Under the pieces are notes generated by a model. That model saw only the letters and a program-made list of their open reading frames with translations, was not told the origin of the DNA and did no database searches. Both the position numbers and the translations under genes were made by a program. A stretch of DNA of 64,000 nucleotides from a virus. Taxonomy: Duplodnaviria > Caudoviricetes. Positions 1 to 64,000 of the stretch are shown one piece after another. The stretch is taken from positions 4,599 to 68,598 of the IMG/VR virus record IMGVR_UViG_3300043630_000001; one strand, 5' to 3'. The stretch's first letter is position 1. Every line of letters begins with the position of its first letter.

Positions 1-188
1 GTATATACCGGCTAAAGATTTTTGTAAGTGGTGAAAGTCGGTTTGTTGTGTAGGAATATGTCCTACATAGTGCGGTATGGGAGGGTGACGGGTGTACTTT
101 GTGGCTGGCGGAAAGGGCTGGGCCTTACCCAGGCCACCCAAAAATCCGGCGAAATTTTCTAAATTTTTGTACTTCAGGTATAAACTTT

Positions 189-198
189 ATGCTACACT
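189..198 (+). promoter_or_regulatory. Extended -10 promoter-like motif ATGCTACACT upstream of the HNH/terminase operon
   Basis: TGn-TACACT. Matches the RTGCYAYAMT motif also seen at 3242, 8598 and 10894. Confidence 0.45.
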
Positions 199-218
199 AA
201 AGCAACATCGGAGGGCAT

Positions 219-815
219 ATGGAAGACAAGATCAAAGAGTACATTATGTATAACGCTGAAACGGGAGAGCTTAGCTGGAAAAGAAGCTATAGAGAAAAGC
301 GAAAAGGTGAGGTGATAGCCAACAAATGCAGAGGCTATATTAGATTTAGTTTTATGCGAAAAGTGTATCAAGGGCATCGCGTGGCCTGGCTCTTACAGTT
401 TGGCAAGTGGCCTGACCAAGTCATTGACCACATTGACGGTAATACGTCCAATAACAGAATACTAAACCTAAGGGACGTGAGTCTTAAGGAAAACTTTCAA
501 GGCTTCCGAAAGCTCAGCCCCAGGAACAAAACCGGAGTGACCGGAGTGACCTGGAGTGAAAAGAAAAAATGTTACACCGCAACGAAGACAATGAACGGCA
601 TACCCAAATTTCTCGGCTGCTTTGACTCTATAGGAGAGGCAGCCGAAGCTTACAGCAAGGCCAATGACTTACCTCCAGCAAACCCTAAAACCTACAGAAC
701 CAGGAGAAAAGACAAGCGCTTAAGAGCTTCCAAACACCAACGGTTTCTCCCAAACGGAACAGCTAATCCTGAGTACAACCCCACAAACTTTGACAAAACC
801 GACAAAAGCAAATAG
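219..815 (+). CDS. HNH homing endonuclease with C-terminal AP2-like DNA-binding domain
   Basis: HRVAW...IDHIDGNTSNNRILNLR HNH motif, followed by NKTGVTGVTW...KFLGCFDSIGEAAEAY (AP2-like). SD GGAGGG upstream. Confidence 0.85.
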   Translation: MEDKIKEYIMYNAETGELSWKRSYREKRKGEVIANKCRGYIRFSFMRKVYQGHRVAWLLQFGKWPDQVIDHIDGNTSNNRILNLRDVSLKENFQGFRKLSPRNKTGVTGVTWSEKKKCYTATKTMNGIPKFLGCFDSIGEAAEAYSKANDLPPANPKTYRTRRKDKRLRASKHQRFLPNGTANPEYNPTNFDKTDKSK

Positions 816-818
816 CAT
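790..818 (+). promoter_or_regulatory. Sigma70-like promoter TTGACA-N17-TAGCAT
   Basis: TTGACA at 790-795, TAGCAT at 813-818. The -10 is the left half of the inverted repeat TAGCAT-N6-ATGCTA (813-830) that covers the next start codon. Confidence 0.55.
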
Positions 819-824
819 ACCAGC

Positions 825-1118
825 ATGCTAAAGCTAAAAATTAGACCCTACCTCGCTGACCTAATCGCCCGAAGAGTGACAAATCGGGAGGTAGCCCGTC
901 TTCTGGGTGTTACTGAAGCCTATCTCAGTCGGACGCTCAAGCTTCTGGAAGTAGAGAAAGACCCACCGGCGAACACGCGCAAGAAGCAGCACGAACTTGT
1001 GGCCACACGTAAAGCCCACAGGCAAAGCCTGGCCAATCAGCTACCACCAGCCAGAGCTGCAAGAGAAGCTAACTGCAGCTTGAGAACGATCTACCGTTAC
1101 AGGAAAAATGATGCTTGA
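825..1118 (+). CDS. Small DNA-binding protein with two HTH-like motifs
   Basis: TNREVARLLGVTEAYLSRTL and PARAAREANCSLRTIYRYR. Lies just before the terminase genes. Confidence 0.6.
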   Translation: MLKLKIRPYLADLIARRVTNREVARLLGVTEAYLSRTLKLLEVEKDPPANTRKKQHELVATRKAHRQSLANQLPPARAAREANCSLRTIYRYRKNDA

Positions 1119-1524
1119 AGATCTCAGCTTGTCCACGCCCAGCAAGGCCCATCCAACAGGCTTGGACGATATGACGGAAGAGCAGCTGCTTGACCTGCGC
1201 GACGCTCTCGATCTGAAGCTCCAGGTAGAGCTGAAGCACTTGAACATGACGGAGGAACTTGGCTTGCAGTATCGCCAGGGTAAAAAGCTGCTTACCTTAA
1301 TCCAGAACGACAGGGGAACACCCGCCAACCAGGTGGCTCAGCTGTTCAACTCGGTCGCCGGCATGTTGGAGCGCATAGTCAAGCTCCAGGAGATGGTCTA
1401 TTCAGCAGAAAGGCTTAAGGCCTATGAAGCGGCTTTCTTAAAAGCGATAGAAACACTGCCAAAAGAGGGAAAAGAAGCGTTTTTCGAGCTTTATCAGCAG
1501 TATTTAGACCAAAAAGGTAGTTAA
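1108..1524 (+). CDS. Putative terminase small subunit
   Basis: 138-aa helical protein directly upstream of the large terminase. Assignment is positional. Confidence 0.5.
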   Translation: MMLEDLSLSTPSKAHPTGLDDMTEEQLLDLRDALDLKLQVELKHLNMTEELGLQYRQGKKLLTLIQNDRGTPANQVAQLFNSVAGMLERIVKLQEMVYSAERLKAYEAAFLKAIETLPKEGKEAFFELYQQYLDQKGS

Positions 1525-1526
1525 AT

Positions 1527-3221
1527 ATGCTGGATACTCTCGTCTCAGCGCACATTGCCAGGCTAAAAGCAGCTACTTTTGACGACTATGACCTCGCAGA
1601 GATACCCAGATATCTGGAAGAAAATACCTATCTGAATGGCTCCAGGTTCTCTTTCAAGGACCACGAGTACCAACTTGACATACTGTCTGACATCAGTCGG
1701 GTAGTTTATTGCCAAAAATGTGCCCAAGTTGGGCTTACAGAGAGCCAGCTAAGGTATGTGGCAGCCATCAGCCGCTTAATACCTTACTTCAACACCATCA
1801 TGACTTGGCCAACTTCCACTGACGCCGAGAACATGATTAAGACCAGAATGAACCCCATCCTGTACACGAGCGCAGACCTGCGTGACCGGCTGAACGCTGA
1901 CCTAAACAACGTCCAGATTAAAGAACTTGGGACGTCACTGATCTATGCGCGCGGAACGCGCGGAGAGACAGCAGCTCTGTCTGTGCCTGCAGACCTGCTG
2001 GTACATGATGAGGTAGACAGGTCTGATGCATTCACCCTTGGGCAGTTCCAGTCCCGGCTGAAACACAGCCGGTTCAAGATGGTGCGAGCTTTCGGTACGC
2101 CGACTGTGGACGGCTATGGTATAGCTTTGCTGATGGAGACCGCACAGCGGAAGAAGCATCTATGCAAGTGCAATCACTGCAATCATTTCTTCCTTCCCGA
2201 CTACGACACGGATGTCATTATCCCTGACTGGGACCACGACAAGAAAGAAATCAACAAGTACAACTTGCCCAAGACCAGATGGGAAGAGGCTTACTTGGTC
2301 TGTCCTCGATGTGGGAAGCAGCCTGACCTTAGTCCGGCTTACCGGTCATGGGTGGTTGAGAATCCGGGGGATAATTTTGAGGCTCAGGGGTATTTTGTGA
2401 GTCCGTTCAGCGCTCCAAAGCTGGTAACAGTGCCGGCGTTGGTGAAAGAATCCACGAATTACGGCACGTATGGGGAGTTCCGGAACCAAGCCCTTGGCTT
2501 AACCAGTACGGACAGCAATGAGTCGCTGATAAAGGCTGACATCATGCAGTGCGCTACTGAAGCTTCGCTGGAAAGCACAGAACTACACTACATGGGGGCG
2601 GACATGGGCCTAATTTGCCATGTCGTGGTAGGCCGCATGACACTTGCCGGGGAATTGCTGGTCGTCCACAGGGAGCGAGTGCTCATGGAGAAATTTGAAG
2701 AACGCAAACGCGCATTGGCTATACGCTATCGCGTTAAAGTCAGTGTATGTGATGCTTACCCCTACACAGACATGATTCTCCGGATGCAGCGGAGTGACAA
2801 AAACCTCTACGGGGCGATATACCACCAAGATAAAAAACTTGCCATGTATCGTGTGGTGCATGTGGATGAGGACAAGCGTAAAGGCAAGATGCCGATCACC
2901 CAGGCAAGTATCCACAGAAACTTGAATTTCGACGAGGTGATGCATCTGTTCAAGAAAAACAAGATTGTCTGGGCCAAACAGGATGAGACAGAAGACACGC
3001 TGTTTGAGCGCCACTGTCTCTCGATGAAGCGTAAGCAAGAACTGGACGTTAACTCTGGAATGGTTTATGCTTGGGTCAAGTCGGCTAACGGGCAGGACCA
3101 TTATCATCACGCCTTGGGTTACTTGCATGTGGCGTGTCTGCTGGCAAAGACGGCTACAAGTAGCTTGCTGGGTACAGCGGTGAATGTGCCGCTGATGGTG
3201 AAGTTCCAGGTGAAGCATTGA
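1527..3221 (+). CDS. terL: Terminase large subunit, lambda GpA-like family
   Basis: QKCAQVGLTE (GpA-type Walker A), LLVHDEVD Walker B, FGTPT motif, Zn ribbons CKCNHC and CPRC, C-terminal nuclease with DHYHHA. Confidence 0.9.
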   Translation: MLDTLVSAHIARLKAATFDDYDLAEIPRYLEENTYLNGSRFSFKDHEYQLDILSDISRVVYCQKCAQVGLTESQLRYVAAISRLIPYFNTIMTWPTSTDAENMIKTRMNPILYTSADLRDRLNADLNNVQIKELGTSLIYARGTRGETAALSVPADLLVHDEVDRSDAFTLGQFQSRLKHSRFKMVRAFGTPTVDGYGIALLMETAQRKKHLCKCNHCNHFFLPDYDTDVIIPDWDHDKKEINKYNLPKTRWEEAYLVCPRCGKQPDLSPAYRSWVVENPGDNFEAQGYFVSPFSAPKLVTVPALVKESTNYGTYGEFRNQALGLTSTDSNESLIKADIMQCATEASLESTELHYMGADMGLICHVVVGRMTLAGELLVVHRERVLMEKFEERKRALAIRYRVKVSVCDAYPYTDMILRMQRSDKNLYGAIYHQDKKLAMYRVVHVDEDKRKGKMPITQASIHRNLNFDEVMHLFKKNKIVWAKQDETEDTLFERHCLSMKRKQELDVNSGMVYAWVKSANGQDHYHHALGYLHVACLLAKTATSSLLGTAVNVPLMVKFQVKH

Positions 3222-3230
3222 TTGCATTCC

Positions 3231-3251
3231 TAGCATAAAGCGTGCCATAAT
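3231..3251 (+). promoter_or_regulatory. Putative late promoter TAGCAT-N5-GTGCCATAAT
   Basis: Extended -10 TGcCATAAT. The 18-nt block TAGCATAAnnnGTGCCAT recurs at 8578. Confidence 0.5.
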
Positions 3252-3257
3252 CCAAAT

Positions 3258-4787
3258 ATGAAATTCTCCTGGAATCCGCTCAGTATCTTTGCCAAGGCTG
3301 CTACGCCAGCAGCCGGAGGCAGTCTGGCTCCTGTATCTAAAGGGCCAGAACTCCCCTTGGTCGTTACTCCTAAAGTCAGCAACAAGCAGATTACTATCCC
3401 TGCTTATGTCCCGACTGCGGCGTTTGTGTCTTCCCAGCTACAACGGAAAGACATCAACGCGTCCACTACAGACATCGCGGCAACTTCCAGGTTGGGCAAT
3501 ACAACGCCGGCTGTCATCAGGCAGCTGAGCCGGCTGCATCCTGACTTATCTGCGGCAGTGAATGCTTACCTGCGCACAGGCATACCTGAAAAGTATATTC
3601 TTAAGGCTAAGAATCCAGATGGCAGCCTTAACCGGGAGGCTACGCAGTTAGCGCAAACGTTCGCACGACGCTTAGACACCATGCCAGATTACGCCAGCGG
3701 ATACTCTCCGATAGGTTCAATCCGGTCAACAGCAGAGGCGCTGGCAAAGGAAGGCTTGATTGAGGGCGCCTTAGCCATGGAGCTTGTCCTGGATAAGTTC
3801 TATATGCCTTACAAGTTTCAGCCAGTAGCGGTTTCACAGCTTATCTGGCGTGAGGACAAGGACGTCCAGCACGTTTTCCCTCAACAGCTTATCAGCGGGC
3901 AGTATATCGATCTCGATCAGCCCACCTTCTTTTACACCTCGATTGACCAAGACTTATTGTCGGTCTACTCCCAAAGTCCGCTGGAAGGTTCCGTCCAGCC
4001 TGTGCTGGCGTCAGCTGACTTCATCCAGGACATGCGCCGCATTATCAAGCGCGCGGTCTTCCCTCGCATGGACGTGGTGATTGATGAAGCTAAGCTGAAG
4101 GAACGTATCCCTCCAGAGATCGAAAACGATCCTACAAAGCTGGATGCGTTCCTCAACGCAACAATTTCGGCCATCCAGACCATGGTAACTTCCATCGGCC
4201 CAGAAGATGCCTTGGTGCATTTCGATTTCATTACGGTTACCCAAGTAGCAGAGACAGCCGGCGACAACGCCCAGAGCTTTGAGACTGTCAAGGATATCTA
4301 CGACGAGAAAGTTTCCACCGGCGCCAAGGTGCTACCCTCAGTGCTTGGTCACGGTTCAGGGTCGCAAAACGTGGCCTCGACGGAGACCTTGGTGTTCATG
4401 CTCTCTGCCAATGGCTTAATTCGCCTGAAGCTACAAGAGATGTTCAGCAAGGCGTTTACTCTCTCAGCCCGGCTGTTTGGGTATGACGTCACAGTAGAGT
4501 TCCTTTACCAGGACATCAACCTGCGGCCTGAGTTGGAGCTGGAAAGCTTCCGGGCCATGCGGCAGTCGCGCATGCTGGAGCAATTAAGCCTTGGCTTTTT
4601 AACCGATGATGAGGCAGCCCTGGAGTTGACCGGCAACCTTACACCGGTGGGCTTCAAGCCGCTGTCGGGGACGCAGTTCTTTAAGGGGGCTCCGCCAGTC
4701 AATGAGAATCCATTAGGTAATCAACAGGGGGCGCTCAATCAGAGTCTCAAGCCCAGCACACCGACGAAGAAAAAGGGGAAGCAATAA
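3258..4787 (+). CDS. Portal protein
   Basis: 509 aa, between terminase and head protease. Size and synteny fit a portal. Confidence 0.75.
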   Translation: MKFSWNPLSIFAKAATPAAGGSLAPVSKGPELPLVVTPKVSNKQITIPAYVPTAAFVSSQLQRKDINASTTDIAATSRLGNTTPAVIRQLSRLHPDLSAAVNAYLRTGIPEKYILKAKNPDGSLNREATQLAQTFARRLDTMPDYASGYSPIGSIRSTAEALAKEGLIEGALAMELVLDKFYMPYKFQPVAVSQLIWREDKDVQHVFPQQLISGQYIDLDQPTFFYTSIDQDLLSVYSQSPLEGSVQPVLASADFIQDMRRIIKRAVFPRMDVVIDEAKLKERIPPEIENDPTKLDAFLNATISAIQTMVTSIGPEDALVHFDFITVTQVAETAGDNAQSFETVKDIYDEKVSTGAKVLPSVLGHGSGSQNVASTETLVFMLSANGLIRLKLQEMFSKAFTLSARLFGYDVTVEFLYQDINLRPELELESFRAMRQSRMLEQLSLGFLTDDEAALELTGNLTPVGFKPLSGTQFFKGAPPVNENPLGNQQGALNQSLKPSTPTKKKGKQ

Positions 4788-5587
4788 TGGCTCACGAATT
4801 TTGGTACGGTGACGCAGAGTCGCACGCAGCAGTGCTGGAGGCTCGGACCCAGGTAGGCAAGTTGATGGCACAGATATCCGCGGATGACGGTAATCTGCCG
4901 GATCTTCCTCCGCTGTGGGCGCGAGAAGGTGACATTGCTGTAGTCAATGTTTTCGGTTCGCTGGTGCCAGGTACTGCCGGATACTGGCGGCTGTACGGCG
5001 TGACCGGCTATTCTGACATCACTGACGCAGTGATTGAGGCGGTTTCTGACGACACGATTAAAGCTGTGGCCCTTCGTGTGGAATCGCCAGGCGGGAGCAC
5101 GACAAACCTGGCAGAAACTGCGGACCTGCTGGTGAAGCTGGGCAAAATCAAACCTCTGTATGCCCACAGCGAAACTTGCATGGCTTCTGCTGGCTACTGG
5201 ATAGCATCAGCGGCCTCCACGGTAAGCCTTAACCCTAGCGCACAGGCAGGCAGTATTGGTTGTGTAGCTATTCTCACATCGTTTGCCCGTGCATACACGG
5301 AAATGGGCATAGACCGAGAGGTAGTGCGCAGCGGGCAGTACAAAGCACTTGGGTCATCCGTGGAGCTGATCTCCCAGCTTGCCAAGGACGAGTTACAGTC
5401 TAAGGTAGATGATTTGGCTGCCATGTTTGATGCTTATGTAGGCAAACGCCGTGGGCGCACAGCGTCGCAGGTTAACACCGACATGGGCCAGGGCAGGATG
5501 TTTCTGGGCAAGCGTGCCCTGGACGCAGGCTTGGTAGATAAGTTGATGACTTATGACCAAATTATGCGATTTATCGAAAAAAGTTGA
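4787..5587 (+). CDS. Prohead protease, peptidase S49 (SppA/ClpP-like)
   Basis: VESPGGS, MASAGYWIASAA (catalytic Ser), AGSIG, GQYKALG (Lys), GQGRMFLG. Confidence 0.9.
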   Translation: MAHEFWYGDAESHAAVLEARTQVGKLMAQISADDGNLPDLPPLWAREGDIAVVNVFGSLVPGTAGYWRLYGVTGYSDITDAVIEAVSDDTIKAVALRVESPGGSTTNLAETADLLVKLGKIKPLYAHSETCMASAGYWIASAASTVSLNPSAQAGSIGCVAILTSFARAYTEMGIDREVVRSGQYKALGSSVELISQLAKDELQSKVDDLAAMFDAYVGKRRGRTASQVNTDMGQGRMFLGKRALDAGLVDKLMTYDQIMRFIEKS

Positions 5588-5612
5588 CAAAGCAAAATCT
5601 GTACCACAAAAT
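5584..5612 (+). promoter_or_regulatory. Sigma70-like promoter TTGACA-N17-CAAAAT upstream of the scaffold/capsid genes
   Basis: TTGACA at 5584-5589, CAAAAT at 5607-5612. SD AAGGAG precedes ATG 5640. Confidence 0.5.
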
Positions 5613-5639
5613 GTCTGAAATTACTTAAGGAGTAATACC

Positions 5640-6209
5640 ATGAAACTCAACGCTGCCCAGATTAAAGCTGCTGAAGCTGGCGCAAGTCCTGAAACTATTG
5701 CTGCGCTGGCCACGGATGCGCCTGGTGCAGTTCCGACGACTTTGGTTGTTCCTGAAGCTTCGGCTGTTGTTACTCCGGCGCCTGTCGTAACACCTGCTTC
5801 TGTAGTGGCCACTGTGCCAGCAGCTGCAGTAGTTACCACCATGGAGATAGCTGCTCACGAAGGTATCGTGGCATCTCTGCAGACGCAGATCACTACAGCG
5901 AATACTTCGCTGATCAGTGCTCAAGCCAAAATTCAGAATCTGGAAGCTTCCGTAGCGCAAACCGAACCTCTCCTGGGCATCGTTCGCGAAGTCCTGGGGA
6001 ACAAGTTGGTAGCCATGGGGGGTTCTCCGGATGCTGCAAAAACATTTAATGCCAGCAATATTGTGGCAGAATTCCAACGTGTCGATACGCTTTTTAAAGC
6101 CACGTACAAGCCTAACGGCGTAGCAAAGCCAGCAGAAGTTGACCCAGTGTCAGCCTCTACTGAAGTTGCTGCGTTTGCCGGTACTCGCAACTTCTACATC
6201 CCATCCTAA
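5640..6209 (+). CDS. Putative capsid scaffolding protein
   Basis: Ala/Val/Pro-rich N-terminus and coiled-coil centre. Located between protease and capsid genes. Confidence 0.55.
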   Translation: MKLNAAQIKAAEAGASPETIAALATDAPGAVPTTLVVPEASAVVTPAPVVTPASVVATVPAAAVVTTMEIAAHEGIVASLQTQITTANTSLISAQAKIQNLEASVAQTEPLLGIVREVLGNKLVAMGGSPDAAKTFNASNIVAEFQRVDTLFKATYKPNGVAKPAEVDPVSASTEVAAFAGTRNFYIPS

Positions 6210-6222
6210 ATAGAGGCGTATC

Positions 6223-6774
6223 ATGTCAAAAGCACATTTTATCGTACCTACAGGGGCCACTGAAGATGTCATGACTGTCCGTTTAGGCAGCGCGATAGCT
6301 ACAAACGGCGTCATTGGTACAGGGGGTTCGATGAACCCTGAGATCGATCAAAACAAATTTGTCAAGCTGGCAGGTGAGAGTCGTTACGACTTGGCTGCAG
6401 CCGGTGACGCTATTGAAGCGTACACATCTTCAATTGAGCAAGCGCTCTCTGGTGGCTACTCAATCGGCGGCATTGTGCGTGAAGGTGCGATTTACGTTGT
6501 GGCTGATGGCCTGCAAGCCACAGCCGGCACCGGAACACTTGCTGTAGGTGACTATGTGGTAGTGGGTACCGTGGCAGCAATCGGTACCGCAAACACACTG
6601 GGTTACCCTAAGGTCTGTAAGGCTACACAGCAACCTGGAGCAGTTCCGGCTGACTTGACTGCTGCAGGTCTGCAGGCACGCAACGCTGCTTACCCATGGC
6701 GTGTTGAGTCCCTGGGCACTGTAGGGACCGGCGCTGTCGGTACAATAATCGTAATTTCACGTACAGGGAGCTAA
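6223..6774 (+). CDS. Putative head decoration (cement) protein
   Basis: 183-aa Gly/Ala/Thr-rich beta-type protein immediately before the major capsid gene. Confidence 0.55.
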   Translation: MSKAHFIVPTGATEDVMTVRLGSAIATNGVIGTGGSMNPEIDQNKFVKLAGESRYDLAAAGDAIEAYTSSIEQALSGGYSIGGIVREGAIYVVADGLQATAGTGTLAVGDYVVVGTVAAIGTANTLGYPKVCKATQQPGAVPADLTAAGLQARNAAYPWRVESLGTVGTGAVGTIIVISRTGS

Positions 6775-6778
6775 TACC

Positions 6779-8017
6779 ATGGCATTCATTCTCAACCATA
6801 AGGGTGAACGTATCGATACACCCATCGACGCTTCCATGTATCAAGAAGCGAAGACAGCCGGCGTATCTGTCCCTCAACTGCTGAATCGCAAATTCGGTGG
6901 CGGTACGGATATCACCAAGTTTGGTACACCTTTCCAGCAAATGTGTGCTTCTGAAGGTTTGATCATTGTTCCGAAGGGTGCCAGCAATCCTTATGGTGTT
7001 CGCTCACCTCTGGTGGCTGACATCCTGGACAATAAGCTGCCGATCTCTGCAGCTGCCGGCGTGGGTCCGACAAACGTTTCCCAAACCGGTACACCTTACG
7101 GCCAACAGTCACGCAACTTGTTTCCTGCTGCGGTCATTGCTTACATCGAAGGCCAAGTACCAGTTGATCGTGTGACAGATACTGTCATGTTCAACGAAAT
7201 GGTTGGCCAGGAGCTGTCGGTAGCTGGCGACTTGTTCGAACAGCCTATCATCAGCTTTGACAACACCAACGGTGCGCAAAAAGCGAAAGCTCAGCGCGTT
7301 GCCCAGTTGGCCGATGTGCCTACAATGCTGACACTGACCAGCACTGACAAGCCTCGCCGCCTGCCTACCTACGGTATGGGTATCGAGATGTCTCAGCAGG
7401 CACTGCGTTCGTCCACCTTGGACACCTTGGCCATGACGATCAAGCGTTACCTGGAGATTGAAAAAGACCAACGTGTCTACAATTTCTTGTCGAGCCTGTT
7501 CTCTGGTGACAATGACATGTGTATCGGTGCGATTTCAGCCGTGACGTCCACTTCCCTGGACTCTGCGGCAACCGGTGGCGTATTGACTCACAAGGCCTGG
7601 GTGAAATTCCTGGCAAGGAACCGTAAAAAACGTAAAATCACTCACGCGATTTGCGACGTTGATACGTACCTGAAAGTCGAAGGTCGTACTGGTCGCCCCG
7701 GCTTATCGGCTTACGATCCACGCTTGCCTACCATTGATCCACAGGCGCGTGCGGCCAATGTCTCGTTTGGTACTGACGTCCGCTACTTCCTGGTGGATGC
7801 TGCAACAGATGGCGGTCCGGTGCCTGCCAACACTGTATGGGCGTTGGACAGCGCTCAGGCTGTGTCTCGGGTCACAAACACAGAAGCTGCTTACCAGGCA
7901 ACCGAAGCGTTTGTGCTGCGCCGCAGTGAAGTGATGGTTATGCACTGGTCGGCTGAAGTATTCCGCATGTTTGGGGATGCAGAGTTGACACCGTTCGACG
8001 TGTTGACAATCAGCTAA
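6779..8017 (+). CDS. Major capsid protein
   Basis: 412 aa. Follows protease, scaffold and decoration genes and is followed by a strong terminator. Confidence 0.75.
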   Translation: MAFILNHKGERIDTPIDASMYQEAKTAGVSVPQLLNRKFGGGTDITKFGTPFQQMCASEGLIIVPKGASNPYGVRSPLVADILDNKLPISAAAGVGPTNVSQTGTPYGQQSRNLFPAAVIAYIEGQVPVDRVTDTVMFNEMVGQELSVAGDLFEQPIISFDNTNGAQKAKAQRVAQLADVPTMLTLTSTDKPRRLPTYGMGIEMSQQALRSSTLDTLAMTIKRYLEIEKDQRVYNFLSSLFSGDNDMCIGAISAVTSTSLDSAATGGVLTHKAWVKFLARNRKKRKITHAICDVDTYLKVEGRTGRPGLSAYDPRLPTIDPQARAANVSFGTDVRYFLVDAATDGGPVPANTVWALDSAQAVSRVTNTEAAYQATEAFVLRRSEVMVMHWSAEVFRMFGDAELTPFDVLTIS

Positions 8018-8065
8018 AGCACAGCACCGTATCCGGTCAACAGAGTCGGCTCTTACCGTGAAAAA

Positions 8066-8091
8066 TAAAACGGCCCTTCGGGGCCGTTTTA
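8066..8091 (+). terminator. Intrinsic terminator after the capsid gene
   Basis: TAAAACGGCCC-TTCG-GGGCCGTTTTA: perfect stem with a UUCG loop. Confidence 0.85.
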
Positions 8092-8153
8092 GTTGGACAA
8101 AGCGAATTTGTCAAATTTTCTGAAACTTGTAGTACAATCCGATTACCTAATTC

Positions 8154-8540
8154 ATGGAGAACGGTATGAAAATCGTAAATCAAAGTGGTGACTGGCTGCA
8201 AAGCACAGCGCAATTTCGTTTGGTAGATCCCTCTACCGGTACAGCATTTGCGCCAGCAGAGCCTACCAAGGCTACGCGCAATGCCTGGGTGCAATCGCAA
8301 CCTTGTATCCTGCGCGCGCAGGATCCTACAGCAGAAGCCTCAGACGCATCGCAAGCTGCTTTGGACAAGCTTAACGCAGAAGATGCCGCTGCACGCGCGG
8401 CGGCTGAGGCCTCTGCCGACAAGGTTATTGCAGATGACAACGCCCGCATGCTGAGCAACGCTCCTCCAGGAGCAGCGCCAGCAGAACCTGTTGCTGAAGA
8501 ACCTACCCCAGAAGACCCTAAAAAGTCTGGTAAGAAATAA
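8154..8540 (+). CDS. Hypothetical head-region protein
   Basis: 128 aa with an Ala/Glu/Pro-rich C-terminus. Promoter-like TACAAT at 8133-8138 upstream. Confidence 0.55.
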   Translation: MENGMKIVNQSGDWLQSTAQFRLVDPSTGTAFAPAEPTKATRNAWVQSQPCILRAQDPTAEASDASQAALDKLNAEDAAARAAAEASADKVIADDNARMLSNAPPGAAPAEPVAEEPTPEDPKKSGKK

Positions 8541-8572
8541 ATCAAAGGCCTGCATATGCAGGCCTTTGATTT
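8539..8572. terminator. Perfect 34-bp palindrome, probable terminator
   Basis: AAATCAAAGGCCTGCAT|ATGCAGGCCTTTGATTT, right at the stop of the preceding gene. Confidence 0.65.
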
Positions 8573-8577
8573 TGGTG

Positions 8578-8607
8578 TAGCATAATCTGTGCCATCTATG
8601 CCATAAT
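8578..8607 (+). promoter_or_regulatory. Putative late promoter TAGCAT-N5-GTGCCA...ATGCCATAAT
   Basis: Same motif as at 3231. SD AAGGAG precedes ATG 8626. Confidence 0.5.
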
Positions 8608-8625
8608 CGCAGAAAGGAGCAAACC

Positions 8626-9123
8626 ATGGCAACTGCGATTACCACCTACTGCACAGCAGACAACGTTCGGGCAACCTTGGGGGTGTCTGTAGACGAGATA
8701 GACGACAGCGTTGTCATGGATAAGAACAACGCTACGCGCCTGGCCGAACGCATGAATGAGTTGAGTCCGGACCTGGCAGCGTACTACCTAACGCTGAAGG
8801 CACTTGGGTCACCGACAGCAAACCAGACGCGCATGATTGACTTGGTAGAGTCGTTTGCCTCGTACATTGTGGCCCAGCGCATAGCTGAGACTGGGGCCAT
8901 CTCTATCCCTAAGTCCATTGAGGACAGCAAAGCCAAAATGGAGCGGAACACAGATTTCTACAAAGACCTGCTGACGAATCTGCTCAACAGCATTGCGTAT
9001 ATCTCTTCAAAGATATCCTCGCTCTACCTGATTCTTGTGCCTGGTGGCACCGTGGTGGCTTCTGTGGTGCCTGTCTATATGGTGACGTCGCCTATCAGCT
9101 TTGACCCGGTCACGAACCAATGA
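8626..9123 (+). CDS. Putative head-tail adaptor
   Basis: N-terminal YCTADNVRATLG resembles gp6/gp15-type adaptor starts. Position fits. Confidence 0.5.
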   Translation: MATAITTYCTADNVRATLGVSVDEIDDSVVMDKNNATRLAERMNELSPDLAAYYLTLKALGSPTANQTRMIDLVESFASYIVAQRIAETGAISIPKSIEDSKAKMERNTDFYKDLLTNLLNSIAYISSKISSLYLILVPGGTVVASVVPVYMVTSPISFDPVTNQ

Positions 9124-9953
9124 AACTTTCTGCCGTTTCCAGCTACTTTGATAAGGAAAGCGTTACTGACGCTTATACAGGAGCTTTTCTGTTTAAAGGT
9201 CAGATGCTGTCACCAGCAGAGCATGTGTCAGGTGATACTTTTCGCCGGCACACCTTGTCTACCAAAGATGGCATCACGTCACCTGCGCGGCATGCTGTGG
9301 TGATCATGGGTGACGTCTGGCTGGTAGGCAACAACAATCCGGACGGCTTTAAGGGTTATGTTGTCCGTCGTAACTTCTCGCTAAAAAAGTCCACTGGCGT
9401 GGCAGACCTGCTGACGCCAGGTCAAGCATGTTTAGCAGGCTCTGGGCTGAGTCTGCATATCTACAAAGAGTACTACAGGGATTCGCAAAGCCTCCCAACC
9501 GAAGCAGACCTTGACACCTTTTGGAACGTCTACTGCCCTATTAATGAGGCAGTTGCCAAGGGAGCGTTTTTACGCGAAGGCTCCCGTGTACTCCGTGTGC
9601 GAAACGTCTATGAGGTGGCCGAAGGCTTTAACATTGCTGAGGCGGACCAGTTCGACGATAACGCCATCCAGTCAATAACTTTCACGACCAATGGTGTACT
9701 GAATGTCATTACAGATACTTACCCAACAGTAAGCGTAGCTACGACAGGTATCCAGACCGATGTCTTTAAGTTTTACCGCTTTAGCACGGCTGCCGAAGAC
9801 AAACAGTTACCTGGTGACAGGGCGCTGTTTGTGGCGCAGAGCGCGGTTACGCCAACTATTTCCAGTCAAGTGACCATGCTGGGTAAGTCCTGGAGGGTAC
9901 TGGCTGTGGTGCCAGAACTCGACGCCTGGGCGCTGCATGTGAGGCTGTCGTGA
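9120..9953 (+). CDS. Putative head-closure/neck protein
   Basis: 277-aa beta-rich protein coupled by ATGA overlap. Assignment is positional. Confidence 0.4.
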   Translation: MKLSAVSSYFDKESVTDAYTGAFLFKGQMLSPAEHVSGDTFRRHTLSTKDGITSPARHAVVIMGDVWLVGNNNPDGFKGYVVRRNFSLKKSTGVADLLTPGQACLAGSGLSLHIYKEYYRDSQSLPTEADLDTFWNVYCPINEAVAKGAFLREGSRVLRVRNVYEVAEGFNIAEADQFDDNAIQSITFTTNGVLNVITDTYPTVSVATTGIQTDVFKFYRFSTAAEDKQLPGDRALFVAQSAVTPTISSQVTMLGKSWRVLAVVPELDAWALHVRLS

Positions 9954-10438
9954 TCTATTTCGATCAAGCTGCCATAGCAAGAAACCTTGAGAAACTTGTC
10001 AAGGTGCGTAAAGCATTTGATGACCGTCTGAGCGCTATGTACCAGAAGCGTGTCAGGGACATGTTCAAGACGCTCGGTCTGATCTCTCCTCAGTACTCCG
10101 GGGAGTTCGCCAGCAACTGGTATATCGTGCCCGACACACCTACGCCTGGCGCATTTCAGGGCTGGCGGAACAAGCAGATAGTGAGCCCGATTGCTGGGCT
10201 GAGGTCTCCTCCGAAAGTCTTGGGGGACGGTGAGGCTGTAGAATTTGCCACAGGGCGCGCCCTGACTGTGCAGTTCACGTATAGGCAGAAAGTCTATTTT
10301 GTGAATAGTGACCCGCTGGAGTTCACAGCCACCACAGTGACAGATACATCTGGAGAGACTAGGCAGCTGCGGCCAAGCAACTTGCTGACGCCTCCGCAGA
10401 TGATGTTCAGCTACTTAAAATCGAGGTACGCGGTATGA
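9950..10438 (+). CDS. Putative tail completion protein (HK97 gp10-like position)
   Basis: SPQYSGEFASNW resembles the PVDTG..R.SW motif region. Synteny fits. Confidence 0.45.
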   Translation: MIYFDQAAIARNLEKLVKVRKAFDDRLSAMYQKRVRDMFKTLGLISPQYSGEFASNWYIVPDTPTPGAFQGWRNKQIVSPIAGLRSPPKVLGDGEAVEFATGRALTVQFTYRQKVYFVNSDPLEFTATTVTDTSGETRQLRPSNLLTPPQMMFSYLKSRYAV

Positions 10439-10863
10439 CTATTACACTAGTGAGAGAGCAGGCGCGGGTGGACGTGTCTACGGTGGTAGCTGCTATCGTG
10501 ACGGCATGGACTGACTACCCACTTGTGGTGGAGATGGATAACCGCCAAGCTGTGGACCAGGCCAAGCAAGTTAAGCCTTACCTGCAGGTGGAGTTGAGGC
10601 TGATCACAGGGCAGCAAGCCGACTTGGCAGATAATCCACTTGTGCGCCAGGACGGGCAGATCTTGCTATCGGTCGTGGCTAAGGCAGGATCGGGCACGTC
10701 AGACAGCAATAAGCTTCTGGACTTTATTCGCCCTTACTTCAACGGCAAACGTATAGGCATTTTGGAATGCAAGGCTTTTGAGGACTACCCATGCAAGCCT
10801 AAGGACGGCTGGTATTATTCTTTGGCAGTTGTGAATTTTTACTACAACTATCTGACTAATTAG
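10435..10863 (+). CDS. Putative tail terminator protein
   Basis: 142 aa, immediately before the tail tube gene. GQILLSVVAKAGSGT segment. Confidence 0.55.
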   Translation: MTITLVREQARVDVSTVVAAIVTAWTDYPLVVEMDNRQAVDQAKQVKPYLQVELRLITGQQADLADNPLVRQDGQILLSVVAKAGSGTSDSNKLLDFIRPYFNGKRIGILECKAFEDYPCKPKDGWYYSLAVVNFYYNYLTN

Positions 10864-10880
10864 TCAAACTTTTGTAAAAC

Positions 10881-10903
10881 TGGCACTATTCTGGTGCTAT
10901 ACT
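10881..10903 (+). promoter_or_regulatory. Putative late promoter TGGCAC-N7-GTGCTATACT
   Basis: Extended -10 TGcTATACT with an inverted half-site upstream. SD GGAG precedes ATG 10935. Confidence 0.5.
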
Positions 10904-10934
10904 TTCGTGGCAAACTTAACTTGGAGAAACCCTC

Positions 10935-12149
10935 ATGACTCTCGCTTCTACGAATCGCGTGCAAATGCGCATTATAGCGGAATCGGTCTATAACACCATT
11001 CCTGTCTCTGGCAACCCTTATAACCTGCGTATGACCGGCGAGAGTCTGGACTTCACACGTACGAAAGAGAGTGACAAGGAGATCCGTGATGACCGCCAAC
11101 TGTCTACAACCACCACAGTGGATGCGCAGGCAGCCGGCGACATAAAAGTCCACGTGCAGTATGCTGAATACGACCGCCTGTTCGCCGCCGTTCTTCAGGA
11201 CACCTGGACAGTTTTCGGCACAAATGGCGTAGGTACGACTTTTACTGCTGATTACACAGCAACAACGATCACCGCCTCAGTGGCCACGTCTGGCTCCAGT
11301 ATTTTCACCAGCCTGCAAAAAGGCCAATGGTTCCGCCTCTTGGCACCGTCCACTGCTAACGACGGCAAACTGTTGCGCGTGTCCTCTTCTGTGGCACCGA
11401 CCACCACAGTGATTACGCTGGACGCTAACACGCCGGCTACAGTTGCCACAGCTACAGCGCTCTGCGTAATTCAAACTTCCCGCCTGACCAATGGCGTCAC
11501 TATGCCATCGTTCACTCTGGAACGTGGTATGAGCGACATCAACCAGTTCATGGCCTATCGCGGCATGTGTGTCAGCAAGTTTGCTACGCAGTTTTCTGCT
11601 GGTGCGCTGAATGACGGCACTTTCAGTTTCATGGGTTCAGGCTTCACTCGCAACACTGCAACGAACCTGCCAGGCACGCCGGTGGTGTCTCAAACTTACA
11701 ACATCACCAACGGGGTTACCGGTGTAGGTAATATCTGGGCCGGTGGCGCACCTCTGACTGACTCTATCAAGTCTATGACGATTGATATTGACAATACGTT
11801 GCGTGGTCAAAAAGCAATCGGCACACTTGGCAATGTCAACATCGGCGTAGGCACCTTCATGGTTAAAGGTACTATGGAAGTGTACTTTGCTAACGGCACG
11901 CTGTATGACCAGTTTGCAAATGATACCTTCACTTCAGTGAACTTATCTGTGCAAGATACCTCTGGCAACGGCTATGTGCTCACCTTCCCTCGCGTGATGC
12001 TGACGGCGGCAAAAGTGCAAGCCGGTTCGAAGGATGCTGACTTAATGGCCAGCTTTGAATATACGGCATACGCCGACCTGGCAAATGCCACAACAGCCCT
12101 GCGTAAGACCATGTTCATGGACCGTGTAGGCGTAGCAGTTCTGCCGTAA
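10935..12149 (+). CDS. Major tail tube protein (siphovirus type)
   Basis: LRMTGESLDF...ESDKEIRDDRQ N-terminus, SFTLERGMSDINQF, and VKGTMEVYFANGTLYDQF are typical of tail tube proteins. Confidence 0.85.
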   Translation: MTLASTNRVQMRIIAESVYNTIPVSGNPYNLRMTGESLDFTRTKESDKEIRDDRQLSTTTTVDAQAAGDIKVHVQYAEYDRLFAAVLQDTWTVFGTNGVGTTFTADYTATTITASVATSGSSIFTSLQKGQWFRLLAPSTANDGKLLRVSSSVAPTTTVITLDANTPATVATATALCVIQTSRLTNGVTMPSFTLERGMSDINQFMAYRGMCVSKFATQFSAGALNDGTFSFMGSGFTRNTATNLPGTPVVSQTYNITNGVTGVGNIWAGGAPLTDSIKSMTIDIDNTLRGQKAIGTLGNVNIGVGTFMVKGTMEVYFANGTLYDQFANDTFTSVNLSVQDTSGNGYVLTFPRVMLTAAKVQAGSKDADLMASFEYTAYADLANATTALRKTMFMDRVGVAVLP

Positions 12150-12153
12150 TACT

Positions 12154-12183
12154 TAGATGGCAGGCCTTAAGGCCTGCCATCTA
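12154..12183. terminator. Perfect 30-bp palindrome between convergent genes (bidirectional terminator candidate)
   Basis: TAGATGGCAGGCCTT|AAGGCCTGCCATCTA, between the tail tube stop (12149) and the antisense nuclease stop (12188). Confidence 0.7.
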
Positions 12184-12187
12184 CTGT

Positions 12188-13855
12188 CTACAGATTTAGC
12201 TCCCACTTAGTCAGACCACAGTCATAAATTTGATAGATTCTGTTTGCTTCACAGTTCTGCTTCTCACTCATCTCCGGATTAAATACTTTCAGCTTCTTAG
12301 AGAGATGCTTCCTCTGGTAGTTTGATTTGTGTATCCGTCTGTTGTTCACTACGTAGGTGTAGTCTGGATCACTCACCTTTACGAGTGAGAACCCCAGCTG
12401 TCTATACATGTCACCTTTAGAGTACCTGTTGTCTGAAAAGCTGACTACCTGCTTAGGGTCAAACTGCAAGGTAAATGCCTTTAAAAGTTTAGAGGCACCG
12501 CCCACCACAAGACGTGAAGTGGCATACCTTGCCAGGTTCCAGGTACCCTCAGTAATTTTTCCTCGGCCTCCAGACCCCTTCTGGAAACTCATGCAGGCAA
12601 CTAAGTCGTTTTCAAACATAAGCCCCAAGTGGACCGTGGCGCCACAGGCACCTTGGATGTGGTTTCTGGTGCAGAACTCTTTAGCTACAGAAGGCTTTAA
12701 GGTAACAACTTCAGTTGCCCTGGCCCCTACCCTGCTCTTGGCTGTCCCAGGGAGCTTGCTGAGGATTAAGTTAATAACTTGAGAGCGCTGCAGCCTCCAC
12801 TCATCTTCAAATATCTGAAGGAGGAAGATACCTTGGCTGTTGGCTATGTCTAACTTACGCCTATGGCAATCGTTCTTCTTGACCCTTGAACTGTGGAAAT
12901 AGAGGCCGTTAAGCTCAATGCCTATGCTCAGTTCAGGCAGCCAGATGTCTATTTCTAATTTCCCTTCCAGTTTTCTCTGGTCCCGCTCCACTACCTGGCC
13001 GGCGTCTATCAAGATCTGGCAGATATCCTTATGCCATTGAGTGTCCCTACCCCTCCAGCACTTAGGGCACCCTTGCCCAGCAAACACGTGGTTTGCTGCT
13101 TCCTGGCGGAACTCTCCGTGGAGTGGGCAGCAAACTAAGAGCTTGTCTTTAGTGTTCCTGTACTGAGGTGCTTCAGGATCTTTTGGATAGCTGAACCGTC
13201 CCTTGTGCCCTACTGAAGCCAAAGTAGTTATGTCAGAGTGGCTGTGCGCCCTCAAGGCAGATCGTCTAGAAAGACCACACAGCTGACAGCCTCGGCCTTG
13301 CTGATGCTTGCTAGCCTCCAGGCTAAACCTCCCGTGAGTCTTGCATATGATTGCAACTACACTTCTGTTGTTTCTGTATCCTGGACAGCTATCCGGGTAG
13401 GTGTACGTGTCCCCATGAGCTACCTTGAACCCAGCTACGGCTGCTTCATAGCTCTTTGCCGCAAAAGGGCTACACTTGGGGCACTTCTGACCTTGTGTAT
13501 GCGCAAACGCTGACATCATAAACTCACCGTGCACCTTGCAGACCACAGATATTGGCGACTTGATGTTTACATAGCCTGGATGAGTAGCTGCATAAGCGTA
13601 CTCATTTTGGTGTATGTCTAAGCACCTGGACACTACGGCTTCATAGCTTGTTCTGACAGACCCTCCGCAAGCTGGGCAGCCAGAGCCACAGACATGGCTG
13701 CCTGCTTCTTGTGCAAAGTTTCCATGGTTAGGGCAGGTAATCAGAATCTTACTCTCCCGGCTCTTGTAGCTAGGGTCACTAGCAGGGTATGAGTACTTTC
13801 CTCTGTGCTTGATTATGGCTTCCTGTACAGTCATCTCATAGGTTTTGGCTGGCAT
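12188..13855 (-). CDS. Hef-like homing endonuclease: four Zn-finger (DUF723/CapR-like) repeats, a Vsr/PD-(D/E)XK-like nuclease and a C-terminal GNAT/Mom-like domain
   Basis: Four repeats CxxHG.F...A..H..G..CxxC; LEIDIWLPELSIGIELNGLYFHS; NHIQG...ARYAT...GGASKLL...SFSDNRYSKGDMYRQLGF. Start ATG 13855 has SD GGAGAG. Confidence 0.75.
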   Translation of the reverse strand: MPAKTYEMTVQEAIIKHRGKYSYPASDPSYKSRESKILITCPNHGNFAQEAGSHVCGSGCPACGGSVRTSYEAVVSRCLDIHQNEYAYAATHPGYVNIKSPISVVCKVHGEFMMSAFAHTQGQKCPKCSPFAAKSYEAAVAGFKVAHGDTYTYPDSCPGYRNNRSVVAIICKTHGRFSLEASKHQQGRGCQLCGLSRRSALRAHSHSDITTLASVGHKGRFSYPKDPEAPQYRNTKDKLLVCCPLHGEFRQEAANHVFAGQGCPKCWRGRDTQWHKDICQILIDAGQVVERDQRKLEGKLEIDIWLPELSIGIELNGLYFHSSRVKKNDCHRRKLDIANSQGIFLLQIFEDEWRLQRSQVINLILSKLPGTAKSRVGARATEVVTLKPSVAKEFCTRNHIQGACGATVHLGLMFENDLVACMSFQKGSGGRGKITEGTWNLARYATSRLVVGGASKLLKAFTLQFDPKQVVSFSDNRYSKGDMYRQLGFSLVKVSDPDYTYVVNNRRIHKSNYQRKHLSKKLKVFNPEMSEKQNCEANRIYQIYDCGLTKWELNL

Positions 13856-13962
13856 AAACTCTCCGTAAAACACCACCTTACCAGATATCGGCTACACCAG
13901 CAAGCCCTGTTCAGGCAACTGCCAATTCCGCTCTTTATTACTTTTGGCTAAGTGCTCTAAGT

Positions 13963-13992
13963 TTGACATTTCCCCGAAGTTTGATATACACT
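13963..13992 (+). promoter_or_regulatory. Sigma70-like promoter restarting tail transcription
   Basis: TTGACA at 13963-13968, then AAGTTTGA-TATACACT. SD AGGAG precedes ATG 14021. Confidence 0.6.
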
Positions 13993-14020
13993 AAACGTTC
14001 AATTTAACCAGGAGTATCAA

Positions 14021-14467
14021 ATGGATATTTTTAATGCTTTCGCTACGGACATGGCTAAAGAAGACCAAGGCGTTGAGTGCCAGCTCGACGACGCTTTCTT
14101 CACAATTGGCCGAGCGAACAATACGGCGTATAACCGGGTGTTCATGGAACTGTACGAAAAGCATCGCCAGGCATTGGACATGAAGAACGCCGAGTCCGAG
14201 CGTATCTCCAAGGTGATCGATCTGGATGTAACGTCCAAGACGGTACTGCTGGGCTGGAAGGGCACTGTCACATTCAAGGGTGAAAGCCTGAGCTACTCTG
14301 TGGCAAACGCTCGCCTGTTGCTCGAAGTGAAAGACTTCCGTTCCTGGGTGATGAAGCAAGCGAACAATTTTGAACTGTATCGTGTCGTTCAGGAGGAAGC
14401 CGACACAAAAAAATCAGTGACTACCTCCGATGGAACCTTGAGTGGGGAAGTAGTATTCAGTTCTTAA
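14021..14467 (+). CDS. Tail assembly chaperone (gpG-like)
   Basis: 148 aa upstream of the tape measure gene. IGRANNTAY...VLLGWKG...YSVANARLLL pattern. Slippery site near the 3' end. Confidence 0.75.
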   Translation: MDIFNAFATDMAKEDQGVECQLDDAFFTIGRANNTAYNRVFMELYEKHRQALDMKNAESERISKVIDLDVTSKTVLLGWKGTVTFKGESLSYSVANARLLLEVKDFRSWVMKQANNFELYRVVQEEADTKKSVTTSDGTLSGEVVFSS

Positions 14468-14769
14468 CCCAGAAATGGAAAGCGGAGGGGAACATGCCTC
14501 CGGGTCTCAGGGACAGACCGGCACTGGACATCAAGCAGACTGCGTTGTTTAAGCATTTTGAATTGTTGTCCCCTAGCCGGCCTATGGGTCCAGTTGGACC
14601 TCTAGCTATCCCCATTTCTGAAGTAGAAGCGTATTGCCGGCTATATGCCATAGGCACCCTCACCCGGCGTAGCGAAGTACACAGAGTGATTAGCAAGCTT
14701 GACCCTATATTCCTTGAGTACTGTGACAAAAAGCGCAAAGAATCAGAAGAAGCTGCTAAACGAAAATAA
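14021..14769 (+). CDS. Tail assembly chaperone extended product (gpGT-like) made by -1 programmed frameshift
   Basis: A AAA AAA at 14407-14413. The -1 frame is open from there (KISDYLRWNLEWGSSIQFL...) through ORF 14494-14769. Confidence 0.75.
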
Positions 14770-14773
14770 GAAG

Positions 14774-14821
14774 TTGCAACCCTCAGGCTCCTGTTAGATA
14801 ATGCCCATCTAACAGGAGCCT
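14774..14821 (+). promoter_or_regulatory. Promoter TTGCAA-N17-GATAAT embedded in a 15-bp hairpin that sequesters the tape measure SD
   Basis: Arms AGGCTCCTGTTAGAT (14785-14799) and ATCTAACAGGAGCCT (14807-14821). AGGAG at 14814-14818 is the SD of ATG 14828. Confidence 0.6.
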
Positions 14822-14827
14822 TTCCCT

Positions 14828-17800
14828 ATGGACAATGAAAAACTTGAGATTGGGTTTAACAGCCCTGGTGTTGAGCTGATTGAACGGGCCGTAAGCGCCC
14901 TGGACAATTTGCACAAAGCGATGGCTCAGTTGGGGTCTGGCTCCGCTGGCGCGTCTCTCAAGAGCGTAGAGTCTCAGATGCAGATCATGCAGGCGTCGAT
15001 GACGACTGGCTTTACTGAGATAGAGGTCCGCCTTAACAGTTTCGAGGCCAAGACCAAAGCAGTTTCTAAAACATCCATGCAAGCTGCCATGGACGAGGAA
15101 CGCTGGATCAACGCTCGCCTGGAAGGCCAGCGCCGTTACGCTGCCGGTGTTGTTGAAGCTGACGACCGTGCAATTACCTCTCTCGAAAAGCTCACCAGTG
15201 CGATAGCTAAAGCTTCTACCCGTCCAGGCTACTTAGCCGCAGGACCATCGTGGTGGGAAGAAGAGCTTGCCAAACAGGAAAAAGCGTCTGCTCAACTGGA
15301 AGCCAGCTATCAGAAGTCAATCGTTGAATTGGATAAGCTTTCCAAGTCAGCTATCAAGGCCGTCACGCAGCCTGGCTACTTAGCTGCAGGACCATCATGG
15401 TGGGAAGAAGAGCTTGCCAAACAGGAAAAAGCGTCTGCCAGGCTAGAGTCAAATTACCAGAAATCGATTGTTGAATTAGACAAGCTGGCGAAATCTGCCA
15501 TCAAGGCCGTTACACAACCTGGGTACGTTCCGGCAGGACCATCGTGGTGGGATACTGAGCTGGCCAAAGAAGAGGCCGCGCTGGAGCGTATGCGCCTGCT
15601 GAACACTAAATTCTTAGCTGCCAGCCCGGGCGCGCAGCTGTCAACTGCCAAGGAAGCCCAGGTTTACGGTAGCTTGGGAGGCGACGTCACGGCCAAGTAC
15701 GGTACCAGTGCCGCTGGCCTGGCTTCCAACACTGCTGAGTATGCCAAGCTGGAGCAGGCTGCTAAGGCTTCTGCCGGAGCAATTGATCACCACAACCAGG
15801 CGATGCAGGAGGGGCATGCGTTTGCCCGAGGGCTGTCAGGCGCACTTGGTACGCTGTGGATTACCTATGGCTCGCTGGTGCCACTGCTTGCCGGTGCTGC
15901 GATTGCGGGTTCCCTCAAGAAAATTTATGACATAGGCAAAGACGTAGAGTACCAGCTGGCATTTGTGAAGGCTTTGACTGACACGCCAGTAGACCTGGAC
16001 AAATTCCTTGCCATTACGTCAGGTACGGTCGTGTCAATACACGAAGCGGCTGAAGGCATGCGTGCCTTGGCCCAGAACGGCTTAAACGCTCAGCAGTCGC
16101 TGCAGGCTTTACCAGCAATCCTGAACCTGGCCACTATTGGCGAAATGTCTGTGAGTCAGGCTGCGCTGTCGGCTACTGGCGTGCTCACTGCTTTCAACTT
16201 GGAGCTGTCGGAACTTGGACGGGTAGGTGACGTTTTTGCCAAGGCCGCAGCAACCTCAAACACCTCAGTAGCCGGCATGACTGAGTCGATGAAGACCGCG
16301 TCTACCGCATCCTCTCTTTTCGGCGTATCGCTGGAAGAGACAGCAGCATCTATTGGTGTTTTAGCCAAACTAAACATTGTAGGCACGGCAGCAGGTACGT
16401 CTTTCCGCAATATTTTGAAAGACCTGTACGAGCCAACAAAGAAACAAGCTGACGCTCAGAAAGCGTTAGGCATCTCTACACGGGACAGCAGCGATCAACT
16501 GAAAAATTACGTACAGGTACTGAGTGACATACGTGCAAAAACCGCAGCGCTCAGCGAAGGAGGCAAGCTCAACTTCCTCAGTCAGCTATCTGACGAGCGT
16601 GGCGCCAAAGCGCTGATTGCCACCTTGGCCAACTGGGACGAGTTCACTGCCAAGATCGAGGAAGCCAAGAATGCAGCCGGGTTTACGGCTGAAGCCGTAG
16701 TGAAACTTGAGGATACTGTGCAAGGCGCTTCTAAGCGCATGGCTAACAACATCCAGGATACGTTTATCAAGGCGTTCTCCGAGGCTTCTCCTATTATTCA
16801 GCGTACCGTGACTGAGCTGGGAGACTTGGCCAAGTCCAAAGACCTGGTAAGTTTCTTCAGCGGATTGGCTGAAGGGGTGGCCAATCTTACACGGTTTATC
16901 GTAGAGCACGCCTCAACGATTAAGACTTTGCTGGAAGTATACATAGGGTTCAAGACACTTACCTATGCCGTGGCCTCATACCAAGCACTTGCTATTGCTA
17001 TGGGAACGTCCACAGCAGTTACCACAGCAGAGGCTGCCGCTACGCGCATGGCTACTGCTATTAAGACAGCTTACACCGGTGCTGTGGCCTCAAGTACATT
17101 AACTTTGGTCGGAGAAAACGTGGTAATGGGTGCAGCCACGGTAACTTCAGGTATGCTGGCCACGGCCACTACCTTTCTGGCCGGGACTTTCCGATTACTG
17201 GTGGCCTCACTTGGTCCAATCGCCTTGGCGGTGACTGCTGCAGTGACAGTGTACGAATTGTTTATCAAGCGTGCTTCCGAGACAGATAAAGAACTGCTGC
17301 GCAACAGTAACACCCTGAACGTGATTAACGAAGACCTGGATAAGCAAATTGACAAATTGGCAAAACGTAACGCTTTGTGGAACCCTAAGACTTTTGAGCA
17401 TGCTCCAGAGGACATAGCCGCGTCTGATAGCCTGGCTAAGGCTAAGCTTGAAGTGAACCGCGCGCAGGCCTTGGTAGACCAGGCGGAGAGGGTCGCTGCT
17501 GACCGGCTGCAGAATCAGGGATCGTCACGTGGCACGACCAGGGCGAATAACGAGGTGGCTGAGTACCGTAAAGTGCTGGAAGAGAAAAAATCGCTCTTGA
17601 AGGCAGCTTTAGACGAAGAGGCCTCCATGGTTGATAAGCGCCGGGACGAGCAGCAAGATAAAGAACTGGATGCTTTCCGCAGTGGCCAGGAAAACTTAAT
17701 TAAAGAACTTAAAAAGTTCCGTGCTCAAGCCGACGCCATAGGCGGGTATACCTACACCAAAGATGGCCAAAAGGTTGAAGGGTCTGGCCACACTCTGGCG

Positions 17801-20800
17801 ACACCTGCGCAAAGCGAAGTCTATCAAGGAGCAGATTCGCTTATCGCTGCAGTGAAAGCCGCAGCCACGCCAGCGGACCTGAAGGACATCATTTCCAGTT
17901 TTGACGCACTCAAAGCAAAGCTGAGTGAAGTCAGTCAAGGGTATGAGAAGGCTGACCCGTCCAAGCTGAACCAAGCGTACGCTGCTGCCAAAGAAAAAAT
18001 TACTGAAGCACTACAGCTCCGCGAGAGAGAGATCAAGCAGACATACACGCTCATTGAGCTGAAGGCTAAGAATGGCGACGCCGGGCCTATGGAGCTGATT
18101 ACCGCTGAAGGCGTGAAGAACGTCGAGGTGGCTCTGGCCAAGATGGAAGCTGCACATGCTCTGGCAGACTTAGCAGCTAAGCGTAGCGATAAACCGGGTG
18201 ACATCGAAAAAGCCGTGGGTGAGTGGAAAAAGGCCCGACAAGACGCTAGCGACGCTATAGAGGTGCAGGACCAAAAACTGGCCAACTATGAAACTGCGAT
18301 GGAGCAGGAAACTACCAAAAATTACATCCAGGAACTCACTGCACGTAAGCAGTATCGTAAGGCTGCGGAAGTTGAAGCTGAAGCTGACTTTGGTAAGACA
18401 ATTCGCGGCCTGAAAGCGGACATTGTCAATTTTAACTTGGACGAGAGCAATTCTGCACAGTTCCCCGTATTCAACAAAATGTTGAAAGAACTGGATGGCT
18501 TTGAGAAAAAATTCGAAGCTAAGGTGAACGCAGGAAAGATGAAGGAACTTGCTGAAGGCATGAAGACAGCCGGTGACCAGGTAGCTGAGGTGATGTCTAA
18601 CCTGCAGCTGAAGGCTAAGGCTGCAGCAGGCATCTTTGACAGGGACAGTCTTGAGGAAACTATTGGGTCGTTGGGGCTTATTCGAGATGAGTTTGCCGCT
18701 ACAGGCAAAGCTGCTGAGGACCTGTTTGACAAGACGGGCGATCCTCAAGCTTTTCAGGTATTCCGCGCTGCGCAGAAAGATGTGGCAAAGCTGGGTAACG
18801 ATATTCTGGCGCTCAAGCAAAAGCTTGCCATGGGGCCATTCACAGAACTTGCTAAAAACTTTGCTAGCCTGGGTGACTCGTTTAAGGGCATCGCTACAGC
18901 GATTACCGGTGTAGGCGAAGCGTACACCAAACTGATCACGCTATCTGAACTGGAGAGCCAAGGCGAGAAAATAAAAACTCAAGATCGTATTGGCGCTTAT
19001 GGTGACATGGCGTCTGCGGCTAAAGGTTTCTTTGGGGAGAATACTGCAGGGTACCGCGCACTGGACGGCGCTGCGAAAATCTTCCATACAGCTCAGGTTG
19101 CAATGAACCTGGTGGAGATGGCACAGCTAGCTATTAAGGCCGTGATGTCGCAGGGTAGTGGTGACCCCTACACAGCTTGGCCTCGCATGGCTGCCATGGC
19201 AGCAGTGATGGCTGGACTTGGCTTTGCTGTCGGTGGTGGATTTGACCACGGAGGCGGAGGCGGGCAGACAGCAGCGGAAGTGCAGAAGACCCAAGGTACC
19301 GGATCAGTGTTTGGCGACGCCACAGCGAAATCAGAATCAATCGTGAAGTCAATGGAGATATTGAAAAATAACTCTAATATGATGCTGCCTGTTAACCAGG
19401 GTATGCTGGCGGCTCTGAAAAATATCGAAGCGTCAATGACCGGGCTGACAAACTTGCTGATACGTACACCAGGAGTTGCTGAAGGCACGAATCTGGGGAT
19501 AGCTACTGGGCAGATTAACGCCAAGGGTTCGCCTACTGACATAGTCTCCAACGTCATGACGGGTGTTACGAAAATTCTGTTCCCAGTAATTGGCGGCGGC
19601 ATTGCAAGCTTTATCAATAACTTGTGGGGCAAGACGACACAGAATATTGTGGATTCCGGCATCAAGTTTGGAGGCAGCCTTTCAGCGCTGCAGGCGGGAC
19701 AGGGGTACAACCAGTACGCGAGTGTTGACACGACTACTTCAAGTTGGTTTGGTCTGTCTAAGAGCACATCCAACAGTGTACAGACACAGAATTTGAACCA
19801 GGAGCTAAGCAACCAGTTTGGCCTGATCTTTACGAGCCTGGAGAAAACTTTGCAGGTAGCGTCGGGCAGCCTGGGGTCGTCGGCCACGGATGTTGAGAAA
19901 GCGCTCAGCCAACTTGAGATAGCACCTACTACACTGTCGCTGAAAGGCCTGACAGGCCAGGCGCTTACAGACGCACTGAACGCAGTCATCAGTAAGACGA
20001 TGGACGAGATAGCCATGACGGCTCTGCCAGGGCTGGACCAGTTCCGCGCGGTAGGTGAAGGCTACGCCCAGACAGTGATTCGAGTGGCTAGCGGGATTGA
20101 AGAGGCTAAAGGCGCCCTTGAGAAATTTGGTATTGCTGCTATCGACTTTAAGTATGTCACGGACAAGCAGGGTGACGTTGGTGCTGAGATTGTTCGCCAA
20201 TCGATTATGGCTGTGGAAGTCATCAAGGCACACTACGACGCTGGCGCTATAGGGGCTACGGTCTATGCTTCGTCGCTGAATGGCATCGGCGAAATAATGA
20301 AGAACATGCAGGGCACCGCCTCAGAACTTGCCACGGAATACCAAGCACTGTTGGACGTCCGGAAGCTTCTGCGCGCTTCCAACACCGATGACCAACTGCT
20401 GAGTCTGAGCATGATCAAAGGTGCGGGCGGACAGTCTGAGTTGACCAACGGTTTGCAGGCGTACAACGATAAGTTCTTCACCGATGCAGAGAAAAACGCC
20501 TCAGCCCTGAAAGAACTGAATATGCAGTTTGAAGATCTCGGGGTAACTTCTATACCGAAAACTCACAAAGAGTTCCGTAGCCTGGTTGAAGGCATTGACC
20601 TCACCACTGAAGCAGGTCAGCGGTTGTTTGGCGGTTTAGTCACTTTGAGCAGTGCTTTTGACACTGCCTCTGCAGCGGCAGAAGCTGCTGCAGCCTTAGT
20701 GATAGCTTCTGCTGCAACGGCTCGCCGCGAAGACGTAGCTATTCGCAATAGCGCAGATGAAGCAATAGCGACTGCGGCAAAGACTGCGGCTGACGCGTTG

Positions 20801-22651
20801 CAGGTGCTGGTGAAGGCTGCGCAAGACAGCATACCGAACCTGCTGAAGGCTGGCAATGCCACAGCAGCCTTGTCTGCCAACTTGATGGGTGTGTTCACCT
20901 CAGCGACATTCTCCAATGAAGCGGCAGCACGGTTTAACGCTAGAGCCGGAGTGCAGATGGCTGGCCAAGTGAGCGCGAATGCTTTGCAGACGCAGGACGC
21001 CGGGAAAGTTATTGCTGATCTGCTCTCGCGTTCACTGAGTAATGACTTTAACGAGAGCATGGCACGCGAAGTAAAAGGAGGACTTGGCATCACGATGGGC
21101 ACCGCTGTGTCTGACGTTCTGCATGACATGTTCTTGACTGCAGGCAAAATGCTTGCCATGCGAGATTTCGCTCCGCAAGGCCCAGGCATCGCCAATGTTA
21201 TTGCCGCGCGCGCGCAATTCGCTTTTGACAGTGATACTAAATCCTATCGTAAATCTCCAGGTTCAGACGACTTTGTTACGGTCTACGGCAAAGACATCCA
21301 GGCGTACAAAGATGCCCTCTCTTCTCTGGACTTTGCCCTGAAAACTGGCAAGATCACCCAGGAAGAGTACGCCGTTGGCCTGGTAGCTGTTGACCGGGTG
21401 ATGAAAGACGCTAAAGACTTGGCCGGCGATATGGCAGCTCAGCTGGCGCGCGTGAACGAAGACGCTCAGCGCTTGGTCAACAGCGGGCTGAGTTCAATAG
21501 GCTACTATTTTGGAGAGATTACAAAAGGGGCTGACGCCTTGGCAGCCGCTGCTGCTGCTGCCAACACTCCGCTGAACCAGACTGAGACTGCCATAGGCCG
21601 ATTGACGTCACTGGCAACTGTGCTGGGCAGCTCTGTATCCGCAGTGGTTGAAGGACTTGACGCCCAGATAGGCGTTTTGACCAAACAGCTACTGGCCAGC
21701 CCAGACGGCGAACAGAGGCTTAATTTGGCTGCCCAACTGAAGTCTGTGCAGTACGACCGGGCGCATGTGGGTGACGCTAATTCCATGACCGGTAATGCCG
21801 ACTTGATTGCTCGCACTGCAGCAATGGCGTCAGCAGCCATGACCACAAGCGATGCTAGCAAAGCCGCCGCATCCTTGGCCACTTCAGGTGCGTTTGCCGG
21901 TTCTTTGCCTGTGCAGATTCGGGACTTCTCCCTGCTCCTCGATGGTGTAAAGCAGTTTGATCCTGCTGGGTTTGAGAATTCGTTCACTCGTATCAACGCT
22001 GCGCTGATTAAAGGTGTGATTAACCAAGACCAGTACAACGCGCTGTTTAGTGAGGGTATTGGCATATTCAACACAGGCAAAACTACGCTGGAGAATGCCC
22101 AGGCATCGGCCACGCAAGCTGCGAAAGATGCTGCAGCGGCAGCTTCCGCGTCTGCTGCCGTACAAGAAACGGCAACGAAAACCTTGGCCGATACTTTCTT
22201 GGCCCTGCAAAAAGCTGCCCAAAGCTTGACCGACAGCTTGTTGCTGGATACTAAATTTTCGCCGCTCTCGCCAGAACAGCAGATTGCTGAAGCCTCTGCA
22301 CAGTACTACCGTACCCTGAATGATGCCTTGTCCGGGGATGCTAATGCTGTGGATCAGTATCAGGCTGTGGCGAAAACTTACCTGGACACAATTGAAGCAA
22401 ATGCGTCAAGCCAGTCACAATTGACTGCAGGAGTTGCTTCAGTTTTGTCAAACGATGCTATTATCACCAGCTATGACACAAGCAATCAAACACAGGAAGC
22501 CATGCTGGCAGAGCTCAAGCTTATGAAACAGGAAATTGCACAGCTTCGTGCAGCAAATGAATCAAGTGCCCTGAGCGACAGCAAGCAAGCGGTCATCATG
22601 GCTCAGTTCCAATCTGAAGGCATGCCTACATACACGGTGACGGCACCATGA
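14828..22651 (+). CDS. Tape measure protein (2607 aa)
   Basis: Long Ala-rich helical ORF after the chaperone pair. TP901-type core (AAEGMRALAQNGLNAQQSLQALPAILNLATIG...GTAAGTSFRNIL). Confidence 0.9.
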   Translation: MDNEKLEIGFNSPGVELIERAVSALDNLHKAMAQLGSGSAGASLKSVESQMQIMQASMTTGFTEIEVRLNSFEAKTKAVSKTSMQAAMDEERWINARLEGQRRYAAGVVEADDRAITSLEKLTSAIAKASTRPGYLAAGPSWWEEELAKQEKASAQLEASYQKSIVELDKLSKSAIKAVTQPGYLAAGPSWWEEELAKQEKASARLESNYQKSIVELDKLAKSAIKAVTQPGYVPAGPSWWDTELAKEEAALERMRLLNTKFLAASPGAQLSTAKEAQVYGSLGGDVTAKYGTSAAGLASNTAEYAKLEQAAKASAGAIDHHNQAMQEGHAFARGLSGALGTLWITYGSLVPLLAGAAIAGSLKKIYDIGKDVEYQLAFVKALTDTPVDLDKFLAITSGTVVSIHEAAEGMRALAQNGLNAQQSLQALPAILNLATIGEMSVSQAALSATGVLTAFNLELSELGRVGDVFAKAAATSNTSVAGMTESMKTASTASSLFGVSLEETAASIGVLAKLNIVGTAAGTSFRNILKDLYEPTKKQADAQKALGISTRDSSDQLKNYVQVLSDIRAKTAALSEGGKLNFLSQLSDERGAKALIATLANWDEFTAKIEEAKNAAGFTAEAVVKLEDTVQGASKRMANNIQDTFIKAFSEASPIIQRTVTELGDLAKSKDLVSFFSGLAEGVANLTRFIVEHASTIKTLLEVYIGFKTLTYAVASYQALAIAMGTSTAVTTAEAAATRMATAIKTAYTGAVASSTLTLVGENVVMGAATVTSGMLATATTFLAGTFRLLVASLGPIALAVTAAVTVYELFIKRASETDKELLRNSNTLNVINEDLDKQIDKLAKRNALWNPKTFEHAPEDIAASDSLAKAKLEVNRAQALVDQAERVAADRLQNQGSSRGTTRANNEVAEYRKVLEEKKSLLKAALDEEASMVDKRRDEQQDKELDAFRSGQENLIKELKKFRAQADAIGGYTYTKDGQKVEGSGHTLATPAQSEVYQGADSLIAAVKAAATPADLKDIISSFDALKAKLSEVSQGYEKADPSKLNQAYAAAKEKITEALQLREREIKQTYTLIELKAKNGDAGPMELITAEGVKNVEVALAKMEAAHALADLAAKRSDKPGDIEKAVGEWKKARQDASDAIEVQDQKLANYETAMEQETTKNYIQELTARKQYRKAAEVEAEADFGKTIRGLKADIVNFNLDESNSAQFPVFNKMLKELDGFEKKFEAKVNAGKMKELAEGMKTAGDQVAEVMSNLQLKAKAAAGIFDRDSLEETIGSLGLIRDEFAATGKAAEDLFDKTGDPQAFQVFRAAQKDVAKLGNDILALKQKLAMGPFTELAKNFASLGDSFKGIATAITGVGEAYTKLITLSELESQGEKIKTQDRIGAYGDMASAAKGFFGENTAGYRALDGAAKIFHTAQVAMNLVEMAQLAIKAVMSQGSGDPYTAWPRMAAMAAVMAGLGFAVGGGFDHGGGGGQTAAEVQKTQGTGSVFGDATAKSESIVKSMEILKNNSNMMLPVNQGMLAALKNIEASMTGLTNLLIRTPGVAEGTNLGIATGQINAKGSPTDIVSNVMTGVTKILFPVIGGGIASFINNLWGKTTQNIVDSGIKFGGSLSALQAGQGYNQYASVDTTTSSWFGLSKSTSNSVQTQNLNQELSNQFGLIFTSLEKTLQVASGSLGSSATDVEKALSQLEIAPTTLSLKGLTGQALTDALNAVISKTMDEIAMTALPGLDQFRAVGEGYAQTVIRVASGIEEAKGALEKFGIAAIDFKYVTDKQGDVGAEIVRQSIMAVEVIKAHYDAGAIGATVYASSLNGIGEIMKNMQGTASELATEYQALLDVRKLLRASNTDDQLLSLSMIKGAGGQSELTNGLQAYNDKFFTDAEKNASALKELNMQFEDLGVTSIPKTHKEFRSLVEGIDLTTEAGQRLFGGLVTLSSAFDTASAAAEAAAALVIASAATARREDVAIRNSADEAIATAAKTAADALQVLVKAAQDSIPNLLKAGNATAALSANLMGVFTSATFSNEAAARFNARAGVQMAGQVSANALQTQDAGKVIADLLSRSLSNDFNESMAREVKGGLGITMGTAVSDVLHDMFLTAGKMLAMRDFAPQGPGIANVIAARAQFAFDSDTKSYRKSPGSDDFVTVYGKDIQAYKDALSSLDFALKTGKITQEEYAVGLVAVDRVMKDAKDLAGDMAAQLARVNEDAQRLVNSGLSSIGYYFGEITKGADALAAAAAAANTPLNQTETAIGRLTSLATVLGSSVSAVVEGLDAQIGVLTKQLLASPDGEQRLNLAAQLKSVQYDRAHVGDANSMTGNADLIARTAAMASAAMTTSDASKAAASLATSGAFAGSLPVQIRDFSLLLDGVKQFDPAGFENSFTRINAALIKGVINQDQYNALFSEGIGIFNTGKTTLENAQASATQAAKDAAAAASASAAVQETATKTLADTFLALQKAAQSLTDSLLLDTKFSPLSPEQQIAEASAQYYRTLNDALSGDANAVDQYQAVAKTYLDTIEANASSQSQLTAGVASVLSNDAIITSYDTSNQTQEAMLAELKLMKQEIAQLRAANESSALSDSKQAVIMAQFQSEGMPTYTVTAP
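15224..15590 (+). repeat. Three tandem 147-bp (49-aa) repeats in the tape measure N-terminus
   Basis: PGY(L/V)(A/P)AGPSWW(E/D)xELAK units start at 15224, 15371 and 15518. The third unit is partial. Confidence 0.9.
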
Positions 22652-23535
22652 GAGTAATTCGACCTACAGCGATTGTCGATGCAAATTTTGTAAGCAGCAG
22701 CGTGGCAGAGACTGAAGCTGCTGCTTACTCTGCTGCCACTACGTACGCTGCGGACGCTTTAGCGGTGTACCAGCATCGTGTGTACAAATCGCTACAAGCA
22801 TCAAACACTGGGCACACGCCAGGCATAACAGCGTCCTCCACCTGGTGGAGTGATCAAGGCCCAACGAACATGTGGGCGATGTTTGATGGTTTAGTCAGTA
22901 CTCCAACAGTTGCAACGAGTTCATTGACTGTGGTGCTGACTCCCGGCATTGTTGACTCAATCGCTTTGCTGTCTTTGATAGGCACTTCTGTTACTGTTAG
23001 CATGGTGGTTAGCGGCGCTACGGTCTATTCTGTCACTGAGTCCCTAATTGACGTGAGGGAGAAAACTAATGCGTATGCATACTGTTTTGCTCCTTCACGG
23101 CAAAGGACTAAGTTTTACAAAATTAGCCTGCCTCCGTACCTCCACGGTACAGTTACAGTTACCATTAGTGGTCCAAGTACTGTAGCCTGTGGCATGTTGG
23201 TTGTTGGTCTTCAGATGCTTTTGGGAGGCACGCAATACGGCGCAGCTCCAGGAATTGATGATTACTCTGTTGTGTCGTTTAATGCCTTCGGCGCAAGTAC
23301 TTTGATAGTTAGGAATTTCTCATCCAGCCAGTCTGTGCAGGTGCTGATGGACAACGCTAACCTGGACTGGGTATACTCACAGATTGCTACCCTGAGGGCA
23401 CAACCCTTGGTGTGGCTGGGTACGGACGGACTGTACGACTCGCTGGTGACTTATGGTATTTACAAGGGGTTTAAGCCTGTGATCACTTATTTTGCAAACT
23501 CTCTTTGCGCTCTTGACATAAAAGGCTTGATATGA
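22648..23535 (+). CDS. Minor tail protein (distal tail/hub candidate) with a small carbohydrate-binding-like insert
   Basis: First gene after the tape measure. VYQHRVYKSLQASNTGHTPG...WWSDQGPTN resembles a CBM5/12-like module. Confidence 0.5.
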   Translation: MRVIRPTAIVDANFVSSSVAETEAAAYSAATTYAADALAVYQHRVYKSLQASNTGHTPGITASSTWWSDQGPTNMWAMFDGLVSTPTVATSSLTVVLTPGIVDSIALLSLIGTSVTVSMVVSGATVYSVTESLIDVREKTNAYAYCFAPSRQRTKFYKISLPPYLHGTVTVTISGPSTVACGMLVVGLQMLLGGTQYGAAPGIDDYSVVSFNAFGASTLIVRNFSSSQSVQVLMDNANLDWVYSQIATLRAQPLVWLGTDGLYDSLVTYGIYKGFKPVITYFANSLCALDIKGLI

Positions 23536-25271
23536 GCATCAATCAGTTTTCAGTAATACCCAGCCAGCAGCGGCCTACAACGTTCTCTAATGACATGGAT
23601 CAATTCCTGTCAGAGTTCAATCCAATCATTGTGCAGCAGAACGCAGTTAACGCCGCGCTCTCCCCTCTATCGGACGCTGCGACCACGATTATTGCTTCTG
23701 TTAATTACAAGGGCCTGTGGACTGCACTGACTGGTGCGCTCACCATTCCGGCTAGCGTGTACCACTTGGGCAAATTTTGGACGCTGACGCAAAACATCGC
23801 GGACGTCACGACGAAAGTACCTGGTACTGCGACAGAATGGGCGCAGCCGGTGGCCAGCTTGGGGGGCAGCCAGGTAACGACTAGTGCCACCAGCGTCACA
23901 ATCGCCCTGCCAGCGTTTCGTGTGCAGTCTATTGCCATGACCGCGTCGGGGCAAAACGTGAATCTGCCCGCAGCTACTTTGATGTCTACTGGCTCTGGTT
24001 TATTCGTTTTCCGCAACGCCGGGTCAATACCGTGGAATCTGCGCGATGGTGCAAGCGCACTGAAAGCCGTTGTTGGCCCTGGCCAAATCATCACCCTGAG
24101 CTTAATAGACAACACCACATCTGCTGGTATTTGGGCCGTGGCCAATGATTCACCAGTGGGCACGTACGGCAGGATGCTGTCTGGAACCAATACCACGCAC
24201 AACGCGCTGTCAAGCTCGTCTCCGCGCGTTGTGCTGCTCTCGGCAACAAAAGGTATCGTTACACACTATCGTGGCACCACGATGTACGGGGCCGTGGCCA
24301 CCATCTCAGGCTTGTCCACCAGCCTCGGCACTGAGATGACGATTGCCACAGGCGTCACAAGTGCAGTTCGTGTTGTTGGTGTGTCAGCTACACAGGCGGT
24401 CATACTGACCATAGCTGGCAATGTGCTTAGCGCCCAAACGCTTGATGTGTCTGGTACAACGCTGACGACCGGTACGCCGCTGAGTGTGTACGCCACAGCT
24501 TTTGTCTCATCTATGTCAATTGAAATTGCAATGGTGACGTCAACTAAAGTGATGATTGCTTACACTGACAACAGTTCTTATAGCATCTCTGGAGTTATCG
24601 TTGACATTTCAGGCACGACCTTGACCCTGGGTACAGCTATTAACTTCGGGACCAGCTCGTCGTCCGGTTCACGCATAGGCATCATTATAAATTCCACAAC
24701 TAAAGTGGGCATAGTAAATCGGAAAAGTGCGACGGGTAATGGTACGACAAACATTTACTTAGCTACGCTGTCAGGCAGCACCTTGACAGGCACGACGAAC
24801 TTGCAGACTACAGCTAACGGTAGATTTATGATTCCACAGGGAAGCATGGGCTGCACACTTGGTAATGGCTTAGGTGTGTTTGTTTACACAGGTGAGCCTA
24901 CGTCAGCCACAGCATTCTCTGGTACAGCGTTCATTCTACTTTTTGATATTACGGGCAGTTCTCCGGTGCTGGTCGGACAGTATGAGTATGGCTGCAGCAT
25001 TCGCATAGGTATCTCTGTGGTTCCAGTCGGCGCGACTGGATTTGCTCTACGCTCTACAAGCCTGTCCACAGACGCGGTGGATATTGCATTGTTCGACGCA
25101 GCCAACAATATGATAAACCTCATCACCAGTATCGTGGTGCCAATCGTAAGTGTGGGCACTTCAGTGGAGTATCCAGGGTCGCTCGCATACAACTCTGGTG
25201 TCCTGGTAGGTGTGTTTCCAGACAGCGCTAGTAATTACCTTACGTCAAAAGTTTTGGAGGTCGTGCAATGA
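23532..25271 (+). CDS. Tail fibre/receptor-binding protein with beta-propeller-like repeats
   Basis: About six ~50-aa blades of the type V..vS.Tk..i.Y....i.disGttlT.Gt in the C-terminal half. Followed by a fibre-chaperone-like gene. Confidence 0.65.
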   Translation: MSINQFSVIPSQQRPTTFSNDMDQFLSEFNPIIVQQNAVNAALSPLSDAATTIIASVNYKGLWTALTGALTIPASVYHLGKFWTLTQNIADVTTKVPGTATEWAQPVASLGGSQVTTSATSVTIALPAFRVQSIAMTASGQNVNLPAATLMSTGSGLFVFRNAGSIPWNLRDGASALKAVVGPGQIITLSLIDNTTSAGIWAVANDSPVGTYGRMLSGTNTTHNALSSSSPRVVLLSATKGIVTHYRGTTMYGAVATISGLSTSLGTEMTIATGVTSAVRVVGVSATQAVILTIAGNVLSAQTLDVSGTTLTTGTPLSVYATAFVSSMSIEIAMVTSTKVMIAYTDNSSYSISGVIVDISGTTLTLGTAINFGTSSSSGSRIGIIINSTTKVGIVNRKSATGNGTTNIYLATLSGSTLTGTTNLQTTANGRFMIPQGSMGCTLGNGLGVFVYTGEPTSATAFSGTAFILLFDITGSSPVLVGQYEYGCSIRIGISVVPVGATGFALRSTSLSTDAVDIALFDAANNMINLITSIVVPIVSVGTSVEYPGSLAYNSGVLVGVFPDSASNYLTSKVLEVVQ

Positions 25272-25852
25272 ACATCGTAAAAATGATATCGGATAACGTG
25301 GTTGTTTGCGTGGGTGAATTTGTCTTTACACCTGAGGGGGCGAAGAACGGAGTGCATATTTTCCCCTCCCTGACACCAAGCAACTCTGTGATCGAAGAAG
25401 TCAATGACGTGCCCGCAGACTTCGTCGGTGGCATGTATACATACCTGTCCGGCGTGTGGACAGTGACAGCCCACGGTCTGCAGCTTCGCGCGGAAGACTT
25501 GGCCATTCGTAAGATGGCCAAGAACGCACAAATCAACGAGTGGCGCTTAGCCGCAAACCTGGATAGTTTTACGTACCTAGGTAAGCACATCTCATCAGAC
25601 TTACTGTCCCTGCTTGACATCTACGGGGCAAACGGTGAAATACTGAACCATGGTGCGCTACCTCTGAGCTGGCAAGGCGGGTGGAAAGCCAAGGACAACA
25701 CTTATGTGCCTATTGCAACTGTTGCAGATTGGCTAAAATTCTACAGCGCCATGTACAATCAAGGCTCAACGAATTTTGCCCACTCACAAGCGCTGAAAGC
25801 AGCCTTGGCCGCCGCAACAACGGCTGAGGATATCGACGCAATAGTTTGGTAA
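25268..25852 (+). CDS. Tail fibre assembly-associated protein (DUF4376-like)
   Basis: KNAQINEWRLAAN..FTY.G...WKAKDNTYVP...AHSQALKAALAAATTAEDIDAIVW C-terminus. Confidence 0.65.
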   Translation: MNIVKMISDNVVVCVGEFVFTPEGAKNGVHIFPSLTPSNSVIEEVNDVPADFVGGMYTYLSGVWTVTAHGLQLRAEDLAIRKMAKNAQINEWRLAANLDSFTYLGKHISSDLLSLLDIYGANGEILNHGALPLSWQGGWKAKDNTYVPIATVADWLKFYSAMYNQGSTNFAHSQALKAALAAATTAEDIDAIVW

Positions 25853-25866
25853 CCTGGGGAATTGCT

Positions 25867-26373
25867 ATGCAATACGCAAATATCAGAGATAAGTTTAAGT
25901 CGGGAGACTTGATCGCCTTGACCCATAAAAAGTGGGGGAGCTTTTACGATTTGCAGGTTCAGGCAGTGCGCGCCGGGACGCAGTCCGAGTACTCTCATGT
26001 GGCTGGGCTAATTGTTTTTGCCGGCAGGGTATTTGTTGTGGAGTCGGTTGAGCCAGTAATCCGCCTGGTGCCTCTGTCAAACCTTGCTGAGGAGGGGTTC
26101 TACTGGCTGCCTATGAATTACGAGATGTCGCCAGAAGAGCTGGAGTTCAGCATGGCAAAAGTGGGGAAAGGAAGCTACTCCAAGTGGCAAGCAATCCTTG
26201 CTCAGCTACGCAAACTAAAGATAGGTGCTGATGACAACTGGGAGTGTGCAGAGTTCATGATTGTGGCCAAGCGGTTGTCTGGCATTGACCTGGGCGACAA
26301 AGCTACACCTTCGGCAGTTATTGAGCATGTGCTGCAAACTTACGACACTTCAGTGCATTTTGTAAAAGGTTGA
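25867..26373 (+). CDS. Permuted papain-like NlpC/P60 amidase (YiiX/YaeF-like)
   Basis: KSGDLI...YSHVA (His) near the N-terminus and WECAEF (Cys) near the C-terminus, the circularly permuted arrangement. Confidence 0.7.
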   Translation: MQYANIRDKFKSGDLIALTHKKWGSFYDLQVQAVRAGTQSEYSHVAGLIVFAGRVFVVESVEPVIRLVPLSNLAEEGFYWLPMNYEMSPEELEFSMAKVGKGSYSKWQAILAQLRKLKIGADDNWECAEFMIVAKRLSGIDLGDKATPSAVIEHVLQTYDTSVHFVKG

Positions 26374-26398
26374 ATTTCTCGCTATTAAGCTATAGAAT
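26370..26398 (+). promoter_or_regulatory. Sigma70-like promoter for the lysis region, TTGAAT-N17-TAGAAT
   Basis: Exact 17-nt spacer. Small inverted repeat TGTCA-N4-TGACA at 26405-26418 just downstream. Confidence 0.55.
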
Positions 26399-26436
26399 GG
26401 CACCTGTCAACACTGACAATTTTACCGGAGATTATC

Positions 26437-26574
26437 ATGTCAAAACTTTACGTAACCGGCACAGGTGGTGGTACACGCCCTCCTCCAGAGCCAGAACCAA
26501 CACCTGATGGCCGCAGCGCCCCCAAGAAGTCAAAAGCCAAAAAACCTTCGCCAAAGAAACCAGGTAAAAAATGA
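26437..26574 (+). CDS. 45-aa Gly/Pro/Lys-rich peptide (absent from the ORF track)
   Basis: MSKLYVTGTGGGTRPPPEPEPTPDGRSAPKKSKAKKPSPKKPGKK. SD GGAG upstream; its TGA overlaps the next ATG (ATGA). Confidence 0.7.
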   Translation: MSKLYVTGTGGGTRPPPEPEPTPDGRSAPKKSKAKKPSPKKPGKK

Positions 26575-27008
26575 AACGTACATGGGTCACTCGTTTAGCA
26601 ATAGCCTGCATGTTCTGGCTGGCAGCAAATCTTTTTGATTTGCTGATCACGCCTGGCAAGAGTTGGCCCATGTACTATCTGGCTGCGTTGTTTTTTGACG
26701 CTACGCTCGTATTGTGCCTTTTCAAATTTGGCGAAAATTCTTTGGTTAATGATTTACAAAACATTAACTATACGGCTATAGTTGTACATGCCGTAGGTTT
26801 TGTGATGTACATGGATTATTTTCCACCCTACAGTTACAACGCTATGCTGTACACCTTAATCGGTGCTCAATGGCTTCGGCTGCTCTGGGTGGATCCAAAT
26901 GACCGAATTACTGCTGACTATTTTAGGTGTGATATGGTCCTTAATAGTTATTGTTTTTGTTGGCAACGAACTTCGCCAACGAAGAGTGAAGCATCTCAAG
27001 AAGGCTAA
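26571..27008 (+). CDS. Four-TM inner-membrane protein of unknown function
   Basis: Four hydrophobic segments in aa ~9-107, with intramembrane polar residues (D, N, H, Q). Confidence 0.7.
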   Translation: MKRTWVTRLAIACMFWLAANLFDLLITPGKSWPMYYLAALFFDATLVLCLFKFGENSLVNDLQNINYTAIVVHAVGFVMYMDYFPPYSYNAMLYTLIGAQWLRLLWVDPNDRITADYFRCDMVLNSYCFCWQRTSPTKSEASQEG

Positions 27009-27024
27009 AAATGAGTGCCCATGA
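26899..27024 (+). CDS. 41-aa single-TM peptide overlapping the 3' end of the 4-TM gene
   Basis: MTELLLTILGVIWSLIVIVFVGNELRQRRVKHLKKAKNECP: one TM and a basic tail. Weak SD GGTGGA. Confidence 0.5.
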   Translation: MTELLLTILGVIWSLIVIVFVGNELRQRRVKHLKKAKNECP

Positions 27025-27256
27025 GCTGATAGAACAAGCGGTCAACAACCCTAAGGTAGCCCTGGCCACCCCGGTAACGACCACGCTGATAGGCATCGCT
27101 ACCGTACAGAGTTGGCTCACGCTCCTGTCTATGGTGATCGGTGTGGCCATATCACTTGTTCTACTGAACAACCACCTTATCAAACGTCGTATCTTGATCC
27201 GCCAGGAAGAACTTCTGAACAAGACCGGCAACCTCAGAGGAGACCTAGAGACATGA
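27011..27256 (+). CDS. Putative holin
   Basis: 81 aa with 1-2 TMs and a charged C-terminus. ATGA-coupled to the endolysin. Confidence 0.6.
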   Translation: MSAHELIEQAVNNPKVALATPVTTTLIGIATVQSWLTLLSMVIGVAISLVLLNNHLIKRRILIRQEELLNKTGNLRGDLET

Positions 27257-27735
27257 ACAACTTTGAATTATGCATTGCCCCGCTACTAGCAAATGAAGGT
27301 GGCATCACAAACCATCCGCTGGACAAGGGCAAGCTGACCAAGTATGGTATCAGCCAGCGCAGTTACCCAAATCTGGATATCGCAGCGCTGACTATCGAAC
27401 AGGCCAAAGCGCTGTACAAGCGCGACTTCTGGGATCCGTACCAACTGGACAAATTCGCAGCAGTCGTGGCGTTTGAGTTCTTCGACTGTGCAGTGAACTG
27501 CGGCACAGGCACAGCGGCACGTCTGTTCCAGCGATCCCTTGGCGTAGCAGAAGATGGGATTATCGGTCCGATCACTCTGAGCAAGGCTCTGGCAGCCAAC
27601 CCTGATAAGCTGGCAAAGACCATGGCAGCGCACCGCATCAAGTTCTACACCTCGCTGTCCCAGTTTGACACGTTTGGTAAGGGCTGGGTCAATCGCATGG
27701 CCAACAACATGCTTTGGGAGACTCAAAATGTCTAA
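27253..27735 (+). CDS. Endolysin, glycoside hydrolase family 108 with PG-binding_3 domain
   Basis: NEGGITNHPLDKGKLTKYGIS, FDCAVNCG, DGIIGPITL, FGKGWVNR. True start at ATG 27253. Confidence 0.9.
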   Translation: MNNFELCIAPLLANEGGITNHPLDKGKLTKYGISQRSYPNLDIAALTIEQAKALYKRDFWDPYQLDKFAAVVAFEFFDCAVNCGTGTAARLFQRSLGVAEDGIIGPITLSKALAANPDKLAKTMAAHRIKFYTSLSQFDTFGKGWVNRMANNMLWETQNV

Positions 27736-27919
27736 CCAGGTTATCTCATTCAGCCGAAACATGGACGGTGATTGCCTGGTCCTGCTAGACGGCAAGGTTC
27801 ACGCCATGGCAAAAGATTGCGCTGGCTGGAATGACGCCATCAAGCTGGAAATATACAAGGCGGCAATGAGCCTGCAAATGGGTGCAACTGACGAAGAAAC
27901 GGAAAACAATCATGCTTAA
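27728..27919 (+). CDS. Hypothetical protein (63 aa) in the lysis region
   Basis: ATG 27728 with SD GGAG. Overlaps both neighbours in a coupled pattern. Confidence 0.45.
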   Translation: MSNQVISFSRNMDGDCLVLLDGKVHAMAKDCAGWNDAIKLEIYKAAMSLQMGATDEETENNHA

Positions 27920-28397
27920 TTTTCTTGGTGGACTGGTAACCAAATTCTTACCAGAGAGGTACCAAAAGTATTACGATGCCTACACTAAAGGGCATGCTGT
28001 TTATGACGCTGTCAAGACAAAAAATCGGCAAAACTTTGTAAATGCCTTAGGGGTACTACTCTGTTTTGGTGCTGGTGTATGGAGGACGTATTATGGCCAC
28101 AGTTTTCCGCTGTCGGACGCTGACCTTATTCAGCTTGCTGGTTCTGCTGGCGTTGCTTTCGGGGTGTACAACGTTAAAGCAACTACTACGAGTACCGACA
28201 AGATCGGACTGCCCCCGCGTACTGGAGGCAACGCTCCAATCGAAGATCACAGCTTCAACGCCCCAGTGCCAGAGATACCTGAACTACCAGCACAGGCCGA
28301 TGTGCAGCCTGAGCATAACTCCACTGCGCGATTCGCAGGCGAACACGATGACTCAGACAACCCCCTCGCAGGACTTGATACAACATATAGAGGGTAG
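27912..28397 (+). CDS. Two-TM holin/spanin-like membrane protein
   Basis: Hydrophobic segments FVNALGVLLCFGAGVW and LIQLAGSAGVAFGVYNV. The acidic/Pro-rich tail overlaps a nested lipoprotein gene. Confidence 0.55.
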   Translation: MLNFLGGLVTKFLPERYQKYYDAYTKGHAVYDAVKTKNRQNFVNALGVLLCFGAGVWRTYYGHSFPLSDADLIQLAGSAGVAFGVYNVKATTTSTDKIGLPPRTGGNAPIEDHSFNAPVPEIPELPAQADVQPEHNSTARFAGEHDDSDNPLAGLDTTYRG

Positions 28398-28461
28398 TGT
28401 ATCCGAGGCCGTGCATTCAGTGGATGGTCTCAAACTGCAGTACCAATGCAAGTCTTACTAA
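28093..28461 (+). CDS. Lipoprotein (o-spanin-like), nested in the +1 frame of 27912-28397
   Basis: SD GGAGG at 28081-28085, ATG 28093. Signal peptide with lipobox LLSG|C (Cys codon 28165-28167) and four further Cys. Confidence 0.7.
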   Translation: MATVFRCRTLTLFSLLVLLALLSGCTTLKQLLRVPTRSDCPRVLEATLQSKITASTPQCQRYLNYQHRPMCSLSITPLRDSQANTMTQTTPSQDLIQHIEGSVSEAVHSVDGLKLQYQCKSY

Positions 28462-28473
28462 AAAGGAACTATC

Positions 28474-28719
28474 ATGCTACAAATCGCTTCTGCCATTCTT
28501 GCTATTATCAACTTTTTGTCACAGAACAAAGAACAGGTTAAGCAGCTGATTCTCAGTATCGAAAACCTGGTACCGGACGCACCAGGTAGTGAGAAAGCCG
28601 CACAGGTTCGGAACTTCATTTCTGCCAGCCTGAACATCGAAGACCAGTTTGAGAAGGCGTGGGCTTTAACCGCCCCCATCTTTAACCATCTGGTAGCAGC
28701 CACAAAATCTCCAAAATAA
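28474..28719 (+). CDS. Small amphipathic protein, last gene of the lysis region
   Basis: SD AAGGA. N-terminal hydrophobic helix. Confidence 0.6.
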   Translation: MLQIASAILAIINFLSQNKEQVKQLILSIENLVPDAPGSEKAAQVRNFISASLNIEDQFEKAWALTAPIFNHLVAATKSPK

Positions 28720-28750
28720 AATAAAGCCCGCACTAAGCGGGCTTTATTTT
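28718..28750. terminator. Bidirectional intrinsic terminator between the late and replication arms
   Basis: AAAATAAAGCCCGC-ACTAA-GCGGGCTTTATTTT. Confidence 0.9.
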
Positions 28751-28955
28751 ATCCTTCGGGCTGTACTGATTTCCTCTTCCGCCAGGCCTCTGCTGCCGCT
28801 ACGTTAACATAGCCAGACCCTGTGTCAGCCGGCGCAGAGTAATGTACCCCTCGCTCCCAGCCCCCGTCGTGCACCCGCTTGTGCACGGTAGCAGCCTTTT
28901 CCCCTGTGAGTTTGCAGTACTCGGCCAAGGGCACCCAACCTTCAATATTCTCCAT
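28749..28955 (-). CDS. Excisionase-like winged-HTH protein
   Basis: WVPLAEYCKLTGEKAATVHKRVHDGGWERGVHY...YVNVAAAEAW is a typical Xis-like signature. Confidence 0.65.
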   Translation of the reverse strand: MENIEGWVPLAEYCKLTGEKAATVHKRVHDGGWERGVHYSAPADTGSGYVNVAAAEAWRKRKSVQPEG

Positions 28956-28957
28956 CG

Positions 28958-31048
28958 CTATTCTCCTAAACGAATCATGTTATCAGCGTAAGCATCACAC
29001 TGGTCGCTGTGAGTTACCATCAACACTTGAGGGAATCCGCACTTAGCAATCATGCCCAGCATAGCAGCTTCACGTCGGTCATCGCAAGCTGCTGCCATTT
29101 CGTCCAAGATCATGAAATTGGAATTAGGCAAGAAGGTTTTGGTCAGCGCTGTCCGAATAGCCAAGCCGAGAGCGTCCTCTGCTGACCCGGACAGACCCTT
29201 GGCAGACTTGCCGTTCACTTTGAAGCCGTCAGCATCTTTTGTCACAGTAGACTGGAAACCGCGAATGTCTGAGAAGTAAGTCGTGACCGCAGCTAAAACC
29301 ATACCCCAAATCTTGTCAGTGATTTGCGGCCTGGCTTCACGCACCTTTTTCATGAGCGCGTTATTGGATTGTTGCTCCAGTAAGTCGGCCTTAGCTGACT
29401 GCAGGTCAACCAGAACCTTGGCCGCCTGGTCAGCGCGCTGCTGGTTGCGCGAGTCGATTAATGCCTTAGCGTGAGCCAGTGCTGTGTGTTCAGCCTGCAG
29501 CTTGGACAAGGCAGCGTCAGCTATCTGCTGCGTTTCCACCAAAGCTTCTTGTTCAACAATCTTTTGCTGCAGCTTCTGTTCGTCGATGCCTCGCATGGCT
29601 TCTTCTGCCGCTACGATCTGCTGTGACAGTTTGATCACCTCCGCTCCGGCGTTGGCTACCTTCACGTCATGCTGAAGGTGAGCCTGGCGCAACGCCTTCA
29701 AGTCGGCTAAGTCTTTACTGACGTCTCTGCCTATTTCAGGCAACTCGCTTACCCACGTTGCCCGGTGAGGCACGAAACTGTAGTCCAGCAAGATGTTGCT
29801 GCCGAAGCCGTTGTGCGTAACTGACATCACAAAATGACTTCTCAGCACGCTCTCAAGTTCTTTAAGTGTGCTCTGCAGAGACTTGACCGCCTCGCTACTA
29901 GCCGACCCCTCAAGTTTCGCAGAAGATATCTTGTTGGCCAATTCCGAGTTATGCGTGGCCACCTCTGGTACGTTCTGCAGGTCTTTGCCACAAAACGCAC
30001 AGGACGTTTCTTTGATCAACCGGCCTTCCAGCGTATTGACCAGCAAGGTGGAAGTCTGGTGGGTCTCCTGGGCCTTGAGCCAGGCGTCTCTGGTGGAAGC
30101 AATCTCGGCGTTCAAGGCTTCCAGGCTACCTTCCCACTCCATAGCCGGCGCAGAAATTTTACCGAAAGCCGTGTGCTCAGCATGCAGACGCTCAGCAGAA
30201 GCTAAGTCTGCAACCAAACTTTGCAGCTTGCCTATGTCCGCCTCACTGGGGCATGCGCTTTCCAGCACAGCTTCTGCTATCAGCTTCTTCTCTGCCAGGC
30301 TGCTCAACCACACCTCATGCTTCGACTTGTGGTTTGCCAGCGTTTGGAGCTTTGAGCGGGCTTCAGCTAAACCTGCCATGTCTATTTTCGCTTTGCTGAC
30401 CTCAAGCATGGCCTGCTTTTCTGCGACTTCTTCTGCTTTCCTACTCAGGCTCTCTGAAACTTCCAGTGTGCTTTCCATCTCCGGATCGGCGCAGGCTGCT
30501 GCCAAGGCGTCTATCCGGCCCTCCAGGCTCTTTGTGTTCCCGGATGGTAGTTCGGTATCGATCAAGTCGATGATGTCGTCCAGCAGGCTAAAGTCCGCCA
30601 AGGTTTCGATCAACTGGCCGACAGCAGTAGGCCCGTCGCCCAGTACACCGCTGAGCTCTTTCTGGCGAGCAATCATCAGTTTGTTGGCCAGCTTCGCGCT
30701 GGTACCGAAAAGGTTCTCAATAAACTTGGTGACCTCCGTCTGTCCGGTGACACGTTCTTTGCCAAAGGTCAGCTCAGCACCGGACTTGCCACGGTACACA
30801 CTGTAGTTAACGCCTCCGAACTCGAAGTCAAGTTCCACTTTCAGCTTAGCCACCGGTACGTCATAACTGACGATTTCTTCTAAGGGCTGAGACAAGGCAG
30901 ACGACCCGAACAGAGCGTAACTAATTGCCAAAAGCACACCGCTCTTTCCGGCCTCATTGGCCCCACGTATGGCGTTCAGGCCAGGTGTGAAATTAATTTC
31001 CAGATCAGTATGCTGACGGAAACACGTCAGTTTAAGTTTTTGCAGCAT
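28958..31048 (-). CDS. sbcC: SbcC/Rad50-like SMC ATPase
   Basis: Walker A GANEAGKS, coiled coils with zinc hook CAFC, signature LSGSAE, Walker B ILDE, H-loop VTH. Confidence 0.9.
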   Translation of the reverse strand: MLQKLKLTCFRQHTDLEINFTPGLNAIRGANEAGKSGVLLAISYALFGSSALSQPLEEIVSYDVPVAKLKVELDFEFGGVNYSVYRGKSGAELTFGKERVTGQTEVTKFIENLFGTSAKLANKLMIARQKELSGVLGDGPTAVGQLIETLADFSLLDDIIDLIDTELPSGNTKSLEGRIDALAAACADPEMESTLEVSESLSRKAEEVAEKQAMLEVSKAKIDMAGLAEARSKLQTLANHKSKHEVWLSSLAEKKLIAEAVLESACPSEADIGKLQSLVADLASAERLHAEHTAFGKISAPAMEWEGSLEALNAEIASTRDAWLKAQETHQTSTLLVNTLEGRLIKETSCAFCGKDLQNVPEVATHNSELANKISSAKLEGSASSEAVKSLQSTLKELESVLRSHFVMSVTHNGFGSNILLDYSFVPHRATWVSELPEIGRDVSKDLADLKALRQAHLQHDVKVANAGAEVIKLSQQIVAAEEAMRGIDEQKLQQKIVEQEALVETQQIADAALSKLQAEHTALAHAKALIDSRNQQRADQAAKVLVDLQSAKADLLEQQSNNALMKKVREARPQITDKIWGMVLAAVTTYFSDIRGFQSTVTKDADGFKVNGKSAKGLSGSAEDALGLAIRTALTKTFLPNSNFMILDEMAAACDDRREAAMLGMIAKCGFPQVLMVTHSDQCDAYADNMIRLGE

Positions 31049-32078
31049 TGCGTTTCTCCAGTAGCTTTACAACTTTAACGCCTTCGGCTGGCGTCAGAAT
31101 TTCAAGCAAAGCATTCAATACATTAAAACTGCTGATCTGCTCGTGACTCAAGTTCAACTCTTCTGAGTCATCCTGGCCATCGATCTTGACGGCAGAAGAT
31201 ATAATTAAAGCTTTAGACTTTTGCCGGAACTGTGCCAGAGTGGTGATAACCTGCGCAGCTTCGGCAGTTGTCGCTGTACCCACTACACGAACAAACCTTG
31301 CCCCAGTGTCCTGCAATTCCTGCCAAGGTAGATCTATGTAGTCACCTTCAGCTTTCCAGGTCTCTATGAACTCAATACCTGCATCAGTGATCTTCAGCAT
31401 CCGCTTGGTAACATTACCCAAGCAGTCACTTATTGAAGAAGGCCGGGCATTGCCTACAACAAGAACCTTGCCGCTCATCGCTGTGCGTCCGATGTGCTCA
31501 TGACTAAAGACAGCCGTTTCAACAGGCATCTCAGCCACCTGAGCTTCAGATATAGATAATGAGTGGTCAGACTGCTCAGCAAACACATTCGCAAAATTAG
31601 CGTGGAAGAAAGCATACCTGCACTTTGGTATTTTCTTTAGCTCAAGTTCGAGGGTATCTTGGTTGCTGACATGAGGCACTACATAGCAACCATCACCTAT
31701 ATTGGTGCCTTCCACAATGTGTGTAACCTGCAAGGGGTAAGCATCTGACAGCAACTTGGCCAGAAATTGGTAGCTGGAAAAGTTTGTCGAATTTTTACTG
31801 AGATCATGGTTGCCGTTTGGTAATATTAATCGTTTACCGTTGCGTTCCAGCCACGCAGATAGCATCTGAAAAACCTGAGCAAGGTCTGACATAGGTATGC
31901 TGGCTGTGTCAAACAAGTCACCATTTAGGAGCAAGTCACCGTCAACAGCAATGTTACATAGCATGTCTTTGAATTCCTGTAGAAGTTCTTGGCGTAGCTG
32001 GTAGCTGGTGGCAGGGGTGCAACCAGCTACCCTATTCACGCCCAGGTGCCAGTCTGAAGTTTTGTATAGCGGAGTCAT
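31032..32078 (-). CDS. sbcD: SbcD/Mre11-like metallophosphoesterase nuclease
   Basis: SDWHLG, NGDLFD, GNHD, FHAN and SHEH motifs. Confidence 0.9.
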   Translation of the reverse strand: MTPLYKTSDWHLGVNRVAGCTPATSYQLRQELLQEFKDMLCNIAVDGDLLLNGDLFDTASIPMSDLAQVFQMLSAWLERNGKRLILPNGNHDLSKNSTNFSSYQFLAKLLSDAYPLQVTHIVEGTNIGDGCYVVPHVSNQDTLELELKKIPKCRYAFFHANFANVFAEQSDHSLSISEAQVAEMPVETAVFSHEHIGRTAMSGKVLVVGNARPSSISDCLGNVTKRMLKITDAGIEFIETWKAEGDYIDLPWQELQDTGARFVRVVGTATTAEAAQVITTLAQFRQKSKALIISSAVKIDGQDDSEELNLSHEQISSFNVLNALLEILTPAEGVKVVKLLEKRNAAKT

Positions 32079-32080
32079 GC

Positions 32081-32795
32081 TTAGGGCCTTTTCTTAGATT
32101 TAGGGTCGTGTACTATTTTAAATAATTTTTGCTGTTCAGCAGTCAACGCTAAGGCTTCGGTTAAAGCCCAGCCTAATCGTCTAAACCTAGACTGCACAGT
32201 TTGATAGTTTAAGTTGAGATGCCTCACTAGTTGCATTAAGCACCACTCTTCCCCAGCGTACACTATACGGATGTTCAACCGAGTGTTTGAATTTTGTAGG
32301 CTTTTCTTCCACCAAGAGCAGTTATCTTTAGCGTAACCTTTATTGTTATCAATTCTCTCTAACGTGTAACTTTTTGGGCAGACGCCCATATCTCCTATAA
32401 AAACTTCAAAGCTACTCCACTCAGGGTCGATGGTTATTCCCCTGCCTCCATAATTGTTGTAGGCATCGGATTTTGGATTTAGGCACCGACCCCCGCATAC
32501 CTACCCAAATATCGTGAGTCCTTCTTTGTTCAACAGTTGACCCTTTTGCCGTAGAGCCATGCTGTCTTCTCAGGTTTGCCGCGGTATCGGGCTGGAGGCA
32601 TCCACATGATTTAGTTGTTCCGTAGGTCATTCGGTGCAAGGGTATAGCTACTTCTTTACCGCAAGTGCAACGTGCTTTCCAGGTTACACGGTCCCGCTTA
32701 TCTCTTGGCCCTCTGCCTAAAATAGTTAAACGGCCAAAGACTTTACCAACCCATTCAGCTTCTGGCTTTAGTATCACTCCTCGTCTACCACCCAT
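32081..32795 (-). pseudogene. HNH homing endonuclease split by a +1 frameshift
   Basis: 5' part FGRLTILG...CTCG...TKSCGC...WVGMRG. Removing one G of the G5 run (32490-32494) continues RCLNPKSDAYNNYGGRGI...DMG...TLERIDNNKGY. The span is 715 nt = 238 codons + 1. Confidence 0.85.
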
Positions 32796-32811
32796 ACAAC
32801 CTCCAAACAAA

Positions 32812-32914
32812 AAGCCTTCTGTTCTCCCCTCGGCTTGCGCCGTTGGCCGACACCCTAGTAGACGCAGGAGAGAACAGAAGGCTTACTAGAAATTCGCGGC
32901 CAAGCGAATTTCTA
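32812..32914 (-). terminator. Double hairpin element between the resolvase and the HNH gene
   Basis: 11-bp stem (32887-32897/32904-32914), then a 15-bp stem (32812-32826/32870-32884) followed on the - strand by a T tract. Confidence 0.65.
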
Positions 32915-33394
32915 TTATAGTCCAAACTCCTCTAGTAGCTTAGCGTACAGATCCTTGTTGTCAAAACTCTGCCGGCCTGCCAAGTCCCAACTCCCGCTGG
33001 GTGTGAGCACATTCCGTTGCCGGAAAAACGAGAGAGGAAGCAGCCACCAAGTCTTCCGCTCCTTGCAGCATACCAGTATCACGACTTGGCTGCCGGCCAG
33101 CTCACGCTTATGCGCCCGGGCAATAGAATCAACCGCGAAGTTCTTGTAAGGCAGACGGCTACCCTTGGCTAACTCTTTCACCTCCATCAGGAAGTTGTAG
33201 CTGATGGAGTGCCCTACTAAGTCGTCCGTTTCTTTGTAGAACGCCTGGAAGTCCCCCGGCACTGTAACGGCGCTGCCAGCACGCGCGTCCGGGATGCGGT
33301 TAAATGTAAAGTTCAGGAAATCGCTTTCCATCTTTTTCAAGACCTTGCGAACTTCGGTTTCACTCCACTTGCCGCGATCAGATGTGCTCATCAT
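32915..33394 (-). CDS. PD-(D/E)XK nuclease, Holliday junction resolvase-like (T5 D14/RecU-like)
   Basis: RGKWSE..., PGDF..., LMEVKE motif. Adjacent to SbcCD. Confidence 0.7.
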   Translation of the reverse strand: MMSTSDRGKWSETEVRKVLKKMESDFLNFTFNRIPDARAGSAVTVPGDFQAFYKETDDLVGHSISYNFLMEVKELAKGSRLPYKNFAVDSIARAHKRELAGSQVVILVCCKERKTWWLLPLSFFRQRNVLTPSGSWDLAGRQSFDNKDLYAKLLEEFGL

Positions 33395-33457
33395 TATCCT
33401 TTTTCGGTGGACCTTGCCACCACATGTTTATCAAAATTAACCAGATAGAAAACAGGC

Positions 33458-33760
33458 TCATAGTTCCACCTCCGGCCACTCAAATGTTATGTGAACAAAC
33501 ATTGCAGCTTTGCTGCGCCGGTACCCAGTCATCTTCCCACCGCTACGCACAGGTTCCCAGAGACTAGGTGTTACCTGAATGTTCAAGATATAAATATACA
33601 GGTCTTCAGGAAGGCCAAGGTCCATCGGGTCACATGCCATGCTTACAGACCGCATGTGCATGTGTGGCCTGGCCTCCTTCACTTTCCAACTAAAGTTCGG
33701 AGTACCTTGTCTCTGTACGCTAACTACCCAGCTGTCAAACACACCGTTAAGTCTACTCAT
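33458..33760 (-). CDS. Hypothetical protein
   Basis: ORF tiles with neighbours on the - strand. Confidence 0.5.
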   Translation of the reverse strand: MSRLNGVFDSWVVSVQRQGTPNFSWKVKEARPHMHMRSVSMACDPMDLGLPEDLYIYILNIQVTPSLWEPVRSGGKMTGYRRSKAAMFVHITFEWPEVEL

Positions 33761-34214
33761 TGTGCACCTTAGGAGTAATGGCCAGCGGGAACTGGAAGAT
33801 TACCGCAGTGCTCGGCTCAGACTGAACTCTGGCCCGAAAGTCCTCCCCAGTAACGTACCGCACCGTTCTCCATTCGTTACGCGGCATGAGGTGGTACACG
33901 TGTAAAAACTTTTCAATTATCTCCTGGCTCAGACCTTCCGTAGCTGCCTCCAAAGAAACCTTGTAAGGGAAGGTCAAGCTGTATGTGGCAAAGCCTCTTG
34001 CAGCTTCCACAGAAGCCTTGAAGGCTTTCGGCAATCCCTTGGGTTTGCCGCTTGCCATGACCCTAGCCCAGGCATAGCCTGTCCAGTATGCTTCTTCTTC
34101 TGCTTTGGCCTCAGCCTCCTGAAGCTTCAGCAAGCCTTCCCACCAGAGCTTGAATCTTTCGTGCGCAGGGTAAGGTACCGTAATGTAATTAGGCGCTTGC
34201 ATAGCCACCTGCAT
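33753..34214 (-). CDS. Hypothetical protein
   Basis: 153-aa ORF tiling on the - strand. Confidence 0.55.
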   Translation of the reverse strand: MQVAMQAPNYITVPYPAHERFKLWWEGLLKLQEAEAKAEEEAYWTGYAWARVMASGKPKGLPKAFKASVEAARGFATYSLTFPYKVSLEAATEGLSQEIIEKFLHVYHLMPRNEWRTVRYVTGEDFRARVQSEPSTAVIFQFPLAITPKVHNE

Positions 34215-34238
34215 TAGTAGTAACAGTTATGGTAAGCA

Positions 34239-34574
34239 TTAATCCCTCCAAGGATCAGGACTCTCGTCCCATTCGTCATCACGATCTAAAAGCACGCGAG
34301 AACGTCTATAGACATAGGTGAGTAACCCTTGAAATTGTTTAAGCATTGAAGGGCCGCAAAAGTGCGTATATTCAAGCTTGATGTCGCAACACTCATCCCA
34401 CTTAATATAGCCAGTCAACAGAGTTTCACCCTGACCTCCTTCATCAGGGAAAGTGTGAGTCACTCTGAAGTTAGCCCAGTGAGACGAGTAGGCCCACTCA
34501 ATACGTAGACCTGCTTTGTCTTCCTGAAGCTTTTCCCAAGGACCATCGCTATCTTCAAATGTTGGCCAGGTCAT
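34239..34574 (-). CDS. Hypothetical protein
   Basis: 111-aa acidic ORF tiling on the - strand. Confidence 0.55.
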   Translation of the reverse strand: MTWPTFEDSDGPWEKLQEDKAGLRIEWAYSSHWANFRVTHTFPDEGGQGETLLTGYIKWDECCDIKLEYTHFCGPSMLKQFQGLLTYVYRRSRVLLDRDDEWDESPDPWRD

Positions 34575-34612
34575 ATCACACCGCCATGTATTGTCTCATC
34601 TGTTTCTCCGTC

Positions 34613-34846
34613 CTATTTCAGGGGAATGAAAGTAGTATCTGGTGTTGAGCAAGTTATACCAGGATCATCAGCCAGTTGGCACCAACCAGTCGTCTGGTAC
34701 CCTTCTGTGTCGCTCTTCCGAGACTCGTGAAAATTTATGCGACCCTCCACAGTTCGTCCGAGGCTCTTCTCCACATGAGTCTTCACAATCTGCTGCAACT
34801 CCTCTGCAGAAATCACCACCCTGTCCAGCGTTCTTTCGAGTTTCAT
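34613..34846 (-). CDS. Hypothetical protein
   Basis: SD GGAG upstream. Confidence 0.5.
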   Translation of the reverse strand: MKLERTLDRVVISAEELQQIVKTHVEKSLGRTVEGRINFHESRKSDTEGYQTTGWCQLADDPGITCSTPDTTFIPLK

Positions 34847-34857
34847 CTTATTTCTCC

Positions 34858-35355
34858 TTAATCACTACCACAACTGCCACTGTCGGAACTGCTCGAACCA
34901 CCCGAGGCATTCGAGCTACAGGAGTCACTCGACGCAGACAGGCTCGCTGCGTCAGGACTTGGCCAGTTCGATTCAGGGCTACTGCGTAAGTCTCTGAATC
35001 GCCTTCTAGCTTCTGTGCTATCGTCGTTCTTTCTCACAGGTCTGACGGCCTGTCGAGGCAAGATGCCTTCAAACGCTTTCTGCATGTCGTCCGTATCTTT
35101 AGTGAACGCCCCCGGCTGTTTGCGTGCTGGAGCGTCTGGGCTACTTAAGGCGTCACACATGCGCCGAGAAGCTACAAGCTGCTCTGCCAAGTTGCGCAAT
35201 TCCTGTCTGTAAATGGCGTTTCGCTGCTGCTCGTCAACCTTCCTCGCTTTCAGTTCCCTCCTTAAGTGGAGATTGAGGCTGAAACTATAAATGCAGCCGG
35301 CTGTGGCCAAGATGACGATAACTATTAAAGGCAGTAAGCCTATGAACTCGTTCAT
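34858..35355 (-). CDS. Membrane-anchored protein with a Ser/Gly/Cys-rich C-terminal tail
   Basis: N-terminal TM (FIGLLPLIVIVILATAGCIY). C-terminus SDSCSSNASGGSSSSDSGSCGSD. ATGA-coupled to the ligase. Confidence 0.6.
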   Translation of the reverse strand: MNEFIGLLPLIVIVILATAGCIYSFSLNLHLRRELKARKVDEQQRNAIYRQELRNLAEQLVASRRMCDALSSPDAPARKQPGAFTKDTDDMQKAFEGILPRQAVRPVRKNDDSTEARRRFRDLRSSPESNWPSPDAASLSASSDSCSSNASGGSSSSDSGSCGSD

Positions 35356-36239
35356 GATTTCTCCATGTCAGAAGCATCGCGGAAGCCAAGGAATGTTGGA
35401 AATCTTGGCAGGTCTTTCACGCCCACAGGGAAGTGCTTGTACTTCACAATACGCCCAGTGAGGCCTTCGTCCCAGAACTGCTGACGCTGAGCTTTCGAGA
35501 AGCCAGAGCCAATATGGAAAGACACGCCAGTGGTCAAGTCCTTGACTTGAATAGCTCCCAGCGTACCCTTGCCTACCAAACCTTCTCTGGCACTGGAGCG
35601 TTCCGACTGCCCAAGTTCGTTGGTTGTTTTCTCATTGGTGTTTTCCATTTCTTCCACCATGCCAATGACTTCAGCTTCGCTATCAGCAAAGCGCTTTACC
35701 TTGAGCAGGATCTGCTCCTTGGCAGTAGACCGGCCAAACTTGTACCGGCCATCAGGTTCACGGAGCATGATGCCTTCATGGCCCTCTGCCAGCGCTTCAG
35801 CCTCCATCTCATCCAGTTGCTCACGAGATGTGATCAGCATGTGCTTAAGTACAGTAACTGGTCCCTGGCCATCGTAACGAGATGCATTAGTCAGCCGAGT
35901 ATGAAAGTGCAAGTCCTGAGTGGCGCCAGTGATACGGTCAAACACAAAGAACTTGAAGTCTGGCTCACCATCGTGCGACATCACCGCGCTGTTGGTCTTA
36001 CTGTAGCACTGCGGGTCTGTCGCGTCAGCGCACAGGATTTCACCGTCGAGGCCGTCATACTCAGGCTTCGACAGCGTTTCCCTGATGTACTTGTTCGGTA
36101 TTGGCTTTAAGCTGCGGGTGACAGCACAACCGTTGATAATGATGCAGCGGATGCCATCCAGCTTCACGCTGGCCAGCTTTGGATAAGCCAACTTGTCGAG
36201 TTCGGCTTCAGTTGCCAGAAGCGGTTTAAAATTTTGCAT
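35352..36239 (-). CDS. ATP-dependent DNA ligase
   Basis: Motif I KLDGIR, LDGEI, FFVFD, EGIMLR, LKVK, and OB domain IGSGFS...RFPTFLGFR. Confidence 0.95.
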   Translation of the reverse strand: MQNFKPLLATEAELDKLAYPKLASVKLDGIRCIIINGCAVTRSLKPIPNKYIRETLSKPEYDGLDGEILCADATDPQCYSKTNSAVMSHDGEPDFKFFVFDRITGATQDLHFHTRLTNASRYDGQGPVTVLKHMLITSREQLDEMEAEALAEGHEGIMLREPDGRYKFGRSTAKEQILLKVKRFADSEAEVIGMVEEMENTNEKTTNELGQSERSSAREGLVGKGTLGAIQVKDLTTGVSFHIGSGFSKAQRQQFWDEGLTGRIVKYKHFPVGVKDLPRFPTFLGFRDASDMEKS

Positions 36240-36241
36240 AG

Positions 36242-36458
36242 TTACTCCTCTTTAAAGTCGTCGGCTACAACCTGCAGCCGTTCACGGATGTCTTCGTCTT
36301 CGATTTCGCTCTGCCTTTGCTGCCAGGCGTTCACGTTTATGTACTGGTCAACTCGTCCAGCCACCAAGTTGTTCAGATAGCTGGGAGACAAAGCGTCCAA
36401 TTCCCTCACCGTGTTTAGCTTGGTAGTTAGTCAACCGGCTATCTGTCACCTTGCACAT
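36242..36458 (-). pseudogene. Truncated, frameshifted relic of a TOPRIM (TopoVI-A/Spo11-like) phage protein C-terminus
   Basis: KVTDSRLTNYQAKHGE [shift at ~36404] ELDALSPSYLNNLV. The span is 217 nt = 72 codons + 1. Confidence 0.55.
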
Positions 36459-39400
36459 ACTTCCAATTGCTGCAACAGGGTTCGGCTCAAACACTCTGCT
36501 TTGAGGTTCAATTGGTATTTGCCAGGTTCAATCTCTTTCTCCTCAGCTTCCAGAAAACTCCAGGCATCTGCTCCGGTGTCCAGTAGCGTAACTAAATTAG
36601 CCAGCTGCGCCTCTGTGCCTGTAATCTGCAAATGCACTTGGCTATTCACCAACTGCCACGTGTTCAACGTGCTATCAGGTATGCCCAGGCTTTCGGTGAT
36701 ATGCTCAGCGCCTAGTTCAGCCAGCCCAGCTTTGATCGCTTCAGTCGTCGGCAAATCACCGACCTCAATTTGGTTATAGAAGTCCCTGCCAAAAGAGATG
36801 GAAGACTCAATCGGTACATGCATGCCACCGTAAGGTGCAACCATACAAGCGTGGCAGTCAGGTATAAAGTCCAAGAGGTCGGCTACCTTGACGCTCCAGA
36901 GGACCTCATCATGGATGGGGCCCACGTATACTGCGTCATATCGGTACGCCAACCCAGCCTGCCACATACGCCCCTCAGCCAACTTAGTCATCTCAGCTGA
37001 ACTGCTCTGAACCTTGAAGTTCACAGCCTGGCGTTCGGCCTTACTTGCTGTCCAACGATCACCGTCCACCAGAGCTTCACGCAAATGACGAACAGCACCA
37101 AGTTTCGTCTTTACGCAGCCGTAGGTCTTGGCTTCTTCGATTACTTGCTCTTTCCATTCAGCGGCTACAGAGAAAGCTGCCTCTTTAGCGTCAAGGAAAG
37201 ACTGTGCGGTATCTTCATCAACCATTAAGGTCTGGGCAAGTTTTGGAGCCATGGAGCCGTACTCGCTCGTGAAGTTTGTCTTTTTGGCAAGTGTTCTAGC
37301 ATCTTTCGCTATCTTCTTCGCTTCTTCTCCCAGCTCGCCGTGAAGTGCTTTCATCAGCGTGTCGTAGCCCCAGCCTAGCTCAGGATGCATACGCTTCACA
37401 ATACCTACCGCAGTCAGTGCGTGCATGTCCTTTCTACTGTCACCCACATAGCAGGCCAGCATGTTGGGGTCTTGGGAGTAGTCGGCAATAACGCGCAGCT
37501 CCTGTGAAGCAAAGTCCATTGATACGAGTACAGCGTCAGGTCGGTGAGGCACCATGGCTTCACGGAACTTGGCATCCTGGCCGTCGATCTTAGCGTGCTT
37601 GGGTTGCTGCTGTAGATTTGGTCCTGATGTGGAAGCACGACGAGTATTGGTAGACGCCTGGTTGTGTTGCGAACGTACCTTGCCATCCTTCCAGTGCTTG
37701 AAGTAGGGATACTTGCTATAGTACAGTGAGCGCCTGGTGCCCACCATGGCCATCAGCTTCAAGCTTTCCAGTACGTCTTTGACTTTGCTCCAAGTTGCAA
37801 TAACTTCCGCAGACTCATCTGTAGCCATCTCTTCTGCATGCTGGACCTTCTCGTTGCACTCCTGAATAGCATAGGCAATTGCCAGCGCGTCAGTTTTAGC
37901 TGATCCCTTCTCACCCTTAGCACGCATGATGTCGGTGGGCTTGTTACGCACCTGCACGGTCAGCTTCATGACGTCGTACATCAGATTCTGCATTTGTTTA
38001 GGTGAGCCGTCGTTGAACTGAGGTTCACACTTGTAGAAGCTCTGCACGTAATCGTTGAAGTCTGTGTCGGTACCCGCAGCCAAGCGTTCCAGCAGGCCAG
38101 CGAAAGCCGGCTGCTCTTTCACCTTCTCAATAAACGTCACGATCTTGGAAACAGTACGCATCGCTGTATCCAACACTTCACCAGTCACGATTGTGTACGC
38201 TACCTTGATCTCTGCCGGGGTGATATCTTTCGTGAACACCGGGGGATGAGTACCTTCCCAGCCTTTTTCCATCAAGTAGCCGCGAACAACATCCCAGGCT
38301 TTGTCGTACGTGATCGTGTCTTCTGCTGCCAGTTCATTAATTTTTTCGACAGAGATGTCACAGCCGTCAATGAAGTTTTTTGCATGCTGATAAGCCGCGT
38401 CAATTTCCACCTGCAGGTATACATGATAGTGGTGCTCAAGCTGCATGCACAGCTTGTAGTAATTGTGCAGGGCTGCCGTCGTGATCGTATCGTCTGCGCC
38501 ATATGCCAATACATGCTGAGCCGACAACTCGTGCATCTTGTACTGACGCGTCTGCGTCAGCACGACAGCTTCTTGTACCACCTTGCCAGCCTCGTCCACC
38601 TCTTCGGTGTCACGCATAACCGTCACGAACTTGGTGATTTCCGGACCTTGCAAGGGTGGCAGTGGGAAGTTTGTTTCTGCGTCGAACTGCAGGATCACCT
38701 CAAACTTGCCGGTACCAACTTCCTGAGTCTCGTACACTTCCGTGATGTAGCGTCCACCCTTGGGCAGCTGGCCAAGGTGAGCAGTGATCGTGGTCACTTG
38801 CTGATATGTTTCTTGTGTGTACCCAAGGTGGTGTAAAGACCTTTCCTTCAATCCAACGCTCATGTTTTCATTCACGTAGTTGGCCTCGATCTTGGTGTCC
38901 AATACGTTTGGCAGAAAACCGTGGTAGCCATTGTCCATCTGGCGCGCGCCCCATTCGTTGAACAGTACTACCAACTCAAACGAGACGTTCTGGATGACCA
39001 ACTCAACTTCTTGAGGTATCTCGGCCACGAACTGCCTTAAGGTTTCCGATGAAACATTCTCAGTGTTCGCATGACAGACGCTGAAGTACAGCGTGTACTG
39101 GCGGTTAGGTCCGAACGTCAAAGCCATCCCACAAAGGTACGAGCCGAACACATCAACGCCTACGCCTTCCTTTTTACCCTGCTCAACCAGCCACTCATCT
39201 GACTCATCCGGTGTTGAAGTCTCGATATCCAGAGATACCCAATCACAGGCTTTTATCAAAGGCAACGCCCACTCGCAAGCTTCTGCGAAGTTCTCCGCTG
39301 TAACCAGTCGGATTTGACCGTACCAGTGGCGCAGAACTGGGTCGTCGTTAGCCTGGCGCTGGCGCACCATCCCAGCCTTGTGCGCTAGGGGTACACGCAT

Positions 39401-40228
39401 CGTGTTCACCCACTCAGGGCGAAGCTTTGCCAAGTCGAATGAGTTTATGACAGCTACCCGATTCTCATAGATCATTTTCACCAGCTTGTGTGCTGGGTCA
39501 TCGATCATGTCGTGCAGTGGATCAAGATTCGACTGCAGGAGCAGGTCATGCGTCTCCTGCAGACCGTCTGCGCCATACTGAGCCAGAAACTTTTCAAAAG
39601 ACTTCACACCGAAACCGGGGCAACCCTTGATGTTATCGGAAGGGTCGCCCACCAGCGCCTTGTATGTTGTCACCAGATGGTAATCGAAAACGCCGTACTT
39701 GTTGTACGCCTTCAAGCCATCATTGTAGGTTTCGACTGTGGCACCGTAGCCATTCTTGCAGTTCAGCGCAGTTAAGTCGCCGTCATACGAAGCGATCACC
39801 ATGTCACGTTCGGTGTGGCATGCCAAGTAGGCCAAGGTGTCATCCCCCTCGGCGTAGTCCTGTATAAGGACCTGGGCACCGAGTCCTAGCCAGTTCTCCT
39901 GCAGCATCTCTTTCAGCTTGTTGAACTCGGCATAAGCTTCTGCCGGACGGCTGCTTCCTCCGGCTTTGTACTGGTTGTTGATCAGTATGCGCTGTGACTT
40001 GGAGTTCAAGCCCTCGAACACGAGCAGTACATTCATAGGCACTGCGCCGTATTCCTTCATTACTTTTACCATCATGCCGGTAATGATGTCGTAGGCATAC
40101 TCCGCAGTGTTCACCAGAACTTCCTTGCCCTCGTGGGTTACCGTGTAGCCGTTTTCGGTGTCCTTGCCTCCGCCGAACGCGCGCCACATGTAGGACGAGC
40201 AGTCAAATGCCAGTAAGGGGTTTTTCAT
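36446..40228 (-). CDS. polA: Family A DNA polymerase with N-terminal 5'-3' exonuclease, 3'-5' exonuclease and polymerase domains
   Basis: FDCSSY/EGDD/SYDGD/GDPSDNIKG (5' nuclease); LDIET...YGADD (proofreading); motif A DFASQELR, motif B RTLAKKTNFTSEYG, motif C IHDE. Start 40228 is ATGA-coupled. Confidence 0.95.
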   Translation of the reverse strand: MKNPLLAFDCSSYMWRAFGGGKDTENGYTVTHEGKEVLVNTAEYAYDIITGMMVKVMKEYGAVPMNVLLVFEGLNSKSQRILINNQYKAGGSSRPAEAYAEFNKLKEMLQENWLGLGAQVLIQDYAEGDDTLAYLACHTERDMVIASYDGDLTALNCKNGYGATVETYNDGLKAYNKYGVFDYHLVTTYKALVGDPSDNIKGCPGFGVKSFEKFLAQYGADGLQETHDLLLQSNLDPLHDMIDDPAHKLVKMIYENRVAVINSFDLAKLRPEWVNTMRVPLAHKAGMVRQRQANDDPVLRHWYGQIRLVTAENFAEACEWALPLIKACDWVSLDIETSTPDESDEWLVEQGKKEGVGVDVFGSYLCGMALTFGPNRQYTLYFSVCHANTENVSSETLRQFVAEIPQEVELVIQNVSFELVVLFNEWGARQMDNGYHGFLPNVLDTKIEANYVNENMSVGLKERSLHHLGYTQETYQQVTTITAHLGQLPKGGRYITEVYETQEVGTGKFEVILQFDAETNFPLPPLQGPEITKFVTVMRDTEEVDEAGKVVQEAVVLTQTRQYKMHELSAQHVLAYGADDTITTAALHNYYKLCMQLEHHYHVYLQVEIDAAYQHAKNFIDGCDISVEKINELAAEDTITYDKAWDVVRGYLMEKGWEGTHPPVFTKDITPAEIKVAYTIVTGEVLDTAMRTVSKIVTFIEKVKEQPAFAGLLERLAAGTDTDFNDYVQSFYKCEPQFNDGSPKQMQNLMYDVMKLTVQVRNKPTDIMRAKGEKGSAKTDALAIAYAIQECNEKVQHAEEMATDESAEVIATWSKVKDVLESLKLMAMVGTRRSLYYSKYPYFKHWKDGKVRSQHNQASTNTRRASTSGPNLQQQPKHAKIDGQDAKFREAMVPHRPDAVLVSMDFASQELRVIADYSQDPNMLACYVGDSRKDMHALTAVGIVKRMHPELGWGYDTLMKALHGELGEEAKKIAKDARTLAKKTNFTSEYGSMAPKLAQTLMVDEDTAQSFLDAKEAAFSVAAEWKEQVIEEAKTYGCVKTKLGAVRHLREALVDGDRWTASKAERQAVNFKVQSSSAEMTKLAEGRMWQAGLAYRYDAVYVGPIHDEVLWSVKVADLLDFIPDCHACMVAPYGGMHVPIESSISFGRDFYNQIEVGDLPTTEAIKAGLAELGAEHITESLGIPDSTLNTWQLVNSQVHLQITGTEAQLANLVTLLDTGADAWSFLEAEEKEIEPGKYQLNLKAECLSRTLLQQLEVCAR

Positions 40229-40767
40229 GCTTGGTTCCTTTTGATGTCGGAAATAATACAATCCAATGTTGTGTAAAGTTTCTCAAGGGTGCTGTCGTTG
40301 CGTACAATGAAGTCCTTGGGCTGTACAGCCACACCAGCTTCAGAGGCATGGGCGGCCACAGCATACTCTCGCCCTTCTATGTGGATGATTACGCCACCCT
40401 TGCTACGCACCATCTCCGCTTCGTTCTCAAATCTCACATCAGTTATGGCGTGCCCTTGCACCAGATTCACCGGCACAGACTGCAACATTTCGATGTTGTT
40501 CTCGGCCAGTTTCAGCCAAAAATTTCCTTGCAGGTCGCGCCCCCATTCGGTACCTAGAGTTTGGGCTGCTTTACGATAAGAAAAATCCCAGCCAGGCAGT
40601 GGCAGCTCTTTCTGGTCGCGCGCAGGTTCGTGAATGCCCACTGCAGCCAGCATTGACTTCAACGGCCCCGCGAAAGCGGATTGGCTAAAGCCATAAGTTT
40701 TTCTCAGGTATGCTGCCGCTGTGTCTTTACCACTGCCTGCTTTTCCTGCTAAGCCTATCAAAATCAT
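40225..40767 (-). CDS. Deoxynucleoside monophosphate kinase (T4 gp1-like)
   Basis: IGLAGKAGSGKDT P-loop, QTLGTEWGRD, ITDVRFENE. Confidence 0.9.
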   Translation of the reverse strand: MILIGLAGKAGSGKDTAAAYLRKTYGFSQSAFAGPLKSMLAAVGIHEPARDQKELPLPGWDFSYRKAAQTLGTEWGRDLQGNFWLKLAENNIEMLQSVPVNLVQGHAITDVRFENEAEMVRSKGGVIIHIEGREYAVAAHASEAGVAVQPKDFIVRNDSTLEKLYTTLDCIISDIKRNQA

Positions 40768-40775
40768 GGTCGCTC

Positions 40776-41798
40776 CTATTTCATGGATTCTGGTACTTGA
40801 TACCAGAGTTGACTGAGTGTGTACTTTATTGCGTCAGCTTTTTCAGGAGCTAACATGTAGGGAAAAGTTTTAGCAGAAAAAATCTCCCGGCGAAAATTTG
40901 AATGGTTATACCAGGTAGGCACAAGTAATTCCAGCAGCGTGTTCAGTCGAACTAAGTCTGACACCTGAGCTGTCATAATCGCCTCAGCTTCGGTCAAGGC
41001 TGCCACCTTGTTCAGCCATTCCTGCTTATTGGCAGGTGCCTCATAGACTGCTTTAATCATTGCTGGGCACCCACGCCCCATCGTGAGCACTCTCAAGGCT
41101 TGCAGTGCGTAGTCTATCGCTGCAAAGTTTAGCTTCAGTTCCTCACGGCATTCGTAAAGTACAGATCGGGCCAAAGCAACAACGTCAAAATAACAGGTTG
41201 TGTCTATCTCTCCTCGTGGGGCCTCAAGCAGTGCTTGAACCATACCCTCCCCACTGGTAGGCCAATCTGCTGCACCTACAAGTGGCAACCCATCACGTAC
41301 GCCAAATTCATGACCAGAGGCAGTTTTGACCAGGTAGGTAGAATCGTCTGACTGTATGTCGAGCAAGGGTAGGTTTTTAACCGCCACACGTGCGACTTCC
41401 AGAGATAGCAGGATACCGGCATAATCATCCTTAGCATCAGGCTTACTAAACAGGCAGGCTTTTATGCCCAGGGAAGCACCAGGCAGCGCATGCGATATTC
41501 CGCGATACTGCCCTCGGTGGAACGTCTGGCTTGGGCGATGGTGCAACGCTCCCATAGAACCTTGCCAGAAAGAGTGCAGCTTGGCACCTGTCGTTGCCAC
41601 TGTAGGATAGATTAGGTCATCTAAGTCACATCCCTCCAGTTCCAGGTTTGTCTGCAGAGGAGGCAGCTGCCAAGGCAGGTCAGTGAGTCTTAACTGAGGC
41701 TTGCGTAAAGTCTCAGGTGGCAGCCCAGAGGAAGCAAAAGCGGCTGACACCGCTTTTGCTAACTGCGCTATCCGACGTGCGGTAGCTTTTGTGGTCAT
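40776..41798 (-). CDS. Hypothetical protein (340 aa)
   Basis: Long ORF tiled between the MazG-like gene and the dNMP kinase. No motif recognised. Confidence 0.6.
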   Translation of the reverse strand: MTTKATARRIAQLAKAVSAAFASSGLPPETLRKPQLRLTDLPWQLPPLQTNLELEGCDLDDLIYPTVATTGAKLHSFWQGSMGALHHRPSQTFHRGQYRGISHALPGASLGIKACLFSKPDAKDDYAGILLSLEVARVAVKNLPLLDIQSDDSTYLVKTASGHEFGVRDGLPLVGAADWPTSGEGMVQALLEAPRGEIDTTCYFDVVALARSVLYECREELKLNFAAIDYALQALRVLTMGRGCPAMIKAVYEAPANKQEWLNKVAALTEAEAIMTAQVSDLVRLNTLLELLVPTWYNHSNFRREIFSAKTFPYMLAPEKADAIKYTLSQLWYQVPESMK

Positions 41799-41800
41799 TG

Positions 41801-42253
41801 TTAGCTCTGCTTTCCGAGCACGATTAAAGCGGCCAGGTGCTCTGACAACATAGGTTCAGGTTTCCAATATCCAGGGCCTTTTTTAACTTTACCCTGCTCG
41901 TCATGGATCGGCTTACCGTCCGCTCCCAGCTTCGAGAAGTTCGACTGCATGATGATAGCCAGCACATCGTCCAGAGGCAGCCCAAATTTGACCATCTCTG
42001 ATGCTGCATAAACTTGGACGTCTCCCAGCCAGTCGGCTAAGTCTGTCAAAATTTCCAGCGAAGCTTCAGGGCTGGCTGGTGCTTCCAACTTGGCCACGAT
42101 CAGGTCGACTTCATCGATCTCTTTCAGCAGGATGCTTTTGAAGTTCTTCAACCGTTGGGAAACGTTCATGCCGATGTCCAGCGTCGGAACCGGGCTGACC
42201 GGCAACTTGTACATGGCGTTGAATTTCTGAATGTCTTGTGTAAAACGGCTCAT
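41801..42253 (-). CDS. MazG/PRA-PH-like NTP pyrophosphohydrolase
   Basis: KEIDE...LADWLGDVQVY...SNFSKLGADGKPIHDEQGKVKKGPGY. Confidence 0.85.
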   Translation of the reverse strand: MSRFTQDIQKFNAMYKLPVSPVPTLDIGMNVSQRLKNFKSILLKEIDEVDLIVAKLEAPASPEASLEILTDLADWLGDVQVYAASEMVKFGLPLDDVLAIIMQSNFSKLGADGKPIHDEQGKVKKGPGYWKPEPMLSEHLAALIVLGKQS

Positions 42254-42972
42254 TTCAATCTCCTCGCTTTCTCCATACTGGCACGCAGATTTGCTTCCAA
42301 ATCTGGAAGCGCCAACATGTAGTCCAGGTAATCCTTGGGCAGGGTTAAAACCATCTCACCCTTGTGCCTGCCGAAAGGCATAACATGGACCGTCTGTTCT
42401 TTGATGGCTGCCAGCTGCGGTAAGGTTCTGCCTGACAGCCTCAGCAGGTGTTTCAGCAGCTCGTGTGTTGTCTGCACATCAGCCGGTGCTCTGTGCGCGT
42501 CAGGCGTTGGTATCCCGAAAAACGCAGCCAGCGTAGGCAGTTTATTGTTCTCTGGCCCTTTCACCAGCTGGCGCGACCAGAACAGCGTACACACCGAGGC
42601 GACCACAGTGAACACAGGCGTACAGAGAGGCAAGTCAAAAGGCACGTTATGCGCAATAAACACAACGTCATGGTCGGCTAACTCTCCGTTCAAACGTTGT
42701 TCAACAAATTCTGCCAAGGTAGGTTCGTCGGCCACCATCTCGCTGGTGATACCGTGGATGTTGGTAGCGCCTGGATGAATTTCACGCTCAGGGTTGATCA
42801 AAGAAGCCCACTCTTTGACCGTCTCCAGCGTTTCAGGATCAATGCGACGCAGCGCTAACTCGACAATGCCAATAGGATTATCTAAGCCGGTGGTTTCAGT
42901 GTCGGCAATCACGTAGGCCAGGGGACGTGCTGCAGTGACATCTTCAGGGTTCAGGTTCATAAGGTCTTTCAT
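42250..42972 (-). CDS. DEDDh 3'-5' exonuclease (exonuclease X/DnaQ-like)
   Basis: DTETTG, AHNVPFD, AHRAPAD, and C-terminal MPFGRHKG...LPKDYL. Confidence 0.9.
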   Translation of the reverse strand: MKDLMNLNPEDVTAARPLAYVIADTETTGLDNPIGIVELALRRIDPETLETVKEWASLINPEREIHPGATNIHGITSEMVADEPTLAEFVEQRLNGELADHDVVFIAHNVPFDLPLCTPVFTVVASVCTLFWSRQLVKGPENNKLPTLAAFFGIPTPDAHRAPADVQTTHELLKHLLRLSGRTLPQLAAIKEQTVHVMPFGRHKGEMVLTLPKDYLDYMLALPDLEANLRASMEKARRLK

Positions 42973-43006
42973 TACAGGCGGCAGAGTTCATAGGGTCTTT
43001 CATGGA

Positions 43007-43030
43007 AGAGGCAGCCCGAAGGCTGCCTCT
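43007..43030 (-). terminator. Hairpin with UUCG loop downstream of the 43042-43872 gene
   Basis: AGAGGCAGCC-TTCG-GGCTGCCTCT on the - strand. The U tract is weak. Confidence 0.55.
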
Positions 43031-43041
43031 ATGCTGCAGGT

Positions 43042-43872
43042 TTAAACGTACTGGGCGAATTTCACTACTGTCCAGTCCCGCTTATTTTTCGCATCCGACT
43101 GCACTTCACAGGTCATGCGAAGCCGGGTGGCACCCAGGGCAGGGGACAGCCCACGGCCAATGTTAAAGTCAGTTTGAATCTTGTGGCGTTCAAACTGCGC
43201 TTTGCTGGTAGGAGGCAGGCTGATCTGGACCAATTGATCCTTGATTTCAGCCAACTTACCTGGGTCAAACAAAGACCCGACCAGCACAACACGCTCACTG
43301 CGAGACGCCTTGTCGAAACCAGCTTCCTTCAGGTCTTCCAGGTAGCTTTTGCAATCTTCACCTGTGGTAGTCGTCACGCCGTCGTCAGAGTAACGAACCT
43401 TATCGTTATCTGCATCACCTTCAGTACCTGGTGAGATAACGAATTGCTGCTGGTACGACAACAGCTCCAACCCTACCGAGTCACCCAGCTTGGCCTTGTC
43501 GCCCTTGCGCATGAAAGTACCTTGATTCGCCAGCAGGCTTTCAAAAGTATTCCAGTCCACATGAAAAGCATTTTCCAGGCCAGCAAAAATGTTTCCCATC
43601 ACAGGCGCAGCCAGAACAATATTGCTGGCAGTTTTTGCCGCTACGGCTGTGCTTGTAGAGGCTGTCTTAGACGCTTCCACAGCTTCACGCTCAGCCTTGG
43701 CTTCATCAGCCCGGGCAGCAGCTGCCACTGCCAGGCGTTCATGCGCTGAAAGTGTAGCTGTCTCGTCTACTACTTCCTTCACCGCCCCGTCAATCACGCC
43801 GTCATCGACATTCTTGTCAGCGTCAGGAGCTTCGAACTTGTTTTTTATCAGTGCCATCATCATTCCAATCAA
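43042..43872 (-). CDS. Putative ssDNA-binding/replication accessory protein
   Basis: Disordered Ala/Glu N-terminus and beta-rich core. Own strong promoter and terminator, within the replication module. Function inferred. Confidence 0.4.
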   Translation of the reverse strand: MIGMMMALIKNKFEAPDADKNVDDGVIDGAVKEVVDETATLSAHERLAVAAAARADEAKAEREAVEASKTASTSTAVAAKTASNIVLAAPVMGNIFAGLENAFHVDWNTFESLLANQGTFMRKGDKAKLGDSVGLELLSYQQQFVISPGTEGDADNDKVRYSDDGVTTTTGEDCKSYLEDLKEAGFDKASRSERVVLVGSLFDPGKLAEIKDQLVQISLPPTSKAQFERHKIQTDFNIGRGLSPALGATRLRMTCEVQSDAKNKRDWTVVKFAQYV

Positions 43873-43921
43873 AAGTTAAATTTACCAGGCTACGGTGCCT
43901 GGCTACCTTACTACATGACAA

Positions 43922-43950
43922 AGCATATCAAACTTTGTCATTTGTGTCAA
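43922..43950 (-). promoter_or_regulatory. Sigma70-like promoter TTGACA-N17-TATGCT with an overlapping 9-bp inverted repeat
   Basis: -35 at 43950-43945, -10 at 43927-43922. ATGACAAAG-N9-CTTTGTCAT at 43915-43941. Confidence 0.65.
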
Positions 43951-46900
43951 GGCTTGAAGTTTGGCACGCCAAGGCGGTTCAAATCATCCAGCTTAAACAC
44001 AAACACGTTGGGCACCTGTAGTGATGCCCCTATACCAAATTTCAGGAAAGCCGGACTGTCTTTGAGAGCGTAGGCAAAAGGATCATAATTCGCAAACAGA
44101 GGGAAAGACTTTCCGATAGAGCACTGCGCCCGGTATTTGAAGTAAGACGGGCGAACAGCCACCTCCAGGCAAGACACACCGCCCACTTCAGTGTAGGCGT
44201 ATTCTTTACCCTTCCGGATAGCCTGCGCAGACGTGTCATCAACGTGGTAGCTCATTGAGGCTAACTCGATCAGCACTTTGACATACTCCGGAGTAGTGGC
44301 CGACTGCAGGTCTTTCATCCGGTCATAGATGCCGTTTTCGAGTGCTTCCATTTCTGGATTCAACCCCGGACCGATAGCTGACTCAACCAGCTGGCGGAAT
44401 CGGCGCATGCCAAACTTGGCCACGGTATGGTTAAAGACCGACCGCTCTTTAGCCTGCTGCTTTTCACGCAGCGCATCTTCGGTAATCCCTCCCTTAAGGT
44501 CTGACTCAGACACCATGAACTTCTCTTGGGCCTCGTCATACATAAAGTCAAATTCCCGGCGAAGACTTTCCACCGATTCTTTTGTGACGATCATCGAAGC
44601 GATGTACTTCCCCAGGATACCAAGCACCTGGCGGTGCTTACGCACAAGCTGAAAGCGAGCCAACCACTTGGCATTCTCATTCGGCGGGGGGCGCACAACT
44701 GTGGCAAGGACTACGCGTTCCATCACTGCGGCCTCTTCCTCAGTAGCTTCAGCGATGAAAGCTATAGGAGCCGACAACTGGGACGTCTGAAGGATACGGA
44801 AGTCCTGCGCCTCCCTTGTACCGCCTCCTCTGGATATCTCTTTCTGGTTATAGGCGTCACGCATAATCGCCTTCAGTTTGTTGTGCGTGGCCCTGTCCAT
44901 TTCGTGAGGCTTGTACTCGTCCAATATCATAGGGATGCTGGCCGAAGCAGTGAGCATTTGCGTCATACTGAATGTGGTAGACCCTGGCGTGAGAGACTTC
45001 ACTTCCTGCTTGTAATAGAACAAACCTGCCAGTGTCATGCACATGTCCGTGTTATGCGTCACAGTGAAGTCGCCCAGCATAAACAGGTGGTCACCGTCGA
45101 TTGTAAAGCCGTAATAGTCTCCTTCGCCTACTGGCTCAACTGTAATGCTGTGCAGCTCAGGGCTAAGATTACCCTTTAAAACGCCAGGCACTCTCCAGCC
45201 GTAATGTATAGTTTTCCAGTGCGAAGCTTTTGTCAAATAGTCTCTTATTGAAACGTTCACGATAGCCCTGCCTACAGTACTCTCTCTAAGGCTCAGGATG
45301 TGGCTCTCGTTTACCACGTAAGGTCTAGCGCCCCGGCTAAGCCCTGAATTCATGACGTCTACAGGGCGCACCTCGTACATCATCTCCTCACCTCTGGCCA
45401 GGGAAAGCACATTGCGAGGCTTGCCATCTGGCCCAAGAAGCTGATCGCCCACAAGGATGTCCTGTACAGGCTTGACAGACCCATCGACCATAATCACTGG
45501 GGTATCTTTAGCCAGACATTTCCCAGCGCCTGCACTTCCGTTTACGTGCATCAAAGGAAACTTGCCATACGCCTTGTGGAAGATCTGCCGCCAGTAGCAA
45601 GCTGTGTACCAGCCGACAAGTTTTCCCAGCAGCTCTGCCCTTTGGCACGTGAACAAATTTTTCAGTACCTCTTTCAGCAAGGTTTTGTTGTCGTCTTCCT
45701 TCAGCCACGGCACCAAGTCTGGAGCATCTCTCAGATCGGTCTTGTAGTACCCGCGAGGATCGGGGTATCCGGCAAACGTCAGGTTCAAGCCTTCCTTGCT
45801 GATGTGTGGAGGCAGCACCACACCTTGTGAATCAGCCCATACCAAAAATTCATCCCTGTACACTGGATTTTCGTGATGAGGGATGTGTATAACGTCAAGA
45901 CCCTCCCTGTTGAGGATGTATTTCTCTTCCCCATTCTTTTTTGCGTCTTCAACGAATCTCATCATCAGTATCCTTACTTGTGCATCAGTGCCTTGAAAGG
46001 CGTGGCCGTAACGGGCGGAAAATCGGTTGAACGGAACAAGCCCGCTGAACACCTCAAGTTCTAAGGTCTGCCTGCCGGCAAACCGTCCGTTGATCATAAT
46101 ATCGGTTTCGTACCCGGATATCTGCCCGGACTCCAGAGACTTTAAGATAGAGGACTTGCTGAATGACATAGCGCAGATTCGCTTCTTGCTACCTTCCACA
46201 TCAGCGTATACACCAAACTTTGAGAGGGTGATGCCCCGAGCGACATCGCCGTATTCGTCAATCGCGCCTTTTTCCTGAGCTTCAGCTTCCTTGATCACTT
46301 CCAGAACTTCTTCCTTCGTGGTCTGAATACCGTCAAGGTCCGGTGCCGGATGCGTTAAGAGTGATTTAATGGCACCTACACTGAACTCGTAACACAGGTT
46401 GCCGTACATGTACCGGTACATCCTGCGGATCTCCTCTTCCCGCTTACCTGGCGTGTCGTAACGATTGCCATTGCCCTTGTGGGTGGCTATCAAGTCTTTG
46501 CATGCCTGAACAAGTTCTTCCTCGCTCAGGCCTGCTGTGGAGCCTGCTATGGCTATCTGTGTGGCTATCTCTTGAAAGCCGGCAGTAGGCTTAATGCCGT
46601 ACCCGGCCATCATCCACTGGACGGAATCACAAAATGCCTTCTCTTTGGCTGCAGGGTCAGGCTTAAACTTCATGCGCTTTTTGAAGAGGTCTTCTACCTT
46701 CTGAGCACAGCGATCAAAGAGAATAGACAGATCAGGGCAGAAGGAAGCTGCTGCAACGTTGACCGGAGACCTTGGTATTGACGTTAACTGTTGGCAGAGT
46801 TCTGGTGTCATTATGCGCATCTCAGACGCAGTGATAGGCACCTTGTATCTGCCATTTTCCCGCTGCACGCCAGGCTGCCGCCACATCCGGCCTCTACCCC

Positions 46901-47345
46901 CTGAGTAGACACGTAAATCGAGTGTGTCTACGCACAAGTCCAAGGCCATCTCCCGGTAGACCGAAGGCAGGTTAGCTATCCCTCCCTTGGGTATCTTAGC
47001 TACGAAGACAGTTTGAGGTATTTCAATATGATAACCACGCCCTCCAGTAGCGTACAGCCGGCACATATTCAAGTTGACTTTCAAGGTCTCTAGTTTGTCG
47101 AGGAACTGCTTGACCTTTTCGATGACGATTGACTCGTCTGTGCTGTCGAAGTCAAAGTAAAGCGGCCCCTCGTAAGCCAGCTTCATCTTGTCCTCATACG
47201 ACAAGTCTTCCACCAGCTTAGACACAGCGAGAACTGTCACAAACATTGGCCGAGTCTCGCTCAGCAAATGGTACAGGTGGGTGGCCGGGACTGCTTTCCA
47301 GTCCTCCTCTCCCCCTGTGACTTGGTAGTAGTGATAAGCGCTCAT
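43947..47345 (-). CDS. AEP-type primase fused to a P-loop (DUF927-like) helicase, intein-containing
   Basis: YFDFDS and GGRGYH primase motifs; Walker A GSAGAGK|T interrupted by an intein; Walker B MILDEYK. Confidence 0.8.
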   Translation of the reverse strand: MSAYHYYQVTGGEEDWKAVPATHLYHLLSETRPMFVTVLAVSKLVEDLSYEDKMKLAYEGPLYFDFDSTDESIVIEKVKQFLDKLETLKVNLNMCRLYATGGRGYHIEIPQTVFVAKIPKGGIANLPSVYREMALDLCVDTLDLRVYSGGRGRMWRQPGVQRENGRYKVPITASEMRIMTPELCQQLTSIPRSPVNVAAASFCPDLSILFDRCAQKVEDLFKKRMKFKPDPAAKEKAFCDSVQWMMAGYGIKPTAGFQEIATQIAIAGSTAGLSEEELVQACKDLIATHKGNGNRYDTPGKREEEIRRMYRYMYGNLCYEFSVGAIKSLLTHPAPDLDGIQTTKEEVLEVIKEAEAQEKGAIDEYGDVARGITLSKFGVYADVEGSKKRICAMSFSKSSILKSLESGQISGYETDIMINGRFAGRQTLELEVFSGLVPFNRFSARYGHAFQGTDAQVRILMMRFVEDAKKNGEEKYILNREGLDVIHIPHHENPVYRDEFLVWADSQGVVLPPHISKEGLNLTFAGYPDPRGYYKTDLRDAPDLVPWLKEDDNKTLLKEVLKNLFTCQRAELLGKLVGWYTACYWRQIFHKAYGKFPLMHVNGSAGAGKCLAKDTPVIMVDGSVKPVQDILVGDQLLGPDGKPRNVLSLARGEEMMYEVRPVDVMNSGLSRGARPYVVNESHILSLRESTVGRAIVNVSIRDYLTKASHWKTIHYGWRVPGVLKGNLSPELHSITVEPVGEGDYYGFTIDGDHLFMLGDFTVTHNTDMCMTLAGLFYYKQEVKSLTPGSTTFSMTQMLTASASIPMILDEYKPHEMDRATHNKLKAIMRDAYNQKEISRGGGTREAQDFRILQTSQLSAPIAFIAEATEEEAAVMERVVLATVVRPPPNENAKWLARFQLVRKHRQVLGILGKYIASMIVTKESVESLRREFDFMYDEAQEKFMVSESDLKGGITEDALREKQQAKERSVFNHTVAKFGMRRFRQLVESAIGPGLNPEMEALENGIYDRMKDLQSATTPEYVKVLIELASMSYHVDDTSAQAIRKGKEYAYTEVGGVSCLEVAVRPSYFKYRAQCSIGKSFPLFANYDPFAYALKDSPAFLKFGIGASLQVPNVFVFKLDDLNRLGVPNFKP
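45051..45518 (-). mobile_element. Mini-intein (156 aa) in the helicase Walker A motif
   Basis: Begins CLAKDTPV, block B VVNESHIL, block F GDYYGFTIDGDHLF, ends THN followed by Thr. No endonuclease domain. Confidence 0.92.
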
Positions 47346-47352
47346 GTCGCCC

Positions 47353-47874
47353 TCACACTTCAGGCGTCATGCAAGCGTTCGGCCAGAGGGCCGCGAACTC
47401 TTGCACAGAAGAGAAATAAGCGCCACCCTCTACGAGATGCTTTTTGGGATTAGAAGCCACCTTAACACAGAAGGGTACGCTCAGGCTTCGGTGGCTAGCG
47501 CCGCCAGCGGCGTATTCTGTAGGAGCAAATCGTACGTCAGTCCATGCCTGAGTCCAGGCGAATACATTGGCTGCCGACAGTTCAAAAGGCATCTGGCTTA
47601 TTGTCGAACTAGCCTCAGCGGAGGCTAAACTGCTCAGATGAATAGACACGCCTGTGGAAGGAGCCATAGAAAGGTTAGTGACCCGCAAGGTGTCCAAAAT
47701 TACAGGGACACCTTTGCTGTACTTCCAAACAACAAATTTTCTACCTAGTTGAGCATACAGCCTGTGCACTGTACCCAACCTGTTCCACCTGGTGTTGCCT
47801 GACATGATATCTGACACCCAGCTAGTCTCCCGAGCAAGTCTTTCCGCTTGGGTGTTTGGAAATGTTTCTGACAT
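47353..47874 (-). CDS. Hypothetical protein
   Basis: 173-aa ORF between the helicase and primase genes. Confidence 0.55.
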   Translation of the reverse strand: MSETFPNTQAERLARETSWVSDIMSGNTRWNRLGTVHRLYAQLGRKFVVWKYSKGVPVILDTLRVTNLSMAPSTGVSIHLSSLASAEASSTISQMPFELSAANVFAWTQAWTDVRFAPTEYAAGGASHRSLSVPFCVKVASNPKKHLVEGGAYFSSVQEFAALWPNACMTPEV

Positions 47875-47923
47875 AAAATTTTCTCTTGTTATGTGGTCGG
47901 AAGGGAACGATATTACACCAAGG

Positions 47924-49336
47924 TTAAGGGAAAATCAGTTCCTTAATTCCTTTTAAATTTCCAGACGCCTTCTTGACAAGTTCGTCTTTTTTGATTAGGT
48001 CAGAGACTAAAGCTTCTTGAATTGTCCCTTTAGCCACGGCCAGTCTTATGTTGGGATTGTATTTTTGACCGTGCCGGTCTATGCGCCCGGAAGCCTGGAC
48101 CCACTCGATGACTGAAAGAGGTATTTCCGTAAACAGCATCTCCCAGCAAAGGTGCTGAGGGTTTAAGCCTACGCCGGCTGACTTGGGCTGAGCTACCAAA
48201 GCTACGGTAGCTGGGTCAGTCAAGAACAACCTTACCGATTCCTTGGAGTTCGCGCCGCCATAGGCCGCCACGGCTTTCACCTTGGCTTGCATATATGCCA
48301 GCATGCGCGCCGAGGTGATCTTGTATTGCGTCCAAATGATCAGCTTTGATGCAGGAGGAAGACCCAAGTCAACGTTCGCTTGTCTGCCCAGAGATATCTC
48401 GTCACACACCTCATCGACCAAATCATAAAGCGTCGAGCGCTTTGATTCGTCGTCAGCAAAGTACCCGAAATTGGCTATGATCTGTTGCGAGTAATGGTAG
48501 AGCAGCTGCGCTGTAGAGGCGTCGATCTTCCCTCCATTTTCCATTTCCAGAATCTGCTCTGTCATCAACTTCTGATAGAGTTTTTTATGGTCTTTTGATA
48601 ACTCGTAATAGATAGGCATGTAATTTGCTTTAGGCAAATCCGCATGTACTTCTTCTTTCGTCCGGTAGACTCTGCGCAAGTTCAGGTTGTCTTTCAGCAT
48701 GTCTAAATTCTGCCAGCGCTCTACCCCGCCGAAAAAGTTCTTCTCGGCCACGTGGATGTTTTCAAAGTGGGTGAACGTTCGGTAGATTTCTGGTGTGTTA
48801 AGCTTTACATAAGCATAACCATCTGCCGGGGTAGACATAGGCGTTCCGGTCATCAAGAATAAGTCTTGCCCCATGCTGAATTCTCTGACCCGCTTGAACA
48901 TCATGGATGATGCATTTTTAATACAATGCGACTCATCTACGAGAGTAAGTACCACGCTGTCCTTCAAGTCCTGCTTCAGCCTGGCATAGTCATTTTTGAA
49001 AATACCGTAAGACATAACCAGCCAACGCACACCACGCACAATAATTGCAGCCCTCTGCCTGGGGTCTCCCTCGTAAGGCACCACCATGCCGATATCTGGA
49101 ATACTGCGTAGCCACGCTACCCACTGAGGTATCAGAATAGGGGGGAGGAGTACCACGACTGTTTCAGGCTGTCGCATCAACGCTGCCGCTGTAGATATGG
49201 CTGTCTTCCCGTAACCTACAGGGAGGTCCGCCAAAGCCCTCCCCCAGACACCAAGTTTTTTGGTGTCTTCCTTTTGCATTCCCGTCAAGGTAAAAGGGAA
49301 GGGGTGCCGGCTGAATACTTCCTCAATTGTTAGCAC
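47924..49336 (-). CDS. SF2 helicase, SNF2-like
   Basis: DLPVGYGKT, LVDESH, MTGTP, SAGVGLN, QASGRIDRHGQ. Confidence 0.9.
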   Translation of the reverse strand: MLTIEEVFSRHPFPFTLTGMQKEDTKKLGVWGRALADLPVGYGKTAISTAAALMRQPETVVVLLPPILIPQWVAWLRSIPDIGMVVPYEGDPRQRAAIIVRGVRWLVMSYGIFKNDYARLKQDLKDSVVLTLVDESHCIKNASSMMFKRVREFSMGQDLFLMTGTPMSTPADGYAYVKLNTPEIYRTFTHFENIHVAEKNFFGGVERWQNLDMLKDNLNLRRVYRTKEEVHADLPKANYMPIYYELSKDHKKLYQKLMTEQILEMENGGKIDASTAQLLYHYSQQIIANFGYFADDESKRSTLYDLVDEVCDEISLGRQANVDLGLPPASKLIIWTQYKITSARMLAYMQAKVKAVAAYGGANSKESVRLFLTDPATVALVAQPKSAGVGLNPQHLCWEMLFTEIPLSVIEWVQASGRIDRHGQKYNPNIRLAVAKGTIQEALVSDLIKKDELVKKASGNLKGIKELIFP

Positions 49337-49724
49337 AACGGCACCTCTTTTCTGCTAACATTTTCAAGGTTAGCAACATCTGTGCCACCTGAAAGGATTC
49401 GCTGCGTAAGCCGCCTATTCGAGCCGCGAATTCTGGCAAGGTGTACATTGACGCCAGGGCGAGTACGGGGTACTTTTGAGACTCATACACCACCCAGGAA
49501 TAGAGCAGGTTACTCGCCAGGCCTGGTGGAGGTGCTTTCGGTGGCACCTCTAAGCCCAAGGCTAGCCAGAGTAGGTTAGCCTTTCCAGGATCAGATCCCA
49601 TCAGCAGCGCTGGCCCACAGAACATTCCTGCAACCGGCCACTTCCAGGTCTCCATGTCGTCTACCCAGTAAGGGTAGACGAGCCTGCGTTTATAGTTGAA
49701 GTCCATAACCAAGTTTTCGTTCAA
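49323..49724 (-). CDS. Hypothetical protein
   Basis: Tiles with neighbours on the - strand. Confidence 0.45.
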   Translation of the reverse strand: MNENLVMDFNYKRRLVYPYWVDDMETWKWPVAGMFCGPALLMGSDPGKANLLWLALGLEVPPKAPPPGLASNLLYSWVVYESQKYPVLALASMYTLPEFAARIGGLRSESFQVAQMLLTLKMLAEKRCRCANN

Positions 49725-49926
49725 TTTCTTTATCCCGTTTAATGAGCTTCGCCCAGCCTATGTAGTTTTCACCGAGTTTTCCGGTGAACTCTCCCACTAC
49801 CTGTACCCCGCCTTTAGTCAGCAGGGACAGCTTAGTGCCTCGGGGAGGCTCCTGAACGTATTCCCACGTCGGAGCCTCCCCGGCTAAGTAGCCGCTACTT
49901 TGCGGCGTCATCAGCATCCTCAGCAT
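49690..49926 (-). CDS. Hypothetical protein
   Basis: Tiles with neighbours on the - strand. Confidence 0.5.
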   Translation of the reverse strand: MLRMLMTPQSSGYLAGEAPTWEYVQEPPRGTKLSLLTKGGVQVVGEFTGKLGENYIGWAKLIKRDKEIERKLGYGLQL

Positions 49927-50821
49927 CAGCTGAATCGTGCAGGCCGCCCATGTCGGCAGTCAAGTCCTTGATCAAATCGTCAATGTGTGACATGACGATG
50001 TAGAAAGTGCCACGGAACTCGTCCTCGTCTGCCTTGGTACCCTTCACTTCAGACTTGAGTGTATCCAGGAAATTGATACTCTTCAGGCAGAGCTGCTCAT
50101 CGAGCATGAACGAGATCTTGTCATTCCAGGACAGTTCCAGTTTGGTCACCCGGCGACGGTTATCCTGCAGGGTTTCGGTGACTTCCCTCGAAGTTAAAAC
50201 GACATTGCGGTAGCGCACCACAGTGCCTCCTTCGTCCTGCCCTTCCGTCTCCGCCCGGGAACCGAGGTCAAAGTTACTCAGTGCTGTTGAGCCCTCGTAG
50301 CGGAGGCGGTCCGTCATTTCTACAGACGGCTTCTGCTTAATACGGTAACCCTCCAGTTGGAAGTTGTACGCCTTCAACAACTCCTGGACAATTTTGTCCA
50401 CCATCGTAGGGCTGCCGCTGTCAATAATCAGCGTATGGTCGCGCAGGTTAACCACCACCTGAATGGTCTTACGCACAGGAAGCGCATTGGCCAACAGCTC
50501 TTCTTGCAGGCGTTCCCGCATCTCCTGTTTCGCTTTGCGCCCAGGAAAGTAAGAGTTCTCTTCCTGGAAAAGCTTGCAGCGTTCCTCCAATCGCAAGCGC
50601 AATGCCGAGGCAGGCACTGTTTTTGCTTCGACCGTGAAGTTAAGCAGCGTGTGGCTGTCAGCTGTGTAACTCAGGGCATCGTTTATTGCCAGAGGGCTGA
50701 AACCTGTAGAGACTGCCTGGGAGGTAGTGGTAGGCGTAAATTGGCGAGTAGCAAGTTTTTCGTTGAGGTCTTTCAGGTGCGTATCGTGCAGGCGAAAGAG
50801 GGTGATACTCTTAAAATTCAT
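49895..50821 (-). CDS. rdgC: Recombination-associated protein RdgC
   Basis: FKSITLFRL, STGFSP, KTVPASA, GRKAKQEMRERLQEELLANA, VTKLELSWNDKISFML. Confidence 0.85.
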   Translation of the reverse strand: MNFKSITLFRLHDTHLKDLNEKLATRQFTPTTTSQAVSTGFSPLAINDALSYTADSHTLLNFTVEAKTVPASALRLRLEERCKLFQEENSYFPGRKAKQEMRERLQEELLANALPVRKTIQVVVNLRDHTLIIDSGSPTMVDKIVQELLKAYNFQLEGYRIKQKPSVEMTDRLRYEGSTALSNFDLGSRAETEGQDEGGTVVRYRNVVLTSREVTETLQDNRRRVTKLELSWNDKISFMLDEQLCLKSINFLDTLKSEVKGTKADEDEFRGTFYIVMSHIDDLIKDLTADMGGLHDSADAEDADDAAK

Positions 50822-50850
50822 GATCTTGTCCGGTAGGTTAGGGAGGCCAA

Positions 50851-50879
50851 CATATATCAAGTTTCAGCAATTTTGTCAA
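50851..50879 (-). promoter_or_regulatory. Sigma70-like promoter TTGACA-N17-TATATG for the replication operon
   Basis: -35 at 50879-50874, -10 at 50856-50851, preceded by AAACTTGA (compare AAGTTTGA at 13977 and 43935). Confidence 0.65.
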
Positions 50880-51043
50880 TTACTTTGAAGTTTTCCAGTT
50901 TAAGGCGGGCGTTGGCAGGTTGGCCAACTTGCGATTGGTAGCTAAGGCTGTACCTATGCGGCGCTGTTGCGCAACGCTTCGCGGCAGCAGCACCGGGCCG
51001 CTGGTAGCTAAGTGGCCAGGCTTAGCCATCTCTACAGGGTGCT

Positions 51044-51244
51044 TCATCTTGACCTCATATAGGCCGGGTTACACATCTCGTTCCAGACGGTAAAGTGCGG
51101 GTCGAGGTTTGGCTGGAGCCCTTCAATAACCTTTCGCTCAGCCTCGCCCCGGCGCCAGGCACGCTGGTCATCGGAGAAGGCATACGTCCAGTCATGCTTC
51201 TGCAGCAGGGCACGATAGCGCCTGAGTTGTTCATCAACACCCAT
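51044..51244 (-). CDS. Hypothetical protein
   Basis: LLQKHDWTYAFSDDQRAWRRG resembles a common small phage family. Confidence 0.6.
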   Translation of the reverse strand: MGVDEQLRRYRALLQKHDWTYAFSDDQRAWRRGEAERKVIEGLQPNLDPHFTVWNEMCNPAYMRSR

Positions 51245-51473
51245 CGTTAACCACTCCTACGCTGACTATCGGGTGAGGGCCATTGCCAAACACCCAAAGA
51301 GCTATGCAACCGCCGTTAGCTAAAGCTTCTAGTTCTTTGCTGTCGGGCTTCCAAGTTGAGATGCGCTGCATCTCTCCGTCCGCCCCTGTCTGAATAATCA
51401 GAGGCAGGTCTTCCACTTGCAGACCGTCGCCGATAGCTTCACCGTTGGCTTGAGGATGATGGTAAATTTCCAT
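51234..51473 (-). CDS. Hypothetical protein
   Basis: DLPL...ISTWKPDSKELEALANGGCIALWVFG..HP is a common small phage family pattern. Confidence 0.6.
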   Translation of the reverse strand: MEIYHHPQANGEAIGDGLQVEDLPLIIQTGADGEMQRISTWKPDSKELEALANGGCIALWVFGNGPHPIVSVGVVNDGC

Positions 51474-51678
51474 GGCACTCCTTTCCTGCGCACTCCGCGC
51501 ATATTTTCTTTGTCTTTGGCCAGGTGGTCACCTCCAGAGTATCGAAGTACCGTTCGCCAGGCACCACGGAACGCAGACAGAAGCTTATCTTGTCCGCCTG
51601 CATGCAGGTGAATGTTGACCGGGCTGTGCGAAAGCCTCCGCCGTTTTTGCGCACGTAAAATTCAGCTATGGTTGTCAC
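51439..51678 (-). CDS. Hypothetical Cys-containing protein
   Basis: GTGA/ATGA coupling; CxxC near the C-terminus. Confidence 0.5.
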   Translation of the reverse strand: MTTIAEFYVRKNGGGFRTARSTFTCMQADKISFCLRSVVPGERYFDTLEVTTWPKTKKICAECAGKECHGNLPSSSSQR

Positions 51679-51878
51679 TTCAACTTCCCTGCCTTTCTGG
51701 CCCGCTTCTCTTCGGCCTTACGCATACTATACGCTTGCAGGTCCAGAGGAAGCTTATCCCTGTCTTTCACTTTGTTCTGGGATTTTGTGCTCAAGAGGCG
51801 ACCCAGCCCGCACGAAGCCGCCATCCCGTATATCATGGCGCTGAGCGAGGCAAGTTTAGATTTTTTCCATACCGGCAC
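51675..51878 (-). CDS. Hypothetical basic protein
   Basis: Coupled ORF. Confidence 0.5.
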   Translation of the reverse strand: MPVWKKSKLASLSAMIYGMAASCGLGRLLSTKSQNKVKDRDKLPLDLQAYSMRKAEEKRARKAGKLK

Positions 51879-51879
51879 T

Positions 51880-52140
51880 TTACTTTCTGCATATTTGCTC
51901 TTTAGCCTGCTTAAGGTTGGCTGTGAACAGCCAGGTTGAGCAGACCTTATTAGGGTCCGGCTGTGCCTCTTTAGGCGGCAGGGGCACGGTCACCGCAATG
52001 GTGGGAGAGGGTATTGCCTTGATTTTGTCGATAAGTCTCTTCTCAAAATTATCCCACATGATTGTCTCTACTGACCAAACGAAAATAAACAGGCCAGCCA
52101 GCAGGAAAATACTGCCATTGCCTCTTTTGTAAGTCATCAC
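51880..52140 (-). CDS. Single-TM hypothetical protein
   Basis: GNGSIFLLAGLFIFVW TM segment. Confidence 0.55.
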   Translation of the reverse strand: MMTYKRGNGSIFLLAGLFIFVWSVETIMWDNFEKRLIDKIKAIPSPTIAVTVPLPPKEAQPDPNKVCSTWLFTANLKQAKEQICRK

Positions 52141-52370
52141 TTTCTCCCCGGTGAGCGGTTAGTAACTATCTCACCTATTAAGTTGCCGTTGGTGTCCTTT
52201 AACTGTTTCCAGAAGCCTGGCTCCAGGTCCATGCCACCTTCCAGGGCAAGCGTTAGTTCCTTCAGGTGACGAATCACTTCATACGCCGCGCCGTTGTCAA
52301 CGACCGCGCTCCCATTAAAGTCGTCAAAAGTGATGACGAGCTTTCTCAGCTTCGGTTTCGGTCTAACCAT
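52137..52370 (-). CDS. Hypothetical protein
   Basis: SD GAGG; coupled ORF. Confidence 0.55.
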   Translation of the reverse strand: MVRPKPKLRKLVITFDDFNGSAVVDNGAAYEVIRHLKELTLALEGGMDLEPGFWKQLKDTNGNLIGEIVTNRSPGRK

Positions 52371-52377
52371 TCTACCC

Positions 52378-52890
52378 TCACATGAAAAGTTCGTACTGCC
52401 GAACCATATGCTGCGTCTTCCGGTCCGGCCTGTTGGCCAGTACCTGGCTACTGAAGTGCTTGGCTGCAGCCGACGCGTAGTTTCTGGCAGTCAGGTAGCT
52501 ACATCCGTTCTCCTGGTGGTCCTGCAGCACGCCACAGGACTTGTCCACCATCGAAAGCTTTTCCAGCGCCATACGCTTAAAATCGTCAGCTAAGACAGAA
52601 ACTTTGGCAATCAAGTCTGCCTGAACAATCTCTTTACTGTCCATTTGCACTTTCTTTCCGAGGATTTCCTCAATCTCTGCTGCGCTCCAGCCGGTCAGCT
52701 TGTGTGTCTTCCATAACAGGGAAGGACCCCAGGTCAGGTTTCCGGAGCGCACCCTGCTGATGTGCGCCGGAGAGACTTCGTACACCCGGGATAGCGCTGC
52801 ATCAGTGCCCATGCCCAGGTGCTTGGCCACAGCGCTCAGCAGCTTGGCGTTAGCCTGGGCTGTTTCGGCAGTCTTCGTTTCTTCGCTCAT
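52378..52890 (-). CDS. XRE-type HTH protein (Oxalobacteraceae-like) fused to an unknown C-terminal domain
   Basis: LLSAVAKHLGMGTDAALSRVYEVSPAHISRVRSGNLTWGPSLL..HKLTGWS..EI..ILG. Possible internal start at 52644. Confidence 0.65.
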   Translation of the reverse strand: MSEETKTAETAQANAKLLSAVAKHLGMGTDAALSRVYEVSPAHISRVRSGNLTWGPSLLWKTHKLTGWSAAEIEEILGKKVQMDSKEIVQADLIAKVSVLADDFKRMALEKLSMVDKSCGVLQDHQENGCSYLTARNYASAAAKHFSSQVLANRPDRKTQHMVRQYELFM

Positions 52891-53108
52891 TTTCGATTTA
52901 CCTTTCTGGCGGCCTTCGCCGCCTTGTTCGCCTTGCGGCGTTTCAACACATTCGCAGCAGTGTTTTTACTGCTGCGGTCTTTGGGGTGTCGGTGCTGGTG
53001 CATCGCGTCGTACTTCAGCTCCGTCAGGGGCAGGGGGATGCCGAAACCCTGGTAAGGGTTCGAGAGAATGTCCGCGTCGTCCACCAGGTCAGATTTTTTA
53101 TGCTCCAT
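52887..53108 (-). CDS. Hypothetical protein with basic C-terminus
   Basis: ATGA-coupled. Confidence 0.55.
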   Translation of the reverse strand: MEHKKSDLVDDADILSNPYQGFGIPLPLTELKYDAMHQHRHPKDRSSKNTAANVLKRRKANKAAKAARKVNRK

Positions 53109-53111
53109 TGG

Positions 53112-53774
53112 TCATCCCCGGCTGTCCGCCAGCTTGACCAAGTCGTCGATTTCTTTCTGGATGGCAGTCAGTGACACTTTCAGTCGCGCTGGCTGATTCA
53201 CCATTGCGCTGTAATGTTTGATAGTGGCTTCACGGTCAACAATCATCTGGTAAATCGTTTCGTCAGGGATCTGGTCGGCAGGTGTGCCGGCGATGTATGT
53301 GATTGTAGTGATCAAGTGTTTGGTTGGGATATTGGCCATGATGTTTCCTTTAAAGTTTGGTTTTGTTGCTACGTTTGATACAGGTTGTTGCAGACCGCAG
53401 ATAAGGTAACGTGCGGCATCTCCTACAGGGTCTGCCGTTGATTCCTTGACTCGGCTTTTTGCAACGCTAGCGTGCCCATACTCGTCATATTTGACGCTCG
53501 CCTCGCTGGTTATTGAAGTGCTCTCTTCAAGTCCGTAAGGGTCGAGCTTCCAGGCAGTATTCAGGTACTTCTCGTACTCGAGTGCGTCCCCGGCGTTCCT
53601 CACACAACCAACATAACCACCAACCTTCGCCCAACTGACGATCACGCTCCGGCGTTTCGGCCCTACCGTTTTGTAGCCGTTATCAGAAAAGGCGTTCTTT
53701 TGAGCGCAGTACTCTTCCTTGAAAGCTCTAGACCTGAGTAGAGCTTGCAGAAAATTCATGTCTAATTTTTGCAT
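53112..53774 (-). CDS. Hypothetical protein, possible internal start at 53339
   Basis: An internal AAAGGA-N6-ATG precedes MANIPTK. Confidence 0.55.
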   Translation of the reverse strand: MQKLDMNFLQALLRSRAFKEEYCAQKNAFSDNGYKTVGPKRRSVIVSWAKVGGYVGCVRNAGDALEYEKYLNTAWKLDPYGLEESTSITSEASVKYDEYGHASVAKSRVKESTADPVGDAARYLICGLQQPVSNVATKPNFKGNIMANIPTKHLITTITYIAGTPADQIPDETIYQMIVDREATIKHYSAMVNQPARLKVSLTAIQKEIDDLVKLADSRG

Positions 53775-53956
53775 TCCAGTTCCTTCAGTTTTTGAATGAT
53801 CTCTTCCGGGGCCTCTTGCACGCCACGCGGCTCACGGTCCGTACCGTAAGTAATATAGGTATAGCTACCTTGAGGGAGAATGCTGAAAGGTACGCCAGGT
53901 GACATCAGCAAGTATAGCGGCTCACCCAGGGTTCGCGTCAGTTGTAGGAATTTCAT
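53762..53956 (-). CDS. Hypothetical protein
   Basis: SD GGAGG precedes ATG 53956. Confidence 0.6.
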   Translation of the reverse strand: MKFLQLTRTLGEPLYLLMSPGVPFSILPQGSYTYITYGTDREPRGVQEAPEEIIQKLKELECKN

Positions 53957-54317
53957 ATACCTCCAGTAATTTTGTAAATGTTTCAAGCCGTTTCTGTATC
54001 CGAACGAACGGTTAACCACTTTGGTACCTGCCTCTGCGGCCTTCCTTGATACTCAATCAGCTTTTGAGAGACCAGCAAAGTCCAGTTCGCTCATGCTGGC
54101 AACCATCCATGGTCGTGTTTGTTTATTCGGGGATGAATGCCGTCAGCGCAGTCACCAGCGCCGCGCGGCGGCTAAATCCAAAAGCGCGTTGCACGCGGTA
54201 CAGACTGCGGGCGATGGTGTAGCGGGCAGATAGGCGCAACATTTTGCTGGCCAGTTCGCGCAGGGTTGCGGCTGCTGTGCAGTACGCTAAACTGTGCGCC
54301 AGCCAATCGTCAGAAGG

Positions 54318-54455
54318 TTAAGGATGCCGTAGCATTCCCTTGTAGAACCTGTGCATGAACGCTACCGCGCCGTGAAGTTCATAGGTCCAGGTCAAGCCAG
54401 CTTCAGTAATAATTTCTCTGATGAGCGCTTCACCGTTGTCTGTTGACGCGCTCAC
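54318..54455 (-). CDS. Hypothetical protein (45 aa)
   Basis: GTG start overlaps the upstream TGA. Confidence 0.4.
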   Translation of the reverse strand: MSASTDNGEALIREIITEAGLTWTYELHGAVAFMHRFYKGMLRHP

Positions 54456-54700
54456 GACCACTTCCCCAGGTTCAGGTTGTACGGTGGCTGGGACAGTGCA
54501 AACTTGTCTTGCTTGCTCAGGCACTCCAGCTTCTTCCAGGCGTCTGCCTGCGCCTGCTCTACGTCCACAATCTGCTCTTGTGTGTACACGTTCTCGCCTT
54601 CACGCGCCATCACTGCCGTGCGCTGAGCCTCGCTGGTGCAGAAGTGAGTGACCTGCGGCGTAGGGTCGTCTTTCATGACGAGGTAACCGATGATTTTCAT
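54452..54700 (-). CDS. Hypothetical protein
   Basis: SD AAGGGA; coupled. Confidence 0.55.
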   Translation of the reverse strand: MKIIGYLVMKDDPTPQVTHFCTSEAQRTAVMAREGENVYTQEQIVDVEQAQADAWKKLECLSKQDKFALSQPPYNLNLGKWS

Positions 54701-54702
54701 AA

Positions 54703-54999
54703 TTAAGTCCCTTCAGGTTTAGCGAAGCGCGGCAGAAAGCAGTCCAGCAGTTCGCCGGTTTTGCGGTTGAGGTGACGACGAATTCCGGCGATGTCGTGAG
54801 CGAAGTTGAAAGCGTCTGCGTCCAGCAGTTCTTGCAGTCTCAGAGGGCAACCGCTGGAGTGCGTTGCCATGACATCCATGGCCGTATCCATCAATGTCTG
54901 GTCAGGCGTATGCTGAAAGACTTCTTTACCAGCACGAATAGCGATCTTTTCGATAAGCGCATCTTCTTCTTTTGTAGCTCTAAAGCTGAGGGTCATCAT
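54703..54999 (-). CDS. Conserved phage protein (DUF6874-like)
   Basis: MDVMATH..GCPLRLQELLDADAFNFAHDIAGIRRHLNRKTGELLDCFLPRFA. Confidence 0.65.
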   Translation of the reverse strand: MMTLSFRATKEEDALIEKIAIRAGKEVFQHTPDQTLMDTAMDVMATHSSGCPLRLQELLDADAFNFAHDIAGIRRHLNRKTGELLDCFLPRFAKPEGT

Positions 55000-55196
55000 A
55001 GCTCCTTGTAAAATTTCGTGATTTCGTTCCTGTCAGTGATAACACTGCCGTCCTGGCCTATGTAAGTCCAGTCTTCGTCATTACCGGTGAAGTCCACTCT
55101 GGCAAGTTCTTGGTTTGTCTTGCAGAAGTGCTTGGCTTGTTCGAGGTTTCTGGCTTTGCTGTCGTGCCAGAGGGTGATGCCTTTGAAGACTTTCAC
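54996..55196 (-). CDS. Hypothetical protein
   Basis: Coupled ORF. Confidence 0.5.
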   Translation of the reverse strand: MKVFKGITLWHDSKARNLEQAKHFCKTNQELARVDFTGNDEDWTYIGQDGSVITDRNEITKFYKEL

Positions 55197-55768
55197 AGGC
55201 CCTCCAGGCAGTCTTCAGCCGTTGGTGTGGGCACCCAGTACCTGCCTTCTTCGTCCGGGGCATACTCTTTCGTGTCTGGTGGGCCTATGTGGATCTCCTT
55301 CCTGAAGATTTTGTCTTTCACGTCAGGTTTGGTGAATCCGTATTCAGCGTAGTAGCGACAGGCTGCCTGCATGCTGGTGAAGTGGCTGGTGCCCACGAGA
55401 CAGCGCGCTTTGGGTAATATCTTTGGGACTTTCAGAGGGTTAAGCTCCTCGTCGTCCACCGCCCACAAAATGTCACGATTAGCCTCTATTTCGAAGTCCA
55501 AAAAATTCAGTGTCTGGAGGATTTCAGACAAGTGTCCTCGATACCTTGAGCCATCCCAGAGCGTAAGAAAGCCCTCCCTTGCTATGACCACCCCGGCTGT
55601 GTCGCAGCCAACGCAGACGACCAGCTTGTGCCTGCTCAGGTTGAAAGGCTTGAGCAGTGCTCTTGCTGCCTCCAGGAACTCTTTTGCTGCACCACGCTCT
55701 GCGGCTTCTACTAGCGTGTCTTTGTGCGTCAGAGCTTGCCTGACTCGTGCTCTAAAAAGATCAAGCAT
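55193..55768 (-). CDS. Hypothetical protein
   Basis: SD AGGAG; 191 aa. Confidence 0.55.
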   Translation of the reverse strand: MLDLFRARVRQALTHKDTLVEAAERGAAKEFLEAARALLKPFNLSRHKLVVCVGCDTAGVVIAREGFLTLWDGSRYRGHLSEILQTLNFLDFEIEANRDILWAVDDEELNPLKVPKILPKARCLVGTSHFTSMQAACRYYAEYGFTKPDVKDKIFRKEIHIGPPDTKEYAPDEEGRYWVPTPTAEDCLEGL

Positions 55769-55769
55769 T

Positions 55770-56093
55770 TCAATCTCCTAATGATTCCGCAAATTCAATG
55801 GCATGTTCGAGGGCGATAACGCGTTCTTCATAAGAAAACCAAACATCGCCAAGTCTTTCGTCCATGGCCTCTTCAGTCTCATGGGCGTGCCTTGAGTAAG
55901 CTCTCACATAGCCTAGAAGGCGGTTAGTTTTCTCTTCCCGCTCCTTGCTTGGAAGCCACCTGACATCTCGGCAGTTAGCTGCCCCAAGATTTTCAGCAGT
56001 TGTGTATCCAAGTTTGTGCAGGCACTCACAGAGTGAGTAGACCCCTCCCTGATTCATATCCAAAACCTGCTTCAATACTTCACTTGATCTCAT
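55770..56093 (-). CDS. Cys/Arg paralog-family protein
   Basis: MRSSEVLKQVL...SLCECL...EERVIALEHAI. SD GGAG precedes ATG 56093. Confidence 0.55.
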   Translation of the reverse strand: MRSSEVLKQVLDMNQGGVYSLCECLHKLGYTTAENLGAANCRDVRWLPSKEREEKTNRLLGYVRAYSRHAHETEEAMDERLGDVWFSYEERVIALEHAIEFAESLGD

Positions 56094-56391
56094 TTTGTGC
56101 TCCACAAATTTGCCTGCCATCGATATCCAGGCGTGGCGTGAATGGCGCTCTATCGTCTGGTGTAATGTACTGGCAGCCATTCACTGGATCGGTGTACAGG
56201 TTCACCTTGGTGATAACACTGTACGGTTCGGAATTGGGTATCCCTGTGGGCAGGCCAGCATTGTCTTCTGCAGGCTTGCCCAGATGGCCGTAGACATAAA
56301 GTGTCAACAGGCTAATAATAACCGCCATAACGTTCACCGCAGTCAAAACGCGATTAGTCTTCTTTGTTTCTTTCCACAGCTTTTCGATCAT
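56080..56391 (-). CDS. Membrane-anchored protein (DUF6440-like C-terminus)
   Basis: N-terminal TM; VNLYTDPVNGCQYI...PRLDIDG. Confidence 0.55.
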   Translation of the reverse strand: MIEKLWKETKKTNRVLTAVNVMAVIISLLTLYVYGHLGKPAEDNAGLPTGIPNSEPYSVITKVNLYTDPVNGCQYITPDDRAPFTPRLDIDGRQICGAQNEIK

Positions 56392-56680
56392 CTTGAACCT
56401 CCACTAAATAAGGCTTTACCTCAAACACGCGGTCTTTCTTCTTCTTGACCGCGCCAGTCGGAAACACATACGTCGAGTGCACCCACGCCGTCACACCCTT
56501 GGTGTACCAAATAGAGTTGGACTTAAATTCGACATGCACCATGATGTCCTGCACGGCCTTAATTGTCTTGCCTGCCAGGCCTTCTTTGCCGAGACGCGGT
56601 TTGATGGCCAGCACCTTCACAGGCAGCAGGCCTTCTTGGCTGTCGTAGAGGGCGTTGGACCTTGCTGTGAGGGTAGTCAT
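56354..56680 (-). CDS. Hypothetical protein
   Basis: ATG 56680 overlaps the upstream TGA. Confidence 0.5.
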   Translation of the reverse strand: MTTLTARSNALYDSQEGLLPVKVLAIKPRLGKEGLAGKTIKAVQDIMVHVEFKSNSIWYTKGVTAWVHSTYVFPTGAVKKKKDRVFEVKPYLVEVQDDRKAVERNKED

Positions 56681-56793
56681 ACGCTGCCTGAAGCCAACAG
56701 GAAGGCCCATGATAACGCCAGCAATCCAAGGCCTGTGACCAGGCCTCCCAGCACGCTGACAGCAAATACCTTGAAGAAATGTTTTTTGTCCAT
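56677..56793 (-). CDS. 38-aa membrane peptide (absent from the ORF track)
   Basis: MDKKHFFKVFAVSVLGGLVTGLGLLALSWAFLLASGSV. SD AAGGAG; ATGA coupling. Confidence 0.55.
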   Translation of the reverse strand: MDKKHFFKVFAVSVLGGLVTGLGLLALSWAFLLASGSV

Positions 56794-56794
56794 G

Positions 56795-57010
56795 TCAATC
56801 TCCTTTTGGTTCGTCTTCCCGGATGTACAGCGCCTTGCTGCGCAGGAAAGTGAATTTACGCTTATGCGCTGGTGTTTCCACCAGCATGTGGGTTTCGGTA
56901 AGGCCAGTCAGCCTAAAGACTGAGCCAGGCTTTGGGGAACCTTTAATGTGTAGCTTCTTGCCTATGTGGTTCTCAAGGCAGTCATTTGGTATCTTGAGGA
57001 AGGGTTGCAT
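56795..57010 (-). CDS. Hypothetical protein
   Basis: Coupled ORF. Confidence 0.55.
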   Translation of the reverse strand: MQPFLKIPNDCLENHIGKKLHIKGSPKPGSVFRLTGLTETHMLVETPAHKRKFTFLRSKALYIREDEPKGD

Positions 57011-57348
57011 CAGTCACTTTTGGCTTCAAGTTCTTTGATTGTTTTACGGATGGCGGCAATGCGATCGTTTTGCGCTACCCACCAAGCTTTGTGATCACGT
57101 GGCGCTTCATCCTCGGGACCCCTCTCAGGATGGCTAAACAGCCAGCTGTTAGGCCACAAAGCATCCAGCGCCCTTGCCTTTACGCCATCAGCAATTTCTT
57201 CCGCTTCGGTCAAGTAATCGAGTGCATTACATGTAAAGCGGTGATTACCTCGTGCGCCTAATCTGTAAATAGGTCAAGGTGCTTCAGGCAGAGCCATCAC
57301 CTTCAGAGCCAGGCTGAGGGCTTCACTTGCTTTCGTTATTTGTGGCAC
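57010..57348 (-). pseudogene. Cys/Arg paralog-family gene with an in-frame TGA at codon 25
   Basis: SD AAGGAG + GTG 57348: MPQITKASEALSLALKVMALPEAP*PIYRLGARGNHRFTCNAL...NDRIAAIRKTI. TGA at 57274-57276. Confidence 0.6.
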
Positions 57349-57754
57349 TTGGTGGCTCCTTGTAGGTGAGGTCGAAAGCCATAGCGCACTGCTGCAGGGC
57401 AGCTTCCAACTTGTCTGTATTGAAGACCTTGTGGCCAGTTGACAGGTCATACAGATGGTGAGCCTGGGCGTCGTGGATGTTCTGCATATCCAGCAGGAGT
57501 TCGTTATGGCGTAAGAAGAAGACCGGAAGTGCAGAATCAGGGCCTTCACTCAGGGTCTCAATATCTGTACCCTCAATGTCTGGGCTGTACTCTTCATCTG
57601 TGATAAGGCAGCCTACTCCACACTTATAGTTTCTGGCAGCACGGTACAGGCAGGTGCCGCTGGCGTCTACGGCAGGACCACCCTGCCTTCTTAAGTGATT
57701 CACCACGAAGTCATACACCTGCTGGGTGGTTGAGTTATTTGGTATTGCTGGCAT
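57323..57754 (-). CDS. Hypothetical protein
   Basis: CLYR...KCGVGCLITDEEY...LQxxHD pattern common in phage proteins. SD GGAG. Confidence 0.6.
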   Translation of the reverse strand: MPAIPNNSTTQQVYDFVVNHLRRQGGPAVDASGTCLYRAARNYKCGVGCLITDEEYSPDIEGTDIETLSEGPDSALPVFFLRHNELLLDMQNIHDAQAHHLYDLSTGHKVFNTDKLEAALQQCAMAFDLTYKEPPSATNNESK

Positions 57755-58249
57755 TTTGTTTCTCCGGTTCAAATTGCAACCCAAGTATTTTGATGTCCTG
57801 CTTGAAGGCTGCCAGCAGGGCTGGCAGACGGGCCTCCAGGCGCTCTTTGAGGCCGGGCGCGGTCAAGTCTTCGTCTGTAGCTTCCGGCCACATAGCGCAC
57901 GATCTGGCGGCTTTGAGATTGCCTTGCTCGGCGTGGTAAATAGTGTTCGCCACATAGTGCATAGGTGAATCACTGCCCACCAGGTGCCACTTGATGAAGT
58001 CTTTCAACTCTGGAAAGTACTCGACCACAGTGTCATGTATGCTACCATAGCTGGCTTCTACCCACTTACCACCACGCAACTCTTCAGTCTCGCCGGTGAT
58101 AGCAAAACTGTTGTGGCCGTTGCCACAACTATCGTCATACCGGATGAAGGCGCGGCAACGTTCTTTGCCTTGGTTCTCCAGGGCGTGGTGGCAAGTTGTT
58201 TATGGAGGAGGGTTGAGCTTTTGGGTACGGCTTGAATTTCGCACTTCAT
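57735..58249 (-). pseudogene. Conserved phage gene split by a frameshift near 58176-58180
   Basis: 5' frame MKCEIQ...KQLATTPW; -1 frame ENQGKERCRAFIRYDDSCGNGHNSFAITG...IHD...FPEL..FIKWHL...PMHYVANTIYHA, which has no ATG of its own. Confidence 0.6.
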
Positions 58250-58254
58250 TTCAG

Positions 58255-58953
58255 TCAGCATTTTGGGTCTCTCAGTTGGAAAAATCTATGGCTGAATCCG
58301 TACTTTTCCAGATCAGGATCGTCGATGACCAGGTTTCCATACATAGCATGAGAGACGCGGTAAGTGCCTCCAGGTTTTAACTGCCTTGCTGGGTCTTCCT
58401 GTACACAGTAAACCTCGTCTCCAGGAAGGGCTTGGGCAAGTTCTTTGATGCGCTCGTCTTCAGGCTTAACTCTAATAAAGCATTCCCGGCTCCACAGGCC
58501 TGCGACGCCCTCAAAGCAGGCGCGCACTCCAGCCACAGCCTCTACTACATAGTAGTCGCCCATATGTAGACTGCTACCCACCGGGAGGTGAATACACATC
58601 ACAAGTTCTCCTACCTGCAAGTCGTCTGGTTTGGCCGGGCTGCGTTTGAGGTAGGCTGCTGCAACTGAGTGTTGATCGCCCGGACCAAACTCCACTACCG
58701 GCCAGGCAGGGTCGGAAGTGCTGCAAACACTTCCGACCTGACCTTGCTTGTAGTAACTATAATTTGCTGTCAAAGCAACTTGATCGCCTACATTGAAGGT
58801 AGGGTGCTGGTCTTCCTGCACCTGTTCTTCCGGCAGAAACATCAGCAAGGCGCTGTGTGCTTCATCATTGAGCTTTTGCTCAGTATACGCCCAGCGCTTG
58901 CCGACCTTCATGAGGGTGCCTTGAGCGCCGTCTGAGAATTTGATGTAGATCAT
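58255..58953 (-). CDS. Protein with three SH3/KOW-like beta-barrel modules
   Basis: FNVGDQV..., LQVGELVMC... and LPGDEVYC... repeats. Confidence 0.55.
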   Translation of the reverse strand: MIYIKFSDGAQGTLMKVGKRWAYTEQKLNDEAHSALLMFLPEEQVQEDQHPTFNVGDQVALTANYSYYKQGQVGSVCSTSDPAWPVVEFGPGDQHSVAAAYLKRSPAKPDDLQVGELVMCIHLPVGSSLHMGDYYVVEAVAGVRACFEGVAGLWSRECFIRVKPEDERIKELAQALPGDEVYCVQEDPARQLKPGGTYRVSHAMYGNLVIDDPDLEKYGFSHRFFQLRDPKC

Positions 58954-58954
58954 T

Positions 58955-59353
58955 TTAACCCCTGAAGCACTTACGTTCAGTCAGGGTCGAAAGTTCCAAC
59001 TCGACGTTCACCTGCTCAACGTAGAACGTGTAGCAAGTCAGGTAGAGTTTCTTTTTGCCGGCCTTCCAGCGCTGAAGAGTTTGAGGTGAGAGCTTGCTGA
59101 TGTCAAATGGCTCACGCTGCATCACCTGCAGATCAAGTCTGCCTATATCACCACACGAGTCCAGCAAGAAGCTTTCGTCATCAGGCACCGAAAACTGTAT
59201 CTTGATTAAGTCAAGCAGTTCGTCAAAGGTCTTGCCATACATGACAAGTGCGTGGCCCTCGTTTTCGTGCTTTGCCGGGCCGATGCAGCCTTGCTCATAG
59301 TGATCTTCTTCACTGAAGGCTGAGTAGCCTCGGACTTGAAATTGTGTTTTCAT
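58955..59353 (-). CDS. Hypothetical protein
   Basis: Coupled ORF. Confidence 0.55.
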   Translation of the reverse strand: MKTQFQVRGYSAFSEEDHYEQGCIGPAKHENEGHALVMYGKTFDELLDLIKIQFSVPDDESFLLDSCGDIGRLDLQVMQREPFDISKLSPQTLQRWKAGKKKLYLTCYTFYVEQVNVELELSTLTERKCFRG

Positions 59354-59562
59354 TCTTCGCCTTTCCGCTCAGCCCGGTGGCTGGCTTTCGCACGCCGCAG
59401 GGCCTCAGCAAAATCTACTTTGTTGGCATCAGACCAATGCATGAGATTAGTCAGCAGGTCTGCCAGCTGATCTTTATCGTCGACGTTGTAGTGTTTACAG
59501 AAGGCGTCGAGGGCCGACTGTGCTGAGTCAGACCTTGGTTGATTGTTTGGATGGAATCTCAT
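59350..59562 (-). CDS. Hypothetical protein
   Basis: DLLTNLMHW...DFAEAL..A pattern; coupled. Confidence 0.6.
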   Translation of the reverse strand: MRFHPNNQPRSDSAQSALDAFCKHYNVDDKDQLADLLTNLMHWSDANKVDFAEALRRAKASHRAERKGEE

Positions 59563-60314
59563 TCAGCCCTCGACTTGGCCAGGGCCAACACAAGTTGCTT
59601 GTTAGCTTTCCAGAAAGCTGCAGCATCTACGTCCATTGCAGATATAGTCCTGTTGTCAAAACTCTCCCACTCCGCTACGCTGTGATGCTGACAGCCGATC
59701 TGGATGTGGGTGCCGTTGGTGGCCACTGGCCACCTGAGACCGTTTAAAGCCAGCAAAGCTTTGCTGGCAGCGCCTGACCATTGGAGTACACCGGAGCAGC
59801 GGGAGCAGTCGGAGCAGCCGGAGCAGCGGGAGCAGTCGGAGCAGTCGGAGCAGCGGGAGCAGTCGGAGCAGTCGGAGCAGCGGGAGCAGTCGGAGCAGTC
59901 GGAGCAGCCGGAGCAGTCGGAGCAGTCGGAGCAGCCGGAGCAGCGGGAGCAGTCGGAGCAGCCGGAGCAGCGGGAGCAGCCGTAGCAGTCGGAGCAGCCG
60001 TAGCAGCCGTAGCAGCCGTAGCAGCCGGAGCAGTCGGAGCAGCCGGAGCAGCGGGAGCAGTCGGAGCAGTCGGAGCAGCGGGAGCAGTCGGAGCAGTCGG
60101 AGCAGCGGGAGCAGTCGGAGCAGCCGGAGCAGTCGGAGCAGCCGGAGCAGCGGGAGCAGCCGTAGCAGCCGGAGCAGTCGGAGCAGCCGGAGCAGTTGTA
60201 ACAATTTACGTTACCGGCCTTATCCATTTTAGCAGCCTGCGCATCGGCAAGTTCTTGAGACACTTCAGATACCCCTGTGTTGCCTCTAGGACTTTTTGTT
60301 GATTCAAATTTCAT
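59559..60314 (-). CDS. Cys-rich CXX-repeat protein with a DUF5758-like C-terminal domain
   Basis: 46 C(S/Y)(D/G/R/N) units, then GLRWPV...IQIGCQHH..AEW..F..TISAMD..AAAFWKANK. SD AAGGA. Confidence 0.7.
   Translation of the reverse strand: MKFESTKSPRGNTGVSEVSQELADAQAAKMDKAGNVNCYNCSGCSDCSGCYGCSRCSGCSDCSGCSDCSRCSDCSDCSRCSDCSDCSRCSGCSDCSGCYGCYGCYGCSDCYGCSRCSGCSDCSRCSGCSDCSDCSGCSDCSDCSRCSDCSDCSRCSDCSDCSRCSGCSDCSRCSGVLQWSGAASKALLALNGLRWPVATNGTHIQIGCQHHSVAEWESFDNRTISAMDVDAAAFWKANKQLVLALAKSRAE
59790..60203 (-). repeat. 9-bp tandem repeat array (46 units)
   Basis: Units TGCT(C/A)C(GAC/GGC/CGC) with higher-order periodicity; the first and last units deviate slightly. Confidence 0.95.
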
Positions 60315-60329
60315 GATAGTTTCCTTTTG

Positions 60330-60728
60330 TTAGCTGTCTATGTAAAAGTAAATTTCGCCGCCTTCATCCAAGAATACTCGTCCAGCAATATTGCCTTCTC
60401 TGGAGTCTTCTTCGTAGGCCGCCCAGTCAGGGCAGACTTGATCAAGGTCTGCCTCACGAATGTCACCAGCGATCCACTGCAGTAGCAGGGCGTTGAGTTG
60501 GTAGTCATCCCAGGCATTGATCTCTGATTCAGACCAGCCTCCCGAAGCCTCGACGAATTTGCGAAAAGCTTCACGCTTGTCATCGTCGTCCAGCATGAAA
60601 TACTCAGGACTGTCTTCTACAGCGTTGTTCCATGTAATCGTGCCGGCGTTTTGGCCAAGTTCTTGGGCTGACGCTGAGTAATCCCTGGCGGCTGTTTCCT
60701 TGAAAAATTTGGTGATGTTGATTTCCAT
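60330..60728 (-). CDS. Acidic hypothetical protein
   Basis: SD GGAGG precedes ATG 60728. Very Asp/Glu-rich. Confidence 0.6.
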   Translation of the reverse strand: MEINITKFFKETAARDYSASAQELGQNAGTITWNNAVEDSPEYFMLDDDDKREAFRKFVEASGGWSESEINAWDDYQLNALLLQWIAGDIREADLDQVCPDWAAYEEDSREGNIAGRVFLDEGGEIYFYIDS

Positions 60729-60729
60729 G

Positions 60730-61077
60730 CTAGTAATCCTCCACGTAAATCCACTCACCGTCCTGCCGCTCAAACATTTTGATGCCGTCGATGTAAAGGC
60801 ACTCTGCTTGATCAACCTCAAGACCCTCAACCACCGTCTCACAGCCACAAGAACCTCTCAGACCTAAAACATCTACTGGCCAATCCACGTAAATCCTGGG
60901 AGGTAGGTCTGAGTCAGTTTCAGTATCTCCGAAGCTGTGCACCTCAAGTAGCTCCTCCACCTGCATGTCGCTGCCCTCCGCTGCCTTCATAAAGTTGGCA
61001 ATGAGACTGTTCTGCGCGGCATAGAAAGCATTTCGCAGCGCTAGTGCTACAAGGTACTTAAGCTCTTCGTCTATCAT
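60730..61077 (-). CDS. Acidic hypothetical protein
   Basis: SD AAGGAGG. Very Asp/Glu-rich. Confidence 0.6.
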   Translation of the reverse strand: MIDEELKYLVALALRNAFYAAQNSLIANFMKAAEGSDMQVEELLEVHSFGDTETDSDLPPRIYVDWPVDVLGLRGSCGCETVVEGLEVDQAECLYIDGIKMFERQDGEWIYVEDY

Positions 61078-61408
61078 CTTGCCTCCTTTTTAATGTATCC
61101 ACGCTCCACTAAGTCGCCCACCGTAGAGATGAACATACGATTACCAACAAAGAACAGCGTTGGATTGTAGGTGTCGCCTGAATTCAGATAATCCACATCG
61201 TTACCGTGTCTGGTCTTACCCAGAGCATCCTGGCGTAGTTTAAGTCTTCAATGTAGTCGTGATGGAACTTCAGCCCTGCTACGGTTTCCAGATAGTTAAT
61301 AAGCCTTCTTGCTGCGACCTTCTTCCAGTAGCCAGCGACAATCTCAGCTTCATTTCGTGCCAGCTTGAATGTTTCCATTAAGCTGGCGATTGTGGGTGCA
61401 GTTCTCAT
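61074..61408 (-). pseudogene. Conserved phage gene split by a frameshift near 61220-61245
   Basis: The -1 frame reads LGKTRHGNDVDYLNSGDTYNPTLFFVGNRMFISTVGDLVERG and ends in a TGA (61076-61074) that forms an ATGA overlap with the next gene. Confidence 0.6.
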
Positions 61409-61683
61409 TTCACTCTCACAATGTAAGCCAGCCAGGTTTGCCAGCCTGGCGTGGTGTTGAGGATATCGTCCAGCCTGTCGAACTCATCTGGCGTGCACTC
61501 AATAAAGCCGCCTTTTAAGACGGCACCTTGCAGGTAAAGAAGGTTGCCAAGTGTTGTGGCACCGTAGTGTTCCGCTATAAGGTCGAACGAATCCGTAACA
61601 GCGCACAACTCGTTGAAAAACTTAATGGCCAGTATATGGCGCTCTTGGGGCAGGTGGGCTGCGGTTTGCTCTGACAGTTTCAC
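61405..61683 (-). CDS. Hypothetical protein
   Basis: Coupled ORF. Confidence 0.55.
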   Translation of the reverse strand: MKLSEQTAAHLPQERHILAIKFFNELCAVTDSFDLIAEHYGATTLGNLLYLQGAVLKGGFIECTPDEFDRLDDILNTTPGWQTWLAYIVRVK

Positions 61684-62141
61684 AGGGAACCTCCAGACTC
61701 CTCAATCACCGCAGTCATTCTGGCGCGCTCACCTTCCAAAAACACAGTGAAGTCCGGAAATTTGGAGACAACTCCAGCACCCGCAAGGTTCAAACTCTTC
61801 AGGGAGAACCTTTCACCCTGCTCTGTCGGGCCATTGCGCCAGCCAGTCATCAGCTCATCCCACGTCAAGTCTTCAGGCCAATACTGGAAGTACGTGCGCA
61901 TCACGGCAAGTTCTGCGCGATTCAGGAAGCAGAAGGTGACGTGTACAGCGTCACCGCGGTCTATTGAGGTGAGCGGGAGCGGAACGGTCCCCCTGTATTC
62001 CAGAATAGCTTTGATGTCATCGTATATACCAGCGTCTGCCAGGTACGCCAATGCCCTGAGAACTTGGGTTTCAGTCATGAGTCTAACGTCCATGTTTTCT
62101 CCGTAAATTTTAATGAGGTGGTCGAAAAGGTCTGCTTGCAC
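61680..62141 (-). CDS. Hypothetical protein
   Basis: Coupled ORF; start uncertain. Confidence 0.5.
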   Translation of the reverse strand: MQADLFDHLIKIYGENMDVRLMTETQVLRALAYLADAGIYDDIKAILEYRGTVPLPLTSIDRGDAVHVTFCFLNRAELAVMRTYFQYWPEDLTWDELMTGWRNGPTEQGERFSLKSLNLAGAGVVSKFPDFTVFLEGERARMTAVIEESGGSL

Positions 62142-62164
62142 GGCTCTGAGTATCTCAGAGTATC

Positions 62165-62569
62165 TCAGAGGGCAGCATCTTCCAGCACCTTTCTGGCTTC
62201 TGCTGACGTAAACCTGAAGGTGCCGATACGCCCATTTGCTGTGGTGGCTGCAATAGCTTTATCGAGCCAGAGATGCCGGAGGCGGTAGTTAGGCAGGTCT
62301 TCTGCTAACAGCCGCCTTTGCTGGTCTTCTGTTAAGTCGTCTTGCAGTTGGTGCACTACTGCAGTCGTCAACCACAAGTAAGTGGCTGTGGACCGCTTGA
62401 TTGCGGCCTCTACCTCGTCTAAGGTAGGCTGGAGGTAGGCAGGCGACTGCATTGCCATCTGCTTGCCACTGATGTGGCTGAGAGCGATGCACAGGCCTCT
62501 GGTAGGCTCTGATACTATCAGCTGCGGACGCATCTCTTCCAGCAGATTTATTGTCATGTAGTAGTTCAT
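62165..62569 (-). CDS. Cys/Arg paralog-family protein
   Basis: GLCIAL...RLRHLWLDKAI. Confidence 0.55.
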   Translation of the reverse strand: MNYYMTINLLEEMRPQLIVSEPTRGLCIALSHISGKQMAMQSPAYLQPTLDEVEAAIKRSTATYLWLTTAVVHQLQDDLTEDQQRRLLAEDLPNYRLRHLWLDKAIAATTANGRIGTFRFTSAEARKVLEDAAL

Positions 62570-62901
62570 GGCTGCTCCAAGTCGTAAATCATTTTGTCAA
62601 TCCACGCAAGTCGGGCTAAGCGTAGCTTGTGGTTGCAATGGTCGTCACTCAGCCATCCAGGCATTTCGTTAGACAGCCAGCCTTGAAGAAAATGACACTG
62701 CTCAAGTTCTTGCTCTATGTAGATAGAGATGGCGTTCGGTACACAAAATTCATGGTTGAAAGCTCTCAGGCTGGCGCAGATGCCGTAAGTTGTATCTTCC
62801 TCAGATACTTGCTGCAGGTCTTCTCTGGCCCGAACAAGTGCATGAATAGCCTTTTCGAGGTTGATGTCTTCGCCCTGAAGAAATTCTTTAATCGTAGGCA
62901 T
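62566..62901 (-). CDS. Cys/Arg paralog-family protein
   Basis: GICASL...LARLAWIDKMI. Confidence 0.6.
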   Translation of the reverse strand: MPTIKEFLQGEDINLEKAIHALVRAREDLQQVSEEDTTYGICASLRAFNHEFCVPNAISIYIEQELEQCHFLQGWLSNEMPGWLSDDHCNHKLRLARLAWIDKMIYDLEQP

Positions 62902-62909
62902 ATTTTTCC

Positions 62910-63272
62910 TTAATCGTTCTGTGCTTTGAAGTACCGAATCACCTCTTGGATTACGCGCAGGCGCAGTTGGTGGGCTGATACAGTCTCGGCGTACGGCTCG
63001 ATGTACTCATGGTTGCTGACAAACCAAGGTTGCGATTCGTTGTAGGCTTCCTCTATGGATAGCCCTTCAAGTCCTGGCTCATTTCTGAGAAGCCAGACCT
63101 GAGACATGAAGTCTTTAGCCTGCTTGGGCAAGGTTTCCCAGGTGTTGGCGTCCTTGATCTGCCAACGATATTCCAGTACGCCCTGCAAGGCGTAGCAGAT
63201 GTACCCGGTGCGGTCCATGTAGTTGAGCACGTGCTCGCCTAATTCAGACGTCTTTACGTTCAAGAGCTCCAT
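62910..63272 (-). CDS. Cys/Arg paralog-family protein
   Basis: YICYAL...QLRLRVIQEVI. Confidence 0.6.
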   Translation of the reverse strand: MELLNVKTSELGEHVLNYMDRTGYICYALQGVLEYRWQIKDANTWETLPKQAKDFMSQVWLLRNEPGLEGLSIEEAYNESQPWFVSNHEYIEPYAETVSAHQLRLRVIQEVIRYFKAQND

Positions 63273-63561
63273 TTTCTTGTTCCTTCAAGTAATTGACAAC
63301 ACAGGTTAAGGCCGCGGCTCTTTCTTGTGTGCTATCGAAAAAGCTCAGACGATTGTTTACGGCGTAGGGCGCTGTGTAGCCAGGGGACTTATGCCGCGTT
63401 CTGTAGGCCCACAGCAGTTCAAGGATATAAGCCTCTTGCGGGCTCAGGTCGGACCAGTTTGGCTTAGACTTAAGTTGCTTGACCTGCTTGAGGACTTCGC
63501 ACACGTATATGTGCCTTGGGAGCAGGTCTAAAATAACTTGGGCAAGTTCGGAAGTCTTCAC
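63244..63561 (-). CDS. Cys/Arg paralog-family protein
   Basis: YVCEVL...QERAAALTCVV. Confidence 0.55.
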   Translation of the reverse strand: MKTSELAQVILDLLPRHIYVCEVLKQVKQLKSKPNWSDLSPQEAYILELLWAYRTRHKSPGYTAPYAVNNRLSFFDSTQERAAALTCVVNYLKEQENGALERKDV

Positions 63562-63563
63562 GG

Positions 63564-64000
63564 TTATTCGTCCTGAAAGGTTTGCAAGGTGGCTTGCAGG
63601 GCTTGCATACGTAGTCTGTGGTCTTGTTTAGACCAAGAGGAGGGGCTAGCAGTAAACCAGACAACGCCTGTGTCGAAGGCTACAGATACAGTTTCAGGGA
63701 AAGGGAAGCCCGGGTCTGCAGGAGGCTTGTGCTTGTACAGTTCAGTCAGCACGTCTTTGGCTGACTGGGGCAGGTCTTGCCATTCAGTGTGGTGGTGAAG
63801 TCCTAGCAGATACTTTATTGTAGGGCATACGTAGCCAAAGCCTTCTTCAAGCTCTTTAATAGCGGCTGCTGTTAGCTGTGCGGCTGCCTGCTTGCGTGCG
63901 GCTGCCTGCTTGCGTGCGGCTGCCTGCTTGCGTGCGGCTACCTGCCTGCTTGCGGCTGCCTGCTTGCGTGCGGCTGCCTGCTTGCGTGCGGCTTCCTTGC
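63564..64000 (-). CDS. Cys/Arg paralog-family protein with N-terminal (ARKQAA)n repeats; 5' end lies outside the window
   Basis: The frame is open from the window edge: KEAARKQAAARKQAA...IKELEEGFGYVCPTI...DHRLRMQALQATL*. Confidence 0.55.
   Translation of the reverse strand, partial: KEAARKQAAARKQAAASRQVAARKQAAARKQAAARKQAAAQLTAAAIKELEEGFGYVCPTIKYLLGLHHHTEWQDLPQSAKDVLTELYKHKPPADPGFPFPETVSVAFDTGVVWFTASPSSWSKQDHRLRMQALQATLQTFQDE
63880..63987 (-). repeat. Six 18-bp tandem repeats (GCGGCTGCCTGCTTGCGT on + strand)
   Basis: Five identical units and one variant (63934-63951), plus a partial unit at the window edge. Confidence 0.95.

Follow-up and report, generated by a model that had tools for sequence, protein, structure and literature searches.

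The locus described here raises the question of what a group of small genes at the head of the lysis genes does in a phage. Holins serve as the clock of an infection, and for many sequenced phages none has been identified. The window (the whole stretch of DNA analysed, 64,000 nucleotides) belongs to a phage contig of 68.6 kb from IMG/VR, and in it an endolysin gene is preceded by four small open reading frames (ORF1 to ORF4), referred to below as the module. Three of these, of 45, 145 and 41 aa, had been picked out in an earlier note, together with the Shine-Dalgarno (SD) sequence GGAG of the first and its ATGA coupling to the second, and all of them were confirmed. The features are:

26370-26398, + strand: promoter-like sequence TTGAAT-N17-TAGAAT at the head of the module
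26427-26430, + strand: SD sequence GGAG of ORF1, 6 nt upstream of its ATG
26437-26574, + strand: ORF1, a non-membrane micropeptide of 45 aa
26571-27008, + strand: ORF2, a 145-aa protein with four transmembrane (TM) segments, PHROG 15451, with a conserved core from residue 1 to about residue 116
26899-27024, + strand: ORF3, 41 aa, with one TM segment and a basic C-terminal tail, in the +1 frame relative to ORF2 and spanning the ORF2/ORF4 junction
27011-27256, + strand: ORF4, a holin-like protein of 81 aa with an A/T/G/V-rich segment, a strong TM segment and a charged C-terminal tail
27253-27735, + strand: endolysin with GH108 and PG_binding_3 domains, without an N-terminal signal or SAR segment

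Gene order at the head of the lysis genes

Relatives for which DNA was available comprised 13 distinct metagenomic loci and four named phages (Edwardsiella phage PVN06, Klebsiella phage KpV52, Pectobacterium phage PEAT2 and Vibrio phage 367.14), the named ones being found by tblastn. Seventeen loci, including the window, were tabulated; L008, a 547-bp contig with the first two genes only, was left out. The order micropeptide, four-TM protein, +1-frame TM ORF and holin-like gene was found in every locus with enough flanking sequence (17 distinct loci), the one exception being L012, which has no separate fourth gene and a longer ORF3. The sequence of L001 ends inside ORF4. The carriers are metagenomic phages, a Klebsiella Jedunavirus, an Edwardsiella Yokohamavirus, Pectobacterium phage PEAT2 and a Vibrio phage, and in both KpV52 (gp49-51) and PVN06 the order and architecture of the genes are the same as those of the window module. 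Comparison of these genomes indicates that the four-gene arrangement recurs far beyond chance, and that the module is inherited as a unit which travels with lysis genes. That the first three ORFs form a unit which is conserved in front of the lysis genes is thus borne out by the order kept in the 17 loci.

The +1-frame ORF is unannotated in the named-phage records examined (PVN06, KpV52 and PEAT2, with that of Vibrio phage 367.14 being wholly unannotated), and the PEAT2 record also lacks annotation of the micropeptide and the holin-like CDS. The PHROGs to which the annotated proteins belong are 15451, 13707, 32836 and 36947 (Jedunavirus gp50, gp51 and gp49 and their Yokohamavirus counterparts), and all four carry the label 'unknown function'. 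Micropeptides of the named phages constitute PHROGs 32836 and 36947 and their fourth gene constitutes PHROG 13707; neither the window's peptide nor ORF4 gave a match reaching the HMMs of PHROGs 13707, 32836 or 36947. For none of the four module proteins did Pfam, NCBIfam or PADLOC give a usable match.

At the nucleotide level, blastn of the region against the phage collection gave no match. When proteins were used as tblastn queries against the same collection, ORF4 gave no match and ORF2 a single weak one (PVN06, E 0.9), which is a true distant relative. A locus search with the family alignments found nothing in metagenome contigs or genome contigs, and three loci, all in viral contigs, while a search with the back-translated peptide motif returned just the already known L004 contig and GC-rich chance matches without a four-TM gene. 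In the literature searched, no description of the four-gene module was found.

Expression of the module and its micropeptide

The module had been credited with its own promoter. The sequence TTGAAT-N17-TAGAAT is indeed present (9/12 matches); taken alone it is not above chance, as five promoter-like sites were found in the region against 2.9 ± 1.8 in shuffles. A -10-like element (TAGAAT/TAAAAT) recurs 35 to 50 nt upstream of ORF1 in five of six close relatives, and in L006 a terminator-like G+C hairpin followed by a T run can be seen by eye just before it. Judging by the recurring element and the hairpin in L006, transcription appears to start afresh at the module. The small inverted repeat that had also been pointed out (TGTCA-N4-TGACA, 26405-26418) exists, with arms of only 5 bp; it is not visible by eye in the alignment of the relatives and was given no weight.

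An SD-like site 4 to 12 nt upstream of the start codon is present for ORF1 in 15 of 15 loci, compared with 3/15 for ORF2, 6/15 for ORF3 and 9/15 for ORF4. In the window, the ATG of ORF2 overlaps the stop codon of ORF1 as ATGA, and across the loci the stop of the micro-ORF either overlaps the start of the four-TM gene or lies no more than 14 nt from it. Because of these SD counts and ATGA-type junctions, ORF2 is most probably translated by ribosomes finishing ORF1, that is, by translational coupling through termination and reinitiation. Since the start of ORF2 overlaps the ORF1 stop and has no SD of its own, the dose of the four-TM protein would be tied to translation of ORF1.

In ORF1, the N-terminal motif V-T-G-x-G-G-G-x-R-P-P-P is followed by an acidic stretch rich in Pro and then by a basic tail rich in Lys and Pro, and the peptides of the window's clade share this layout (alignment A4), with G11 invariant and G10, R14, P15 and P17 conserved at ≥ 90%. 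Across the loci the micropeptide is 25 to 53 aa long and usually has Gly-Gly, then a Pro-rich and then a Lys-rich part. Runs of Pro-Pro-Pro or longer occur in most peptides of the window's clade, and such a run, of 7-8 Pro, is what those of L005 and L021 most obviously have in common. Peptides of the clade formed by Jedunavirus, Yokohamavirus and the Vibrio phage carry A-G-G plus Arg/Lys motifs instead, present in three tandem copies in PVN06; those of Jedunavirus and Yokohamavirus are without a Pro run and keep Gly-Gly and the basic composition. No hydrophobic segment was found in ORF1 (maximum 17-residue hydropathy -0.5), and a signal peptide or hydrophobic stretch is absent from all 17 peptides (maximum 17-residue hydropathy ≤ 0.03).

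A check suggested in the earlier note was whether an upstream Gly-Gly...Arg/Pro peptide ORF accompanies homologous four-TM genes. Such an ORF is always present, and its N-terminal motif is kept while the tail, a low-complexity Lys/Pro sequence, is the part that varies. Between relatives, ORF1 showed pS of 0.6-0.97, with synonymous sites near saturation, against pN of 0.22-0.46, a substitution pattern which indicates selection at the protein level.

It could be that ORF1 acts mainly in cis, as a leader which brings ribosomes to the SD-less four-TM gene and whose poly-Pro/Lys runs throttle the dose of a toxic protein, leaving the free peptide without a job. The distribution of SD sites and the ATGA-type overlaps are in line with this, as are the Pro runs in most window-clade peptides and above all those in L005 and L021, since efficient translation of poly-proline requires EF-P. 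However, ahead of the Pro run the residues (L, V, T, G-G-G, R) are conserved as amino acids despite synonymous changes in their codons, the peptides of Jedunavirus and Yokohamavirus dispense with the run, and the tail stays basic over 15-20 codons, beyond what a reinitiation site needs. Residue conservation is not decisive here, as it would also be expected of a nascent-chain arrest peptide. A peptide whose only role is that of a leader is, on this evidence, rather doubtful. This explanation applies to ORF1 alone and leaves room for a lysis role of the remaining module. By analogy with known systems (see below), the ORF1 peptide may act in trans, in the cytoplasm, with its basic tail contributing charge on the inner side of the membrane, and the trans-acting and cis-acting readings are compatible with each other.

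ORF1 was also considered as a disruptin, a cationic lysis peptide which replaces spanins. A disruptin would be expected in phages without spanins, and KpV52 and PVN06 carry the module and, in their endolysin operons, annotated spanin genes.

The three membrane proteins

ORF2 matches the phrog_15451 HMM at E 1.1e-5 over residues 14-116, that is, over the TM core on which membership of the family was judged; its homologues in KpV52 and PVN06 match at 2e-69 and 4e-62, respectively. An exhaustive HMMER/phmmer search gave 92 cluster representatives of the four-TM protein, nearly all of them 130-160 aa long, and the proteins of the module phages are 25-50% identical to one another, down to about 25%. 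Conserved positions (alignment A1) are R8, D61, G76, Y89 and R103, and conserved motifs are D-L-Q-x-I-N, Y-x-P-P-x-x-Y-N and Q-W-x-R-L. AlphaFold2 (alignment of 40 sequences) predicted four long helices at residues 2-25, 33-53, 57-81 and 87-105 with a mean pLDDT of 86, in agreement with the four TM helices claimed for the protein earlier; the last 30 residues were of low confidence.

In the model and the fold searches, the four-TM protein is a plain four-helix bundle. Foldseek of the ORF2 model against the PDB gave no match at E 1e-3 or better, VIA-align returned just generic helical bundles with Z below 10, and a fold search of BFVD found only uncharacterized members of the phage family. A sequence profile search of the PDB with the four-TM family gave no match, the ESM Atlas yielded viral hypothetical clusters only, and no peptidase, transporter or other Pfam/NCBIfam family was detected in the protein. 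Two proteins of about 410 aa (P0077 and P0088) have an N-terminal four-TM-like domain and no Pfam domain that hints at a function.

ORF3 shares 110 nt with ORF2 and 14 nt with ORF4 and so is almost wholly overlapped. A corresponding ORF is found in all 17 loci, with an ATG start and always in the +1 frame. It is 40-110 aa long, encodes one strong TM segment and a basic tail, and overlaps the tail of the four-TM gene by 68-125 nt and the next gene by 14-242 nt. Selection in the overlap was assessed by comparing three frames on identical nucleotides. In the ORF3 frame pS was 0.56-0.77 and pN 0.11-0.32, values that match those of the true frame in the non-overlapped part of ORF2 (0.68 versus 0.25). 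In the ORF2 frame pS was 0.18-0.48 and pN 0.23-0.42, and this frame behaves like the off-frame controls. Differences in the overlap were concentrated at third positions of ORF3. By this three-frame pattern and the third-position differences, ORF3 is the selected frame in the overlap, and thus a genuine overprinted gene, and the final 30 residues or so of ORF2 are an unselected run-on. Consistent with an unselected tail, the HMM match of ORF2 ends at residue 116, the tails of the 130-146-aa proteins vary in length and model confidence there is low.

Other explanations of ORF3 were rejected. It is not a frameshifted C-terminus of ORF2, as it has its own ATG in all loci, and neither ORF1 nor ORF3 is likely to be a chance ORF, given their pS and pN in their own frames and their recurrence across loci. 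Nor does ORF3 fit an Rz1-type spanin, as it is without a lipobox and starts directly with the TM segment. It looks like a minimal TM protein whose tail is charged.

Residues 36-53 (approximately) of ORF4 form a strongly hydrophobic segment with a K/R/E-rich tail behind it, and the protein so has the small size, TM domain and charged tail by which holins were recognized. AlphaFold2 modelled it as one long helix. Its match to phrog_1350 (holin) is weak (E 0.004), as are those of its counterparts to the holin PHROGs phrog_1350, phrog_20 and phrog_4237 (E 4e-4 to 5e-3), and no Pfam or NCBIfam family was found for it. Proteins encoded by the fourth gene are 66-93 aa long and collinear with ORF4 (alignment A6). 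With its TM segment, charged C-terminus and weak matches to holin PHROGs, ORF4 shows the usual features of a holin.

The stop codon of ORF4 overlaps the start of the endolysin gene in the window, and the fourth gene is in the same position in L006, L009, L011 and L023. The endolysin itself matches PF05838 (3.9e-21), PF09374 (1.7e-10) and phrog_315 (endolysin, 2.8e-47). Throughout the window's clade the module lies directly upstream of an endolysin, belonging to one of four enzyme families (GH108, PF00959 T4-type lysozyme, VanY/M15 and GH19), and Jedunavirus, Yokohamavirus and Peatvirus have it next to the endolysin gene in divergent orientation. In all, it is found beside five types of endolysin on unrelated sipho- and myovirus backbones. 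Since its place is kept beside interchangeable endolysins on such backbones, the module behaves like a holin cassette. The endolysin of PVN06 is annotated as SAR; a holin module would thus have to serve both SAR and soluble endolysins, with the demands on hole size that this entails, which is a point against a holin reading. The RefSeq record of KpV52 has no annotated holin, and no holin gene was found in the Jedunavirus vB_KleM_KB2 (PMC10276810).

Timing of lysis

The module is probably (at a rough probability of 0.6) a multi-component holin/antiholin apparatus that times the breaching of the inner membrane. This is suggested by the lysis context, by there being no other holin, by the holin features of ORF4 and by the likeness of ORF3 to a minimal TM protein. 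The case is argued from context because there is no homology to any characterized protein: no module protein gave a significant match to a characterized holin or antiholin, the best E values being 4e-4 to 8e-3. A role in the control of lysis, as the earlier note had proposed, is also the best reading of the module's position and co-inheritance.

A late membrane function unrelated to holes, such as superinfection exclusion, a block to DNA entry or envelope remodelling, would make the module merely a neighbour of the lysis genes. Exclusion had been put forward earlier as an alternative, and functions of this type are known from T4, where the small membrane proteins Imm and Sp carry them out. The four-TM family is without holin homology, and its conserved polar and charged residues (R8, D61, Y89 and R103) could equally mark another membrane activity. 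However, the module of the window's clade is translationally chained to the endolysin through the overlap with ORF4, adjacency is maintained to five kinds of endolysin across unrelated backbones, these phages would have no annotated holin candidate if the module were set aside, and no match was found with PADLOC. A function unrelated to holes is therefore unlikely.

The third possibility, that ORF1 is a signalling or exported peptide which is processed, exported or sensed by the four-TM protein so that lysis follows phage density (as in arbitrium) or superinfection, agrees with the constant pairing of a peptide gene with a membrane-protein gene and with the variation of the tail between phages, but is highly improbable: none of the 17 peptides has a signal peptide or hydrophobic segment, the same motif is conserved across distant phages where a communication code would be expected to diversify into phage-specific signals, the variable part is of low complexity, the four-TM protein is a plain four-helix bundle of no peptidase or transporter family in Pfam or NCBIfam, and no receptor-type gene is present within the module.

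In the holin/antiholin reading, ribosomes would load at the strong SD of ORF1 and coupled reinitiation would yield the ORF2 protein, while ORF3 would be started at its internal ATG in the +1 frame and end inside ORF4. ORF4, possibly with ORF3, would form the hole, and timing would be set by the four-TM protein as a membrane partner or antiholin. The micropeptide encoded by ORF1 is predicted to stay in the cytoplasm, where its conserved N-terminal motif may dock on the conserved cytoplasmic face of the four-TM protein (R8, the D-L-Q-x-I-N loop and R103). Its polycationic Pro/Lys tail may then add positive charge at the inner face and hold the complex inactive while the membrane is energized, much as in lambda S107. 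Breaching of the inner membrane at the set time would allow the endolysin to reach the wall. We infer this division of labour among the four proteins. It is possible, and we suggest it tentatively, that the module is a four-component holin system in which the coupled polycationic micropeptide, the overprinted TM protein and the four-TM protein form a charge-based timer sensitive to membrane potential; such a system would also be the 'missing holin' of the Jedunaviruses and be widespread in phages of Enterobacterales, Vibrio and soil bacteria.

The role proposed here for charge has a possible parallel in known holins. In lambda S107/S105 and phage 21 S71/S68, extra cytoplasmic positive charge keeps the protein inactive while the membrane is energized. 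Both the peptide encoded by ORF1 and the tail of ORF3 carry a strong basic charge, and a cytoplasmic location is predicted for each. In lambda and phage 21, however, the charge is on one or two extra residues of the same polypeptide, made from an alternative start, whereas in the module it would be on separate gene products.

A precedent is found in phage P2, which has LysA, an antiholin with four TM domains encoded by a separate gene, alongside the holin Y and the endolysin K (PMC3091744). Like ORF2, LysA has four TM domains and about 140 aa, is encoded by its own gene in the lysis cassette and affects the timing of lysis (PMC3091744; P2 record). However, there is no detectable sequence relationship between them (hhalign of alignment A1 against LysA, probability 0.1%), and lysA, unlike the module, lies after the endolysin gene and has neither a coupled upstream micropeptide nor an overprinted TM gene.

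Timing by several components is also known from T4, where the holin T works with the antiholins RI (periplasmic) and RIII (cytoplasmic), and a small soluble protein, RIII, is reported to act on a membrane holin (PMC8385771). The T4 proteins are unrelated to those of the module, RIII is a folded protein of 82 aa and not a Pro/Lys-rich micropeptide, and the T4 genes are dispersed rather than chained. Superinfection lysis inhibition is a feature of T4.

Overprinting in a lysis cassette has a parallel in the Rz/Rz1 spanins, in which a second gene is reported to lie in the +1 frame over another, both being real and conserved as an arrangement (PMC6139136). ORF3 differs from Rz1 in having no lipoprotein signal, in lying upstream of the endolysin and in straddling the tail of ORF2 and the head of ORF4, with the overlapped tail being unselected. 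The module is best read as a multi-gene holin/antiholin cassette of unusual architecture, in which a micropeptide is coupled to its neighbour and one gene overprints a gene junction.

Klebsiella Jedunaviruses are now being developed for therapy. The module provides a concrete and testable holin candidate for phages without an identified holin, these among them, and adds to the four named-phage records a gene that is absent from them, the +1 overprinted TM ORF. Its expression design is unusual, as a micropeptide gene bearing an SD drives a membrane gene that has none and a third gene lies across the junction of two others. Should the Pro/Lys peptide prove to regulate hole formation in trans, antiholins would gain a component of a new kind.

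Counterparts and variants of the module genes

The conserved single-TM ORF read in the +1 frame (ORF3 of the module) is absent from the annotation of three named phages, no CDS having been entered for it in their GenBank/RefSeq records.

L016 2838-3011 (record about 31296-31469): +1-frame single-TM ORF, Klebsiella phage KpV52 (NC_041900)
L003 3278-3433: +1-frame single-TM ORF, Edwardsiella phage PVN06 (MZ220765)
L017 2838-3011: +1-frame single-TM ORF, Pectobacterium phage PEAT2 (NC_044940)

PEAT2 also has no annotated CDS for the micropeptide or for the 93-aa holin-like protein. One other relative (L012 and L013) carries a longer ORF3, and no distinct 80-aa holin-like gene was called between it and the GH19 endolysin; genes 3 and 4 may be fused or rearranged here. 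Two further relative loci contain micro-ORFs consisting mostly of a run of prolines, which fits a role in throttling translation. In L005 the peptide is acidic, and the Gly-Gly motif is missing from it.

L012 and L013, 885-1168: longer ORF3, 64-67 aa, two hydrophobic stretches
L005 2895-2999: micro-ORF, mostly a 7-8-proline run
L021 1382-1480: micro-ORF, mostly a 7-8-proline run

Long proteins with a 4-TM-like domain

A HMMER search found two proteins of about 410 aa each (P0077 and P0088) whose N-terminal domain resembles the 4-TM family. After this domain come more TM segments and a helical cytoplasmic domain with no match in Pfam. These proteins may be fused forms.

Genes beyond the endolysin

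Downstream of the endolysin of the window, a membrane ORF and the +1-frame ORF nested within it, which carries a lipobox (L-L-S-G-C), make up an unusual kind of spanin-like nested pair; neither ORF matched a spanin family in PHROG, Pfam or NCBIfam. Between the endolysin and the membrane gene that follows it there is a small ORF, which matched no family and whose start is probably an internal ATG.

27665-27919: small ORF, up to 84 aa
27882-28461: 171-aa membrane ORF with nested +1-frame ORF, 3' of the endolysin
28474-28719: counterpart region of an 81-aa ORF (L006 4673-4918)
28958-31048, minus strand: convergent SMC/AAA_23-type ATPase, about 696 aa (L006 5110 onward)

Past the lysis genes, the order of an 81-aa ORF (in L006) and then the convergent ATPase is common to the window, L006 and L007, and these two metagenomic phages therefore belong to the group of the window.
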